A DNA stretch of 51,790 nt, the filler included, from Calcarisporiella thermophila CBS 279.70 (lineage: Eukaryota; Fungi; Calcarisporiellomycota), in assembly GCF_041956535.1 (NCBI RefSeq). It is 3 parts of 3 records of this genome, joined end to end, with 100 filler letters (N's around TTAATTAATTAA, not from the genome) between each part and the next. Parts side by side here need not be neighbours in the genome. Positions count along the whole stretch, not along the records: positions 41,034 to 51,790 come from NW_027192216.1; 2 more parts are not named here. One strand, given 5' to 3'. The notes beneath the pieces were generated by a model. The model worked only from the letters and a program-made list of their open reading frames with translations, was not told where the DNA came from and ran no database searches. Below, piece after piece: positions 1 through 51,790 of this stretch. Each line of letters starts with the position of its first letter. Position 1 is the first letter of the stretch. The position numbers and the translations under genes are program-made.

Positions 1-1671
1 ATATGACAATATAGACTTCTAGATATACATTTTTACTGTGGCTTAATCCACGTGGCGGCAATCCAATCATATTACTGAGACCATAAAACCGTGTTTTTTG
101 TCGGATGTGTTTTATCATACAAAATATCCCACACGCATAAAAAACAAAAAATACTGTGTTTTATCCTGTGTTTTTACAACCCTAATGCTGATGTTCTGTT
201 TCTCTTGGATGGGTCTCGCAACCAGTGAGATCCAAGCGGGCTTAGCGCCGTTGACGTCAGCAGAAATCTTTCGATTGGATATTCGAGGCTGCGGTAGGTC
301 TAGCCGGATTTCCATCCACGTGCAGATTCGAATCGACCTAGGTTCCAGAAGAAAACCAGAATGGATTGAAAGTATCAGAGTGGGAATTGGGTTGAAGCCA
401 CAGGAACGGAGATCCATGCAGTCGATGGCCAACAAGTGTTCTCGGAAAGACCCCCATAGAGCTGGATCCAAGGTCGGCTGCTATTTCACAGGGGCTGTGA
501 AAGGGGAGACGTGTTCATCAGGTGTAATGAGGATATAAACTCCACCCCCCCTCCTCCCCTTATCACAAGATAATGTTGATAATAATAGACTCATAAGAAG
601 CTATCAAATGATCATTCAACCCAAGTCTTCCCTCTCTCGAGAATCGGGTGATGGATCCAATGAGTAATATTAGGTTGAAGAGGACCCTATGACACAATAG
701 GGTTCTTCATGAAGAGGTGTTGCTTGGGAACTAAGCTTAAGGCCTTTTTGGTTTGGTTGCTTGCGAGTTTTTTGGGCCTACACGGAAAAAGGGAGGGGGG
801 GAGTCATTGGGGGGTTGCACTCTAGCATCCTGTCCAACCTCAGACACAGTGGTATTTCTGTGACAAGGTGGACACGAGAAAAAGTTGTCTAACCTAGCAC
901 CGCCTGCCGGAGTCTCATCATCAGCCCGAGGACTTAATGAGCGTCCCTCGTACATGGCCCGCTACTCCTATGGGGCACCGTGCAGAGGATCGATCTCCAG
1001 CCTCATCCTCCCCCCCTCACTGCATAACTTTGGCGGATGGCTCATTGCAACAAAGGGTCATATGGTAGGGCACGATAAGGTTTACTTTTAAACTCTTTCA
1101 ATAAAACTACCAAACTACATGGGCCCATTCTATACGAGGTAGTCCTAAGTTAGGTCAGCACAACCTTAATTTTACGTGATGGCCTATCGGGCGAATAAGA
1201 AGCATCTTGATCCCGCTAATAGAATAATGAATCCAAGGCTCCCCTCTGGTAACAATGCTGGCGCGATTCTAGGGAGAGGGAACGGCGCTGGCCACACCAA
1301 GGCCTTGCCGGTGCAAATGGGGGAAGCGTGGTGAAATCCAAATCAGGGCTGCTTTGTGGTGATGGGCTATTTTTGCCAAGAGGAGGTCAGCAAGAAAGAT
1401 GATAATTTGTTTTAAGCTCGTTGGGATGCTTGATTTGTTTTATCCAACCACCTTCACTCTGAGATAAAAAGAGGAGAAGATAGAAAACATAGTTATCTAT
1501 ACATGTGTATTTATATACCATCCGTTCCATCCCAAACTCCCCCCTCCTACACCACCATTACCACTACCACTTCCACCACCACCACCTCCTCCTCTCTCTT
1601 CCATTATCTACCTTTATCATTTCAACTCAGTGCGGACCTCTCTTGCTACGCTCTCCGTTCCCAGACACCAA

Positions 1672-3219
1672 ATGGTTATAAACACTCTCCTCACCCATTG
1701 CTTGCTGGCTCTGTCCGTCGTGGGCTCGCTCGCGGCGCCCCCTTTGCCTCCCGCGGAGACAGAGCTTGCCCCCCTCCGCATACCAAAGCAGGCCAACCGC
1801 CTCCTCAAGGACCAGTACATCGTCGTACTCAAACAGGACCAACCCGGCAAAGTCGAAATCAAAGATCAAGCGATTAGGCGAGGCATAAAACACATCTACT
1901 CCATCGAGAACAACTTTAAGGGGTACGCGGGCAAATTCGACAAGGAAGCCTTGGAGAAAATCCGAAGCGACCCTCTGGTAAACAGGGGCCATCCGTAGCC
2001 CAGCCCCATACCTTCTATTGACTTTCACTCTATTAACGAAAAAAAAAAGGTCAAATATGTAGAGCACGACGCACAGGTGACCACCCAGGATGTGCAATCG
2101 GGTGCTCCCTGGGGGCTTGCCCGCATTTCGCACCGCGAGCCTCTTACCGGTGGGACGAACGACAAATACATCCACGATCCTTCGGGTGGTACCGGTATTA
2201 CCGCCTACGTGATAGGTGGATCTCCACTGTCCCCTCCTCCTCGATAGGGACCGTTCTGATCTCCATTCTCTTCTTCCCTCCCCTTTCTAGACACCGGCAT
2301 CGACATCCAGCACCCCGAGTTTGAGGGGCGCGCCAAGTGGGGGGCCACATTCGCTAGCGACGGGGACGTCGACGGCAACGGGCACGGAACTCACGTGGCC
2401 GGCACCATTGGGTCAAAAACTTACGGGGTTGCAAAGAAGGCGAACCTGGTGGCCGTGAAGGTGCTCAACGCGCAAGGCTCGGGCACATACAGGTAAGTTC
2501 CCCCCCTCCCCCCTCCTCATTCTCATCACAACCGTGTGCAGAAGCAAATCGAAGCGGAAATAACGCGGCAGTAATCCTCTCCCCTCCCCTTTTCTCCTCT
2601 ACCGCTATCACTAGTGACGTTATTGCTGGGATCAACTGGGCAGCAAACGACGCAAAGAACAACGGCGCCAACAAGTCGGTCGCAAATATGTCTCTGGGAG
2701 GAGGTGCTTCAGATTCGGTCGACGAGGCCGTGAACTCGGCCGTCGACTCGGGCCTTCACATGGCTGGTAAGCTAAGCAGGACGCTCAGAGAGAGGGCCAC
2801 AAAGCTAACCATCTCTACCCCCTACATCAGTGGCGGCCGGCAATAGCAACGACGATGCTTGCAAGTACTCCCCCGCTCGTGCTAGCAAGGCCATCGGTGT
2901 CGCGGCGTCGGACTCCAGAGACCAGAAGGCCTCGTTCAGCAACCACGGCAAGTGCGTGCACATCATCGCCCCCGGGGTGCAAGTTCTCTCAACCTGGACC
3001 AATGGCGGTACAAAAAGCATCTCCGGCACCTCCATGGCCAGCCCCCACATTGCCGGCCTTATCGCGTACTTCCTGTCCATTGAGCCGCGGGACCCCGCCG
3101 CGATGAAGGAGTTCCTGCGGTCGGTGGCCGTCAAAGACGCCATCCGCGGCTTCAATACAGTCACCCCCAACTATCTCGGCTTCAACAACAACCAGGGATC
3201 CCTGAGGAGGATGGCGTAG
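1672..3219 (+). CDS. Secreted subtilisin-like serine protease (S8A, proteinase K type, I9 propeptide), copy 1, 5 exons
   Basis: Signal peptide [21 protein letters not shown] and I9 motif [14 protein letters not shown]. Triad IDTG / [10 protein letters not shown] / [13 protein letters not shown] introns at 1978-2049, 2216-2290, 2493-2614 and 2767-2830 keep the frame. Confidence 0.95.
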
Positions 3220-4711
3220 GCGAAACAGCAAGGTTGAGTATTTCTTGGATGGTTGTGTTTTTGCTTCCGACGGGAGGGGCTTGGATGTTCTTTTTGCCGC
3301 GGGTATCCCCCTCCTAGTGGAGGAGGGAGAGAGGGTTTCCAATCCTATTTATCAACATTTGATTTTATCTTCTACTACTTTATACTGTATATAAGAACCT
3401 ATACACGGGTTTGAATGTAAGCATGTATGTCTGTGTGTATGTACCAACGTAGCCCTACCGAGCAGGCACCTAATAAACAATGAACTTAGGCTAGGGATTT
3501 CGCTGCCCTCTTACCCCTCTCTCTGCCTTGCGACCTCGCAGCAACCCACCTCTTTGCAAGATAAGGTTTGGCCTTCCGCCATTTAAGCGTGATGGGATGA
3601 AACAAGGTTCCGAGCTAAAAGCATCCATAACCTAGTGGTCATGCATGCCCCTTTGCACCACCCTCTTGATGGCTGCGAGTTTAAACTCTCCTTAATTCTG
3701 TGTTGCTTCAATTTGTCGGCCTGAATAAGTTTTATATTAAATATTATCCAAGCAGATATAGCAAGTTATGTAAGACTTATGCCGATTGAAGAAAAGTTTG
3801 ATATCTGTCGAATTAGGGTTCAGGAGGATGATCGATTCCTTGGTTCAGTAGGGGGGGGGGGTGTGAGGGCATTTGGCCGGCATGGCAGCAAGGGGGGGAG
3901 GGGGGCGCTCCCACCCTCCACTCATTTTTTACGTTAACCGTGGGGGAAGGCTATATGCACCGATGGCATTGGGATTTGCAGGGGAGTGGAAATCCTATCC
4001 GCGAGAGAAGGATAAAAAAAAACTAAATCAACTATTAAACTTGGAATATCGGATCTCTCTCTCTCCCTTGGCTCCCCGAACCTAGGCTTCTTTGTCCTCC
4101 GTCCCCCCCTCCCCCCTCTTCTAACCTGTGACTAACTCTTCTGAGTTATACATTACGCTCAAGTTTGATTTCCTTTTGCTTTAGCCGTTTGGACGGCCCG
4201 CGTTGGAGCGGAAGAAACTATCTCCTAGCGAGCAAGCCATGCCGCAACTCAACTCACTTTTCTCTGGAATGAGACAAGCACTCCCTTGTACATCATGTGG
4301 TAGTAGCGTCTTGCCGCTTTCCCCAGTTTACGAATTTCACCGTGCAATGGTGTTAGCCAATGTGATTTAGTCAGCAAACAGAAGTTTTCGTAATTAACAT
4401 CGTACTTGTGGCCCAAAGAAAAATCTAAACCATCCACAGATCATCTTAATTTTGATATGATTACCTTTTGCTGCACGGCAACCGTATAGTCGAACAGACC
4501 ACTCAAGGAGGTGGGCAATAATTGCCAGGTTTTATGCTCAAACTTAACCTCCATTTTTCTTTTGTCACGAAAGCAAACAAGTAGGAAAACAAGAAAGTGG
4601 GGCTTGAGGATGATTAGAAAAAAAAGGTTAGGGATCTATTAGATCATAAACTCTATGTATTTCTAGGTCGGTGCATCTTTTCCTCTACCTTTAAAGCTCG
4701 GGGCAAACCTC

Positions 4712-4719
4712 TATAAATA
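4712..4719 (+). promoter_or_regulatory. Putative TATA box of subtilisin copy 2
   Basis: TATAAATA about 120 bp upstream of ATG 4833, followed by a pyrimidine-rich tract. Similar boxes lie at 8383 and 10850, about 100-110 bp before copies 3 and 4. Confidence 0.5.
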
Positions 4720-4832
4720 GCTGGCACTCTCTCTCTACACTCCTCCTCATCCCATCATAAGCTTCAACTCTCTTCTCCTTTCTCCTTCCCCCCCCCCCCC
4801 TCCATCCTTAAACCTGAACTGTCCCTCCCGAC

Positions 4833-6166
4833 ATGCTCTTTAAAACCGTCTTCCTTTTGGCAGCTTGCATCTCCGCCTCCCTGGCTCAGACCGCCGAGGT
4901 AGAGAGCGAACTTGCACCCTTGGTGGTGCCCAAGACTCGCGTCCTCAATGGCAACTACATCGTCGTCTACAAGGATGACGCCTCCTTCGCCGAGAACGAG
5001 ATCCAGGATCAAGCGATCAAGGCTGGAGTCAAGCACGTCTACAACCTCAACGCCTTCAAGGGATACTCCGGCAAGTTCGACGCTGAGACCTTGAAGAAGA
5101 TCCGCCGGGATCCTAAGGTAGGGGGGGAGGGTGAAGGACGGAGTGGGAAAAAGGCAGTGCATTGACATTTGCTCGTCTATTTTTTGAATAATCCTAGGTC
5201 AAATTCGTCGAGCTTGACGCGGAGGTCTCCATCAACGACGTTCAGTCCGGGGCCCCCTGGGGTCTTGCACGCATTTCACACCGCGCCAAACTCGATGCCA
5301 ACACGAAGGACAAGTACATCTACGACGCCAACAGCGGCAATGGCGTGACCGCCTATGTTATTGACACCGGTGTGTACATTCAGCACCCCGAGTTCCAAGG
5401 CCGCGCCCGCTGGGGTGCCACCTTTGCCTCGGACGGTAACACTGACGGACACGGCCATGGTACCCACGTGGCCGGCACGATTGCTTCCAAGACCTACGGT
5501 GTTGCCAAGAAGGCCAGCATCGTTGCAGTGAAGGTGCTTAACGCGCAGGGCAGTGGCACCAACAGTGACGTGATTGCTGGAATCAACTGGGCCGCGAATG
5601 ACTCGAAGAAGAACAAGAAACACACCTCGGTTGCCAACATGTCGCTTGGTGGTGGTGCCTCCACCGCCGTCGACAACGCCGTCAACAGCGCCGTCGATGC
5701 TGGTCTTAGCATTGTGGTTGCCGCCGGTAACAACAATGGTGATGCCTGCAACAACTCCCCAGCTCGTGCTTCCAAGGCCGTCACCGTTGCCGCCTCAGAC
5801 GTCAATGACAAGAAGGCCAGCTTCAGCAATTACGGTCGCTGCGTCCACATTATCGGCCCTGGTGTAAATGTCCTCTCGACCTGGAAGAACGGTGGCACCA
5901 ACACCATCTCCGGAACCTCTATGGCCTCTCCTCACATTGCTGGTTTGGCCGCCCATTTCCTTTCCCAGCAGCCCCGTGACCCCATCGCTCTCCGCACCTT
6001 CTTGCAGCAGGTAAGGGACCCAGCAAAACCCCTCTAGGATTCGCTCTCTCTAACTGTGCATTTTTTTTTTGAAAAGGTCGCGACTAAGGACGCAATCTCC
6101 GGCTTCCCCGCTGGTACTCCCAACCTCCTAGGCTACAACAACAACGGAGCCGCCGCTGCTGCCTAA
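4833..6166 (+). CDS. Secreted S8A subtilisin, copy 2, 3 exons
   Basis: Signal peptide, I9, IDTG / [10 protein letters not shown] / SGTSMASPH. Introns 5118-5197 and 6011-6076. TAA at 6164-6166. Confidence 0.95.
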
Positions 6167-8491
6167 ATTATATCTAATTTCACTTTCTTGTGCTCTTGAT
6201 TGCTTGCTCTAGTAAAACAAACATGTATACGAGAGTTGATCTCCCTATTTTATCTAGTGTATTTCTCTATTGTTGACACCTTCGCAAAAATCAATAAAAC
6301 GAGGTGGTTGATTTAATAACGGATGTTGCTTTCATTCTGCCCTTACCTTTTGAAAATCACTCTTAACCTTCACATTTCTTTTCGCCTGCGTCTACACCAC
6401 GGCCACTATTTATATCAGTGCCCTTCCGTTCCGAATTACATGGTGATTTAGTGTTAGAATTAATTTTATTTTGGAGCATCATGGGAAGTAAAACAAAAGA
6501 GAGTATGAAATGGAATGATCACCCATTGGATATACTTTAATATAGGTTGATCTGCAGACGCACCGCTATTAATGGATATGCCATTAGATAATAGATAATA
6601 GATCAGATATCAATAACTTGGTATTTCATTTTCATAGACACATTTTATATGACTTGTTTTGTCCCGGCGGATACTCGAACCAGGGCAATATTGCAGCCGA
6701 AGAGGATGAATGCAATAAAGCAAGGAGCCAGGTATGAAGCGGTAGTCTTGGCGTGAAACTATTCGACAGACAATAGCACTCTTTCCAAGTATGTGAGTGT
6801 ATTAGCCTCGAGCCAGTGCAATGTACACTACGGCTGCAGAGTGCTATTGTGTTTAGCTCCATATCAATTGTGCAGTATGGCTCAAGTGTAAGTCAAAGTG
6901 TGGCAATTGCTCCCAATATGGGAAATAGAATGAGTCAGTGTGCTCTGAAAATGTCTAGGCTAATTTTCTGTGTAAATGAAATGTAAAGTTCATTTTTCGT
7001 GACATGGAGTTTTAATTAAATAAAGGAGTATGAGAAATAGACCAAGTTATCTTCTAGTAAAGACTTTAAAGACCATTCTTGAGCTTGGTAGTGTTAAAGT
7101 TCGAAAAGGGAGAAGCAACCACCAATGCTAAAAAACGCAATTCATGTCCCAAATAATGCCGCCGACGATCTACCCGTATAACGCAATTGCATTGCCTCTT
7201 CTGTAGACGTTCCCAGAGCGGATGAACTTTCCTGCCAAAAGAACCAAAATACGCATCATATCTCGGGTATTCCAGTGGCTTCATCTCGTGCAGTGGATTT
7301 CGCCCCGCCCTCACCCGGTGGAACCATGCGGTCGTCTATCTAATGTACACCAACTTGAGAGAAGTTTTTGAAGAATTGGCGATATTTCAAATAATGGCTC
7401 CCTTGACTCGAGCGTCTTCTGGCCATAAAGAACAATTTGTGCGATAGTGCCTTCAATATCCTAGCCATGGAAATGGTCAGGACCAAACAAATTTAAATAG
7501 CCTGCATGCAGCCTATTCAACCTTCACTTCAATACCATTGATGTTTGTATAATCTGAGCCTATTGTAATTGCGACGAGTTTGCGGAGATCATGGGTTGCC
7601 ATTTAGTACCCAATGATGCCATGGGATAATTATACTAAGGTCTTTAGGTGATTTGTTAAGCTTATGTAAATCGGAAAAAGTTCTTGTCAGACGGTTTTTC
7701 TAGGCTGCCGTGCTTTCTCATTATATTGTACTGTAATTGCTATGGGCTCTCTGTTATTCTGTCTTTAATTTTTCTACCAACGAAATGCTCACTCGTAGCG
7801 GGATCTGTTTTAATTTTGGGAGCCAACTGCAAACGCAATCTATAACCTAAGAATTGGCTCAGAGGATGCCGTGTTTTAGTCGCTTTCAAGTTTGAGCTCA
7901 CTCGGTTTAAACAGTGTCATTTGCCTTTGGTTGTGACCATTACTTGATTGCCCCTCCTTTAACCTCAAAAGGCTGACCTCGGTAACTGACTAATGAACAT
8001 GCCAACTCGACGCTTCCTTGCGCGACCCCGTATTACCAGCCAAACCTTTTGTCATGTGCCCTAGTTTTAATGTGGCAGCACCACAACAAATATTACACAT
8101 CGCGTTTTAAAGGGTAGAGAATTTGGTAAGCAAACCTAAATGTTTTCGTAAGTGTTCCCTTGGTTCAAATGCACTGTAAAATTTATCCCTGGTTATGGTA
8201 AGTTTGTGATCAAATATTATTCCTCGGAATAATCCTTCAAACCTCAATTAAGGTTCTATACCTCCACGAATCTCCGTTAGTAATGGAAAATAGGTCAAGC
8301 CTCAAGTCCCGCCATGGAGGTGAGATAACAAAAGAGTTAGCCATGACCCATACTGGGTTTTCTCCTTCAGCTATAGATCGACTATATAAATGACGGCACA
8401 CACTACCGTTTTCTGCGATTCATCATACCCCTTCCTAATTTTTCCCTCGCCGACCTCAACCCCCACTCCTTAATAAAATACCCTCTTCTTA

Positions 8492-10102
<1,611 letters not shown>

Positions 10103-10947
10103 GCTCAGCTATTGACGGATGCCGATGATTCCTTCTTGTAATCGCCTGGGAAGCGGCAGAGAGTCCTTTAACCGTTACTAGTGCCTTAATATCAGCTCTA
10201 TTATATAAATACCATATTTTTGTAGCTTTTCTTAGTTTCAAAATTGTATTAGAATGTATCGTAATAAGATGGTGAGCATTCTTTGTTCTGCCCCCACTTC
10301 TTCTCACTAGAAATAATCTGCTGGCAGAAGCCAGTTTCTTAATCGTTGACCATGAATTCTAAAGACAGTTCGAGATACTTCTTATCGTTCCCGAGGATGC
10401 TTCCCCAAAACTTTTATGCGTTCCACACAACACAGATGACCACTCCTAATTGAAGCTTGACAGAAACGAGCATTCCGCTCTTACAAATCGGTTATGGAAA
10501 AAATGGGTTGACGTGAATATAGTTTCCACGAAGGCTTAACATCTAATGGAAAAGATGTACCCTGGATCTAAGAAAGAGTAAGCTCGAATTTAGTAAGCAC
10601 AAAAGAGAGATGTCGTAATTAGTCTCACATTCGCTCCTAAAGAGAAGAAGAGTCACCAATAACTTCTATTTGGAGAGGAGGCCTACCGGTGAGAATATTA
10701 GGGGGCACTTAGTATTATGTGATATTGTGGAGTGACATGTATACCGGCATGAAGGCAACATGGATGTTGGAGAGGAGGAAATAGAAACCTTTTGATTATG
10801 TTGCTATTATAGTTTATTGCATTTAATTCAAAAATATTTAAAAAATTGATATATAAGCTATCGTCCCCATCCCATTTCAAGGCCTAACCCTTCGTTAAGC
10901 ACCCACTCTATCCTTATCTTCACTCTAACATTTGATAGCACTTTGTA

Positions 10948-12543
<1,596 letters not shown>

Positions 12544-15217
12544 ACTTAGCGAGCCACGAGTGCTTTGCAGTTAGTTTTCAACAAGTATATTTGGAAGAGT
12601 ACTATTGAGTCGTAATCTTTTGAGCCACATTTTATCAAAATATATATCGTATTTATATAGCAGAATGTATTGCTGTGCCATATTGTTGTTGTCAGCCCAC
12701 AATACGGTTCCGAAAAGTTAAATGCCCATTGAACATCCCCCAGATTCCATGAATCTATTAAAATTTTAAGAGTGCTATGACAAAGAATTAGGGAGATAGT
12801 TTTGTGTTAGTCTGCACGGCATAGATCTTTGGTGAGCTGATTTTAAAAGTCAAATTCAGAGTTTCTGTGATCAATGATAGACACTTATTATTATTAATCG
12901 CATTTCAATGTCAAAAATTCATATAAAGTTAATAATATTAAAGGGGAACACTGGAATTCGGATGTAAACACATAACTTTATTGGTAGTGATCCTTAATAG
13001 TTTCTTGTGAACCGACTTTAAAACAAGATGGAAACAATGTCTCTTTACGATAGGCAGGTAAAAAAGTTAGAGCAACTCATCCTATGCTGTACTCGTAAGC
13101 ATGCAATTTTGGGTATGCTGAGTGTATTACATCGAGCTATCGTCTGAAAATGTGATCAAGTTATGTATATAAAATGTGAGATCGTTAAAATTGGATAAAA
13201 GTAAACCTCTATCTATCTATTTAGCATGTATCTAATCTCTTCATGCTAAAGCAGCTATGGAGAAATATTCACGCCAATTTCGTATCAGCCTGCGAAGAAA
13301 AGTTAAGCAGTAATATTTTGCTCACTCTTGGGAGAAATAACGTGCTATACTGTACAGGACGCGCGCAGCACTCTTGTCATAGGAGATACAAGCTACTCAA
13401 GCGCTAAGTAAGCCAGCTTTGTTGTTGGCAATGAATTAAGAAAATTATCATGCGAAATATATGAATCTTGGCACTCTGTTTTTCAAGGTGTGTAAAGTTT
13501 AAATTGGACATCTCAAGAGCAAAGAACAAATTAAAGTATAACATTGAACATTACAAAATTTGGGCTTTTAATTAATAGCTACAGCGAAATTTCATGCATC
13601 TTTTGCCATTCAGTAGTTGTCAAGAAGAAAAAGCTCATTACTTAATCAGCCAGCGAGCAATATTGAGAGATAATGCTTAATTAAAAAAAGCTTCGCTTAG
13701 TTGGACTCGCACGCTATCTTGTTTATTGATGCAGACTTTGCCCCACTAGTGGCTGCTGAAGAATTTCAACATTTCAAAAAAAAAAAATATCTGTAATTAT
13801 TCGACTTGCGTTATGGGAAAACCCGTTTAGGCCATAGGGGCTCTGACATTAACATTCTGGGCTGAATTCAGAAATTAGGAGGGCTACAATGTGAATCGGG
13901 GCCGCATTGCATTCTAATTGGATATATGAAGTGACACGAAAATTATTATGGGAACCTTCACGGTTACTACCTCTATCACTGGTTTGGCTGCGTGCCTTCA
14001 AACTGAGAGCCTAGTGGATCTTTATGCCCTGGCTAATTTTCTTCAAACGAGTGTATGTCCACAGAAAATGGATTCCATTTACGCAAAGGGCTGTTCATAT
14101 TTCGTGAGAACTCGTTAGCATTCTGAGTTGCGCTAAAATAATATCTGATTCACAATTTTGCAATCAGAGCTATTCTAATATATGAGAATTTGGGTTTTTC
14201 CTTCCGGCCACTCAATCCGTAATTAGTAACCCGTAAATCCTTTATTGAAGATTGAGAGTTTGCCACAATTTATTTTTGTAGTCAACTTATTACTCACACA
14301 TGAACAGAGATTAAGCATACTCGACGAGTACCCCCAGTGCCTCTTTTCTTAGTTACTGACTCCAACCGATTCGGATTCTCGACCGTTCACACTTCATCCG
14401 ATGTAGTTTGGCTGCTGTTGAAATTCAAAGTGCGATCATGATTGATAAACATTTTGCTATTGAAGTCACACTCTTTAGCCCATGTTTGAACGCTAAAACT
14501 CTGTAGTGGTGTACGGTTAGACTAAGACGACAGCTCATCCACTTGTGTATACGCGGGATTTCGGATATCTTTGAACACTTCGGGCTGGAACTAGAATGGG
14601 AATTCCCAAAGGATTGTAAAAGCTTTGAAATGTTTATCCGGACTTGATGGCCTTATCGAGTCCCGTAAGGCAATTAACGGGTGCTCTGGCGGTGGGTCCT
14701 TCTTAAGGAAACAGCGGTAGGAGTTGAGCTAGAGTGCTTGAATACTAAGCGGACGTGTGAATTAATGATAGCGGCGAACATTGGCGTGAGAGTGAGAAAT
14801 TTGGAAAGAAATGTGTTCAGATCACGTGCATTCCGATCTCAGTTAGGGGTGCTTTCAATTTCCGTCTCTACAACACAGCTCGTATTTCTCCGCAAAATAT
14901 ACAGTTTATTCTTCCTTCGGGCGATGGAGGGAGAAAAAGAAAAAAATCATCAAAGCTTCCAGTTCAAAAAAAAAATTTACCAAGTGATTACAAAAAAAAA
15001 GAGGAAGAGAAATAAATACTTGCATCATTTAAGATATAATTAAAAGACAACGAAAAGAAGTTAGAGAAAGAAAAACAGATGGTTTGAAATGTGTGTGGGT
15101 ATTATATAAAAGAAAAGAATCCCAATTGAAATATTAATTATTTAAATAAGCTAAAACCTAAATAACAAAAAAGAGGACCTGCCGAAGAAAGGAAAAAAAG
15201 AAAATAACGAATGCTCA

Positions 15218-16186
15218 TCACCATTGTTCTATTCCAAACACCATCCCCATATTGTTCTCTTGTGGAGCATCAGGAGAGGATGGGACAGACCATTGAGTCT
15301 GATCAAGGAACCAGTCATTCCACATGGGAGGTTCAGGCTTCGGAAGAAGCAGCGGTTTTGATGGCATGGAGGCTGCCCGACGAGCACGTACAGATTCGAA
15401 CTGGCCGCTGCTGTTCTGGCCATTTGCATCAACATTCAGTGCCTGTTCTGTGGAGCTCTTATTGGGTACGCTCTCGTTCTCTTCATCTCCATGTGCACTA
15501 ATATCGGTTTTATCAGTATCTTGCTGTGCGACGGAGGGAGTCGACGGACAGCTGGAGCGTCTACCCTCTTCCTCAAACTCCTCCAACCCCTCTTCTCCAG
15601 AGCCAGATATACCCATATCGCTCAACGATTGCATCTTCCTGGATTTTTTGTGAAGCTGCTTCATCTTCGCACGCTTGTTCTGAAACCAGATCTGCACTGA
15701 CCGAGGGGGCAAGTCCAGGTGCCTAGCGATATGCAATCGAAGCTGGGTGTTTGGGCTTGGGTTAGCAGCGAAAATCTCTTGTAATATAGCAAGCTGCTCG
15801 GGGGTTGTGCGAGTGCGTTTGCGAGATTTCGTGACTCCGGCTACGGTATGAGGCAGTGATTGATGCTGGGAGAAGAAGTAGGGCAAGTGAGGGGTAGAGG
15901 GCGGATATGTGAAGTGTTGATAGTAGGGAGGGGGGGTCGTTGGCGTAGGAGGATGGGCATAGATATTGGCGGTTAAGGGAGTGGGGGGGGTATAGGGCAT
16001 GGGATCGACTAGTTTGGAGGGGATCTCGCATGGAGTAGGCATCTCAAGAGGAGGAGTGGTGGGCCAGGTAGCAGGCATCATCTGCCTGCCAGAGTCACTA
16101 AAGTATGAAAACGGATCCATGCACTCTCGCCCCATATGTGGAGGGGGCGCTATGGTAGCGGGCAAGATGGTAGGAAAAGCTTGCAT
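15218..16186 (-). CDS. Homeodomain transcription factor (Q50)
   Basis: RKRTRTTPEQLAILQEIFAANPSPN...LPPRSVQIWFQNKRAK, with a Pro-rich N-terminus. First ATG is at 16186 (the ORF track start is TTG). Confidence 0.9.
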   Translation of the reverse strand: MQAFPTILPATIAPPPHMGRECMDPFSYFSDSGRQMMPATWPTTPPLEMPTPCEIPSKLVDPMPYTPPTPLTANIYAHPPTPTTPPPYYQHFTYPPSTPHLPYFFSQHQSLPHTVAGVTKSRKRTRTTPEQLAILQEIFAANPSPNTQLRLHIARHLDLPPRSVQIWFQNKRAKMKQLHKKSRKMQSLSDMGISGSGEEGLEEFEEEGRRSSCPSTPSVAQQDTDKTDISAHGDEENESVPNKSSTEQALNVDANGQNSSGQFESVRARRAASMPSKPLLLPKPEPPMWNDWFLDQTQWSVPSSPDAPQENNMGMVFGIEQW

Positions 16187-17998
16187 TGTGATAGTGGAGG
16201 AGAAGTATTTAGAGTTGATCAGAATTGTGTCGATCAATTGCTACGACTGAGAAAAAGGTTTATTGTATAATTAGGCGACGAGAGAGAATATAATTTATAC
16301 GAATTTTTTTTACGAGAAAAAAAACGCAAAGATAGAAGGAAAAAAGGTCCCTTATAAAATGTTTCGCAAGTCTAAATTTCGATACCGCCGCTTCGGCCAT
16401 CCTCCTAACCCAGAAATTGGGAGAATATTGTAAGAATAGGGAGTGTGTATTTGAAGCAAGGATTTGATGGCGGCAAATAGAGGACGCTTGTGCTGCGTAA
16501 TACAATCGACTTGGGGCCACCGTCACTGTATCACCCTCCAATAAAGTGGGAGGTATTGGCTTTTTTTATGAGAAGCAAGGTTTCAGGTTTGGGTTTAATA
16601 GGTCCTCCTCCCATTGATTGCTTTTTAGCTATGTATTTCTTTCATATGTCATCACACCGTTTGGTTGATGCGTGAATAGAGCCACGCTTTTTTTTTCCTG
16701 CGCTTTATTTTTTTAGACTGGAGGTGATTTTCGAGTGAGTTTGAGTAAAAAGCGAAAGACCCTTGTTGCACACTTGATCACTTGTCCTCAAGCTTGAGAA
16801 AAGTGCCAAGTACAGATGAATATAAAACATCCAAAATATCTCGAATCATGTAGGCGAACGGATAACCCCGACAGTGGAAGTTTAGGTGGGTTCGTGGACG
16901 GTTGCTCTAATATTTTAGTGATCGAGTAACACAATTTCAGGAGAAAGTTGAAAGACAGGGGAGAAGAAAGAGGAAGGCGAGGTTGATCTGTGCGAAGCCA
17001 AGATCCATGTCAACCGCGCATCTCTGTTAAAGGAATAAAGGCCGTAGGAGCCTCAATGGCACGGGGGAGCGAGAGTCTAGACTCGTGGGCTGATTCGATT
17101 TTGCTTAAGCTGATGAAATTCTTGACGAATCTGAAACCGTCTGGTATTCAAAGGAGGAAAAAAATTTGAATGGCAGAAACCAGCCGAGGAAGGGGCCTTG
17201 AGACATTGACTCTACTACCTACATGCTTTTTTTTCCTGTTACCAATGGGTGTCGTGCCGTTGTTTTGCGGTGAAATTGGATTGCAGACCTTCAGCTTGTT
17301 TCATTAAACTTGTCTTTGTCATGATTTTTTACTTTAGTGATTCATTTTCGTTACGCATCGTTCTTTTGGCTGCATGATTTCAAGGTGTGAATTGGAGATC
17401 CCACGAGGCTAGCGCAGGCATGCGTGCGTCATATGAAAGGAAGCAATTCCGCCGACTCCAAGCCATTTTTTCTTTATGTAGGTCCGCTTTCATTGCCGCC
17501 CTTCAGGGGAGCCGCCGTCTCGTGAGAAGGTTGAATCATTCCTTCCAAATTCAATGGCCCCTAAGCAAGAAATTTCATATGCATTGGCCACGCAAACTCA
17601 AAATTATTGACCAATTCTACCAGTGGGCAGTAGCGATCCAATCCTTTCCTCTCAATGCTCCACTCTCCGGGGTTATTAGACCGGCCGTGCTTGTTAGCTC
17701 TAATTTACGCACGATCTTTTTAGATGAAAAGCACCAATCTCTTGCAGAAGGGAAGATTAGGCAATAAATAAAGCGAGAGCAAGATTAATATTAACAAAGT
17801 TCACGGGCAGTAGAGGAGGGGAGGAGAGGAGGGGGGGGGGGGTAAATCAAGCCAATAAATGAAAAAATGCTAGAATAAATAACAAGGATAATTTCAATGT
17901 ATAGAAATTAGAGAGGATATAAACTTCTCAATATAAAACAAGCATTATGTGTATGTAACATGTGTAAAGGACTGGCTCAGAGCCGGCTATCACTAACT

Positions 17999-18681
17999 CT
18001 ATTCTTCCAACTCTTCGATTCCATCCGTCGCATGGCATTGGTATCCCTAAGAAAATCGCAAGGGAAGAATTAAGCACTCAATCCATCTTCACAATCGTCA
18101 ATTTTATTCTCATTACCTTGGGCTCTATAGAAGCAACGCAACTAAAGAATTGAATCGGACCTAGTCCTTTCTTATTTGGCGGATTCCACTTGAGTGTCAA
18201 TTGTGGTCCGATTGGCTCATCGGTCGTTGTCACTAGTGCGGCACCATTATTCTCACCTTGACATCCATCCACAGTGGCAAATCCATCTCCAGGAACTTCC
18301 CAAACCCCAACATGCTCAAGAGTGAGGGTAGTTGCGATGATAACGAGATGATTGAACTGACGCTTGCCCCCATCGATAATAATGGGGACTGCTGGGCCTC
18401 CTGGTTGCCACTTATTGTAAGGGAGTGTTACACTCCACGTAACTCCAAGATCCATCTGAGCACCAAAATATTTCTTCGCATCCATAGTTGTTACATCTAA
18501 ATTCAATATAATAATAAGAAACCGAATCACAGTGAGCCAAAAATCTTACATTCTAAGTTCTATTCCTACCTGCATTACAAGTGTCTGCCATATTCAGTCG
18601 ATTTGTGCCAATAGTGGTATTAAGAAGAGGAGCAGCAAAACATAGCTGGAAGCAAAATACCAGTAAAATGTATTTTAACAT
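17999..18681 (-). CDS. Small secreted Reeler-domain-like protein, 3 exons
   Basis: Signal peptide MLKYILLVFCFQLCFA. Introns 18569-18497 and 18116-18047 keep the frame. The pattern VGVW..FATVDGC..ALVT..LTLKWNPP..GPIQF resembles the Reeler consensus (by eye). Confidence 0.7.
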
Positions 18682-20014
18682 TGTGGAATGATGTGCTAAG
18701 GATAGTAAGGCAATAACCAAAACTGAGTATTGAGAGCCTTCTCTTATATTACTGTCGAGCTGTCTAACCTAAAAATATACACAATCCGTGTAACACAGCC
18801 GTGTCCTATCATTGCTTTTGCCAAGCAGGTTGGTGGCTTGTCCTCCTGCCTTATTCTATTTTTATTTTGAAAAGTGACACCAGCTGGGCCCTATTCCTCT
18901 AAATAACCCCGTTATTTACCAACAGTTTTAAGTATGGAATTAAGTCACTCTGGATTTGTGATCCGAGAACAGAAGGAGTCGGCTAGTAGAGAGCTATCTG
19001 CGCAATATGTCACTGGTCCTCCATGGATTCATTAAAATTAAAAATAGATAATTAAAGAGCCGAAGCTTCGGGTTTGTTGTCGCCCGGTTTCTCAGATATC
19101 CGAGCCTCTTTTTCCTTAATATATTATTCCAGGTCGATCGGGCTTGGATACAAACTCGGTATAAATCAAAAATAGCTTCCTCCCTCCCTTTTTCGGTGAA
19201 GAGTTGATGTCATGAAGCTGTTTTTAGAGTTGTCCGGTTTATAATAGCTTCTAACCTATTCTTGTCCTGAGATAAAACTACTGTAGTAAATGCTATAGAG
19301 CACAGGGTAATGTGGGAACACTTCTCATACTACTATTGATGTTCTTCCTCCGACCAGCAGAGAACTTCAGATGTGAATAATTTACCTATCGGTCCGCCAA
19401 TATCGAAATGTATACCTCTCGTTATCATGACATTCTAACGAAGATGCTGATTGTATCTATTCAACACAGCCGAATTCTGTTTACAAATTGTATTGATTAA
19501 AGTCAACTGAAAACCACTATATCAACATGTCTCTCCTTAAGCAAGTATAATAGGCCTTCCCCCTTTCTCTTCTCTAGTTGTCTGTTACGTACCACAATTC
19601 TTTTTCTACGCTATATGTCATGGAAGATGGAGAGTTGTCTCTATGAGGCGTATCGTATTTTACAACGGGCTAAAAATTTTAACGGATTTAAGCCATACTT
19701 TATACTAAGGTCTTCTAGACAAATGAAGTCCGGCTTATTGCCATAATCCAAGTATTGCATCGGAACACTCAAAATTTTGAAGCTTTCCCAGTCCCTCTCA
19801 AAATGGAATCCAAGAACCTAGGCATTTTTACTGGTTAAAATATATTGCCAAATATACTAAAGGATATTATATTAAAATTTTAAGTGCAATGTTCTCAGTG
19901 CTAATGAAAATGCTTGGCTTCTGCGGAATGCATTAAAAATAAAGAGAGAGATAACAAATTAATAGAAAATAAGAGCACCAAACGAAAATAGAGCTATAAG
20001 AATGGTGTTTCTTT

Positions 20015-20950
20015 CTAAAAAGTCTCCTCCTCATCTTGTTCACCTTCAACCGGAGGCTCAAAACCCTCCTCTGTGTTATAAAGGATAGCTTGAATTTCGG
20101 CAAGGGTTTGCGAGGAAGGATCCGCCTCGAGCTGCTGCTGCACAATAACCTCGATCTGACGTAATTTTCCAAAATAGAAGTCGCGCTCGTTCTCGAGGCT
20201 CTCCGAAGTGAGCTTTAAATCATCGAGCTGTGCGCTGAGCTCTTCTATCATTCGCATGGACTGTTGTGAGTCGGCCCTGGAGCCTGGCGCAGAAGTTCTT
20301 CCAGCGGCCGTTACAAGCCCACGGCTAGCTTGACGCGTGGCTATAAAATTATAATAGCTGTGACATTTAGAGAAGATATTTTTTATAGTAAACCAAGTAT
20401 CGAGCACATACCACCGGCGCCATTCCGAGACGTGGGTCGACCTGCCACAGGTTTCACATCTTGAACTCCTTGTCCTTTTCTTCTTGCGAACGCGTCGTAC
20501 TCTCCACCAGGATAGAATTGATCCCAATATCGCTTGATCCATTGAAGAAATTCAAGATTATCTTGCATCTTGCATTTCACGAGACGGTCTATTGGAATAG
20601 GCTAGATATATCTATTAGATGTTGTGATTGCATCCCATTAGATGAATAATACCTTATCTATCTTATGCTTGTCAAATGCGCGCTGCAATACTTTGAAATT
20701 GTCCAGAAATTCGTATTCATGTTTAGTCGTGAATTTGATCTTGTTCATGGGAAGGTCACCGTAGATGGAATCGATGATCTGGCAGTAGGCGGCACCTATA
20801 TAGAAACACATTTTTACGCGTCATCAGTGGTGATCGAAAAAGCAATTTGGTTTGGGCAGTATTACCGGTTCCGCATTGTTCAATCTTTGAATAATTCAGT
20901 TGGAGTAGATTGTTTAGCCATTGCAATAGTTCTGTTCGCGATTCCCCCAT
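20015..20950 (-). CDS. BIM1: Microtubule plus-end binding protein EB1/Bim1/Mal3, multi-exon
   Basis: MGESRTELLQWLNNLLQLNYSKIEQCGTG; KCKMQDNLEFLQWIKRYWD (CH domain); LENERDFYFGKLRQIE...ILYNTEEGF (EBH); C-terminal EEETF. Confidence 0.95.
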
Positions 20951-21368
20951 GGTAGATGATTAAAAAAGTTCTTTCTGGTATTTTTTTGTGCGCCCCTAGT
21001 GAGACTGTCGAGAGTGTGGAATTCAAATCCAAATTTTTCAGCTGCACGGAGCTGTATCTCTCGTAATCCGACTAATTTAACAGCTGGGTTTTTGCCTCTG
21101 TTTCATATTTTTCTTTGCTTCCTCTTCTTTCATCGTTCCTTTCTTTTTCGATTTCGCTCTGGAAGTCATCGGAAAGAGTAAAGACAAAGAAAGAAAAGGG
21201 CTAAGAAAAGAAAGCAGGCAAAAGAAAAACCATCTCATTCCTATATTTTACGATTAATGACGCGCTCTGCACACTCCCAATATTGAAGGAGACCCGAGCC
21301 GCAATATATATACATATCATTGTTTAGAGCTAGGCAAACTCTTCTTTTCCCCTTCTTTCTTCCCGCCT

Positions 21369-22790
21369 ATGTCTACTTCATTGCTCCCTGATAATGAGCT
21401 AAATTCTGCCGAGAAGCCACAGCCGCAAGCTAACGAAAATGTTCAGGCAATATTCGACTCTCCTGTTACCGAACGCCAGGCCATTTCTCCTCTGCCCCCA
21501 CCACCCTATTCACCGGTTCCCGAGGCAGGGGATCGCCTGGTATTGGAAATAAATGGAACTGAAAAAATCAATCATTTGGAGGATATGGTCTCCTCGATGC
21601 GCACTGTGCTAACAGACCAAGCGTGTGCAATGAACGAGCTAAATTCTCAGTTATCAGAGTAAGCCATTATTTTAGTTGTTTGATATTGCTGAGCATAGTT
21701 ATTAAGATGTTATTTCATTTAAAGTATCCATTCCTTACTGTCCAAACTTGAATTTTGCCGTGATCATAAGCGGGAAAATTTTCAAAGTTCAGGAGATACG
21801 TGTTGCTCAAAACTACATTCTCCCGTGTCAGCCCCACTAGCTTTCTCGTCCCTACTGCAGCACGACAAAAGCGAACAGGATTCGTTATTAGCGGGAAACG
21901 ATAATGAGTCATCTGACGATGAAGTCTACTCGAGGATTTGCAACCAATTAGATTCACTCATCTTAGATGCTCACAAATCCCTTCAAGAAGGTCCATCATC
22001 TTTTTCTCACGATGATGTTACTCCGGTGGATTGGAGAGGAGGCTCATCAAGTGACTTTCGCGTTCTGCGTGAGAATCACTGTGCCCTCGTTAACTCGATT
22101 CGACGCGTGGATTCGAGTCTGCGTACAGTGGATCGCTTGACTCGAGAATTAACCATTCCCGGCGCAGAGGATGAATCACTATTGTCAGCTCCCTGTGAGG
22201 ACAAAGGAGAGACAGTAAATGCTAAACGAGTAGTTCGCGCACGTCGAAGAGTGGAGTTTCGCCGTATACCTCCCGCCTCCCCTCAGCCACACTATCAGCG
22301 GACACAAAGGCCAGCATTCGTGGAGTCGAGGGAGCAGCAGCACACTGGGTGGCTGTTTGTTAGTCTAGTTTGTTGGACACTTGTGCTTACGTTGAGCGGG
22401 CTACTATTTAACTCGTGGCAAGTGGAGTTGGTACGGGAGCGAATTATGCGCTTGGTGCTACAGGCTGCTTCGGCAAGTGGAAAGCAGTTGACGGTGACGG
22501 CTCGAGGGGAGAGGAAGTTATTGAGAGCGGCAGATGCCACTGATGCAGACGAATGGGTGGATATTTCTAAACCCATGGAGGCCGCAAACGTGCATTTAGC
22601 CCAGGTGCGGAATTTGCGAAGGCCCCTCCTAAAACATAGATCGATTCCCCGCCTTCGGCGCCAGCTGTTACTTATGTCTGCGGGAACCACGCCAAAAATG
22701 AATACCTCAGGGAGAGAGCGCTACCGTGGTGCCAATGCGCCAGATAATTCCCCTTCTACTATGGCGAAGAGAAGAAGACTCTCAATATAG
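21369..22790 (+). CDS. Hypothetical coiled-coil protein with one predicted TM helix, 2 exons
   Basis: Intron 21659-21724 joins the 21369 and 21825 ORFs in frame. Hydrophobic WLFVSLVCWTLVLTLSGLLF. Divergent from EB1. Confidence 0.7.
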
Positions 22791-23280
22791 CGCTATGAAT
22801 TATTCTCTTGTATTATGCTCGCTTTAAAATCTAGTTACTACCGCTTTTAACTGTACATTTTCCCCCCTTTTCGTCCTAATACCACCCTACAATTATCTGC
22901 TGCACTTTCTTTCCCGTTGATATTGAGATTGAATGTCTTCGTTTCAATACGCTTGGTTATTTTCTTTTGACTGACTTTTTTGTTAACTGTTGCCCAGTGT
23001 TTTTATGGCTATAAACGTAATAGTCAAGATAATAGAATAAACGAGATTGAATCCAAAACACAGGGGCTACACAGATTCTGAAATCGTTTTTTTTTTTTGC
23101 CGCCAAATTTATCAATTTTGCCTTTTATTAATTGATTTTAAATTTTTCTCGCGGCCACACTAGTTTCTTCTTTCTTCACGCACAAAGCGGCATTAACCAT
23201 TTTTCAAGTTCACTCATAGTCTTTTATACTAATCTGCTTTAGCTTGTATTATTTTATGTTAATTGAAGTAACATCCAAAA

Positions 23281-26200
23281 ATGACAGACATTCATTCTCA
23301 TACTTTACCTGTCCATAGTCCCAAAACGGCAGCGACCGGGGTTAATGACATGACCGCCTCCGAATCCATTGGCCCCAATAACACCTCCAAACTCGAATTG
23401 CAGCAACAGGAAGCGAAACAGCAACCAGGGATAATGCGGGACGCCAACTCCACGGTGGCGCTGGAGGGAAATGAGTCCGAGGAAGACGAGCTGAGCCTAA
23501 ATCACCAACGGGGCAATGGGCTGAACTCAGGATTGACAGCTTCTGCTGCAGGCGATGTCGGGACAAAAAACGAATTTGCCAACCGTCGTAGCGGAAAAGT
23601 GTTTAGCGAGGGCCAATATGTACCCCCTCCTCTTGACGCCGACAAATCAGTGGCATTAGAATCGCTTCAGGGAATTATATCCACTCTGCGCACAATTCCG
23701 CCTCAGCCCGACGGAAAGAAAGCAAACGCGCAACAGCAGCGAGTAGAGATCGGTGATGGAAGAATTGATGCTGCTCTTGGTTCCGAATCCTCAGAACACG
23801 CGCCTCCTACAACGAATAAGGGAAGAGGAAAAAGAAGAAGTGGACTGCAGGAAGGCGTGAGCTTTAAAAACCTAAATGCAGAAGAGGACAGCGATCAGCA
23901 ATCCAGACACCAAGCAATTGCAGAGACGGAAGCAAAATTAGTGGGGTCATACGCCTCTCCCTCGTCTTCTTCCCATGTGAACGAGGATGGAGGAAGCTCC
24001 TCTCAACGGAGAAGATCCTCTTCACAAGGATTAAATGCAAATTATATTTACGGTTCCCAACAATCTCAACAATCTAGACGACGCTCAGCGAACATATACT
24101 CGGAGAGAAAAACCATGGCGCCTCATGCACAAGCGCAAGCATACAGCCAGGAAAGAGGAAGACCTCGAAGATACACTACATCAATGGCAGCGCCCCCTCC
24201 TCCTGCCCAACTTGGGGGCATGGGTGGGAGCAGACCCTCATCGCATTTACCACCTCTGGCAGAGATGGACGCTATATTGGGTGCAGCGAGGAAGAGGTAC
24301 ACTTGGCAATCGCCCGGGTCTTTGGGATACGAAGAAAACTGGAGAGCTAGTACAGGTAATGGGTCGCTTCGTTTATTTCATTCCGAATCACACATGGCCG
24401 TCCTAAGGATTATCTGATGTTTATATTCATCTTGTTTGACGCTCTTCTTATATTTGACTTGGCAATCTACTTAGGAGAACCTTATATGCCCCGCCTCTCT
24501 GTTTACGGATATCCTGACTATTATTCACTGCCGCTCTCTTCACAGCAGCCACTCCATTTCCAACTCCAGTCAGGTCAACCGCTACGTCGTCCTCTTTTCA
24601 TTGCCCATCTTCCTCAGTCTGCTGTGATTCCTCTCCTCAAGTCTAAACACCTCCTCCGCGGCACTTTGCACATCAATTACAGAAACCGCTCCGATGCATA
24701 CGTCACATCTCCCGATCTAGATGCAGATATCTATATCTGTGGATCACGTGACAGAAACCGGGCGCTAGAAGGAGATGTCGTGGCTGTCAGGCTGGTGGAC
24801 ACGGATAAAGTGTTACGAGAGAAGAGAGAAAAGGAGGAGGCCAAGTCGATCAAATATGGTGGCAGAGCAACTGGGGAGGTTCGAGTGAGGACCGAGGAAG
24901 ATGAACTGCCTGAGATATTGTGCACGGAAGTGTGTAATGTGGAAATGGAACGTCCGAGATATTGCGGAGTGGTTGTGGCGGTGCTCGAACGCTCACCGGG
25001 ACAAATGTTTTCTGGAACCTTGGGATTATCGAGGCCAAGCACGGTTAAAACTCGAGAGGAAAATGGTGGTGGTGGAGGAGGAGGAAAGGGCGAGGAGGAT
25101 GCAGATGAGGAGGATGAGAGAGGTTCCAGACCCAACGAAGAATACAGCGGCCGAGGCGGCAATAGACGTCAATCTTTTGGCGCGGGAAAAGAAAACGAAC
25201 GTCCAAGGATTGTATGGTTTAGGCCTTCAGATAAGCGAGTGCCACTTCTCGCTATACCTGTGGACCAGGCCCCGCCCGGATTTGTAGAAAATGCGGACGC
25301 ATTTGCCACGACTCTTTTCCTCGCCTCCATTAAGCGCTGGCCTATAACATCTCTTCATCCATTCGGATCCCTTGAGCGCGAATTGGGAAAGGTGGGCAAT
25401 CTCAGCGTTGAGTTGCGTGCTTTACTTGCAGATCACAACGTGGTCGACACGCCATTCAGTAACTCAGCATTGGCATGCATTCCCCTAAATGTCACCAACG
25501 CGCAGCAATGGCAAATCCCTGATGAAGAAGAAAAATACCGTCAGGATTTGCGTGAACTCTCCAGTTTCACTATCGCCGACGATGCTTCGCGCCAAACGCA
25601 AGCTTTCTCCGCCCGCTGGGTTGCTAACGGAAATCTCGAGGTTGGAATACACATAGTGGATGCCGCCTATTTTATTCGTCCGGGAAGCGCACTAGACAAG
25701 GAAATAAAATCAAGAGGAATCGAGATCACCCTTTATAATAAGAAAAGGATTCCGATGGTGCCACAACAATTGGCCAATGGTGTCCTCAACCTTGTACCCG
25801 GTGAAGATCGCCTCACAATGTCAGTACTCTGCACCTTAACTCCAGAGGGCGAAGTTATCGAAACTACAGCAGAGCAAAGTATAGTGCGCACTCGCACTCG
25901 ATTAACACTCGAACAGTGCCAGGGCGTGATTGATGGGGGAACACTGTTGGAGAATTGCCCGGAGAAGGAGGAGGTTGAGGATGGGGTTAGGAGAATATGG
26001 CAGGTATTGAAAAAGCAAAGAAGTGAAAGAATACGGCAGGGAGCGGCTCTCATTGAGCAGGAACGTGTTGAGTGCACGGTTGACGAGGGTGGGCGTGTGA
26101 TCAACTGTGAGGTGAAAGAGAAGCTAGACGCCGAGAGAATGCTTGAGGAGGTAGCCTGGATAGTTTTCTACAATAATATCCTCTAAACTCTAATCCTTTT

Positions 26201-27034
26201 TTCCTTCAATAGCTGATGTTGCTAGCAAACTTTTTCGTCGCGCAAAAAATTTCTTCACATCTTCCGGACCAAGCCCTTCTCATAAGTCAACCTCCTCCCT
26301 CTTCTCGAAAGCGAGACGAGTTCCTCAGCATTTGCCGTGAAATCGATTACGTCGATTTGCCTCTGTCTTTCGCGGACCACATGCTTACACCTAAGGACAT
26401 CATGAACATCCTCTCACAAGTGTCGCCTGAGCAGAAGCAGGGCATGTTGACCTTGGCTACTAAGCTCCTGGAACCTACACATTATTTCTGCACTGGTACA
26501 ACCGATATATCTAAATATCAATACTTTGCAAACAACCAGCCGCTCTACACACATGCAACCGACCCTGTGGGCCGCTATGCAGACTTGGTAGTACAAAGGC
26601 AACTAGAAGCTGCATTAGCCGATAAAAGCTTCACAGTTGACAGGGAAGGAATGTCCCGCGTTGCCGAAGTTTGTTCTGCTCGAGAACGTTCTATGCATGA
26701 AATGAGGGCTGCAACGCATCAGATACTCATCTGTCAGTTCTTACGAGACAGAAAGAGTCCAGTGAACTGCGAGGCAACAGTGCTTTCGTTTGATTCGGAC
26801 GCTGTCGAGGTCTTGGTCCCTCGATACGGTATAGAAAAGAGGCTCTATTTGGATCAAATGCCTTCAGTGGAACATACGAAAATCGGTGGGGGTGAACTTA
26901 AAATCTGGTGGCGGGGAGAAGAAGAGCACCCTCAGGTGCTGAGGATACTAGGAAAAGTCAAGGTTAAGCTATTCGCAGTTGTGGGGAAATATCCGCCGGT
27001 AGTCAAAGTGGAACTCTTGAATCCGAGAGTCTAA
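23281..27034 (+). CDS. SSD1: Ssd1/Dis3L2-family RNB protein, probable pseudonuclease, 3 exons
   Basis: DIYICGSRDRNRALEGDVVAV, IVWFRPSDKRVPL, SIKRWPITSLHPFG, YTHATDPVGRYADLVVQRQL. Introns about 24356-24474 and 26151-26212. The catalytic loop reads FTIADDASRQTQAFS. Confidence 0.88.
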
Positions 27035-28366
27035 AGATCTTGCATATGTATATAATGTTAAGTATAAATATGTGTATATATGGCCGTAAATGAACAGGTA
27101 CCGAATTGTATACAGTTGCAGCTCCATTAAGATGTATATAAAAACTCCCTTTTTCAGTTGTTTTATATAGTATAGTCCATTATTTTTTATTTGAATTTGT
27201 TAGTATCAAAGAAATGAATTTTATTTATTTTGTAATGCTCTTAATACATAGGACATAAGAATTTTATTTAAAACGATTAAACAAATTTGACTAGCTAAAG
27301 TAAGAGTAGTGAGCAAAGGTTGCTTGCAGAGGAAGTACTACTCTAAATCGTTTGGATGCGAGGGGAATAGCATTGGCCCTTATACGTACTTGTGTCAGCC
27401 AAATTTAATCTACTGTGGGTGGTGGTTCTGCGGCCCCTATAACATTGAGATTTTGGATTTATAACTTTTTACTCATATGAATGATAAACTGAAGCCACAG
27501 CGTAAGCATTGATGACGTTGTTCACAATCATCTTCCGCGGAAACTGTGTCGTTGATGTAGTTCCAAATTCTAAAGGCAAGCCCCGAGGGTGGCGTTCAAA
27601 TTCGAGCAAAAGCATAATCCTGGCGAGATTGTGCAAGTGTTATAGAATACGGATTGGGTTCGTGTAAATAGGGGAGCTAGACGCCAAGCGGATGAAAGAT
27701 CAAGTACAAGTGGAGAATGCATTCGTTATGCAGAGATGCTTTGAAATGTAACATGCAGTGTGACATACGAGTTTATAGCATAAATTCATGTATATCCTCG
27801 CGGATTTTCGATGCATGATGTGCATGTATTAATGCATGGCCACCCAAGCCGCACTGGGTGGCAACTGCATCCGTTAGGAATGCATCTAATATAATGATCT
27901 GCGTCTCCTCTTATTTAAATTATGCAGGCAAACTGTGTAATCATCTGCCACAAAAATCAAATGATTGATTTCTACTTGTCACTCAGCAATTGCCTGTCCC
28001 AATATAGACGTAGAATATTGATCGAAAAATAAAAACTAATTTCAATACATACGTTTTATTGAAAACAAAAGAAATGAAAGAAGGATGAAAAAAAAAAGAG
28101 AGGGGCGAGGGAATATGTTCAGAAAATTATATTAGCGAGATGAGAATAATATTAATATAAAGATGATCGAGAAAAAAATATGAAAATATAGGACGGAGAA
28201 GGAGGTGTAGTCATAGTAATAACATTAGGTATAAAGAAAATCTCACACTATTCACACGAAACTCAACGAGAAAGGGCAAGATAACAAGCACAAAAAATTA
28301 AGGGGAATAATATCATCCAATGCAAAGGATACCAAAATGATATGTTTTAATTGAGGAATAAGCGTG

Positions 28367-29571
28367 CTATAGGCGCTTACCAGGTATTGCAAAGAAGAGG
28401 AGTGTAAGTAGGAGAGCTGGCAACGCGGATATCAGCCACCATCGCCGTGCACGTTTAGAGAGCAAGCGCTCGGCGCTTGGGTCTTGGATACGAACGAAAT
28501 GGAAGAGTTGGGTCTCACTAATGATCAAATATGATTAATGACAAATCCATAAAGCCCTTTTCAAAGATATTCACCTCAATCTCAAAATGATCACGGTAAG
28601 TGGGCATAGCTCAGTGTAACTTGCGGCGATATTGTATGTTCCGATCCAAAAGGGAATTAGGCACTATAGGAAAACAAGGCCGTGTTAATGATTAGCAGAG
28701 CTGGAACTGTAAGGGGCTCAGTTACCCAAAATCGAGTAGTTCTTGGATGGATATCCAGAAATATCAGTGAAAATTCCACAGTGAAAGCGCAAAACAGTGC
28801 AAATAGGCCAACACCCCCTCGAATCAGTGCATGTAAAGGTGTCAAGTTCGAACGAGTTTGCCTCGCTATGAACCTAGGATAGCCATCCCTTTCCAAGTGA
28901 TCATACACCTTTCGCTTAATTTCCTGAAAGGAAGCCTCGATATCTTCGAGATCTGCATTCTGAATGCGTTCATAGGCCAGATGGCGCATCCACCCTGGAA
29001 GGAAAGAAAGATTGCACTCTGCGTGAGGAGCCAGGTAAAGCTGATATAAACGTTCAGCGCATCCACGTATCTGCTTTGAGGTAAGCATTCCAGTAGGGCT
29101 GAGAAAATTATAGAGGGATTCAACGGTGGAGGGTTTTCTTTCCATCACCCGCCATAAGCCATAATCGTCATCTTCCACTCCCTCCTCTTCTAGCTGTGGA
29201 GTATGCAGTGTCAGAGGTTGTGTGTCCATTGAGACGCCCAAGCCAAATATATCTTCTGCTCCGACACTCAGATTTGTTGTCGAATTGTAGGATGGACGCT
29301 TCTTTCGGAACATTCGAAAAATTTGTTCCAGCTCGCGGATGTGAAGCAAAAACATTAATTCGTGCGCGTGATTATCAGCATGATAGTGTTGCAAAAATAA
29401 GCGGAAACTATAGAGGCAAAGTGGGGTGCGTGTGCGCCGTAGTAAAACATCGTGCAATGTGGGTAAACCATTAGGATCATAGAGATTATATTGCCGATAA
29501 GGCTCATCAATGATTATGTTGATTGAGGGGTGGCCCTTTTCCAATATGGTGTTGCTCCATTGTTGGCTCAT
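28367..29571 (-). CDS. RAX1: Rax1-like RGS-domain membrane protein, 3 exons
   Basis: GLPTLHDVLLRRTRTPLCLYSF, YPRFI..NLT, TM helices. Introns 28725-28664 and 28574-28518 give the C-terminus LFFAIPGKRL*. Confidence 0.8.
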
Positions 29572-29996
29572 TATTCAAGAAAAGTGCAAAAGCAGTGCTA
29601 TTGCTCTCGCTCTTGCTCGTGCTGTTGAAAAAAATTGAAAAAAATTGAAAAAAATTGACAGAGTGCTGATTGCAGATATGGTATTGTAATAAAAAAAGAA
29701 AATAGTAGAGGCGAAAGTTACAACTTCATTCTATGTAATCATCCAACTCCTCACCAATTCATGAAAATATGAAACATCATAATCGAATAATGACAGCTAA
29801 AGAGAGTGTTAAATTATTAGGGTATATTTTGATGCTAGATTATGGGAATAGAAGGATATTTAATTATAAAAAAAAAGAAAGTCGATAAGTGAAATATGAG
29901 AAGTTGAAGGAGGAAAAATGCGAAGAATTTTGTTTCGTTTTTCAGTGTGCAACCTCGCGCGTCAACCAATTTTTCAAAGTCCGGTCAAGTTGGGAG

Positions 29997-30096
29997 NNNN
30001 NNNNNNNNNNNNNNNNNNNNNNNNNNNNNNNNNNNNNNNNTTAATTAATTAANNNNNNNNNNNNNNNNNNNNNNNNNNNNNNNNNNNNNNNNNNNN
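29997..30096. other. Assembly spacer N44-TTAATTAATTAA-N44
   Basis: 100 bp spacer with a six-frame stop linker, identical in layout to 40934-41033. Confidence 0.95.
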
Positions 30097-30473
30097 CATA
30101 TATACGTACATTTGAGATTGTAATAAATTAATAAGGAGTTAAATCTTTCTCTCCAACTAAAAACCCCCGTCACAATATTCGAATAAAAGCTAAGCCCCAA
30201 AATTGATGGCTTGGTTTGATCCCAAATTAGGGTTTTTGCCAGCGGAGCTTAAAACTAGTTTATTAGGCGCTTGATTAACCTTGGAAAACAAGTACATACT
30301 ACTTGAATATTTCGGCCAATCAAATTCCATAATCCAAATTTCCTTATATATTTATTGTCTGATTCATTCTGGAATCTCTTTTTTCATGGGAAAATTTTAT
30401 ATACGTCATACATAATCTTTGCACACATGCCTCTCTCATTTTCTCAATTAAAATAATTGTTTTAATTTCAGTA

Positions 30474-32603
30474 ATGCAGTTAAATTGTATGATCAAGAGC
30501 GGGGATGAATTTTCAGATGCTTTTCCGGTCGATATAATTGGGTCTAAAAGCGTCCATGACCTTAAAAAATTAATTCGAGAGGGAAATAAGCAATTGGAGG
30601 CTTTTGATATACCCCAAATCAAATTATGGAAGATCGATATTCCTTTTGATGCCTTTATTCAGTCCATTCATAATTTCGATAATATAAGTAGGAAGTTTCT
30701 GTCGCCATTAGATGAAATACGCGAGAATTTTCCAGAGGAGCCTAAAAAGAAGCATATTCATATAATCGTTGAACTTCCGATTACAGGTGCGTATTTTTAA
30801 ATCTAAATTTTAAAATTTAAATTTTTGTTTGACTTTTCATAATATTAACTTATTATTTACTAGAAAAAGATCAAGGTATATTTTTTTGATAAACAATTCA
30901 TCTTTAATTTATTGGAAACTCTTACAAATTACTTACATTTTACTCTTTATTTAGTTCGAACATCGTATAGTGATATGGCAAGTGTAACGGTTCCAGTGGT
31001 AGGCCCGATCCCAGCAGTAAGCCCAATTGCGCCAAACTCGAGGTGGTTAAGGTTTCCTCCGTATAGTCATATGGCAGGCTTTTCAATCCCAACGATTGGC
31101 CCTGTTGTTCCGAATGTAGGGTGGCTAATGCTTCCCTTTAGCGAACGGAATTGGTTTAATAGCCTGCTTGGAGATTTTCGGAGAGCTTCTTTCGTAATAC
31201 ATGGGCCATATCAAAGCGGCAAAACGTCTCTTTTGATGGCAATCCAAGACATATTCGAAAAAAATCATATCAACTATAGATTTTTTGATATGCCGCCAAT
31301 TCATGGCTACACCAGGCTTTATGGTCCTCAAAGAGGCTTTTATTATTTCATTTCGCAACGCATCTTCTCAGAGCCTTTGGAAGAAGGAGAATTACATAGT
31401 CGACTTAATTCAGTTAAAGGAAACTTTTATATCCTCATGGATGAGTTCCAGTCTATTTTCCAGGATAACGAACTTCTTGAGGTGGCCAAGGTATTCTTCA
31501 GATCACTGTCTCAATTTCGGAATATATTTTATCTCGCGGTTGGCACATTCAAGATAGTAGATTTAAGGCGCCCAGGCACCAATGAACTCGATTCACCTTT
31601 CAACAAAGCGCATTTTCGACAAATTCCATTTTTTACTACCGAGGACATGGGCAAGCTCTTCAGACTCTACAAGGAACTTTGTTTTCGTCCTGGCATCCCT
31701 GACCCTATACAGGCGAGCATCATACGTGAATCTCTTGGTCATCCAGCATCTTTTATGATCTTGTTAAAAATTTTTAATGAGTGCCAGCCCTCCTCTGACT
31801 CATGGAATCGCGAGATGCACGACAACCTTGAAAAATACATGAATGGGACACATATCAAATTTAAGCATATGCTGCAGAGCAAAAGTCAGTCAGTCAAGGC
31901 TTATATTCGAAAACTAACATGCAACATGGGGAGTCCTTGGTATATGGATTTGGAAAACCTCAGTGAAATCGATAAAGAACTACTGGACGTTGGTATCCTA
32001 GTACCTATTGGCGAAGAAAATACTGTCAGCTTTACGAGTTGTATCATCTTACGCGTTTGTATCGGGGTTGTTGGGCCAAAGTCAAATTATAGGTTGACGG
32101 ATATACCTGACCCCATCGAGTTACTGGCTTTGGGTTTGCAACAGATTACTCCCGAAACTATCAACGACGAGCGGGTACGCAACAGGAGTGGCCCTTCAGA
32201 AACTTCTTTCCAGGCGGCTCTCTTCAGCGTCTGGAATTCTTTAGTGCCTAGTCCCATGAAATGTTTGGTTGAAATGCGTGCTAGGAATCAAGATACAATA
32301 GATCTCATGGTTGTTAACGGACAAAATAATTGGGCTGCCTATGAGCTAAAAGTCAATAAAGTAACCACAGCAGAATTCCGGGCCGCCATCCAGCAAGCTA
32401 AAAAATACGCGGATCACTATCAGATGACCGTATATCTAGTTAATTTTTATTTAGAGGGCCTTCACTCCCCAGTATTGCTCGATCCAGTCCAAGACGTAGT
32501 TGTGGTAAATGTTATGCATAACGCTTCTTGCTCGAAATTTACCATTTTTGCACCAAATTACCATAAGGAAATTCTTGTATTCGATCAAGATCGAAGTTTG
32601 TAA
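30474..32603 (+). CDS. Crinkler (CRN) family effector: CRN N-terminal header, P-loop NTPase and PD-(D/E)xK nuclease, 3 exons
   Basis: LNC..AFPVDI..SVHDLKKLI..IKLWKIDIP..HIHIIVELP; Walker A GPYQSGKT; Walker B ILMDEFQ; IDLMV..YELKV. Introns 30787-30863 and 30876-30954 flank a 12-nt microexon. Confidence 0.88.
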
Positions 32604-32789
32604 AATTTATCCTATCCCGTTTTATTCCATTTTGTAATTAAAATCTACCTTTATTACATACCATTCCAACTAATTAATCAGATAATCTTCAGAAGGCAGT
32701 CTGGCATTCTTCCTAATGCTTGTATTAAAAATTATACAGTAACAATCAAAATTTGATTCACCATAGTAAATACCTCGATTATTTTTTTT

Positions 32790-33570
32790 CTAAATAATTC
32801 GATACTAAGCCTAGCGTATGCGACGGCTTAGTCGAAATGGAATAGGCAGTCAGCAGTCCATGCTTCACGATGATGGGGTCGTTTATTAGTCAAATTTGAG
32901 CTACTTCCAGAAGAATATAAAAAAAAATTAAAAGATTAACAGATTAACAGATGGACAAGAACTATCAAAGAATTTGAAGTAAGAATGGAATTCATTGAAA
33001 TCATTTAGAATACTAAAGAATTAGGATTAAGGCTATATAAGGTTGTCATTCTGCAAGTACGACTCCTTGGCCCTTCTCGAGAAGAAGGGTGGGAATTAAA
33101 GAAATTAAAGAATAAAATTAATGATACAAAAAACAATAAGTAAAACGGAAAGAAAAGATGAAGGGTGGGATCGTGAAGCATGGACTGCTGACTGCCTATT
33201 CCAGTTCGACTAAGCCGTCGCATACGCTAGGCTTAATATCGAAATAGACTGCGGACTAGGTCAGCAGTCCATGCTTCACGATGATACAGAGGGCCCAGCT
33301 ACGTTTCGTCGAGTGCTAACGAGAGAAGCGCTCTAGATACGTCGGCTTCGAACGCCCGATCTCGCCGATAATAGAGGTCGAAGGTCGAGGACGAAGACCA
33401 ATTCCCCAAGGTAACCACCGTATCTATGTCGAGCTTTCTTAGTGCTAGCGTGGCGCCGGTCTTCCGTGTATCGTGGGCTCTAGTGTTGGGGGTTGATATC
33501 CCGAAAATAGATTTAATCCAGCGCGCAATCATTGAAGGTCTGGCGGGACGGGATATGTAACACGACCAAG
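32790..33570 (-). mobile_element. 3' remnant of a DIRS-type tyrosine-recombinase retrotransposon
   Basis: YR C-terminus IARWIK..AHDTRKTGAT..LGNWSSSSTFDLYYRR (33299-~33560). 74 bp inverted repeat 32798-32871 / 33170-33243, plus a partial third copy at 33260-33285. Confidence 0.8.
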
Positions 33571-34008
33571 TTCCGACCCCTTTTTTTTTCACACCATTCA
33601 TTTAATACATTTTATACACATATACTCGTTTCTTTCATTTAATTATTAAATTACGAGCTAGTTCTGTGATGCAGCTTTGTTTTTCTTGAATTCTTCTTTA
33701 TATACCTCCTAATTCCTTGATTTTTTGGTTCCTCATCTTTCCCCATTCTTTAAATAAGGGATAACATTTTCTGACAGTTATTGAACTGTTACAACCACAA
33801 ATTTGGAGATACAGATAATAAAGGGAGGCAATCAATCAATAGAAACATCATGGATATGTCAAGGCTTGGAGTATTGTAATGGTATTGTTAAAAGAGTGAA
33901 TTCACTTCTATACTTTTATTACAGTCGTAGTGGTAGCCAAACTCGTACTCTATGTGACTCTATGCATGATTTTCAGTTATAGAGCGACGATATACTGACA
34001 TATTGCTA

Positions 34009-35637
34009 CAGGATGCCGAAAAACTTTTGCAATGATATGTCATGTTTTCTATATTAATTAATTAATCAATAACTACCCTAGAAAAATGGATCGGAAAATT
34101 CTTGTAAAAATGTACAACACTGAGACCAGTTTTATTAATACGTGATACCCATGTTTAAAAAAGAGAAAGTTTAATGCTGGGAGGTTAAAGTTGGAAAAAG
34201 TATTGCAATGTCCTTTACAGATTTGCCACTTATATAGACAGTTTTCACAAATTGCGTATTGCACTCTTTTTTACCAATATTTTGTGTGTCCTCCTTTTGC
34301 ATTATATACAGCACGCACTCGCTCCGGCATGCTTACATAGAGCTTGCTGACAAATTCTACGTCTATGCTCTCTCATTCTTTCTCAATACGTTCCCACAGT
34401 TCGTTCTTGTTCTTCGGAAGTCGTTGATAATAGTTTAGCCCTCGTTTCAGTTCGCTCCACATATGCTCCATTATATTGAGATCAGGAGACTGCGAAGGCC
34501 ATTCTAGCACATCTATCCTCTTGTTTCGTAACCATTCCCTGGTTACCTTGGACGTATGTTTTGGATCGTTGTCTTGCTGGAATATGACTTGTGATTTCTT
34601 TATCTCGTAATAATCCAAAGATCCAAGATATTCTTCGTTAAGGATATTCGTGTACAATACGGAGTCGAGCCCTCCATCGATACGGCACAAGTTACCGACG
34701 CCATGCGAAGTGACGCAGCCCCACGCCATCAAAGACCCACCACCGTGCTTGAGCGTTGACCTTATATAGCGGCTGCGGAGTGGCTCACCTTTGTGCTTAT
34801 AATATTCTCTGCCGCTTGCTTGGGCGAATGTTACCTGTGTTTCATCCGAGAATACAACTCGTTTTCAATCAGCTTCGGACCAGTCTTTATACTTCTTGGC
34901 AAACTCCATCCTCCGTCTTCGGTGTGCAGTTGTTAGTAGAGATTTCCTTGGTCTTACGCGAGTAAGCAGTTCGTTACGTCTGACCGCTAGCCTCACAACA
35001 TCGACAGACACATCCACATCGTATTCGTCCTTGAAGTGTTTCTTAACTGCAGGTGCATTTTTACACTGACCTGACGATAATAATGTCGCTATTTTTCTCT
35101 CCTGTCTCTCACTCAGAATTCGGGGGCGACCATCATGTGGCCTTTTGAAATCAGGCCGATGCCATCTTTCTCCTGCGATGACCCTTGCAACTGTCGAGTA
35201 ATGGATGTCAAGCAGTTTTGCTATTTGACGACAAGACTTTCCTTCTTTGGAGTAAATAAAAACACTGTCGCGAGTCTTGTTGGAAATTGGCTTCATTGTA
35301 GTCACGTATATAAAATATACTTGTGTAGTTTTGTGTTCTTATTTTGACATATGCAGATGAGAAAATAATAAATAAAGAAGCAAGAACCGTGCAACGAGAA
35401 AAAAATGTAGTCATATGTACCAAGTCCAAAAATCATATTGCAACACTTTTCCAATATTCATCCCCCTGGAGCTTAACTTTTTATTCTTTAATCATACCCT
35501 GCAGGTATTCCTTAATATAGTGTAGATCGCAAATATTTTTACAATAATCTTCCGATCCATTTTTCTAGGGTAGTTATTGATCAATTAATTAATATAGAAA
35601 ATATGACATATCATTGCAACAGTTTTTCTGCAACCTG
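34009..35637 (-). mobile_element. Tc1/mariner transposon with long TIRs and a disrupted DD34E transposase (34271-35296)
   Basis: TA|CAGG...CCTG|TA ends and roughly 200 bp imperfect TIRs. Motifs VFSDE, FQQDNDPKHTS, WPSQSPDLNIME, GGHTKY. In-frame TGA at 34865 and 34373, plus a frameshift. Confidence 0.93.
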
Positions 35638-36014
35638 TATAATAAATACATTAGTATTTCTTAGTACTATTCAAATTTGGTACTTGATGTTTAATATAGT
35701 ACTTAATTCCGCGTTTGAAGCAGAGAGAGGTTGAGAAATTACTGCGGAGACTAGGGGAGCTTCGGCCATAGCACTTTGAATCGCTTTGGTCCAAGTGTAA
35801 AAGTATTCTCGGACAATGTGGCTTGGAGAGTGCTACTAGTGTTATTTGAGAGTTCGAGATAGGAGAGAAAGTTAATACCTCTGCTTATTATTCCAAAATG
35901 CAAAATGTCCAAAATATATACCCAGAAAACAGTGAGGTTAGCAAGTAATCGCAAAATATTAGAGCTACCTAAAACAGACAAGCTGTAAAACTAGTTCTTG
36001 CAAGCCTTTTCATC

Positions 36015-36500
36015 GTGAAAAGGTTGAAGATTGCGTATGAAGACGAGAAAAATTTCTCCAAATCTTTAGCTGTGCTTCACCAGAATCTACGACCCGATGA
36101 CGCTTCCATGTCTGAGGCCGATCGCCGCCACAATCCTCGTAGAATTTATGTCACCGGTCTGCCATTCATGCGTCTTGGAAGTCTGCGTAAGCACCTGTAT
36201 AATCTCAGAGTGAGATTACCCAATGTTTACAATCTTGCTTACATTGGAAGACATACAGTAGAGTTCCTTGTGGCGGAAAGCTATTACTCATCTATAGCTC
36301 GAAGGTTCTTGGCTTTGCATCTCCGTGTTGAGCTGAATTAGGACCTCGAGAGGGGCCAAGATCAAAACGCGGCGGATGAAGTAGTGGCCAAAGTAAATGC
36401 CGCTCTCTTGAAGACTTGCAAGGCCTTGTGGACTCTCTCCAAACCACATTGTCCGAGAATACTTTTCCACCTGGTCCAAAGCTATTAAAAGTGTTATGAC
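36015..36500 (+). pseudogene. Fragment of a putative non-LTR retrotransposon ORF1, an inverted paralog of 36540-36880
   Basis: RRIYVTGLPFMRLGSLRKHLYNLRVRLPNVYNLAYIGRHTVEFLV. A diverged reverse-complement copy lies immediately downstream. Confidence 0.55.
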
Positions 36501-36529
36501 TGATCAAAGTGGTATCCTTGCGTATGTGC

Positions 36530-37873
36530 TAAATCTCGGAGTCGTAATTCCACGCAGCACGAAGTTGCAAGACCGAGAACCTTCGAGTTAGGTACGGGTA
36601 ATAGCCTGCTGCCACAAGAAACTCTACTGTATGTCTTCCGATGTAATCAAGATTGTATACATTGGATAATCTCACTGAGATTATACAAATGCTTGCGCAG
36701 ACTACAAAGATGCATGAATGGCAGACCGATGACATAAAAAAATTCTACGGGGATTGTGACGGCGAGCGACCTCAGACATGGAAGCGTCATCGGGTCGTAG
36801 ATTCTGGTGAAGCACCGCTAATGATTTAGAAAAAGTTTTCTAATCTTTTTGCAGAATCTTCAATTTTTTTACGATGTCGGCATAGGAAGCCTTTCTTGCT
36901 GTAGGCTTCTTAGGCTGGTTAGCCCTGACTGGTTGGTGGTCAGGGTTAGAAATCGATTGAGATCCGTTTGGAGGGTGCAGGCTCAGTTGTAATCTCCTCT
37001 CCTGCCAGCGTCCTTAGATCTCCTCTGTGTACTTTACGACTTGCTCCTCAAGTTCGCATTGATGGTCGGAAAGAAGCTTCTCAATCCCCCTCCCAAGCAC
37101 CTCTCCTCTAACTCTTTTTCTATCTCTAGGAATTTCTCCTCGAACTGCTTCAAAACTCGAATCTCCTGTTCTTTAAGTTCCTTAGCGTGTAAGAGATCCC
37201 TTGCTTCAAGCTCCTTTTTGTGTTGGAGGTTCCTTTCTCCAAGTTCACTTGTGTGTCGGTGAACTTGATCCTGAAGCCGTGTTTCGAGCTCTTCTACCCT
37301 AAAAGCTAGAGACACGACTTGTGCTCTAATTTCTTTAATTAGTTCATCTACGGGTCTGGAAGGATGGGATGATGTGGAAACCATGGGTTGAGCAGTCTCA
37401 TCGCCGCAAGTTCCATGGATCCGTTCAACTTCGATTGACTCACTGGATTCTCGCCCAGATAACCTAGCGGTTTTGCGCGAGAGAAGAAAACGTTGAAAGG
37501 CTGATCCACGGGAGGAAAGCGGTTGGAGCGCTGAGGTGGATGCATCGCTGTGACGGAGAAGAGGCTGCTGGGCACTAGGTTGCTCGGAGGTATTATTTCC
37601 TTTTGCTCCGGCAGCGATATACTTTTTCCGAGTACTCGTGACCAATTCAGGTGGAACTAGAATGCCAAGGCGACGTGCCATATCCGCGCGGTGAATCGTT
37701 TTATGACAATTAGTGCAATGGTAATAGCAGCGTTTGAGCCTGTCTTGATTAGTCCCTAGCTTTCCAGTTTTGTCACAGTTTAAGCACTTGAGGCTGTCCT
37801 TCTGGCTGTAAAACTTATCATCAATTCTTTTGATGAATGCGACAAATACTGGGGAATCTGCCACGACTGTCAT
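36530..37873 (-). mobile_element. Degenerate putative non-LTR retrotransposon ORF1 (CxxC..CxxC zinc finger, coiled coil, YIGRHTVEFLV domain)
   Basis: ORF 37034-37873 has CLNC..CTNC and heptad repeats. Its frameshifted continuation matches 36015-36341. The family assignment is from recall, not a search. Confidence 0.55.
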
Positions 37874-39289
37874 ATTGTATGAAAATAAAATGCAAAGTTC
37901 TTCTCAAGAGAGGGAATAGAAAAAACCCAGAGGAAAGCGAGAGACCTTTGAGGCATCTGTACTTTTATATACCGAGGAGCCTCGATAGGGGCGTAAAAGC
38001 AAGAGTACCAGTGTGTTTGAGGTCATCAAATAGAAAAGGGCGGTGTAAGGACTGAATTGCGAAAGCCTAATATTCTCGAATATCAAATTCAGTATTATTA
38101 TGAAAGGTGTAGCACAATTTCAGTACAACTCTTCCATATTATTTTTGCGAGCAAAGCGATATTTATGATTACAGTACAGTATATTCACTACTATTATTTA
38201 AAAAAGTGGGATGATTTGAAGTTGGTAATAAATATTGTAGGGTAGACAAGACTAAGACAAAGCGTAATAATAAACTAGAACAGGTATTAGTTAAGTAACA
38301 GCAGTTTGTTTCATATGGATTTTGTTACTCAGTGTTGAAAAGATGCAGCAAAGTTGCCTTCTTATTTTTATTATACNNNNNNNNNNNNNNNNNNNNNNNN
38401 NNNNNNNNNNNNNNNNNNNNNNNNNNNNNNNNNNNNNNNNNNNNNNNNNNNNNNNNNNNNNNNNNNNNNNNNNNNNNNNNNNNNNNNNNNNNNNNNNNNN
38501 NNNNNNNNNNNNNNNNNNNNNNGATTACAGTACAGTATATTCACTACTATTATTTAAAAAAGTGGGATGATTTGAAGTTGGTAATAAATATTGTAGGGTA
38601 GACAAGACTAAGACAAAGCGTAATAATAAACTAGAACAGGTATTAGTTAAGTAACAGCAGTTTGTTTCATATGGATTTTGTTACTCAGTGTTGAAAAGAT
38701 GCAGCAAAGTTGCCTTCTTATTTTTATTATACATTTTCTCAAGAAAAAATTTTATTAAACATATACTGTACTATGCACGGTAAATATCATTGAATTACAG
38801 GCGGAACTCGTGCGAATTTCGTATACTTTCCGTACGCAGATAAAGCCACCATTTGGATGAGAGTTCGGGCAAGGTTACACGATGAAAAAGGCCCCAGTTC
38901 GTATGAGAGTTCAATTGAGAGTTCGGGTAATGTCGTACGCAGACTTGGCCAAAGTACAAGTTTGGATGAACGTCACAGTTCGGATGAATGCTTGGGTCGA
39001 CAACAAAGTGGCTATTTTTTATTGAGCATTTGGGGTAAATTTAGTCCCTCAATTTACCCCTACACGTCACCAGCTACAGGTAATGTATTTTGTGCAGAAA
39101 TGAGTCGACACTTTATCAATGGCTGGAGAGTATTGTTGACGATAACCTATGAGCTGTATTTTTTATTAATAATATTCTTATAAATAGTATATAAATTTAA
39201 ATTGGTATTTAGTTATTGAGGTAGAGAAGATTGGGGCATTGAAGATAAAATATACTCTAGTAAATCGCGATTCTATCTGTAACAATACG

Positions 39290-39432
39290 GATTCAAGATT
39301 CGGGATTCGGTTCAAGATTCAAGATTCAAGATTAAGATTCAGAGTTCAAGATACAAGATTCAAGATTCAAGATTCAAGTTCAGGATTCAAGTTCAGGATT
39401 CAAGAGTTCAGGATTCAGGATTCAGGGGTTCA
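39290..39432. repeat. Imperfect heptamer tandem array (GATTCAA/GATTCAG)n
   Basis: About 20 imperfect units, read directly. Confidence 0.9.
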
Positions 39433-39755
39433 CGGTTCTTTTATTGACTTCTAATGTAAAGAAGGGTGATAATCTACAAGGTAAGTAAAGCGGGAAATCG
39501 TAAAGGGTGAAATAAAGATAGGAAATTTCAGAGTAGAAATTGATGTCCGTAAAAGGAAATCGGACAGATCAAGGGGAAATCGGGCAGGTTAAGATGAAAT
39601 TGATGACGTCGCATTCGTGTAATTTTGGAGTGGTCGTCATTAGTAGGCTAGTGAGATTTCGCTATAGAGAGAGAAAAAAAGTATAAATAGAGAGAAAAAA
39701 AGGGGGATAAGAGTAGATATAACTCTAAATCGGATAAACCAAATATCTGAGGAAC

Positions 39756-40140
39756 TCAATAATAAGAATAGGTGTAGCTAAACTGAATAAATCAAATAGC
39801 TAAATAGCTCTGTACGAGTGAAGTTTCACTGTAGAGGGGTAGATAGAATAGGAGAATGAAAGAGGGGGAAGGAAAGAGGAGAGGATAAAAAATAAAATAA
39901 AATAGTTATAGATATGAATCTAGCATCTCAAATAGCTAAGGAAATCAATAATAAGAATAGATGTAGATAAATTGAGTAAGTCAAATAGCTAAATTTCCCC
40001 GTACGAGTGAAATTTCACTGTAGGGGGATAGATAAACTAGGAGAATGAAAGAGGGAGAAGGAAAAGGGAGGGGATGAAAATAAAATAAAATAGTTGTAAT
40101 ATAAATCTAGCAACTCAAATAGCTAGGGAAATCAATAATT
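39756..40140. repeat. Diverged tandem duplication, period ~188 bp
   Basis: TCAATAATAAGAATAG...GTACGAGTGAA..TTTCACTGTAG..CTCAAATAGCTA starts at 39756 and 39945, and a third start lies at 40132. Confidence 0.85.
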
Positions 40141-40933
40141 CAATAAATAAGAAATAGATGCTGTATAATGGCTATACAGCAGGTATCGGGAAGTGTAACG
40201 GTAAGAGTAATAGTAATAGTTCTCCAAAGAGGGCGGGAAGGGTAAAGTTGAGTGGATAATAGCGATAAGTATATATACCGTTACTAGTAATGGCAGAATG
40301 GGAAGCAGCTAGGGATGAGGGGGTGGGGGGAAGTATAGTCGGCGAGAAATTATTCAGAGGGTGAATGGACAAGATTTAGTGATGGATAAGAGGGGGGGTG
40401 AAATTCGTTCAGAGTATCCAGAACTACCACCTGGAAGTTGAAATCGAATTTGAAATTCTTGTGGCTAATTCTGGAATTGGCTGTTGAGGTAGAGCATTGC
40501 TAAGCCAAACTTTTCGTACTGGCAGCGATTCAAGAGAGTTTAGGAGGGTGTATTCCTCATTCCTATATCTGGCTTCCTTTTCTTGCCTTCATCCGCCCCA
40601 ATCGTCCGGAAGGATGTCTGGACAATCTTTGAGGAGGTCGCAGAGGCGGATGTGTGCTCTGTTAAAGGCTCTCTGGCATTTCGGGCACTTGCTTTGAAAT
40701 CGAAAGGTGCCTTGTCTCCAGGAGAGAGCCCAGATTCTTATCTGCGAGTCGGAGTAGGTGAGAAATCGGTCATATCCACTTCGGGGTTGCCTGCACTCTT
40801 CGGAAATGTATCGACAGAGTACAGATCGTGAAGAGAGTTCGGAATGTCGGTTTTACAGGAGAAACACGGAGAGTGGCAGCGTCCGTCTTTCTTGGGGCGT
40901 TAACGCATTATATTGAACGCGTAACGGATGCGA

Positions 40934-41033
40934 NNNNNNNNNNNNNNNNNNNNNNNNNNNNNNNNNNNNNNNNNNNNTTAATTAATTAANNNNNNNNNNN
41001 NNNNNNNNNNNNNNNNNNNNNNNNNNNNNNNNN
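40934..41033. other. Assembly spacer N44-TTAATTAATTAA-N44
   Basis: Same artificial linker as 29997-30096. Confidence 0.95.
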
Positions 41034-41071
41034 GTTGCTTGATCAAAAAAAAAAACTAGAGGTCACTCACC

Positions 41072-41383
41072 GGCCGTCCCTGGATGGCACAGTGGTTAAG
41101 AGTCCCGGGGCTTAACCAATGTGTGCTGGGTTCGACTCCCGGCGATGGCACCTGTACTAGAGATGGGTCCGGGACATACTCTAGGAATCGAGCTATAAGA
41201 TACTCCGTTCTTAATAATTTGATATTGATCGTCCTCAGAAAACAAGAAATACGTTTAATATAGGGCCTGTCAGAAGAAATACATGTAAGCAATGGTTGAG
41301 CGTTAGAAATAGCGTGCAAATCCTTTCATTTAACTTGTATAGGGGACTTTTCAATAAAAGATCCTTCAATCTCAAAAAAAAAA
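41072..41383 (+). mobile_element. tRNA-derived SINE, family 1
   Basis: A box TGGCACAGTGG, B box GGTTCGACTCC, acceptor-like stem GCCGTC/GATGGC. 3' tail GACTTTTCAATAAAAGATCC followed by A10. Confidence 0.8.
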
Positions 41384-41632
41384 TCAGAAAGCGCGATATC
41401 TTTCAAGTAGAGCAGCCAATAGAATTGATTGTCGCTACGTTGCCGACCCCTCGTGGTTACTCGCCGGCCTCGTGGTTACTCTTATGCTCCCTCATGGCTA
41501 TCTTGTTGATGTTGATTGATACTTTGTTGTCTTATCTATCTCATCTTTGAACCCCAGTGAGAGTTGTTCTCCTTTGTTCACAATTCTATTTAAACCCTTC
41601 GGTTTATTTTAATGTTCAACACCAATTCCCTG

Positions 41633-41792
41633 AATTATTAAGATAAATCTCTTATTTTTATCAAGATCCGGATATCCCTCCACACAAACCTCTTTTCGCC
41701 TGTAACAGATTGAATCAGATGTTCTTGTAATTTATTTAGAAGGAAAATTTACCACTACAATCCCTCGATCGAGAGGTCACTCACTCACTCAC
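41633..41792 (+). other. Anchor/target sequence, copy 1: hairpin, motif and (TCAC)4
   Basis: Aligns by eye with the reverse complement of 51288-51443. Ends CCTC-GATCGA-GAGG-TCACTCACTCACTCAC. Confidence 0.75.
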
Positions 41793-42129
41793 GGAGGAGG
41801 GTTAGTGTAGTGGACTATCCCTGGTATGCCGATGAGAATGGCGTGGGTTTGAATCCCACTTCCTCCACCAGCACTTACTCTTAGTTTGTGACTGCTGTCC
41901 ACTTGATCAGTAATTGAGTCTTTATTATTGAAAAGATCGCTCCTACGATAAGTACAAAGATTACATCGGTTTCACGTACATGCTATTCACGACAACTACG
42001 ATATGCGCATATCGATTGAACGCCTATCTATCACGGACCTATATCTCGCTATATTAAGTCCATTGACATTAACTTCATGTAATATATGAAAATTAAATAA
42101 AAAGTTTCCATTGATTGACCAAAAAAAAA
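41793..42129 (+). mobile_element. tRNA-derived SINE, family 2
   Basis: GGAGGA...TCCTCC-ACCA acceptor stem with CCA, A box TAGTGTAGTGG, T-arm GTGGG-TTTGAAT-CCCAC. Ends ATTAACTTCATG..AATAAA..A9. Confidence 0.8.
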
Positions 42130-42146
42130 TTCGAGAGGTCACTCAC

Positions 42147-42434
42147 TTGGATACAAATCCAAGGAGACAAAATATCCTTCAACCAAAACATTTAGCTCCA
42201 ATACGATATTGCCGAATGCCCTATCATCCGTATTCCAAGTTTCCCTTTTACTTTTCTTTTCCTTTTTTATCTCCTTTCCTCTCTCGTATACCACCTTCCT
42301 TGAAAAATAGGAAGGTATCCACACTATCTACCATGTCTTACATGTATTGCTTATTATCTAATATCTTGATATCTATCAAAATCCTTTACTAACAAAAAAG
42401 AGTAGTTTTAAATAAAGATCCTTCAAAAAAAAAA
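42147..42434 (+). mobile_element. 5'-truncated retroposed insert, probably a LINE 3'UTR
   Basis: Bounded by motif copies, with a pyrimidine tract. Ends AATAAAGATCCTTC-A10 like the SINE tails. Confidence 0.6.
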
Positions 42435-42519
42435 TCGAGAGGTCACTCACCAGGTTTAACAGAGTAGGATACTTTTCAATAAAAGTTTTATTTGTTGAAA
42501 AAGGTCTTTCTTTTATTTT

Positions 42520-42971
42520 GGGGGTGGAGTAGCTTAGTGGTAAGCGCTCCCAGGTGCCATCGAGATGGCACGGGTTCGAACCCCCATCAGCACAAAAAAT
42601 GTGAATGGACACTCCACTAATTCTGTGTCTTGCTTGTCGTGTCTATGCTCTCCATTAGTATTACTTCTGTCTTTCCAGTCCGGTTTTCTACAGTCACTCT
42701 CTTCGTCCCGTCGCGCCTGGCTCCTCCACAAGTATCGCCTCTGTCTTGTCGTGTCTGGTCTTCCCATTATTACTGTCTCTCGTTACTGTTCCTTGCTTGC
42801 CGTACCTGTCGTGTCGAGTTATTCTACTATTACTGTTCCTTAATTGGTCTATACCTTCTGCCAGCAATTTGGCTATGATCTGCACAAAGGCGTACGACCC
42901 TTGATTCACCTTCAACGATTAACTTCATGAGGATACTTTTCAATAAAGATCCGTAGCTTCAAAAAAAAAAA
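42520..42971 (+). mobile_element. tRNA-derived SINE, family 3, whose body matches the LINE 3'UTR at 49985-49586
   Basis: A box TAGCTTAGTGG, B box GGTTCGAACCC. Body 42611-42960 aligns with the reverse complement of 49595-49980. Ends in A11. Confidence 0.85.
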
Positions 42972-42985
42972 GAGGTCATTCACCA

Positions 42986-43101
42986 GGGGGAGGAGTAGCT
43001 TTGGCTATAATCTGTACAAAGGCGTATGACTTTTGATCCATCTTCACCGATTAACTTCATGAGGTCACTTTCCAATAAAGATCCGTAAAATAATTAAAAA
43101 A
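42986..43101 (+). mobile_element. Internally deleted mini-SINE of family 3
   Basis: GGGGGAGGAGTAGCTT head fused directly to the TGGCTATAATCTGTACAAAGGCG..AATAAAGATCCGTA tail. Confidence 0.75.
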
Positions 43102-43268
43102 GAGATCACTCACTACCCATCCAAGCACGGGACTCTTTAAACTTTAACCTTTGCGTTCTTGTACCTAATCATCTTGTTCAGTAGACTCCCTCACAAGCAA
43201 TATAGTTTAAATAAACCACAAGGCACAAGTTCTCGCCTCCATAGAGGAAAAAAAAAGGTCATTCACCA

Positions 43269-43800
43269 TCCATCCATAGCTCTTCAGTGGCACTAGAAGA
43301 GAAAAGAGGAATTCACTTGAACCCGCAGTTGGCAGAGGCACTGTTTCAGGAAGTCCCACAAGTTGAAGGAGCATGTATACTTGCGTTTGGGAAATGCGTG
43401 CTAGCTAACTCAAAGATCTAACACTTCCGCACTAGAACGCGAAGACTATACAGGTCAAAACAAGGCGAGAATATCACATCTGAATGGAACGAGACCCTAC
43501 GCAACTTCATCAAAAGAGAGATAGCGTTGATGTACTGATTGAGGCTAAACCAACTGTACCGAAGCATAGAGACCTATTATGAAGTTTTTTAATCACAGTA
43601 TGGTCATAGAAAGTAACTTATGTAATACCGATGAGGAATGAAGACCATAGAGCACGCTTTCTTAGAATATACAAGAATTGATGACCTTTGGAGGTGATTC
43701 AATAGATCCTACTAAAAAATTATTTTATTTTCTTTTCTTTTCGTTATTACCATTTTCCATTTATTATTTGTTATTTCACAACATTTTCTACTTATAGCAC
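43269..43800 (+). pseudogene. Possible degenerate LINE ORF2 C-terminal fragment after the last motif
   Basis: Interrupted frame ..KCVLANSKI*HFRTR..SEWNETLRNFIKREI.. followed by a T-rich region. Weak similarity only, and the end is approximate. Confidence 0.3.
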
Positions 43801-44083
43801 ATTTCATCTAATATTATATATCCAACTACTGCGCATTTTATAATCGTTTATAAACAGTGTTTTTGGTTTCAATTATGAACTAAATTTTGCAAATAATCAT
43901 TTTCTAAGTTCTTTAGAGAATAATTGAGTTTGTCTGTTATTGATGTTTTAATAACAGTACGTCCTCTATCATTTTATTGAATTGTTTACTTCATCAACTC
44001 GTTATTTAGAAAGCTGAATACTAAATATTTGTGATTTCAATAGCTTTGTATTTATTAAAAAATGGAAAAACTTGGTAAATAAA

Positions 44084-45367
44084 TTATAAAAAATTCAATA
44101 TAATCAACCAGATCCAAGTAATGGTTTTAATGAGGATATTGCTTGTATTTGATCTATAACTGATATTAATCGGTTTTGGAGCCGGAGTCCTTGGTTGATA
44201 TCCACCTGCTAAGGCTCCATTTGCTATAGTTAAGTACTTGCAATATTCTCTGCCATTTTCCAGTAAACTCTTCCCAGTTTCATGGTCTACCCCGACAGAC
44301 CTCTGCCCACTCCAAATCATTTCAGCTGCTTTATTCACGTCATACCGCATTCCAGGGGTGACTAAGTCACATGCTTCGTTGCAAGGGGCATACGAGATCG
44401 CACCACTTTCAATACCAAACAGGGTTGTCATTCCAAGCTTAAGGCGATTTGCGAGATATAGATCAATTATTGCTTGAACGAGCACAGTGTAATTGCGCAC
44501 AATGGAGGTGAGTACCTGCTGACTGTTAGGGAGAGCCCCAACCGCCCAATCTGAACACCACTGATCTGTGCCATGACCAATAACAGGTTTGCCCGCGACT
44601 GCAAAAGCCTTAAGAGCTGCTGTTCCCATAGCACCTCCACCAGCGTTCCATAGCACATCTGCACCATGTTTCAGAAATATCTGGGCATAGTACTCTCCCA
44701 AAACGTTCTTTACCAGGCTCTCAGCATAAATACAGAGTACCCCACACTCACTGCACACAGATTTCACTCCGTTGGCAAAACCATTAACCAGTCTAGTGTA
44801 AGACAAACTTGTGGAGTTTGACCCACTAATAACTGCAGGGAGCCTGTTGAGATCTCTTGCAAATAAACCCGCCACAATTCCAGCAAGAAAGCCTTCATGT
44901 TCTTCGAGAAATACTGCAGAGGCTACATTCGGGGCTGAAGAAGGATATTCATAATCAAGGATTACGAATGTCGAGTTATTAACAATATTTTGACCAACAG
45001 AATTCCATGCATCAGCAGCTTGTTGGCCAAGTGCGATGATTAAATCTGATTGTGAGGCTTTTATAAGTGCATGGCTGTACTCTTCAAGCTTTTGAGTTGG
45101 GGGTACTATAGCGGGTTGAGCCTCACACATTCCTATAAAATCATTGTAAGTTTGTCATTTCATTCGACTAATATATGGGTCTAAAGAGAATATTTTACCT
45201 TGCGACCGCGAACACGCGGCTGCAGCTCCAGCCTGTATAAGATAAGCAACATTGCATTTAATGGAGAAATCGGATTGCGGAGGCAAAACGATCTGGACCG
45301 ATACAAGACGCGCAGCTGCAAATGATCCAAGCAAAAGAAAATATAAACATATATAAATTGAGATCAT
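44084..45367 (-). CDS. BMP/PnrA-family (bacterial basic membrane protein) solute-binding-like protein, secreted and possibly GPI-anchored, 2 exons
   Basis: NVASAVFLEEHEGFLAGIVAG, RLVNGFANGVKSV, GADVLWNAGG, VIGHGTDQ, VLTSIVRN. N-terminal signal peptide, intron 45198-45133 in frame, hydrophobic C-terminus. Confidence 0.8.
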
Positions 45368-46457
45368 CCCTAGGTCTCATGCTTGATAAAAGCATAATTA
45401 ATTAACACTACATTTAAAAATTAACGGTATTTTTTCAAAGGAGGCCAAATTGAAAATACGTCTAATTTAAACTACAATCAGGACACAATTTTACTCATTA
45501 AATATTTTTAAGATCGATATACTATTTTGGCTTTTGGGTGAAGAGATTTTTTTAAATATTACTTCACTGCTTAGGCATCGAATTTATTAATTTGAGATGG
45601 CATGATACTCGAAAATCAACTATATGCCTAAATATATATGACGATCTCTTTGATTATTAAAGAAAATTCAATATACTGTCATAAAAAGACAGAATTGCAT
45701 TTGCAGTATCTTTGACAAAACGGCGATTGATAAATATGAGCTACACGTATTTAAGTCGATAGTTTTTATAATTGAATCCAACATAGTGTTCTATCGTTAC
45801 TAGTTAAAGTTATTTATTTAGTATTTTAGATGTCCAATTAATTTATTGTACGCTGAATGATAACAAGCTATTATCAATTCTAAAAACCTTCTCCTTAATC
45901 ATAATCCAGATTTAGAATATCTGAGATCCAACAAACCTCACTAGCAATAATTTCTCATAAATATTCCAGGGCTGGGATTTCTGGCCTTGTATGAACGATA
46001 GGATCTGGAGAGTTCATTGTGCGATGCGATCAGGGAATTTTGAGCGGTGATCAAACACTATGATGTTTAGTCAGAGAAATGAGTAGATTGTTCGTTGATG
46101 GAGATCTAAAGCTTATCCCAATTTTCTGAGATCTGTGCAACTTTTAGCCAGGGTCGGGACACCGGTTAATAATGTTTTAAGTTCAATAATGCCGATAATA
46201 TCGTTTCTGTCGGGAGATGTACTCTAGTTCAAGTCTGCAGTCCAGGCCATACTTAGTTTTTTTATCTATTGGATATTTTAACGAAAATACTTCGTAGAGG
46301 TATTTGGATAAGATAGATTAATAAGGTAAAATCGATTAGGATATATTTCTAGCCTACTCTATCTTACAATACATGTGAGGAGTAAAAGCAGGTTATAAAT
46401 ACACAAAATATGTAAAGAAAATAATTTCGACAAGAGTATAAATGACTTTGGTTAAAG

Positions 46458-46619
46458 TGGGGGTGTTCACGCTTCCAGCTTATTCGGATTATTTTGCTTA
46501 AAAATAAGCAAAATTCTGCATTTTAACTGGCTACTAAAAATCATTAGCCAATCACAATGCGCTATTTCGCTTATTTATGATCAAAATAAACCGAATAATC
46601 AGAAGCGTGAACACCCCCA
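46458..46619. mobile_element. MITE-like element, ~160 bp
   Basis: Perfect 18 bp terminal inverted repeat TGGGGGTGTTCACGCTTC / GAAGCGTGAACACCCCCA, extending imperfectly to ~50 bp. No clear TSD. Confidence 0.7.
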
Positions 46620-46626
46620 ATAACTA

Positions 46627-48227
46627 CAAGTAAGGAAAAATGTGTCAGTGTATTTTATCAATTTTTCTTTGAATGCTCTTATCTCCTGAATGGATGGAAT
46701 ATTATACAAGCGGTTTTATTATTAAACACAGGTGGATCTACACTATGTGCTGTTCCAACCGCTAGCCCGCTAGTTATAAATGCATTTCTGATAAAACTAG
46801 GATAGCATTGAATAGCACCCCGAGTTTATGGGAAATTGATATCTTTATAAATATCGATGTGTGCCAAAGAGACCCAAATACTTTTATATTCTCTCCACCA
46901 TTCCATCTAAATATTTTTATTTGCAATGGTGGTGTTTTTATTTTTTTAACACTATCTTACATCTATGAAGCCAACTCGTAAAAAGATTCGAGATCGTGTG
47001 CTTGAACTTTCAAGAAAGGGAGAGTCCACACATAAGATTGGTGCACGAGTGAGAATAAGCCGTGAAACTACTAGAAAAATCATCAAGCAATGGAGCACCC
47101 CGAAATATCCTCTTATGAAGCCAAAATATGGTCGTCCACGTAGTCTAAGCGAATCAGATGAGAAATACATCGCTAAGAAGGCGTCAACTGAAGAGGGTTC
47201 TAAGCTTGCCGACTTGCAGCAAGTTATCAAAGAACTTAATAAGAGCGTAACAAACAAAACTGTAAAAATGATGCTCAGACGTCACGAAGTAGAGCCTCGA
47301 TCAAAGCCTAAAAAGCCTTTGCTGCTCCCACGCCATTTTAAAGTTTGATTCAAATTCGTAGCTCAACTCGCTAGATAGGATTTTTAGACCATTCAAACCA
47401 TAATATTATCGGATGAAACCATTATACTCTTTTTACAGACCACGGCAAAGGAATACACATACGTAAAGAGGGGGCAGCTTTTGCGTGAGTGCAATATTAT
47501 TCCAACCACGAAACAGGGAAAAGAGGCAATCATGGTATGATGCTGCATTACCTCGTAAGTGTGGGGCTTCTACTTCGCGTGGAAGGCGGAGTAAATGCTA
47601 GGATGTATCAGACCATTTTAGATGAGGGTTTTATTGGAATACTCGAACGGTACGGGATGGACAAGGACAAGGTCGTATTCCAACATGATAGCGCCCTCAT
47701 AACGCCAAGTCAACTCAAGCATGGCTGCGAGATCGCAATGTAAAGGACTTAGAATGGCCTGCTCAGTCACTGGATTTGAATCCCATAGAGAATGCGTGGG
47801 GCATCTTGAAGAGATGGCTTCAAGATTATTCTACTCGGCCAAAGGAAAAGCCCTGGGAACGAATCAAATACACGTGGGAGAATATAGAAAAGACCTATAT
47901 TGATAAACTATATGAGAGTATGTTGAGGAGATTCCGAGCTGTTTATAAAGCTAGAGGAGGATATACGAAGTATTGAAATATTATTGTGAAATAACGATAA
48001 ACATGTTTTCAATTTTATCATGAAAGCCCTTTTTCCTGAACATCTATATTAATACCCATGGTTTTTTAGAAAATGCATTTATAACCAGGATAGCGGTTGG
48101 AACAGCACATAGTGTAGATCCACCAGTTTTAATAATAAAGCCGCTTGTATAATATTCCATCCATTCAGGAGGTAAGAGCATTCAAAGGAAAATTGTTAAA
48201 ACACGCTGTCACATTTTTCCCTACTTG
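46627..48227 (+). mobile_element. Tc1/mariner transposon with ~170 bp TIRs and a pseudogenised transposase (46965-47976)
   Basis: TA|CAAGT...ACTTG|TA ends. [30 protein letters not shown]. Several stops and frameshifts. Confidence 0.93.
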
Positions 48228-48979
48228 TAGATCGACTGATTTAGTTATTCTTTGTATCCACGAAATCGCAAGCTATCTTTTGACTACCATCGAATTGAAT
48301 CAGTAAGCCTCCTACCAATTTCTGCTTAAGTCTTCATTTTTTTTCTCCGTGCATGTACCCACTGCTCTTTAATTGCAATAAATAGCCCTATAAGAAGTGA
48401 TATAAGGATAATTTATGGATATCACGAGGTATACTGCATTTTTCTTAATCTTTATTTTTTTTTATAATTTTTAATAATCTCCTATTAGCTATTTTCGGAA
48501 AATACAAGGAAATTTTAAGGAACCTGCAGCATTCCCCATAGTTTCCATATTTTTTTTCCTGTGATCAATTCTTATATGGTAGTCCAGATAGAGAGATACA
48601 TTTGAGTACATCTGACATTGTCTACCAATAGCGTGGCATCATCCTCTTCTCGGTCATCTATGACGATTACAATATTTATCTTGTATATGGTTCAGACAAT
48701 GGTATCGTATAGGAGCATGGAGATTTACCGGTCATTTGCTTGTACTTCCCCGTGGTATCCGAAGAGCTGTTTGAATCTCTGAGTGTGTGTCTAAGGCTTA
48801 TATGGGATCCCTTGACGTCTTCTATTGAATACCTCCCAAAGGTCAACAATTTTCGCGTATTTTCAAAGAAGGAATATTCTATGACCAATACCTTTTCACG
48901 CCGGCATCTCTTGCTATTAAGGCTGCTACTAGATTTGTTGTTATTTGGGAAAATAACAAGTCCATTCCGTTTTAACATT

Positions 48980-49572
48980 AGTCCTATATTGAAAAGTGTC
49001 CTATCTTGTTTAAAATGGATGAGTAGCTTTCATGTCATATTCCCCAAGGAAATGCTCCTGGTCTACCTTGGATGAAGAAGTATAAAAAAAAAGAAGGAAA
49101 GCGAGAAAAACAAAAAAACAAACAAAAACTAAAAAAAGTAAATATATAAGGAGTAAGACAGGTCAAGCGAAGCTGCTTTGTATCATAGAATGAATCAAAG
49201 TATTGCATAAAAAATATGATATTTGTGAACATGAAATAAAGGAATAGGATAAAATATAAAAAGAATAAGAAAAGAAAGTAAGAAGAGAAGAAGAGCAAAA
49301 AGAAAAGGAATTGGCTATAGTATGCAGCAGAGAGAGGTTGGAAGAGGTTCTCACAGCGGAGTTGCTTGATGTTAAGGCTGCTGTTTGCTACATAAAGGTA
49401 TCCTGGATAAATATCACAGTTTCATCTATAACAATCAACCAACTTCTTCTTGGGCTTTTGTCGATAAAGTCTTCCTCCTGATCCTGTTTTATTGCCGCCA
49501 ATCACTTGAAGCTTATCCTCGCCGTAGTTTGTAGTCATATTGCATTGTTATGGATATCGGGATAGGATGGTT
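48980..49572 (-). mobile_element. 5'-truncated LINE, lineage B (ORF2 C-terminus and 3'UTR)
   Basis: PISITMQYDYKLRRG..AAIKQDQEEDFIDK..RSWLIVIDETVIFIQDT is homologous to PVAITKQFDHELQRG..KKDFIDKWSRGNWVNIIDDSVFFTQDT of lineage A. Its tail matches 51052-51140. Confidence 0.75.
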
Positions 49573-49585
49573 GGTGAATGACCTG

Positions 49586-50570
49586 TTTTTTTTTGAAGCT
49601 ACAGAACTTAATTGAAAAATATCCTCATGAAGTTAATTGTTGGTGAATCAAAGGTCATATGCCTTTGTACAGATCATAGCCAATTGCTGGCAGAAGGTAT
49701 AGACCAATTAAGTAACAGTAATAGTAGAGCAAACAGACAAGCAGAGAAAACCAGACACAACAAGTTGAGTAAACCAGACACAAAAGATACGGCAAGCGAG
49801 GGATATTAATGAGAGACAGTAACAATGGAAAGGCCAGGCACGACAAGGCAGAGGAAATACTAGTGGAAGAGCCAGACACGACAGGACGGAGAGGGTGATT
49901 GTAGAGAACCAGACTGGAAAAAGCCGATAATACTAATAAAGAACATAGACACGACAAGCAAGGCACAGAATTAGTGGAGAGTGCGGTTCTCAAGCCGGAG
50001 TTGGGACTGGGGTTTGATCTTCAGAGGTGTCCTGGGTAAAAAACACGGAATCATCTATGATGTTCACCCAGTTTCCCCTTGACCATTTATCGATGAAGTC
50101 TTTTTTCCGATTCAGTTTCGTTGCCATCCACCACTTAGACTTTACTCCTCGCTGTAATTCGTGGTCAAATTGTTTGGTTATGGCTACCGGATTGGATTGG
50201 GCATCATCTAGCACTAATTCAAGTCTCGAGCGGTATATCCACAAGGCTATGTTGTGGCTCAGAGCGACCACTTCGTTGAAGCGTTGGTCTATTTGTTTGT
50301 CTTGTCCAAACAGTCTGTCTTCTCTCGTGGATTCGTGTGGCGATATTCCAGTGATTCTGCAGTTTGTCTTGTCAACTCTTTGCCAGAGTTGTGCGATAGC
50401 TGGGCAGTCTAGAAAGGTATGGGCAATTGTTTCGGGTATTCCTAGGAAATACCTTTTGCAAGTGTTTGAATTTCCAGTCCATTTGCTAGTGATGATTCCG
50501 ATAACTATTTTGTGCTTCATAAGTCTCCAGCGAAGGGTTCTGTGCTTGGGTTCTGACGGATGCTTTTTCT
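49586..50570 (-). mobile_element. 5'-truncated L1/Tx1-type LINE, lineage A (zf-RVT region, 3'UTR, poly(A))
   Basis: EPKHRTLRWRLMKHKIVIG..CKRY..PETIAHTFLDCPAIAQLW..IALWIYRSR, stop at 49990, ~400 bp 3'UTR, A9. Motif on both sides. Confidence 0.85.
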
Positions 50571-50583
50571 GGTGAGTGACCTC

Positions 50584-51020
50584 TTTTTTTTTTAAACACG
50601 CTCAAAATATTTTATGTATCTGAATAACATATACATGAGAAAAGGGTAAAACAGCTAAAATAGGTTGGGAAGGAAAGAGTAAATAATAGAACATGGTAGA
50701 ATAAAAACGTATTTTATCCAAGACAAAGAGCTCGAGAAAAAATAAAATGAGTGAAAAGCTAAAATATCTAATCACAGCATTCAAGACAGCAACAAAGACA
50801 GCTTCCAATAGCACATCCAAGATAAAGGTTTCCGCAGCAGCCGTCATCTTTCTGAGGAGGAGGTTGTTGGACGTATACGACATTGAGAGGGGGATTGGGA
50901 GCATAGGCTTGCTGTGGTGGGGGTGGATATCCATAATAACCCTTGTCTTGCTGGCCGCTCCTGTTATCAACCGGAAGTTTTAATTGCAATTGGGAGAGGG
51001 GAAGACGGGATAAAATAGAA
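50584..51020 (-). pseudogene. Processed retrocopy of a host CYSTM (cysteine-rich tail-anchored membrane module) mRNA
   Basis: Intronless SGQQDKGYYGYPPPPQQAY..VVYVQQPPPQKDDGCC..GCAIGSCLCCCLECCD*. AGG stands where ATG is expected (50962-50960). 3'UTR plus A10, flanked by identical GAGGTCACTCACCAG. Confidence 0.8.
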
Positions 51021-51035
51021 CTGGTGAGTGACCTC

Positions 51036-51287
51036 TTTTTTTTTTACAAAGGACCTTTATTGAAAAGTGTCCTATCCTGTTAAAAAGGTAGAGTAGCTTC
51101 TACGTCAAAATCACCCAGGTAATGCTCCTGGCCTACCTTGCAGAATTTGGAGGATAGAAGGAAAAAGAAAGAAAGGAAGAAAAGGATTTAAGTGTAAGAG
51201 GAAGAGAGAAAAGGTGATGAGGAGAGAGCTAGGAGAGTATGGAAACAGCAATTAGCTTGATAAAGAAGGGGATAGGAATAACTGTAA
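51036..51287 (-). mobile_element. 5'-truncated 3'UTR insert with a lineage-B-type tail
   Basis: Pyrimidine tract, CCAGG-AGCATTA-CCTGG and GTAGA-AGCTAC-TCTAC hairpins, GACACTTTTCAATAAAGGTCC, A10. Confidence 0.7.
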
Positions 51288-51443
51288 GGTGAGTGACCTT
51301 TCGGCCAAGGGATTGTAGTGGCGGATTTTCCTTATAAATAAATTACAAGAACATCCGAATCAATCTGTTACGGGCGGTTGGAGACTTGTGGAGAGATGTA
51401 CGGACTTAAAAGAGAAAAATAAGAGATTGGTTTTAATAATAAT
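51288..51443 (-). other. Anchor/target sequence, copy 2
   Basis: The minus strand reads ..CGCCCGTAACAGATTGATTCGGATGTTCTTGTAATTTATTTATAAGGAAAATCCGCCACTACAATCCCTTGGCCGAAAGGTCACTCACC, homologous to 41697-41784. Confidence 0.75.
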
Positions 51444-51790
51444 ACTAATAGAATAATATAACCAGTGTATCCTCACCTTAAAAGAGAAAAATAAGAGATT
51501 GGTGAGGAACAACAAGTCAAAATGGATGGATTTAAATAAAGATAGGAAATCAGAAAAATGACTCAAAATAGATGTTCCCAAGGATAAACTAAAAATGCAT
51601 CTTTTCAAAACAAACGATCACAAGAAAACAACAAAAGATCAATAACATAGCACTATATAATCTTATCCCTCGTCATGTGATGTCGTCGGGTGAACCGGAC
51701 TACATTAAAGACCGCCACCTCACTCCCCGAATCCCAGAGTGACTGCTTACGTGACTTCTCTGTACCAAAGACCAATATCCTCGTAACAAA

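Follow-up and report, generated by a model that had tools for sequence, protein, structure and literature searches.

Opposite-strand retroposon stacks on a re-duplicated target site in the early-diverging fungus Calcarisporiella thermophila

The window analysed in this study is a stretch of 51,790 nucleotides of Calcarisporiella thermophila, an early-diverging fungus, and the piece described here extends from position 41,034 to its end. The piece contains two retroposon stacks on opposite strands, both built on one re-duplicated site (Table 1). N gaps flank the piece at both ends and both stacks abut them; a third stack piece with the same motif lies past the left gap (L001 19231-20332). The gaps at these loci are attributed to the retroposon stacks themselves. 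The neighbouring genes on this fungal scaffold are a Bmp-like gene, a Tc1/mariner relic and SAP18. No tRNA genes were detected in the piece with ARAGORN. Comparison with Rfam gave a sub-threshold match to MIR8562 on a palindromic element and otherwise just a sub-threshold tRNA match on the head of SINE-B (26.4 bits, under the gathering score of 29 bits).

The motif GAGGTCACTCAC was matched 12 times in the piece at up to 2 mismatches, against 0.45 matches expected, and none of 100 shuffles attained this number. The match at 43061-43072 was dropped because it represents no junction but a variant SINE 3' tail. The 11 genuine copies start at 41059, 41773, 42135, 42439, 42972, 43102 and 43255 on the plus strand (seven) and at 51289, 51024, 50572 and 49574 on the minus strand (four). 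A run of 6-12 A precedes nine of them, either adjoining or through CTA, TCGA or TTCGA; copies 41773 and 51289 have no A run before them and are preceded by unique flanks homologous to each other (82% identity). The mismatch-tolerant scan and the shuffles thus confirm the 11 copies in two opposite-strand arrays, nine of them behind an A run, reported in the original prediction. The motif lies 61-65 nt downstream of an LTR-like repeat, and the length of the reused site is 12-17 bp.

Behind every copy of the motif there is a different retroposon, always in the shared orientation. The SINEs are SINE-A, SINE-B, SINE-C and a SINE-C copy with an internal deletion; LINE tails are represented by a 5'-truncated fragment and by pieces of 252 and 983 nt, and the remaining inserts are a family F member and a fragment with a CYSTM-like ORF. 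The right end of both stacks is formed by older, diverged LINE tails. No recognisable motif copy was found behind the tails of these oldest right-hand fragments in either stack; the founding duplication is thus incomplete, which counts against the stack model. The order of the units in both stacks is known from the assembly alone.

Table 1. Features of the two retroposon stacks, in window coordinates.
Feature	Position	Strand	Evidence or remark
Plus-strand stack			
Retroposon 3' tail, A11 + CTA, cut by assembly gap	41034-41058	+	N run directly left of 41034
Motif copy, exact	41059-41070	+	Motif scan
SINE-A: tRNA-like head, AATAAA tail, A10 at 41374-41383	41071-41383	+	Head 84% to L004 10432-10568
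LTR-like repeat, about LTR position 58 to GTAACA end	41384-41707	+	92% to L005 9644-9982; LTR 5' ends aligned
65-nt post-LTR sequence, constant upstream flank of reused site	41708-41772	+	Homologous to 51301-51365, minus strand
Flank-proximal motif copy + TCACTCAC slip	41773-41792	+	Motif scan, flank homology
SINE-B, full length, tRNA-like head, A9	41793-42129	+	85-93% to at least 8 copies in six loci
Duplicated site, TTCGA + motif	42130-42146	+	Motif scan
Insert C: LINE-type 5'-truncated tail, A10	42147-42434	+	81-83% to internal positions of longer elements in L006, L007, L008
Duplicated site, TCGA + motif + CAG	42435-42453	+	Motif scan
Insert D: short tail fragment, then SINE-C (head from 42520), A11-12	42454-42971	+	Inverted repeats I1, I5-I9 with 49586-49989
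Motif copy, CATTCAC variant, + CAG	42972-42986	+	Motif scan
Insert E: SINE-C with internal deletion, degenerate A tail	42987-43101	+	Repeat D2, family comparison
Motif copy, GAGATC variant	43102-43113	+	Motif scan
Insert F: short retroposon family, ...TAGAGG tail, A run 43248-43256	43114-43256	+	75-78% to L004 9256-9395, L007 10965-11101
Right-most motif copy (GGTCATTCAC)	43257-43266	+	Motif scan
Old 5'-truncated LINE ORF2/tail fragment, stack end	43275-43722	+	74-77% to L008 10351-10610 and L007
Minus-strand stack			
LTR-like repeat variant 1, TGTTACGAG to GTAACA, start cut by gap	51366-51790	-	Family comparison, LTR alignment
65-nt post-LTR upstream flank	51301-51365	-	Homology to 41708-41772
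Flank-proximal motif copy (AAGGTCACTCAC)	51289-51300	-	Motif scan
Insert G: LINE 3'UTR tail, 252 nt, A10	51036-51287	-	95% to L005 10542-10786
Motif copy + CAG	51021-51035	-	Motif scan
Insert H: poly(A) copy with CYSTM-like ORF fragment (50768-50989)	50584-51020	-	Feature score 0.90 to CYSTM clusters
Motif copy + CAG	50569-50583	-	Motif scan
5'-truncated LINE: ORF2 C-terminus with CCHC/zf-RVT motif (49990-50568), 3'UTR, A9	49586-50568	-	88-92% to copies in L002, L003, L006 and, past the gap, L001
Right-most motif copy (CAGGTCATTCAC)	49574-49585	-	Motif scan
Older 5'-truncated LINE tail, stack end	48962-49573	-	Repeats D5, D7; 72-81% to relatives

The LINE is putatively L1/Tx1-like and of the APE type, as judged from domains found in pieces of separate copies. 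The N-terminus of ORF2 (L002 3552-3800) matched Exo_endo_phos with an E value of 5.6e-4, below the gathering score since the domain is cut by a gap; RVT_1 is present in the copies at L004 and L011, and zf-RVT/CCHC was matched weakly at window 49990-50568 and was also found in P0008/P0012. Relatives at about 40% identity possess APE, RVT_1 and zf-RVT together. These domains support an APE-type, L1/Tx1-like LINE, as suggested originally. A complete LINE was sought and none was recovered in the sampled loci, the best copy (L002 3262-7754) lying mostly inside an N gap. The body of SINE-C matches the LINE 3'UTR (42609-42972 versus 49583-49982, 82-91% complementary) and the tail of SINE-D is that of the LINE in L002, as in a partnership of LINE and SINEs with a common 3' region. 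For insert H, which had been described as a host mRNA copy, a CYSTM likeness was recognised, while an origin from a host mRNA is only weakly supported: the ORF has no in-frame ATG start, the homologue search found none, and no parent gene was found.

These data support the motif being a target-site duplication regenerated by each insertion, and the locus a head-to-tail log of retroposed RNAs. This part of the original prediction stands on the flank homology, the TCGA extensions and the order of the duplication boundaries. The TCGA found after some A runs corresponds to the bases preceding the motif in the unique flank. From left to right, the left boundaries never lengthen and the right boundaries never shorten, an order required by serial insertion and therefore in its favour. 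The sequence between units agrees with the target in the unique flank at the flank-proximal end but not at the downstream end. Poly(A) tails and varied families characterise the units as independent retroposition products: at least 9 different inserts with tails of A6-A12 were recognised, the families are unrelated, and the 5' truncation points differ (LINE tails of 252, 288 and 983 nt). Since no two units are alike, unequal crossing-over was rejected. The flanks of SINE-A are mismatched, with the motif on the 5' side and LTR site S5 on the 3' side, which counts against the stack model. Altogether, the arrays probably represent stacked, independent insertions by target-primed reverse transcription into one small site.

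In the mechanism proposed, an L1-like APE LINE would make staggered nicks and duplicate 12-17 bp of the target at each insertion. The downstream copy of the duplication would end up behind a poly(A) tail, and the upstream copy would remain joined to the unaltered upstream flank, made up of the LTR end and 65 nt. The complete site would thus be restored and could be hit again. The stack would grow at its flank-proximal end and would record successive retroposed RNAs, namely 5'-truncated transcripts of the LINE itself, the SINEs associated with it and, now and then, a different poly(A) RNA. The same machinery would reuse many sites of unrelated sequence, several of them at fixed positions of LTR-type repeats.

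Identity of the units to other family members, from the flank-proximal unit outward, was 93, 83, 80, 88, 78 and 77% in the plus stack and 95, 92 and about 75% in the minus stack, and in the stacks of L006 and L008 it was 97.5, 96 and 85% and 98, 97 and 94%, respectively. Identity falls outward in all four informative stacks, although the measure is confounded by family age. Units near the upstream flank look younger, so growth seems to take place at the flank-proximal end and would be polar. A C-to-T variant is common to the right-most copies of both stacks, a hint that they share ancestry or have exchanged sequence and did not grow wholly independently.

The same SINE and LINE families were compared in ten other loci, which hold 128.6 kb of non-N sequence; in all, the sample amounts to about 0.15 Mb of the genome. 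About half of the approximately 39 recognisable retroposon 3' ends in these loci are located in similar head-to-tail stacks, on other, locus-specific duplications. At least 8 further stacks on different duplicated sequences were found in L003-L008, and stacks reach six or more units. Stacking on a re-duplicated site is general in C. thermophila and occurs at many different sequences. LTR positions 54-58 were struck in at least 5 independent copies (L002, L005, L003, L004 and the window) by different elements, and another equivalent site was struck in both L004 and L006; in this small sample, equivalent positions were struck even in diverged LTR subfamilies. Nothing obvious is common to the sequences of the at least 10 reused sites, and a search by eye among them for GTCAC, TTTAC and a purine block about 25 nt upstream gave nothing convincing. 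We infer that reuse results from relative site specificity, with the endonuclease or a target-recognition step reading upstream context. A broader reading is possible, if doubtful: stacking would be genome-wide, the L1-like machinery would read context lying upstream of the nick by some tens of bases, in many cases within LTR-type repeats, and each insertion would restore the target, with growth only at the flank-proximal end.

Alternatively, the resident element could assist reinsertion. The next element would be attracted, for example, by the poly(A)/T tract of the resident, serving as a nick site of the L1 type, or by Pol III complexes formed on SINE heads, and the flank would be re-duplicated passively irrespective of its sequence. 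The many unrelated sequences that carry stacks, the common orientation of new units and resident and the abundance of tRNA-like SINEs among the units are in agreement with this, but we consider it unlikely. The boundary behind the poly(A) varies within a stack (TCGA.., GAGG.., GGTC..), which places the nicks in unique sequence and outside the T tract, solitary duplications have no A-rich start, and the younger units are upstream and not behind the tail of the resident; on these grounds insertion into the resident poly(A) tail was dropped. Moreover, equivalent positions were struck in independent repeat copies, and the right-most units, which founded the stacks, are LINE tails rather than Pol III genes.

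The original prediction regarded GAGGTCACTCAC(CAG) as the fixed target of a sequence-specific LINE endonuclease, a dedicated target like those of R1/R2 or Tx1-clade elements. Three stacks at the locus are on one motif, and two of these lie in different copies of the LTR; the nick positions are within 6 nt of each other. However, none of the approximately 39 ends in the ten loci is followed by the motif. Copies of these families elsewhere lacking the motif had been named in advance as evidence against a fixed target, and they are what the ten loci contain: SINE-B, LINE, F and C copies have other flanks, SINE-B alone has at least 8 different duplicated sequences, and solitary copies have ordinary, clean duplications of 14-17 nt at unrelated sequences (L004 979/1321 and 1860/2046; L007 6564/8501; L002 3248/7744). 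The pattern of a strictly target-specific LINE of the R1/R2/Tx1 type was not found, and a dedicated target is very unlikely. GAGGTCACTCAC is simply the sequence of one particular hot site, and additional stacks on it may occur in the remaining genome.

It is highly improbable that the arrays or their order are unreal, a short-read assembly having joined different repeats through the common A run and motif. The N gaps begin inside stacks and the contig-edge SINE-A has mismatched flanks, but each junction (tail, A run, motif and next 5' end) is shorter than the reads and unique in its combination, so all 11 have to be present at some place in the genome, and comparable stacks lie within contigs at seven other loci. 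It is hardly credible that the motif belongs to the RNAs, whether as a common leader at the 5' end, as an extension at the 3' end or through template switching of the kind known from U6/L1 chimeras. Each unit does begin directly behind the motif, with the end of the constant part at nearly the same base, but copies of the same families elsewhere lack the motif at both ends, it continues leftward into the unique flank at the start of the stack with variable extra bases matching that flank, it measures merely 12-17 nt, and the arrangement of a template-switch chimera (full-length small RNA 5', one duplication round the whole chimera) was not found.

The striking repeat-spacer layout has, on the preferred reading of serial insertion, an ordinary cause in a reused target-site duplication, and the notion of a new dedicated LINE target is corrected. 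The remaining interest is in the degree of reuse, with about half of the sampled ends stacked, in the apparent young-to-old order and in the hot spots at fixed LTR repeat positions. If polarity and upstream recognition hold, the site would be a natural self-regenerating integration site and a simple means of ordering retroposition events in time. Were the genome-wide reading true, the stacks would be ordered, datable logs of retroposed RNAs, host mRNAs included, and self-renewing landing pads.

The stacks resemble CRISPR arrays in the succession of repeat, variable insert and repeat and in a probably polar growth beside a constant flank. As originally proposed, the likeness is of layout only: the scaffold is fungal, from a eukaryote that lacks cas genes; a target duplication takes the place of the repeat, and poly(A) retroposons of 115-990 nt that of the spacers. 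No immunity function is implied.

Target-specific LINEs of the Tx1 clade and the R elements (Tx1L in Tx1D, Keno, Mutsu, R1 and R2) insert at a defined position of another repeat or gene; Tx1 and R1 are APE LINEs, and Tx1 also has a CCHC C-terminus. To our knowledge, these families use one dedicated target for nearly all copies, unlike the elements described here, whose motif is absent at all other sampled insertions.

Double-insertion tandems of Drosophila, such as the R1 array with a 33-nt rDNA duplication and P-element dimers, also carry a copy of the target-site duplication between elements and derive from multiple insertions into one site; the non-LTR ones join the tail to 5'-truncated internal sequence (10.1101/158386). 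They are mostly single-family dimers later expanded by unequal exchange, whereas every unit is a different element in C. thermophila, which indicates growth by insertion and not by amplification.

The closest precedent is the trypanosome tandems of ingi/RIME and L1Tc/NARTc, with elements separated by the target-site duplication. Tandems of the trypanosomatid ingi/RIME, L1Tc/NARTc and Tvingi/TvSIDER1 elements have been explained by repeated independent insertion at the same position, the machinery recognising a conserved pattern that precedes the duplication on its upstream side (PMC3820030, PMC5814959). Both systems have an APE-type LINE with non-autonomous partners. In C. thermophila, the duplications made by solitary copies of the families are similar in length to those in the stacks. 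They differ in the fungal host and in the L1-like LINE with a CCHC/zf-RVT C-terminus described here; no common upstream pattern was found among the fungal sites, the stacks consist of at least 6 units of several families, and many hot sites are located at fixed positions of LTR-type repeats.

The motif GAGGTCACTCAC was found 12 times with no more than two mismatches in the piece of the window carrying both stacks (41034–51790), where 0.45 matches were expected and shuffles never reached 12. The match at 43061 lies inside a SINE tail, as a variant of the common tail sequence, and therefore 11 junction copies were retained, seven on the plus strand and four on the minus strand. An A run of 6–12 precedes nine of them, directly or via CTA, TCGA or TTCGA. 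The motif copies and the layout of two opposite-strand stacks had been correctly described in the original prediction. The copies at 41773 and 51289 are preceded by ~150 nt homologous to each other (82% identity). Flank-proximal copies, next to the LTR-like repeat and its flank, are exact (CACTCAC), while distal ones show transitions, including a C-to-T change (CATTCAC) common to both stacks (42972, 43255 and 49574).

Ahead of the first motif copy of each stack lies an LTR-like repeat of ~430 bp (TGTTACGAG ... CGTAACA), present as a solo copy with a 4-bp duplication at another locus (L005). In the stacks, a 65-nt segment comes after this repeat, and the distance from the LTR end to the motif start is 61–65 nt. 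The extra TCGA found behind some A runs is exactly the bases preceding the motif in this post-LTR flank. Within each stack, the repeated segment changes in one direction, shortening at its left boundaries and lengthening at its right ones, which is a requirement of serial insertion into a site that has been duplicated. Elsewhere, the same families have different flanks, and solitary copies show clean 14–17 nt duplications of unrelated sequence; on this comparison of flanks, the motif is part of the target and not of the elements. These observations bear out the proposal that the motif is a target duplication regenerated at insertion and the locus a log of retroposed RNAs.

The inserts include a 983-nt LINE unit with close copies at several other loci; its coordinates and those of the other features are shown in the table. 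The body of one SINE (SINE-C) matches the 3'UTR of this unit, the usual sign of a LINE–SINE partnership. The two regions (42609–42972 and 49583–49982) are in opposite orientation, 7 kb apart, with 82–91% complementarity, and could give double-stranded RNA if both are transcribed. The remaining units are SINE-A, SINE-B, an internally deleted SINE-C, a member of the short family F and two more pieces of LINE tail, 288 and 252 nt long. The SINE-B head is tRNA-like, under the Rfam threshold (26.4 bits), and SINE-A, at the contig edge, has the motif 5' and the LTR site 3'. A host mRNA copy, also proposed originally, is plausible but tentative: one unit contains a CYSTM-like ORF fragment without an in-frame ATG start, and a search for its parent gene did not find one. 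The right-hand end of both stacks consists of older, diverged LINE tails (72–81% identity), and no motif copy follows the oldest of these in either stack.

Coordinates and characteristics of the features, in the window and in other C. thermophila loci (L002–L008)
Feature	Locus	Coordinates	Strand	Characteristics
LINE unit	window	49586–50568	-	ORF2 C-terminal end with CCHC/zf-RVT motif, 3'UTR and A9; 983 nt
SINE-C	window	42520–42971		
Bmp/PnrA-like gene	window	44166–45367	-	contains introns; Pfam PF02608, E 6e-24
Palindromic element	window	46463–46614		150 nt, ends perfect
Tc1/mariner-type relic	window	46625–48233		terminal inverted repeats ~100–145 bp (46624–46767 vs 48088–48230)
Near full-length LINE	L002	3262–7754		14-nt duplication
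Separate poly(A) element	L002	7755–9199		1.4 kb, with ORFs
tRNA gene (by eye)	L005	7700–7760	-	
LTR insertion, positions 54–58	L002	3196–7754		4.5-kb LINE, 14-nt duplication
LTR insertion, positions 54–58	L005	7783–9982		at least two units
LTR insertion, positions 55–57	L003	9210–9283		diverged subfamily
LTR insertion, positions 55–57	L004	12664–12740	-	diverged subfamily
Stack site	L006			TACTTTTTTTAC-type, four copies
Stack site	L008			...CACGTAGAGGG, three copies
Other stack sites	L004, L005, L006			two copies each
Stack	L007			degenerate series

A dedicated target of the LINE, as the original prediction had it, was not upheld by comparison with ten more C. thermophila loci, reached via their LINE-tail proteins and covering 128.6 kb without N, a small fraction of the genome. 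They contain the same LINE and SINE families with ~39 recognisable 3' ends, none of which is followed by the motif, the first outcome that the original prediction had listed as speaking against it. Around half of these ends have the same head-to-tail layout, with a locus-specific sequence repeated behind successive poly(A) tails. The stacks studied are one case of a general stacking habit of the LINE/SINE system of this fungus, and not a new dedicated target.

Additionally, certain positions are reused. Different elements were inserted at LTR positions 54–58 in L002, L005 and the window (41384). In all, the sampled LTR copies with this hot spot number five and belong to three subfamilies; comparison by eye adds a possible sixth, in L009. 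The diverged subfamilies of L003 and L004 have different duplicated sequences despite the equivalent positions, and a second kind of repeat, with one copy in L004 and one in L006, is hit at another site in both. No clear sequence common to the reused sites was found. Simple attraction by a resident element is opposed by these insertions at equivalent positions in independent repeat copies, which argue for a real, though relative, site specificity. In L005, a putative tRNA gene, recognised by eye, directly adjoins the solo LTR that bears the retroposon stack.

The LINE is, on its predicted domains, of the APE type. The near full-length copy in L002 has an ORF2 that opens with an Exo_endo_phos (APE) N-terminus, the rest lying within an N gap; RT fragments are present in L004 and L011, and relatives at ~40% identity regularly have APE, RVT_1 and zf-RVT together. 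Its leader of ~290 nt contains no recognisable ORF1. The separate poly(A) element adjoining it has a CCHC knuckle just downstream of its first ORF, and its ORFs may represent ORF1.

The locus belongs to scaffold MU987589.1 (GCA_041956535.1). N runs border the piece on both sides, and the plus stack continues directly into a gap, past which the extended locus (L001) has one more SINE-B and an A8 run, then CTA joined to a motif copy that has one mismatch, and one more LINE truncated at its 5' end. The gene between the inverted stacks is identical to a predicted C. thermophila protein and encodes a Bmp/PnrA-like substrate-binding protein; besides its own record, the search gave bacterial relatives only (33% and 30% identity), making it a candidate for horizontal transfer into the fungus. 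The Tc1/mariner-type DNA transposon is degenerate, with HTH_Tnp_Tc3_2 and DDE_3 remnants interrupted by stops, and has copies in L007 and L004. The palindromic element matches Rfam MIR8562 below threshold (41.6 bits, with the gathering score at 211 bits) and probably represents a MITE-like hairpin rather than a microRNA gene.

According to the mechanism proposed, the APE-type LINE would nick the bottom strand inside a 6-nt window at the site start, and the nicked strand would prime on poly(A) RNA. The top strand would be cut 12–17 nt downstream and repair would then duplicate the site, leaving the upstream copy and its flank as an intact target that could be used again. Since only this upstream copy would keep the recognised context in the model, new units would enter at the flank-proximal end, a picture that agrees with the exact flank-proximal and altered distal motif copies. 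Taking the units in the order assembled, the best identity of each to other family members, a measure confounded by family age from which we infer this polarity, drops from the flank-proximal unit outwards in four stacks: 93, 83, 80, 88, 78 and 77% in the plus stack, 95, 92 and about 75% in the minus stack, 97.5, 96 and 85% in L006, and 98, 97 and 94% in L008.

The same reuse of a site is known from the trypanosomatid elements ingi/RIME and L1Tc/NARTc, which form tandems with only a 12-bp duplication between elements; recognition of a pattern lying upstream of that duplication has been given as the cause (PMC3820030, PMC5814959). Similarly, the accepted origin of Drosophila tandems separated by a target-site duplication is double insertion into one site (10.1101/158386).

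Follow-up and report, generated by a model that had tools for sequence, protein, structure and literature searches.

Integration at a set position beside tRNA genes is a classic answer to the problem of retrotransposon survival in compact genomes. TRE5 of Dictyostelium discoideum, a non-LTR element with an APE–RT–zinc-finger ORF2 and an oligo(A) end, integrates upstream of tRNA genes, ~44–54 nt away and with the opposite transcriptional orientation, and it coexists with DGLT-A, an LTR element that lands 13–33 nt upstream of tRNA genes (PMC5911963, PMC5006619). Other LTR elements found just upstream of Pol III genes, as DGLT-A is, include Ty3 of S. cerevisiae and Tj1 of S. japonicus (PMC5911963). 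In Table 1 of a 2018 review, the non-LTR tRNA-targeted examples come only from dictyostelids (social amoebae) (PMC5911963). The literature searched yielded no report of such a non-LTR system for the Mucoromycota or for Calcarisporiella thermophila.

Several groups of non-LTR elements recognize one conserved sequence at every copy: R1 and R2 (rDNA), NeSL and SLACS (spliced-leader genes), Tx1 and Keno-type elements, and Waldo (ACAY repeats). Stringent-type LINE/SINE pairs, such as eel UnaL2/UnaSINE1, have a 3' stem-loop and a microsatellite tail. The locus described here resembles the sequence-specific LINEs in its repeated insertion at one place and in its arrays flanked by one short sequence, but that flanking sequence varies by locus. 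Unlike UnaL2/UnaSINE1, its units end in poly(A) after a shared AATAAA-containing tail, and the hairpin and TCAC run belong to the target.

The window is a 51,790-nt stretch of the C. thermophila genome, made of three joined parts. The locus occupies the part at 41034–51790 (hereafter the piece; contig MU987589.1, assembly GCA_041956535.1), which has runs of N at both sides. For a 176-aa LINE ORF of the piece, the closest relatives are all from C. thermophila. We examined ten further loci of the same genome (L002–L011), chosen via LINE-related proteins and therefore enriched for arrays, and called tRNA genes with ARAGORN. In our best reading, which we consider likely, the piece holds a tRNA-gene-targeted LINE/SINE landing site beside an LTR, behaving like Dictyostelium TRE5. 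Such a LINE/SINE system is apparently undescribed in fungi.

Two stacks of retrocopies face each other in the piece, and beside each lies a copy of what we call the anchor. The copies, 41634–41784 and the reverse complement of 51289–51440, share 80% identity over 155 columns (E 7.7e-31, self-comparison of the piece). The original prediction had paired 41633–41784 with the reverse complement of 51288–51443, had both copies enter the motif GGTCACTCAC without a preceding poly(A), and had placed a (TCAC)4 run on copy 1; all of this was borne out, with the run at 41777–41792. Its limits captured the core match but were too narrow, since repeat homology reaches 41384 in copy 1 and 51788 in copy 2. 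As the ten further loci show, the anchor combines the final 74 nt of a putative LTR (TGTTAC...GTAACA, ~420 bp) with a 77-nt spacer, in place of the predicted structured retroelement 3' end with a microsatellite tail or ncRNA. In this reading the spacer is older DNA behind the LTR 3' end, and it closes with the master target-site duplication (TSD) copy. Across the 11 loci (~190 kb sampled), it has only the two copies of the window, which are 87% identical to each other.

With at most one mismatch allowed, the 10-nt core motif has 11 copies in the piece, where 0.29 would be expected: seven on the plus strand (41061–43266) and four on the minus strand (51298 to 49574). Nine of these copies follow a poly(A) run; the remaining two are the anchor copies. 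By this placement and by the other loci described below, the recurring motif is host DNA duplicated at each landing on one spot (a 10–19 bp TSD), not a recognition sequence. A motif that recurs after every poly(A) can thus be a locus-specific TSD.

On the plus strand, the assembly gap at the left edge of the piece cuts the end of an earlier array, A0 (41034–41383), in which one unit is left with its tail and A11; a TSD-type copy (41056–41073) and SINE1 (41075–41383) come next. SINE1 is tRNA-derived, ends in A10 and recurs at L006:9992-10276, L006:15581-15865 and L008:10432-10561. LTR copy X1 follows (41384–41707), from an internal hotspot (site 1, LTR nt ~57) to the 3' end ...CCTGTAACA, as delimited by alignments with five other copies and BLAST. 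The TATTTAAA box lies inside X1, and the anchor as originally drawn begins within X1, at 41633. Between the LTR end and the TSD is spacer (41708–41768), and then comes the master, uninterrupted TSD copy TCGAGAGGTCACTCAC with two extra TCAC (41769–41792); the first unit starts after GG, at 41795.

From this point a head-to-tail array of six poly(A) units, with a TSD copy after each, covers 41793–43266 (cores at 42137, 42441, 42974, 43104 and 43257). Along it lie SINE2 (41793–42129), whose head scores a sub-threshold 26.4 bits against Rfam tRNA, a LINE 3'UTR-derived unit (42147–42434), a mini-tail with SINE3 (42451–42971), a deleted SINE3 (42984–43101) and a 143-nt mini unit (43114–43256). TSD copies in this array become shorter and more decayed with distance from the anchor. 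The outermost and most decayed unit (43267–43720, plus strand) is a fragment of an older LINE family, with 71% identity to L010:10351-10676. Reading 43267–43720 as original flank was rejected because L010 shows the old LINE fragment.

On the minus strand, LTR copy X2 (51366–51788) is complete, TGTTACGAGG...CCCGTAACA, with an internal 50-nt duplication, and its outer (5') end abuts an assembly gap. Its 77-nt spacer (51289–51365) ends in the master TSD of the minus-strand array (core 51298 to 51289). The array itself (48960–51288; TSD cores at 51033, 50581 and 49583) has four units: a LINE 3'UTR fragment (51288 to 51036), a small-mRNA retrocopy with a 73-aa ORF (51020 to 50584), a LINE-B that is truncated at its 5' end and keeps its 3'UTR and the zf-RVT C-terminus (50566 to 49586) and an old LINE-B-like fragment (49565 to 48960). 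Array units are varied retrocopies, all with the AATAAA-containing tail and A6–A12; SINE3 and the LINE 3'UTR have ~370 nt in common. In both window arrays, the outermost unit (43267–43720; 49565 to 48960) has no recognizable terminal TSD copy.

All poly(A) units of both arrays, whether tRNA-derived SINEs, 5'-truncated LINEs or the mRNA retrocopy, were inserted at the master TSD copy. The left edge of the window TSD shifts between events (TCGAGAGG, GAGG, GG) and the right edge is nearly constant; each event therefore nicked the poly(A)-less master copy beside the anchor. That master copy is intact in both arrays, and the outer copies carry substitutions. The points of 5' truncation often share a few bases with the TSD end, as expected for microhomology-mediated joining. 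In this respect the original prediction was right: the anchor side keeps the original, uninterrupted target, which the LINE/SINE set has hit repeatedly, with the nick shifting by a few bases.

The motif itself is specific to this locus. GGTCAYTCAC is absent from the ten other loci, bar one related 11-mer in L004, and arrays elsewhere in the genome have unrelated inter-unit sequences, contrary to the proposal that the motif is a target recognized by the elements. Recognition by a sequence-specific LINE of the R2, NeSL or Tx1 type was rejected when six other loci, and later all ten, proved to lack the motif. At equivalent positions in other loci, the same array architecture is built on at least eight unrelated duplicated sequences, and arrays occur there without an anchor of this kind at their 5' side. 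Four units at L006:4105-5790 are separated by a 16-nt stretch taken from the DNA 60–75 nt past an LTR end, and a decayed copy closes the array. Single or paired insertions give the same picture: one unit at L003:62-330 with an 18-nt TSD within an LTR, an acyl-CoA-binding protein (ACBP) retrocopy plus a LINE at L007:9260-10940 (17–19 nt), and a LINE inside a second LTR family at L002:9816-11365 (16 nt). In L003, a 16-nt TSD covers −68 to −83 of tRNA-Arg. L008 has two sites with no LTR: at one tRNA-Pro gene a lone SINE2 whose 15-nt TSD covers −66 to −80, and at the other two SINEs with three copies of a 16-nt TSD at −69 to −84, the last copy running into unique DNA.

The repeat on the anchor side of both arrays starts with TGTTACGAG, ends with CCGTAACA, measures ~360–420 bp and carries the TATTTAAA box. 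At least nine copies or fragments are present in the 11 loci, including a tandem pair in L007 whose members lie 4 nt apart and a solo copy at L005:9565-9897 with AATC at both flanks. A polypurine run stands before the L006 copy. Its ends, copy number, position and one 4-bp duplication identify it as a putative LTR; neither a complete element with internal gag-pol nor the gag-protease gene present in L003 was tied to it. A small-RNA gene with CCAAT and TATA boxes was also considered for this upstream repeat and rejected, given the TGTTAC...GTAACA ends, the solo copy with its duplication and the tandem copies.

Three LTR families start 9–17 nt upstream of tRNA genes (in L002, L003, L004 at two genes, L005, L006 at two genes, L007 and L009), which is why hotspots are found both in and after LTRs. 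Arrays interrupt LTRs at nt 57–74 in L002, L003, L004, L005, L006, L007, L011 and window copy X1 (A0). The junction of X1, in which poly(A) is followed by the LTR from nt ~57–59, recurs at L003:62, L006:11110 and L011:92. With an LTR at −11 to −16, a 4–5 bp duplication and a junction at −83, a distance of 72–77 nt is expected between LTR end and array; the distance measured is 74–80 nt in four copies (X1, X2 and two L006 copies). In both L006 and L007 an older LTR copy contributes its first ~60 nt as the DNA behind the inner LTR, and the 77-nt window spacer shares TCG(A/G)GAGG with that older stretch. Two 70-nt stretches upstream of tRNA-Leu (L006:6971-7040) and tRNA-Phe (L004:13425-13494) are 97% identical and start with TGTCATAA 12–16 nt from the gene. 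They are probably the 5' end of a third LTR family, and SINE2 or an assembly gap comes directly after them.

ARAGORN called 17 tRNA genes in the ten loci, 11 of which were assessable, that is, had their first 100 nt upstream assembled. At 8 of the 11 a unit has its 5' junction upstream of the mature tRNA 5' end, at a distance of 71, 80, 81, 82/83, 84, 84/85, 85 or 85 nt. Seven of the eight junctions fall within 80–85 nt, and the duplicated stretch covers ~−66 to −84. These include SINE insertions at −81 and −85 of the two L008 tRNA-Pro genes, and a full-length LINE in L005 that begins at −85 of tRNA-Asp. Orientation is similarly uniform: seven of the eight insertions are antisense and point away from the tRNA gene, and the eighth (L004 tRNA-Lys) is an inverted tail fragment beside a gap. 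The three assessable genes with no insertion are L003 tRNA-Leu, where the innermost LTR is uninterrupted, and the Gly/Asn pair of L010, which is head-to-head and only 102 nt apart. At two further tRNA genes an assembly gap or contig end starts 81–83 nt upstream, and at two others 19–22 nt upstream. ARAGORN called no tRNA gene in the piece or in L001; none is visible in the window because the outer sides of both LTRs meet assembly gaps. We infer that the window stacks adjoin tRNA genes hidden in those flanking gaps.

One full-length LINE near a tRNA gene (n = 1) has a 50-codon ORF followed by an ORF2 that opens with an AP-endonuclease N-terminus; this Exo_endo_phos region, at L005:3552-3800, scores E 5.6e-4, below the Pfam cut-off. 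LINE C-terminal fragments carry zf-RVT, and a called gene of L008 carries RVT_1 with zf-RVT. Exo_endo_phos, RVT_1 and zf-RVT were found together only in distant full-length relatives of the LINE. A HMMER search with the 305-aa LINE C-terminus returned few long relatives; this C-terminal domain evolves fast.

The anatomy, the locus-specific duplications and the distances observed at other loci, taken with known target-primed reverse transcription, suggest how such stacks could arise. An endonuclease-bearing, poly(A)-type LINE machinery, which would also carry tRNA-derived SINEs and occasional host mRNAs, would make a first nick in the bottom strand near −66 to −69 upstream of a tRNA gene, and this nick would prime cDNA synthesis on the poly(A) tail. 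A second nick would follow in the top strand near −80 to −85. The 10–19 nt between the nicks would be duplicated and the copy inserted antisense to the tRNA gene. As the tRNA-proximal TSD copy would keep the correct distance, the next insertion could reuse it. Older units would then be pushed outward, giving a head-to-tail array with one short motif before every unit and with older, decayed motif copies on the outside. A new LTR landing at 9–17 nt would separate the array from the tRNA gene, with ~77 nt left between the LTR end and the array, which gives the anchor, and would then acquire an array of its own at LTR nt 57–74, the same tRNA distance. By analogy with TRE5-A, the tether would be the RNA polymerase III transcription complex.

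Compared with TRE5 (D. discoideum) and NLTR-B (Polysphondylium pallidum), the elements here likewise use a narrow upstream tRNA window in antisense, in a compact genome and alongside closer-landing LTR elements (PMC5911963, PMC5006619). They differ from TRE5 in the window, ~−80 to −85 (duplication −66 to −84) against −40 to −54, in the host, a fungus (Mucoromycota sensu lato), and in the site itself, which tRNA-derived SINEs and host mRNA retrocopies share, with arrays of up to six units. Ahead of ORF2 there is a 50-codon ORF, judged from one full-length 5' end, whereas TRE5-A ORF1 is a 51-kDa protein. The LTR starts at 9–17 nt from the mature tRNA 5' end are comparable to the 13–33 nt of DGLT-A, although these fungal elements are known by their LTRs and positions only. 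Tandem TE dimers (McGurk and Barbash, bioRxiv 10.1101/158386 / PMC5932611) likewise consist of head-to-tail copies with a shared TSD between them at a reused site; here, in contrast, the units differ (SINEs, LINEs and mRNA copies) and reuse would go through a positional tether rather than a sequence-specific target. The behaviour is thus of a known kind, and what is new is the host, the distance and the SINE and mRNA passengers. Convergence with TRE5 is as likely as common descent, as the two are likened by behaviour alone.

A broader claim, which we regard as evenly balanced between right and wrong, is that the C. thermophila tRNA-targeted LINE/SINE system (~−84, antisense) is independent of the dictyostelid TRE elements, is the first non-LTR case in fungi, deposits processed host mRNA copies (ACBP and a small Cys-rich protein) in these safe havens and builds outward-growing stacks together with tRNA-targeted LTR elements. 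If true, this fungal LINE/SINE family would be a further, probably convergent, case with another distance, and a new system for how a target-primed element measures its distance from the Pol III complex.

Other readings fit parts of these data. In the original prediction, the anchor was an ncRNA gene or belonged to another retroelement, as its structured 3' end with a (TCAC)n tail, and the LINE/SINE set recognized it specifically. In its favour are two homologous anchor copies with an array after each, a palindrome at the junction that carries one double change and, as we found, another palindrome at the equivalent place in L006:4104-4120. The two hairpins (CCTC-GATCGA-GAGG and CCTT-GGCCGA-AAGG) read exactly as it gave them, but the compensatory C-G to T-A change between them is not meaningful: the anchor copies differ by 24 substitutions in 148 aligned bases, and at least one 4-bp hairpin changed on both sides in 28% of 20,000 permutations of the substitutions (p ~0.28), so that the covariation is no better than chance and the hairpin is not conserved. 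Shuffled sequences fold about as stably as the anchor RNA (minimum free energy z = 0.06 in copy 1, −1.22 in copy 2), and the proposed terminal hairpin is missing from the minimum-energy structure of both copies. Rfam returned nothing for the anchor at E up to 1; for the whole piece at the same limit it gave only the sub-threshold tRNA match at the SINE2 head and a MITE-like hairpin at 46463–46614. Moreover, LTR sequence makes up the upstream half of the anchor, ten array-rich loci lack both the motif and the 77-nt spacer, and other arrays duplicate unrelated sequences, mostly lacking a palindrome; we hold a recognized structured anchor to be very improbable. A splice-donor or spliced-leader target, offered as its alternative, finds no support either, as the 'exon' side of GGTGAGT differs between copies (copy 1 has a SINE there and copy 2 a LINE 3'UTR fragment) and there is no Rfam match. 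What stands of the original observation is the homology, the motif and the TCAC run, but not covariation beyond chance; of its interpretation, the anchor side as original target survives, and the structured 3' end or ncRNA, the recognized motif and the splice donor do not. If reverse transcriptase jumped onto the 3' end of a small, abundant 'anchor' RNA, as it does in U6-L1 chimeras, the arrays would be chimeric retrocopies, which fits the motif lying 5' of every unit, including the 5'-truncated ones. Such a template switch would have to copy only 10–19 nt of the anchor per event, and other loci of the same architecture duplicate what is plainly host or LTR DNA around a single insert, which makes it hardly credible.

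The position of the hotspot could instead be set by the LTRs, through their sequence or a positioned nucleosome ~60–75 nt inside the 5' end, with tRNA proximity a by-product. Most arrays do sit at nt 57–74 of three different LTR families, but the site sequences are unrelated among those families, the SINEs at −81 and −85 of the L008 tRNA-Pro genes have clean duplications and no LTR, and the L005 full-length LINE starts at −85 of tRNA-Asp; we think this unlikely. Quite unlikely, too, is a self-perpetuating hotspot, where a first insertion lands at random and the junction it leaves, poly(A) plus duplication, is favoured by an L1-type endonuclease without any positional tether. The array at L004:8600-11720 has no visible inter-unit motif, as expected for landing in A-tracts, and tandem TE dimers are known to form by double insertion into a single target site (bioRxiv 10.1101/158386). 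Such a process would nevertheless leave the 6-nt-wide tRNA distance window and the fixed antisense orientation unexplained, and the variable left edge of the TSD indicates nicks in the poly(A)-less master copy.

Some observations weigh against the best reading: no tRNA gene is called in the piece or in L001, the array-enriched set of loci still includes three assessable tRNA genes with no insertion, the outermost window units end without a TSD copy, SINE1 has unlike flanks, the L004 tRNA-Lys insertion is inverted, and the LTR is identified without its internal region. The flanks of SINE1 (41075–41383) are mismatched, with a GAGGTCACTCAC-type duplication on the 5' side and LTR site-1 sequence after the poly(A), as if two SINE1 copies had undergone unequal exchange and the left assembly gap concealed a tandem duplication. 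In the self-comparison, 43646–43706 resembles the reverse complement of 48821–48883, which may reflect an old inverted duplication common to the facing stacks. A 38-nt stretch in L004:1232-1276 is identical to 42444–42481 (a TSD end with a mini LINE tail) and is inverted; it sits beside a gap, 80 nt ahead of tRNA-Lys, where another LTR has its hotspot. Twin priming, rearrangement, or a mini-unit family with a TSD-like 5' end are possible origins.

Two of the retrocopies derive from host mRNAs. The minus-strand copy at 50584–51020 comprises a 5'UTR, an intronless 73-aa ORF, a 3'UTR and A10, with the array TSD at its flanks; the ORF is rich in Pro and Gln, its Cys-rich C-terminal tail looks CYSTM-like by eye, and Pfam returns no match. 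The other, at L007:9260-9700, is a retrogene candidate annotated as a normal gene: it encodes a 92-aa acyl-CoA-binding protein (Pfam ACBP E 3.8e-30), lacks introns, ends in an A12 tail and has a 17–19 nt TSD copy on each side, at the LTR hotspot.

Unique DNA between the facing stacks contains a minus-strand gene of two exons (44084–45367) that encodes a secreted Bmp/PnrA-like substrate-binding protein (348 aa, PF02608 E 6e-24), a family that is mostly bacterial. A decayed Tc1/mariner-type transposon occupies 46624–48230. Its inverted ends measure ~170 bp (89% identity), and its HTH and DDE_3 ORFs are frameshifted. Adjoining it, at 46458–46619, is a 162-bp perfect-hairpin MITE-like element with a sub-threshold match to Rfam MIR8562. 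Many scaffold gaps begin inside stacks (gap edges in L001, L004, L006, L007 and L009), and tRNA-proximal retroelement stacks appear to be a main cause of assembly breaks. The stacks break the assembly and also yield gene models from LINE fragments and retrocopies.

Follow-up and report, generated by a model that had tools for sequence, protein, structure and literature searches.

Processed pseudogenes are known as near-random by-products of L1 activity, and the usual view of LINEs that insert at fixed targets is that they chiefly copy RNA of their own. Among the known systems closest to the one considered here are the TRE5 elements of Dictyostelium, which belong to the L1 clade and combine APE, RT and zinc finger; with the help of TFIIIB they insert 44-54 bp upstream of tRNA genes, oriented opposite to them (PMC5911963, PMC5006619). 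The same neighborhood is used by LTR elements, since DGLT-A and Ty3 integrate about 15 bp upstream of tRNA genes (PMC5911963, PMC5006619). In two reviews, tRNA-targeted non-LTR elements are listed only from Dictyostelia (PMC5911963, PMC5006619), and a limited literature search returned no report of tRNA-targeted LINEs in Mucoromycota.

The locus described here comes from a mucoromycote fungus, Calcarisporiella thermophila (GCA_041956535.1). The whole stretch of DNA that was analysed, called the window from here on, is 51,790 nucleotides long, filler included, and the piece of interest within it lies on MU987589.1 (locus L003), with runs of N bounding both sides. It holds a CYSTM-like segment between two copies of a 15-mer, amid stacks of retroposons. 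In the reading that we consider probable as a whole, the segment is a processed retrocopy of a host CYSTM-family mRNA that has no start codon and is by now a pseudogene, the 15-mer is positions 54-68 of a solo LTR, W, and LINEs, SINEs and mRNAs have been delivered to a narrow zone of the LTR beside a tRNA gene.

The CYSTM-like segment reads on the minus strand of the window. Directly after the poly(A) of a neighboring element (51046-51036) stands the upstream copy of the 15-nt target-site duplication, GAGGTCACTCACCAG (51021-51035), followed by an insert of 427 nt (51020-50594), an A10 tail (50584-50593) and, directly after the tail, the downstream copy of GAGGTCACTCACCAG (50569-50583). The two copies agree at 15 of 15 positions; with up to two mismatches allowed, GAGGTCACTCACCAG is matched six times in the piece, against 0.03 expected. 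Within the insert, a 58-nt 5' leader (50963-51020) precedes an intronless coding region (50768-50962), in which AGG (50962-50960) stands for ATG, 63 further codons come next and TAG (50770-50768) closes the frame; the frame is open from 51019 to this stop. A 174-nt 3' trailer (50594-50767) carries CATAAA at 50616-50611, 17 nt upstream of the A-run, and lacks the ACTTTTCAATAAAG tail that neighboring inserts carry. No gene model is annotated at the insert. A preliminary description had seen here a putative 5'UTR, an intronless CYSTM-like ORF with AGG in place of ATG, a 3'UTR and A10, identical 15-nt repeats on both sides and no TE tail, and the coordinates as read bear it out on all of these points.

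The identity of the coding region comes from its relatives. A HMMER search of the window ORF against 1.8 billion representatives matched only two proteins, P0001 (70 aa, 67% identity, E 1e-6) and P0002 (118 aa, 57% identity, E 1e-5). Against Pfam CYSTM (PF12734) these two score 17-20 bits, below the cut-off of 25.2, and the window ORF itself had no match in Pfam, the CYSTM profile included; the label "CYSTM-like" rests on its matches to P0001 and P0002, themselves sub-threshold for that profile. A Pro/Gln/Tyr-rich N-terminal part and a Cys-rich C-terminal tail align across all three sequences, and the Met of the relatives (MSDKGYY / MSDQKG) aligns with the AGG. P0002 is encoded in the same genome (locus L002) with two introns in its coding region and P0001, from another fungal assembly, with one, as against none in the window copy. 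P0002 was ruled out as the parent of the insert, to which it has no DNA similarity.

A parent with ATG, introns and matching UTRs was not found by word search, which was blank, by HMMER, or by a metagenome scan, which gave relatives at 53-57% identity only; a look-up of sequencing runs gave none for the insert. Since these searches, which reached part of the assembly, returned no parent, the "processed" status of the segment rests on its anatomy and on the introns of its relatives. The exact 15-nt duplication, the A10 tail, the lack of introns against one or two in the two relatives, and the lack of a TE tail together support the view that the segment is built like a processed retrocopy, for which LINE machinery would have copied a cellular poly(A) RNA in trans.

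The insert is one layer of a larger structure, formed by two inverted retroposon stacks at 41720-43267 (plus strand) and 51353-48970 (minus strand). In the right stack, all on the minus strand, the insert nearer the LTR is a LINE-A copy, 5'-truncated to its 3' UTR, with A11 (51036-51287), which is 98% identical to L004 11100-11351. On the other side of the CYSTM unit, the next insert outward is an L1-like LINE-B, also 5'-truncated, with A9 (49586-50568); it keeps an ORF tail with zf-RVT and has its 3' UTR in common with SINE3. Beyond it lie a degenerate older copy of the motif, cAGGTCATTCACCA (49572-49585), and a diverged LINE fragment ending ACTTTTCAATATAGG... (48970-49571), the oldest visible insert of this stack. 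The LTR-like repeat W (51289-51353, minus strand) starts with TGTTCTTG at 51353, meets the stack at W position 55 and contains a native copy of the motif core, GGTCACTCAC (51298-51289). A 12-nt spacer separates W from the LTR X2 (51366-51788, minus strand), which reads TGTTACGAG...GTAACA and starts 2 nt from an assembly gap.

The left arm is the inverted counterpart (41720-43267, plus strand), with W (41720-41772) and then at least six inserts with poly(A), the motif core coming after each; cores stand at 42137, 42441, 42974, 43104 and 43257. Here the LTR X1 is present from its position 57 to its end, GTAACA (41384-41707, plus strand), and the poly(A) of a SINE1 abuts it at TCAGAAAGCGCG. This is a second recurrent insertion site, X1 having been struck by SINE1 at its own position 56-57 (41384). 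On both arms the X LTR ends in GTAACA (41707; 51366) and the W start TGTTCTTG follows 12 nt later, and the motif starts at W position 54 on the left arm and 56 on the right. Some 30-40 nt ahead of the nick, W also carries the TATA-like TATTTATAAGG. The units between cores comprise three SINE types with tRNA-like heads, a LINE-A 3' UTR scrap, the ORF-cut LINE-B, two other retroposon families and the CYSTM unit.

The SINE1 copy at window 41059-41400 has the motif on its 5' side only and the X1 site TCAGAAAGCGCG on its 3' side. At another locus (L006 1232-1269), an inverted CACTCACCAG is joined to the T1-tail fragment of window 42444-42481, with 100% identity over 38 nt. Both cases suggest either stack pieces that were transcribed together (5' transduction or twin priming) or recombination.

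The piece has other contents as well. A Tc1/mariner element (46624-48230) has terminal inverted repeats of about 100 nt, 92% complementary, and a decayed transposase with HTH_Tnp_Tc3_2 and DDE_3 fragments. Adjoining its terminal repeat is a long hairpin (46463-46614, plus strand) with a sub-threshold match to Rfam MIR8562 (41.6 bits against a cut-off of 211), probably a repeat-derived foldback. An ORF of 348 aa at 44084-45130 (minus strand), annotated as a 347-aa gene, has a Bmp/PnrA-like ABC substrate-binding domain; this family is mostly prokaryotic, and the ORF may be an old gene transfer.

The motif could be something that an enzyme recognizes or simply the DNA that was duplicated at each landing. 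Its core, GGTCAYTCAC, occurs 11 times in 10.7 kb, nine times directly after a poly(A) and twice after a shared native flank without poly(A). The units that end in these poly(A) tracts are all oriented alike with respect to the motif, and the bottom-strand nick varies by no more than 4 nt. That the motif is target DNA and not part of the RNA follows from three observations: it precedes a truncated LINE ORF, three SINE types, LINE 3' UTR scraps and an mRNA alike; two of the duplications include four extra native upstream bases (TCGA); and the flanks are different elsewhere, elemF in L005 lying between copies of TTCAGGAAGCGCGATATC and SINE1 in L009 being preceded by TTCAGGAAGCGCC. Rfam gave no match at or near the motif, and a literature search with its letters returned primers only.

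Other loci were reached through the LINE ORF tail (zf-RVT) beside the CYSTM insert, which matched eight C. thermophila fragments. Nine further loci of the same genome were sampled in this way, about 170 kb in all, and this is a biased sample, chosen through LINE ORFs. The motif core was seen only at the window locus among the 170 kb, being absent from about 150 kb at eight other LINE loci (L004-L010, L014). There the same LINE and SINE families have unrelated duplications (L004, L005, L006, L009, L014): LINE-A in L004 has TTAGCTTTTGTGACTCT, and other duplications at the sampled loci read CGTTACAACAC, GAATTTTTCCT, GATACTCGGGACAC, GGACTTAGGTCCC and AAAACTTCATTTAC, with no common consensus. The families do not keep to one defined target each, as sequence-specific non-LTR elements of the Tx1, R1 or R2 type do.

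Two other origins of the stacks were considered and rejected. Insertion into pre-existing A-tracts does not fit, as both motif copies are complete and the nick lies at the boundary of A-run and motif; moreover, in each stack the site that took the first insert had no A-run. The idea that the target is an inverted-repeat DNA transposon (MITE) was displaced by the LTR reading, given the TG...CA ends, the 4-nt duplications and the order of LTR, PBS and gag.

What the sampled sites have in common is their position. Each of the sampled LINE loci contains tRNA genes, 12 in 128 kb, and the order outward from the tRNA 5' end is a spacer of 9-16 nt, an LTR, and a poly(A) insert at LTR position 51-58. 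The LTR on the tRNA side starts with TGTTACGAG, TGTTGTGAGG, TGTTAAGG or TGTCATAA and ends ...GTAACA or ...GCAACA. Measured from the mature tRNA 5' end, the distance is 60-72 nt for nicks and about 72-85 nt for element 5' ends (L004-L007, L009, L014), and in all junctions read the element 5' end faces the tRNA 5' end, head-to-head. The insertions at loci with a visible tRNA gene thus have the narrow target interval and the fixed orientation of the TRE5-like class. The junction positions 51-58 span six LTR families whose sequences differ at the nick, and this LTR position varies less than the distance to the tRNA gene (60-72).

These repeats have the features of LTRs: TG...CA ends, 4-nt duplications (AATC in L007, TAAT in L004) and, in L005, an LTR end followed by 6 nt, a PBS complementary to a tRNA 3' end, and gag/protease. 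The L005 copy (3300-3130, minus strand) is a partial LTR retrotransposon with the 5' LTR end ...ACATAACA, and solo LTRs of its family flank tRNA genes. Across L004-L010 and L014 the tRNA genes are those for His, Arg, Leu, Lys, Phe, Asp, Met, Gly and Ser, each with an LTR 9-16 nt upstream. At the same loci, assembly gaps typically start within about 100 nt upstream of the tRNA genes, so that the assembly breaks at tRNA-linked TE stacks.

The positional prediction was put to the test at a new locus, L014, which has three tRNA-Ser genes. What begins 80-85 nt upstream of them, head-to-head, is respectively a SINE2, an assembly gap and a LINE-A fragment, and the nicks are at about -71 and -66. In L004 and L010 the layers run from the tRNA gene to a young LTR, a short spacer, and an older LTR with its stack, and all clear cases of insertion are in the LTR directly abutting a tRNA gene or in an LTR displaced by a younger one. 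Neither the window nor L003 shows a tRNA gene, and both stacks end at runs of N; we infer for this locus two tRNA genes hidden in the assembly gaps on either side.

Pfam zf-RVT is found in all LINE ORF tails, which are L1-like, and it is the only LINE domain read, the upstream parts of long copies falling in N runs (the 4.5-kb LINE insert of L007 is mostly N). In the search for a full-length LINE, protein searches gave C-terminal fragments only and the Atlas gave zf-RVT clusters only.

A second host retrocopy, at L010 9262-9707 (MU987567.1), is an intronless gene of 92 aa for acyl-CoA-binding protein (ACBP), annotated as VTP21DRAFT_8735. It has an intact ATG and ORF, AATAAA and A12, and its 17-nt duplication reads TCGGGAGG(A/G)TAGCACGC; it sits at position 57 of an X-like LTR, with a truncated LINE coming next. 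The protein is the sole member of its 90% cluster, and the copy may be a functional retrogene. In the first nine loci (about 155 kb), roughly 14 inserts can be delimited by the two copies of their duplication, and two of these are host genes. Three unrelated TE 3' tails and two mRNAs share these sites, which argues for machinery that is relaxed in its choice of templates and selects them by poly(A). Such selection by poly(A) is reported for relaxed L1s (PMC3472496).

The simplest course of events that would account for the locus is this. W would once have adjoined a tRNA gene, and copies of LINEs, SINEs and bystander mRNAs would have accumulated 51-58 nt into this tRNA-adjacent LTR, where the tRNA gene is 60-72 nt away from the nick and about 72-85 nt away from the 5' end of the element, which faces it. 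Repeated insertion at this place would build head-to-tail stacks with the same duplicated bases after every unit. A later insertion of X beside the tRNA gene would then have displaced W and the older stack outward. By analogy with TRE5-A, the machinery may be tethered to the pol III complex. Whether all this amounts to a fungal L1-like LINE system near pol III tRNA genes, one that evolved independently of that in Dictyostelium, accepts any polyadenylated RNA and writes SINEs as well as CYSTM and ACBP mRNAs into a safe haven a few bp wide, seems to us evenly balanced.

The other ways of explaining the locus differ in what they take the cue for insertion to be. One could suppose that the position is set by the LTR itself, for example by a feature some 55 nt from its end such as a promoter or start region, with the CYSTM copy still a trans product of the LINE. 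The junctions are indeed tighter when measured in the LTR, across six families, than from the tRNA gene, and W has the TATA-like TATTTATAAGG ahead of the nick. A cue in the tRNA gene requires an X LTR younger than the CYSTM insert; the LTR cue needs no assumption on their relative ages. However, the sequence at the nick changes from one LTR family to another, the clear cases all lie in an LTR that abuts a tRNA gene or was displaced by a younger one, and TRE5-A is a worked precedent for pol III tethering (PMC5911963); we regard the LTR cue as unlikely. Somewhat less likely again is a LINE endonuclease and RT specific for GAGGTCACTCACCAG, in the manner of Tx1, R1 or R2, that occasionally copies cellular poly(A) RNA. 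The density of cores in the piece, their place after poly(A), their single orientation and the near-constant nick speak for such an enzyme, and tandem inserts that sandwich a duplication within another transposon have a precedent (PMC4494074). Yet the core is missing from the other eight LINE loci, and LINE-A, SINE1, SINE2 and elemF have clean duplications of unrelated sequence, at sites without consensus that are alike only in LTR position. The preliminary description had joined a site-specific RT to the copying of cellular RNA in trans. An RT specific for the 15-mer is not supported by the comparison with the other loci; the trans copying is supported by the retrocopy anatomy and the second example in ACBP, with position in tRNA-adjacent LTRs taking the place of the 15-mer.

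Two further explanations do without a target-site duplication or without a retrocopy. The 15-mer might have been carried by the RNAs, as a spliced leader or as a 5' transduced piece of an upstream element, in which case the flanks would not be a duplication. The motif has CAG at its end and complementarity to a GGTGAGT-like donor; the inverted CACTCACCAG with its T1-tail fragment in L006 indicates that the motif can occasionally travel with a transcript; and the SINE1 at 41059-41384 has it on the 5' side only. Set against this, the motif stands directly before pol III-type SINE heads and before a LINE whose truncation lies within the ORF, at other loci the same families are without it, and after the W LTR there are native copies with no poly(A) ahead of them. 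To our knowledge, moreover, spliced-leader trans-splicing has not been described in fungi, and we consider an RNA-borne 15-mer very improbable. The CYSTM segment might also be a native gene, or part of one, that merely lies between two retroposon insertions. It keeps an intact frame of 63 codons, and the searches described above gave no second CYSTM locus whose UTRs match, but it has no ATG, its A10 falls exactly at the 3' end and abuts a perfect repeat of the 15 nt on its 5' side, every other unit of the stack is a retroposon in the same orientation, and the annotation has no gene model there. A native gene is, to our mind, scarcely credible. Delivery of a processed copy to the tRNA-adjacent LTR stays the reading that we prefer.

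The presence of two host mRNAs at the LINE and SINE position shows that delivery by a position-targeted LINE system can extend to poly(A) RNAs unrelated to it. If the link to tRNA genes is confirmed genome-wide, this would be a fungal counterpart of Dictyostelium TRE5, and so a case of convergent safe-haven targeting, as well as a natural template for RNA-templated insertion at predictable sites. The stacks linked to tRNA genes also explain why the present assembly breaks at these genes. The locus carries a caution too, since short motifs that recur between retroposons can be duplications of the landing spot and not recognition sites.

With the processed pseudogenes and retrogenes made by L1 in mammals and plants the locus shares a bystander poly(A) mRNA copied in trans, without introns, with an A-tail and a duplication of 13-17 nt. 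L1 retrocopies, however, land almost anywhere, at TT/AAAA-like nicks, whereas here two of two lie at the LINE's own relative position. The insertion of Tx1L in Tx1D and of SINEU-3 in Mariner-N4_AMi is similar in that one point of a transposon is hit repeatedly and a 16-bp duplication is sandwiched between the copies (PMC4494074); those Tx1-group cases are specific for one target sequence, and the insertions described here strike several unrelated targets that have only their position in common. The LTRs that flank the stacks resemble those of Ty3 / DGLT-A type elements in that they start 9-16 nt from mature tRNA 5' ends, with TG...CA ends, 4-nt duplications and a tRNA-complementary PBS, although in the present case LTR elements are the substrate and the neighbors of the event and not its agent. 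TRE5-A differs in that its interval is 44-54 bp, so that the one found here, about 60-72 nt for the nick and 72-85 nt for the 5' end, is some 20 bp further out; the host here belongs to the mucoromycote fungi, the cargo extends to SINEs and host mRNAs, and the part of the LINE protein read is zf-RVT only. The likeness to TRE5-A lies in integration that is specific in position and orientation, tens of bp upstream of tRNA genes and opposite to them in transcription, by poly(A) elements that carry a zinc finger, which in TRE5 comes after the RT, at tRNA genes that LTR elements of the Ty3/DGLT-A type use too.
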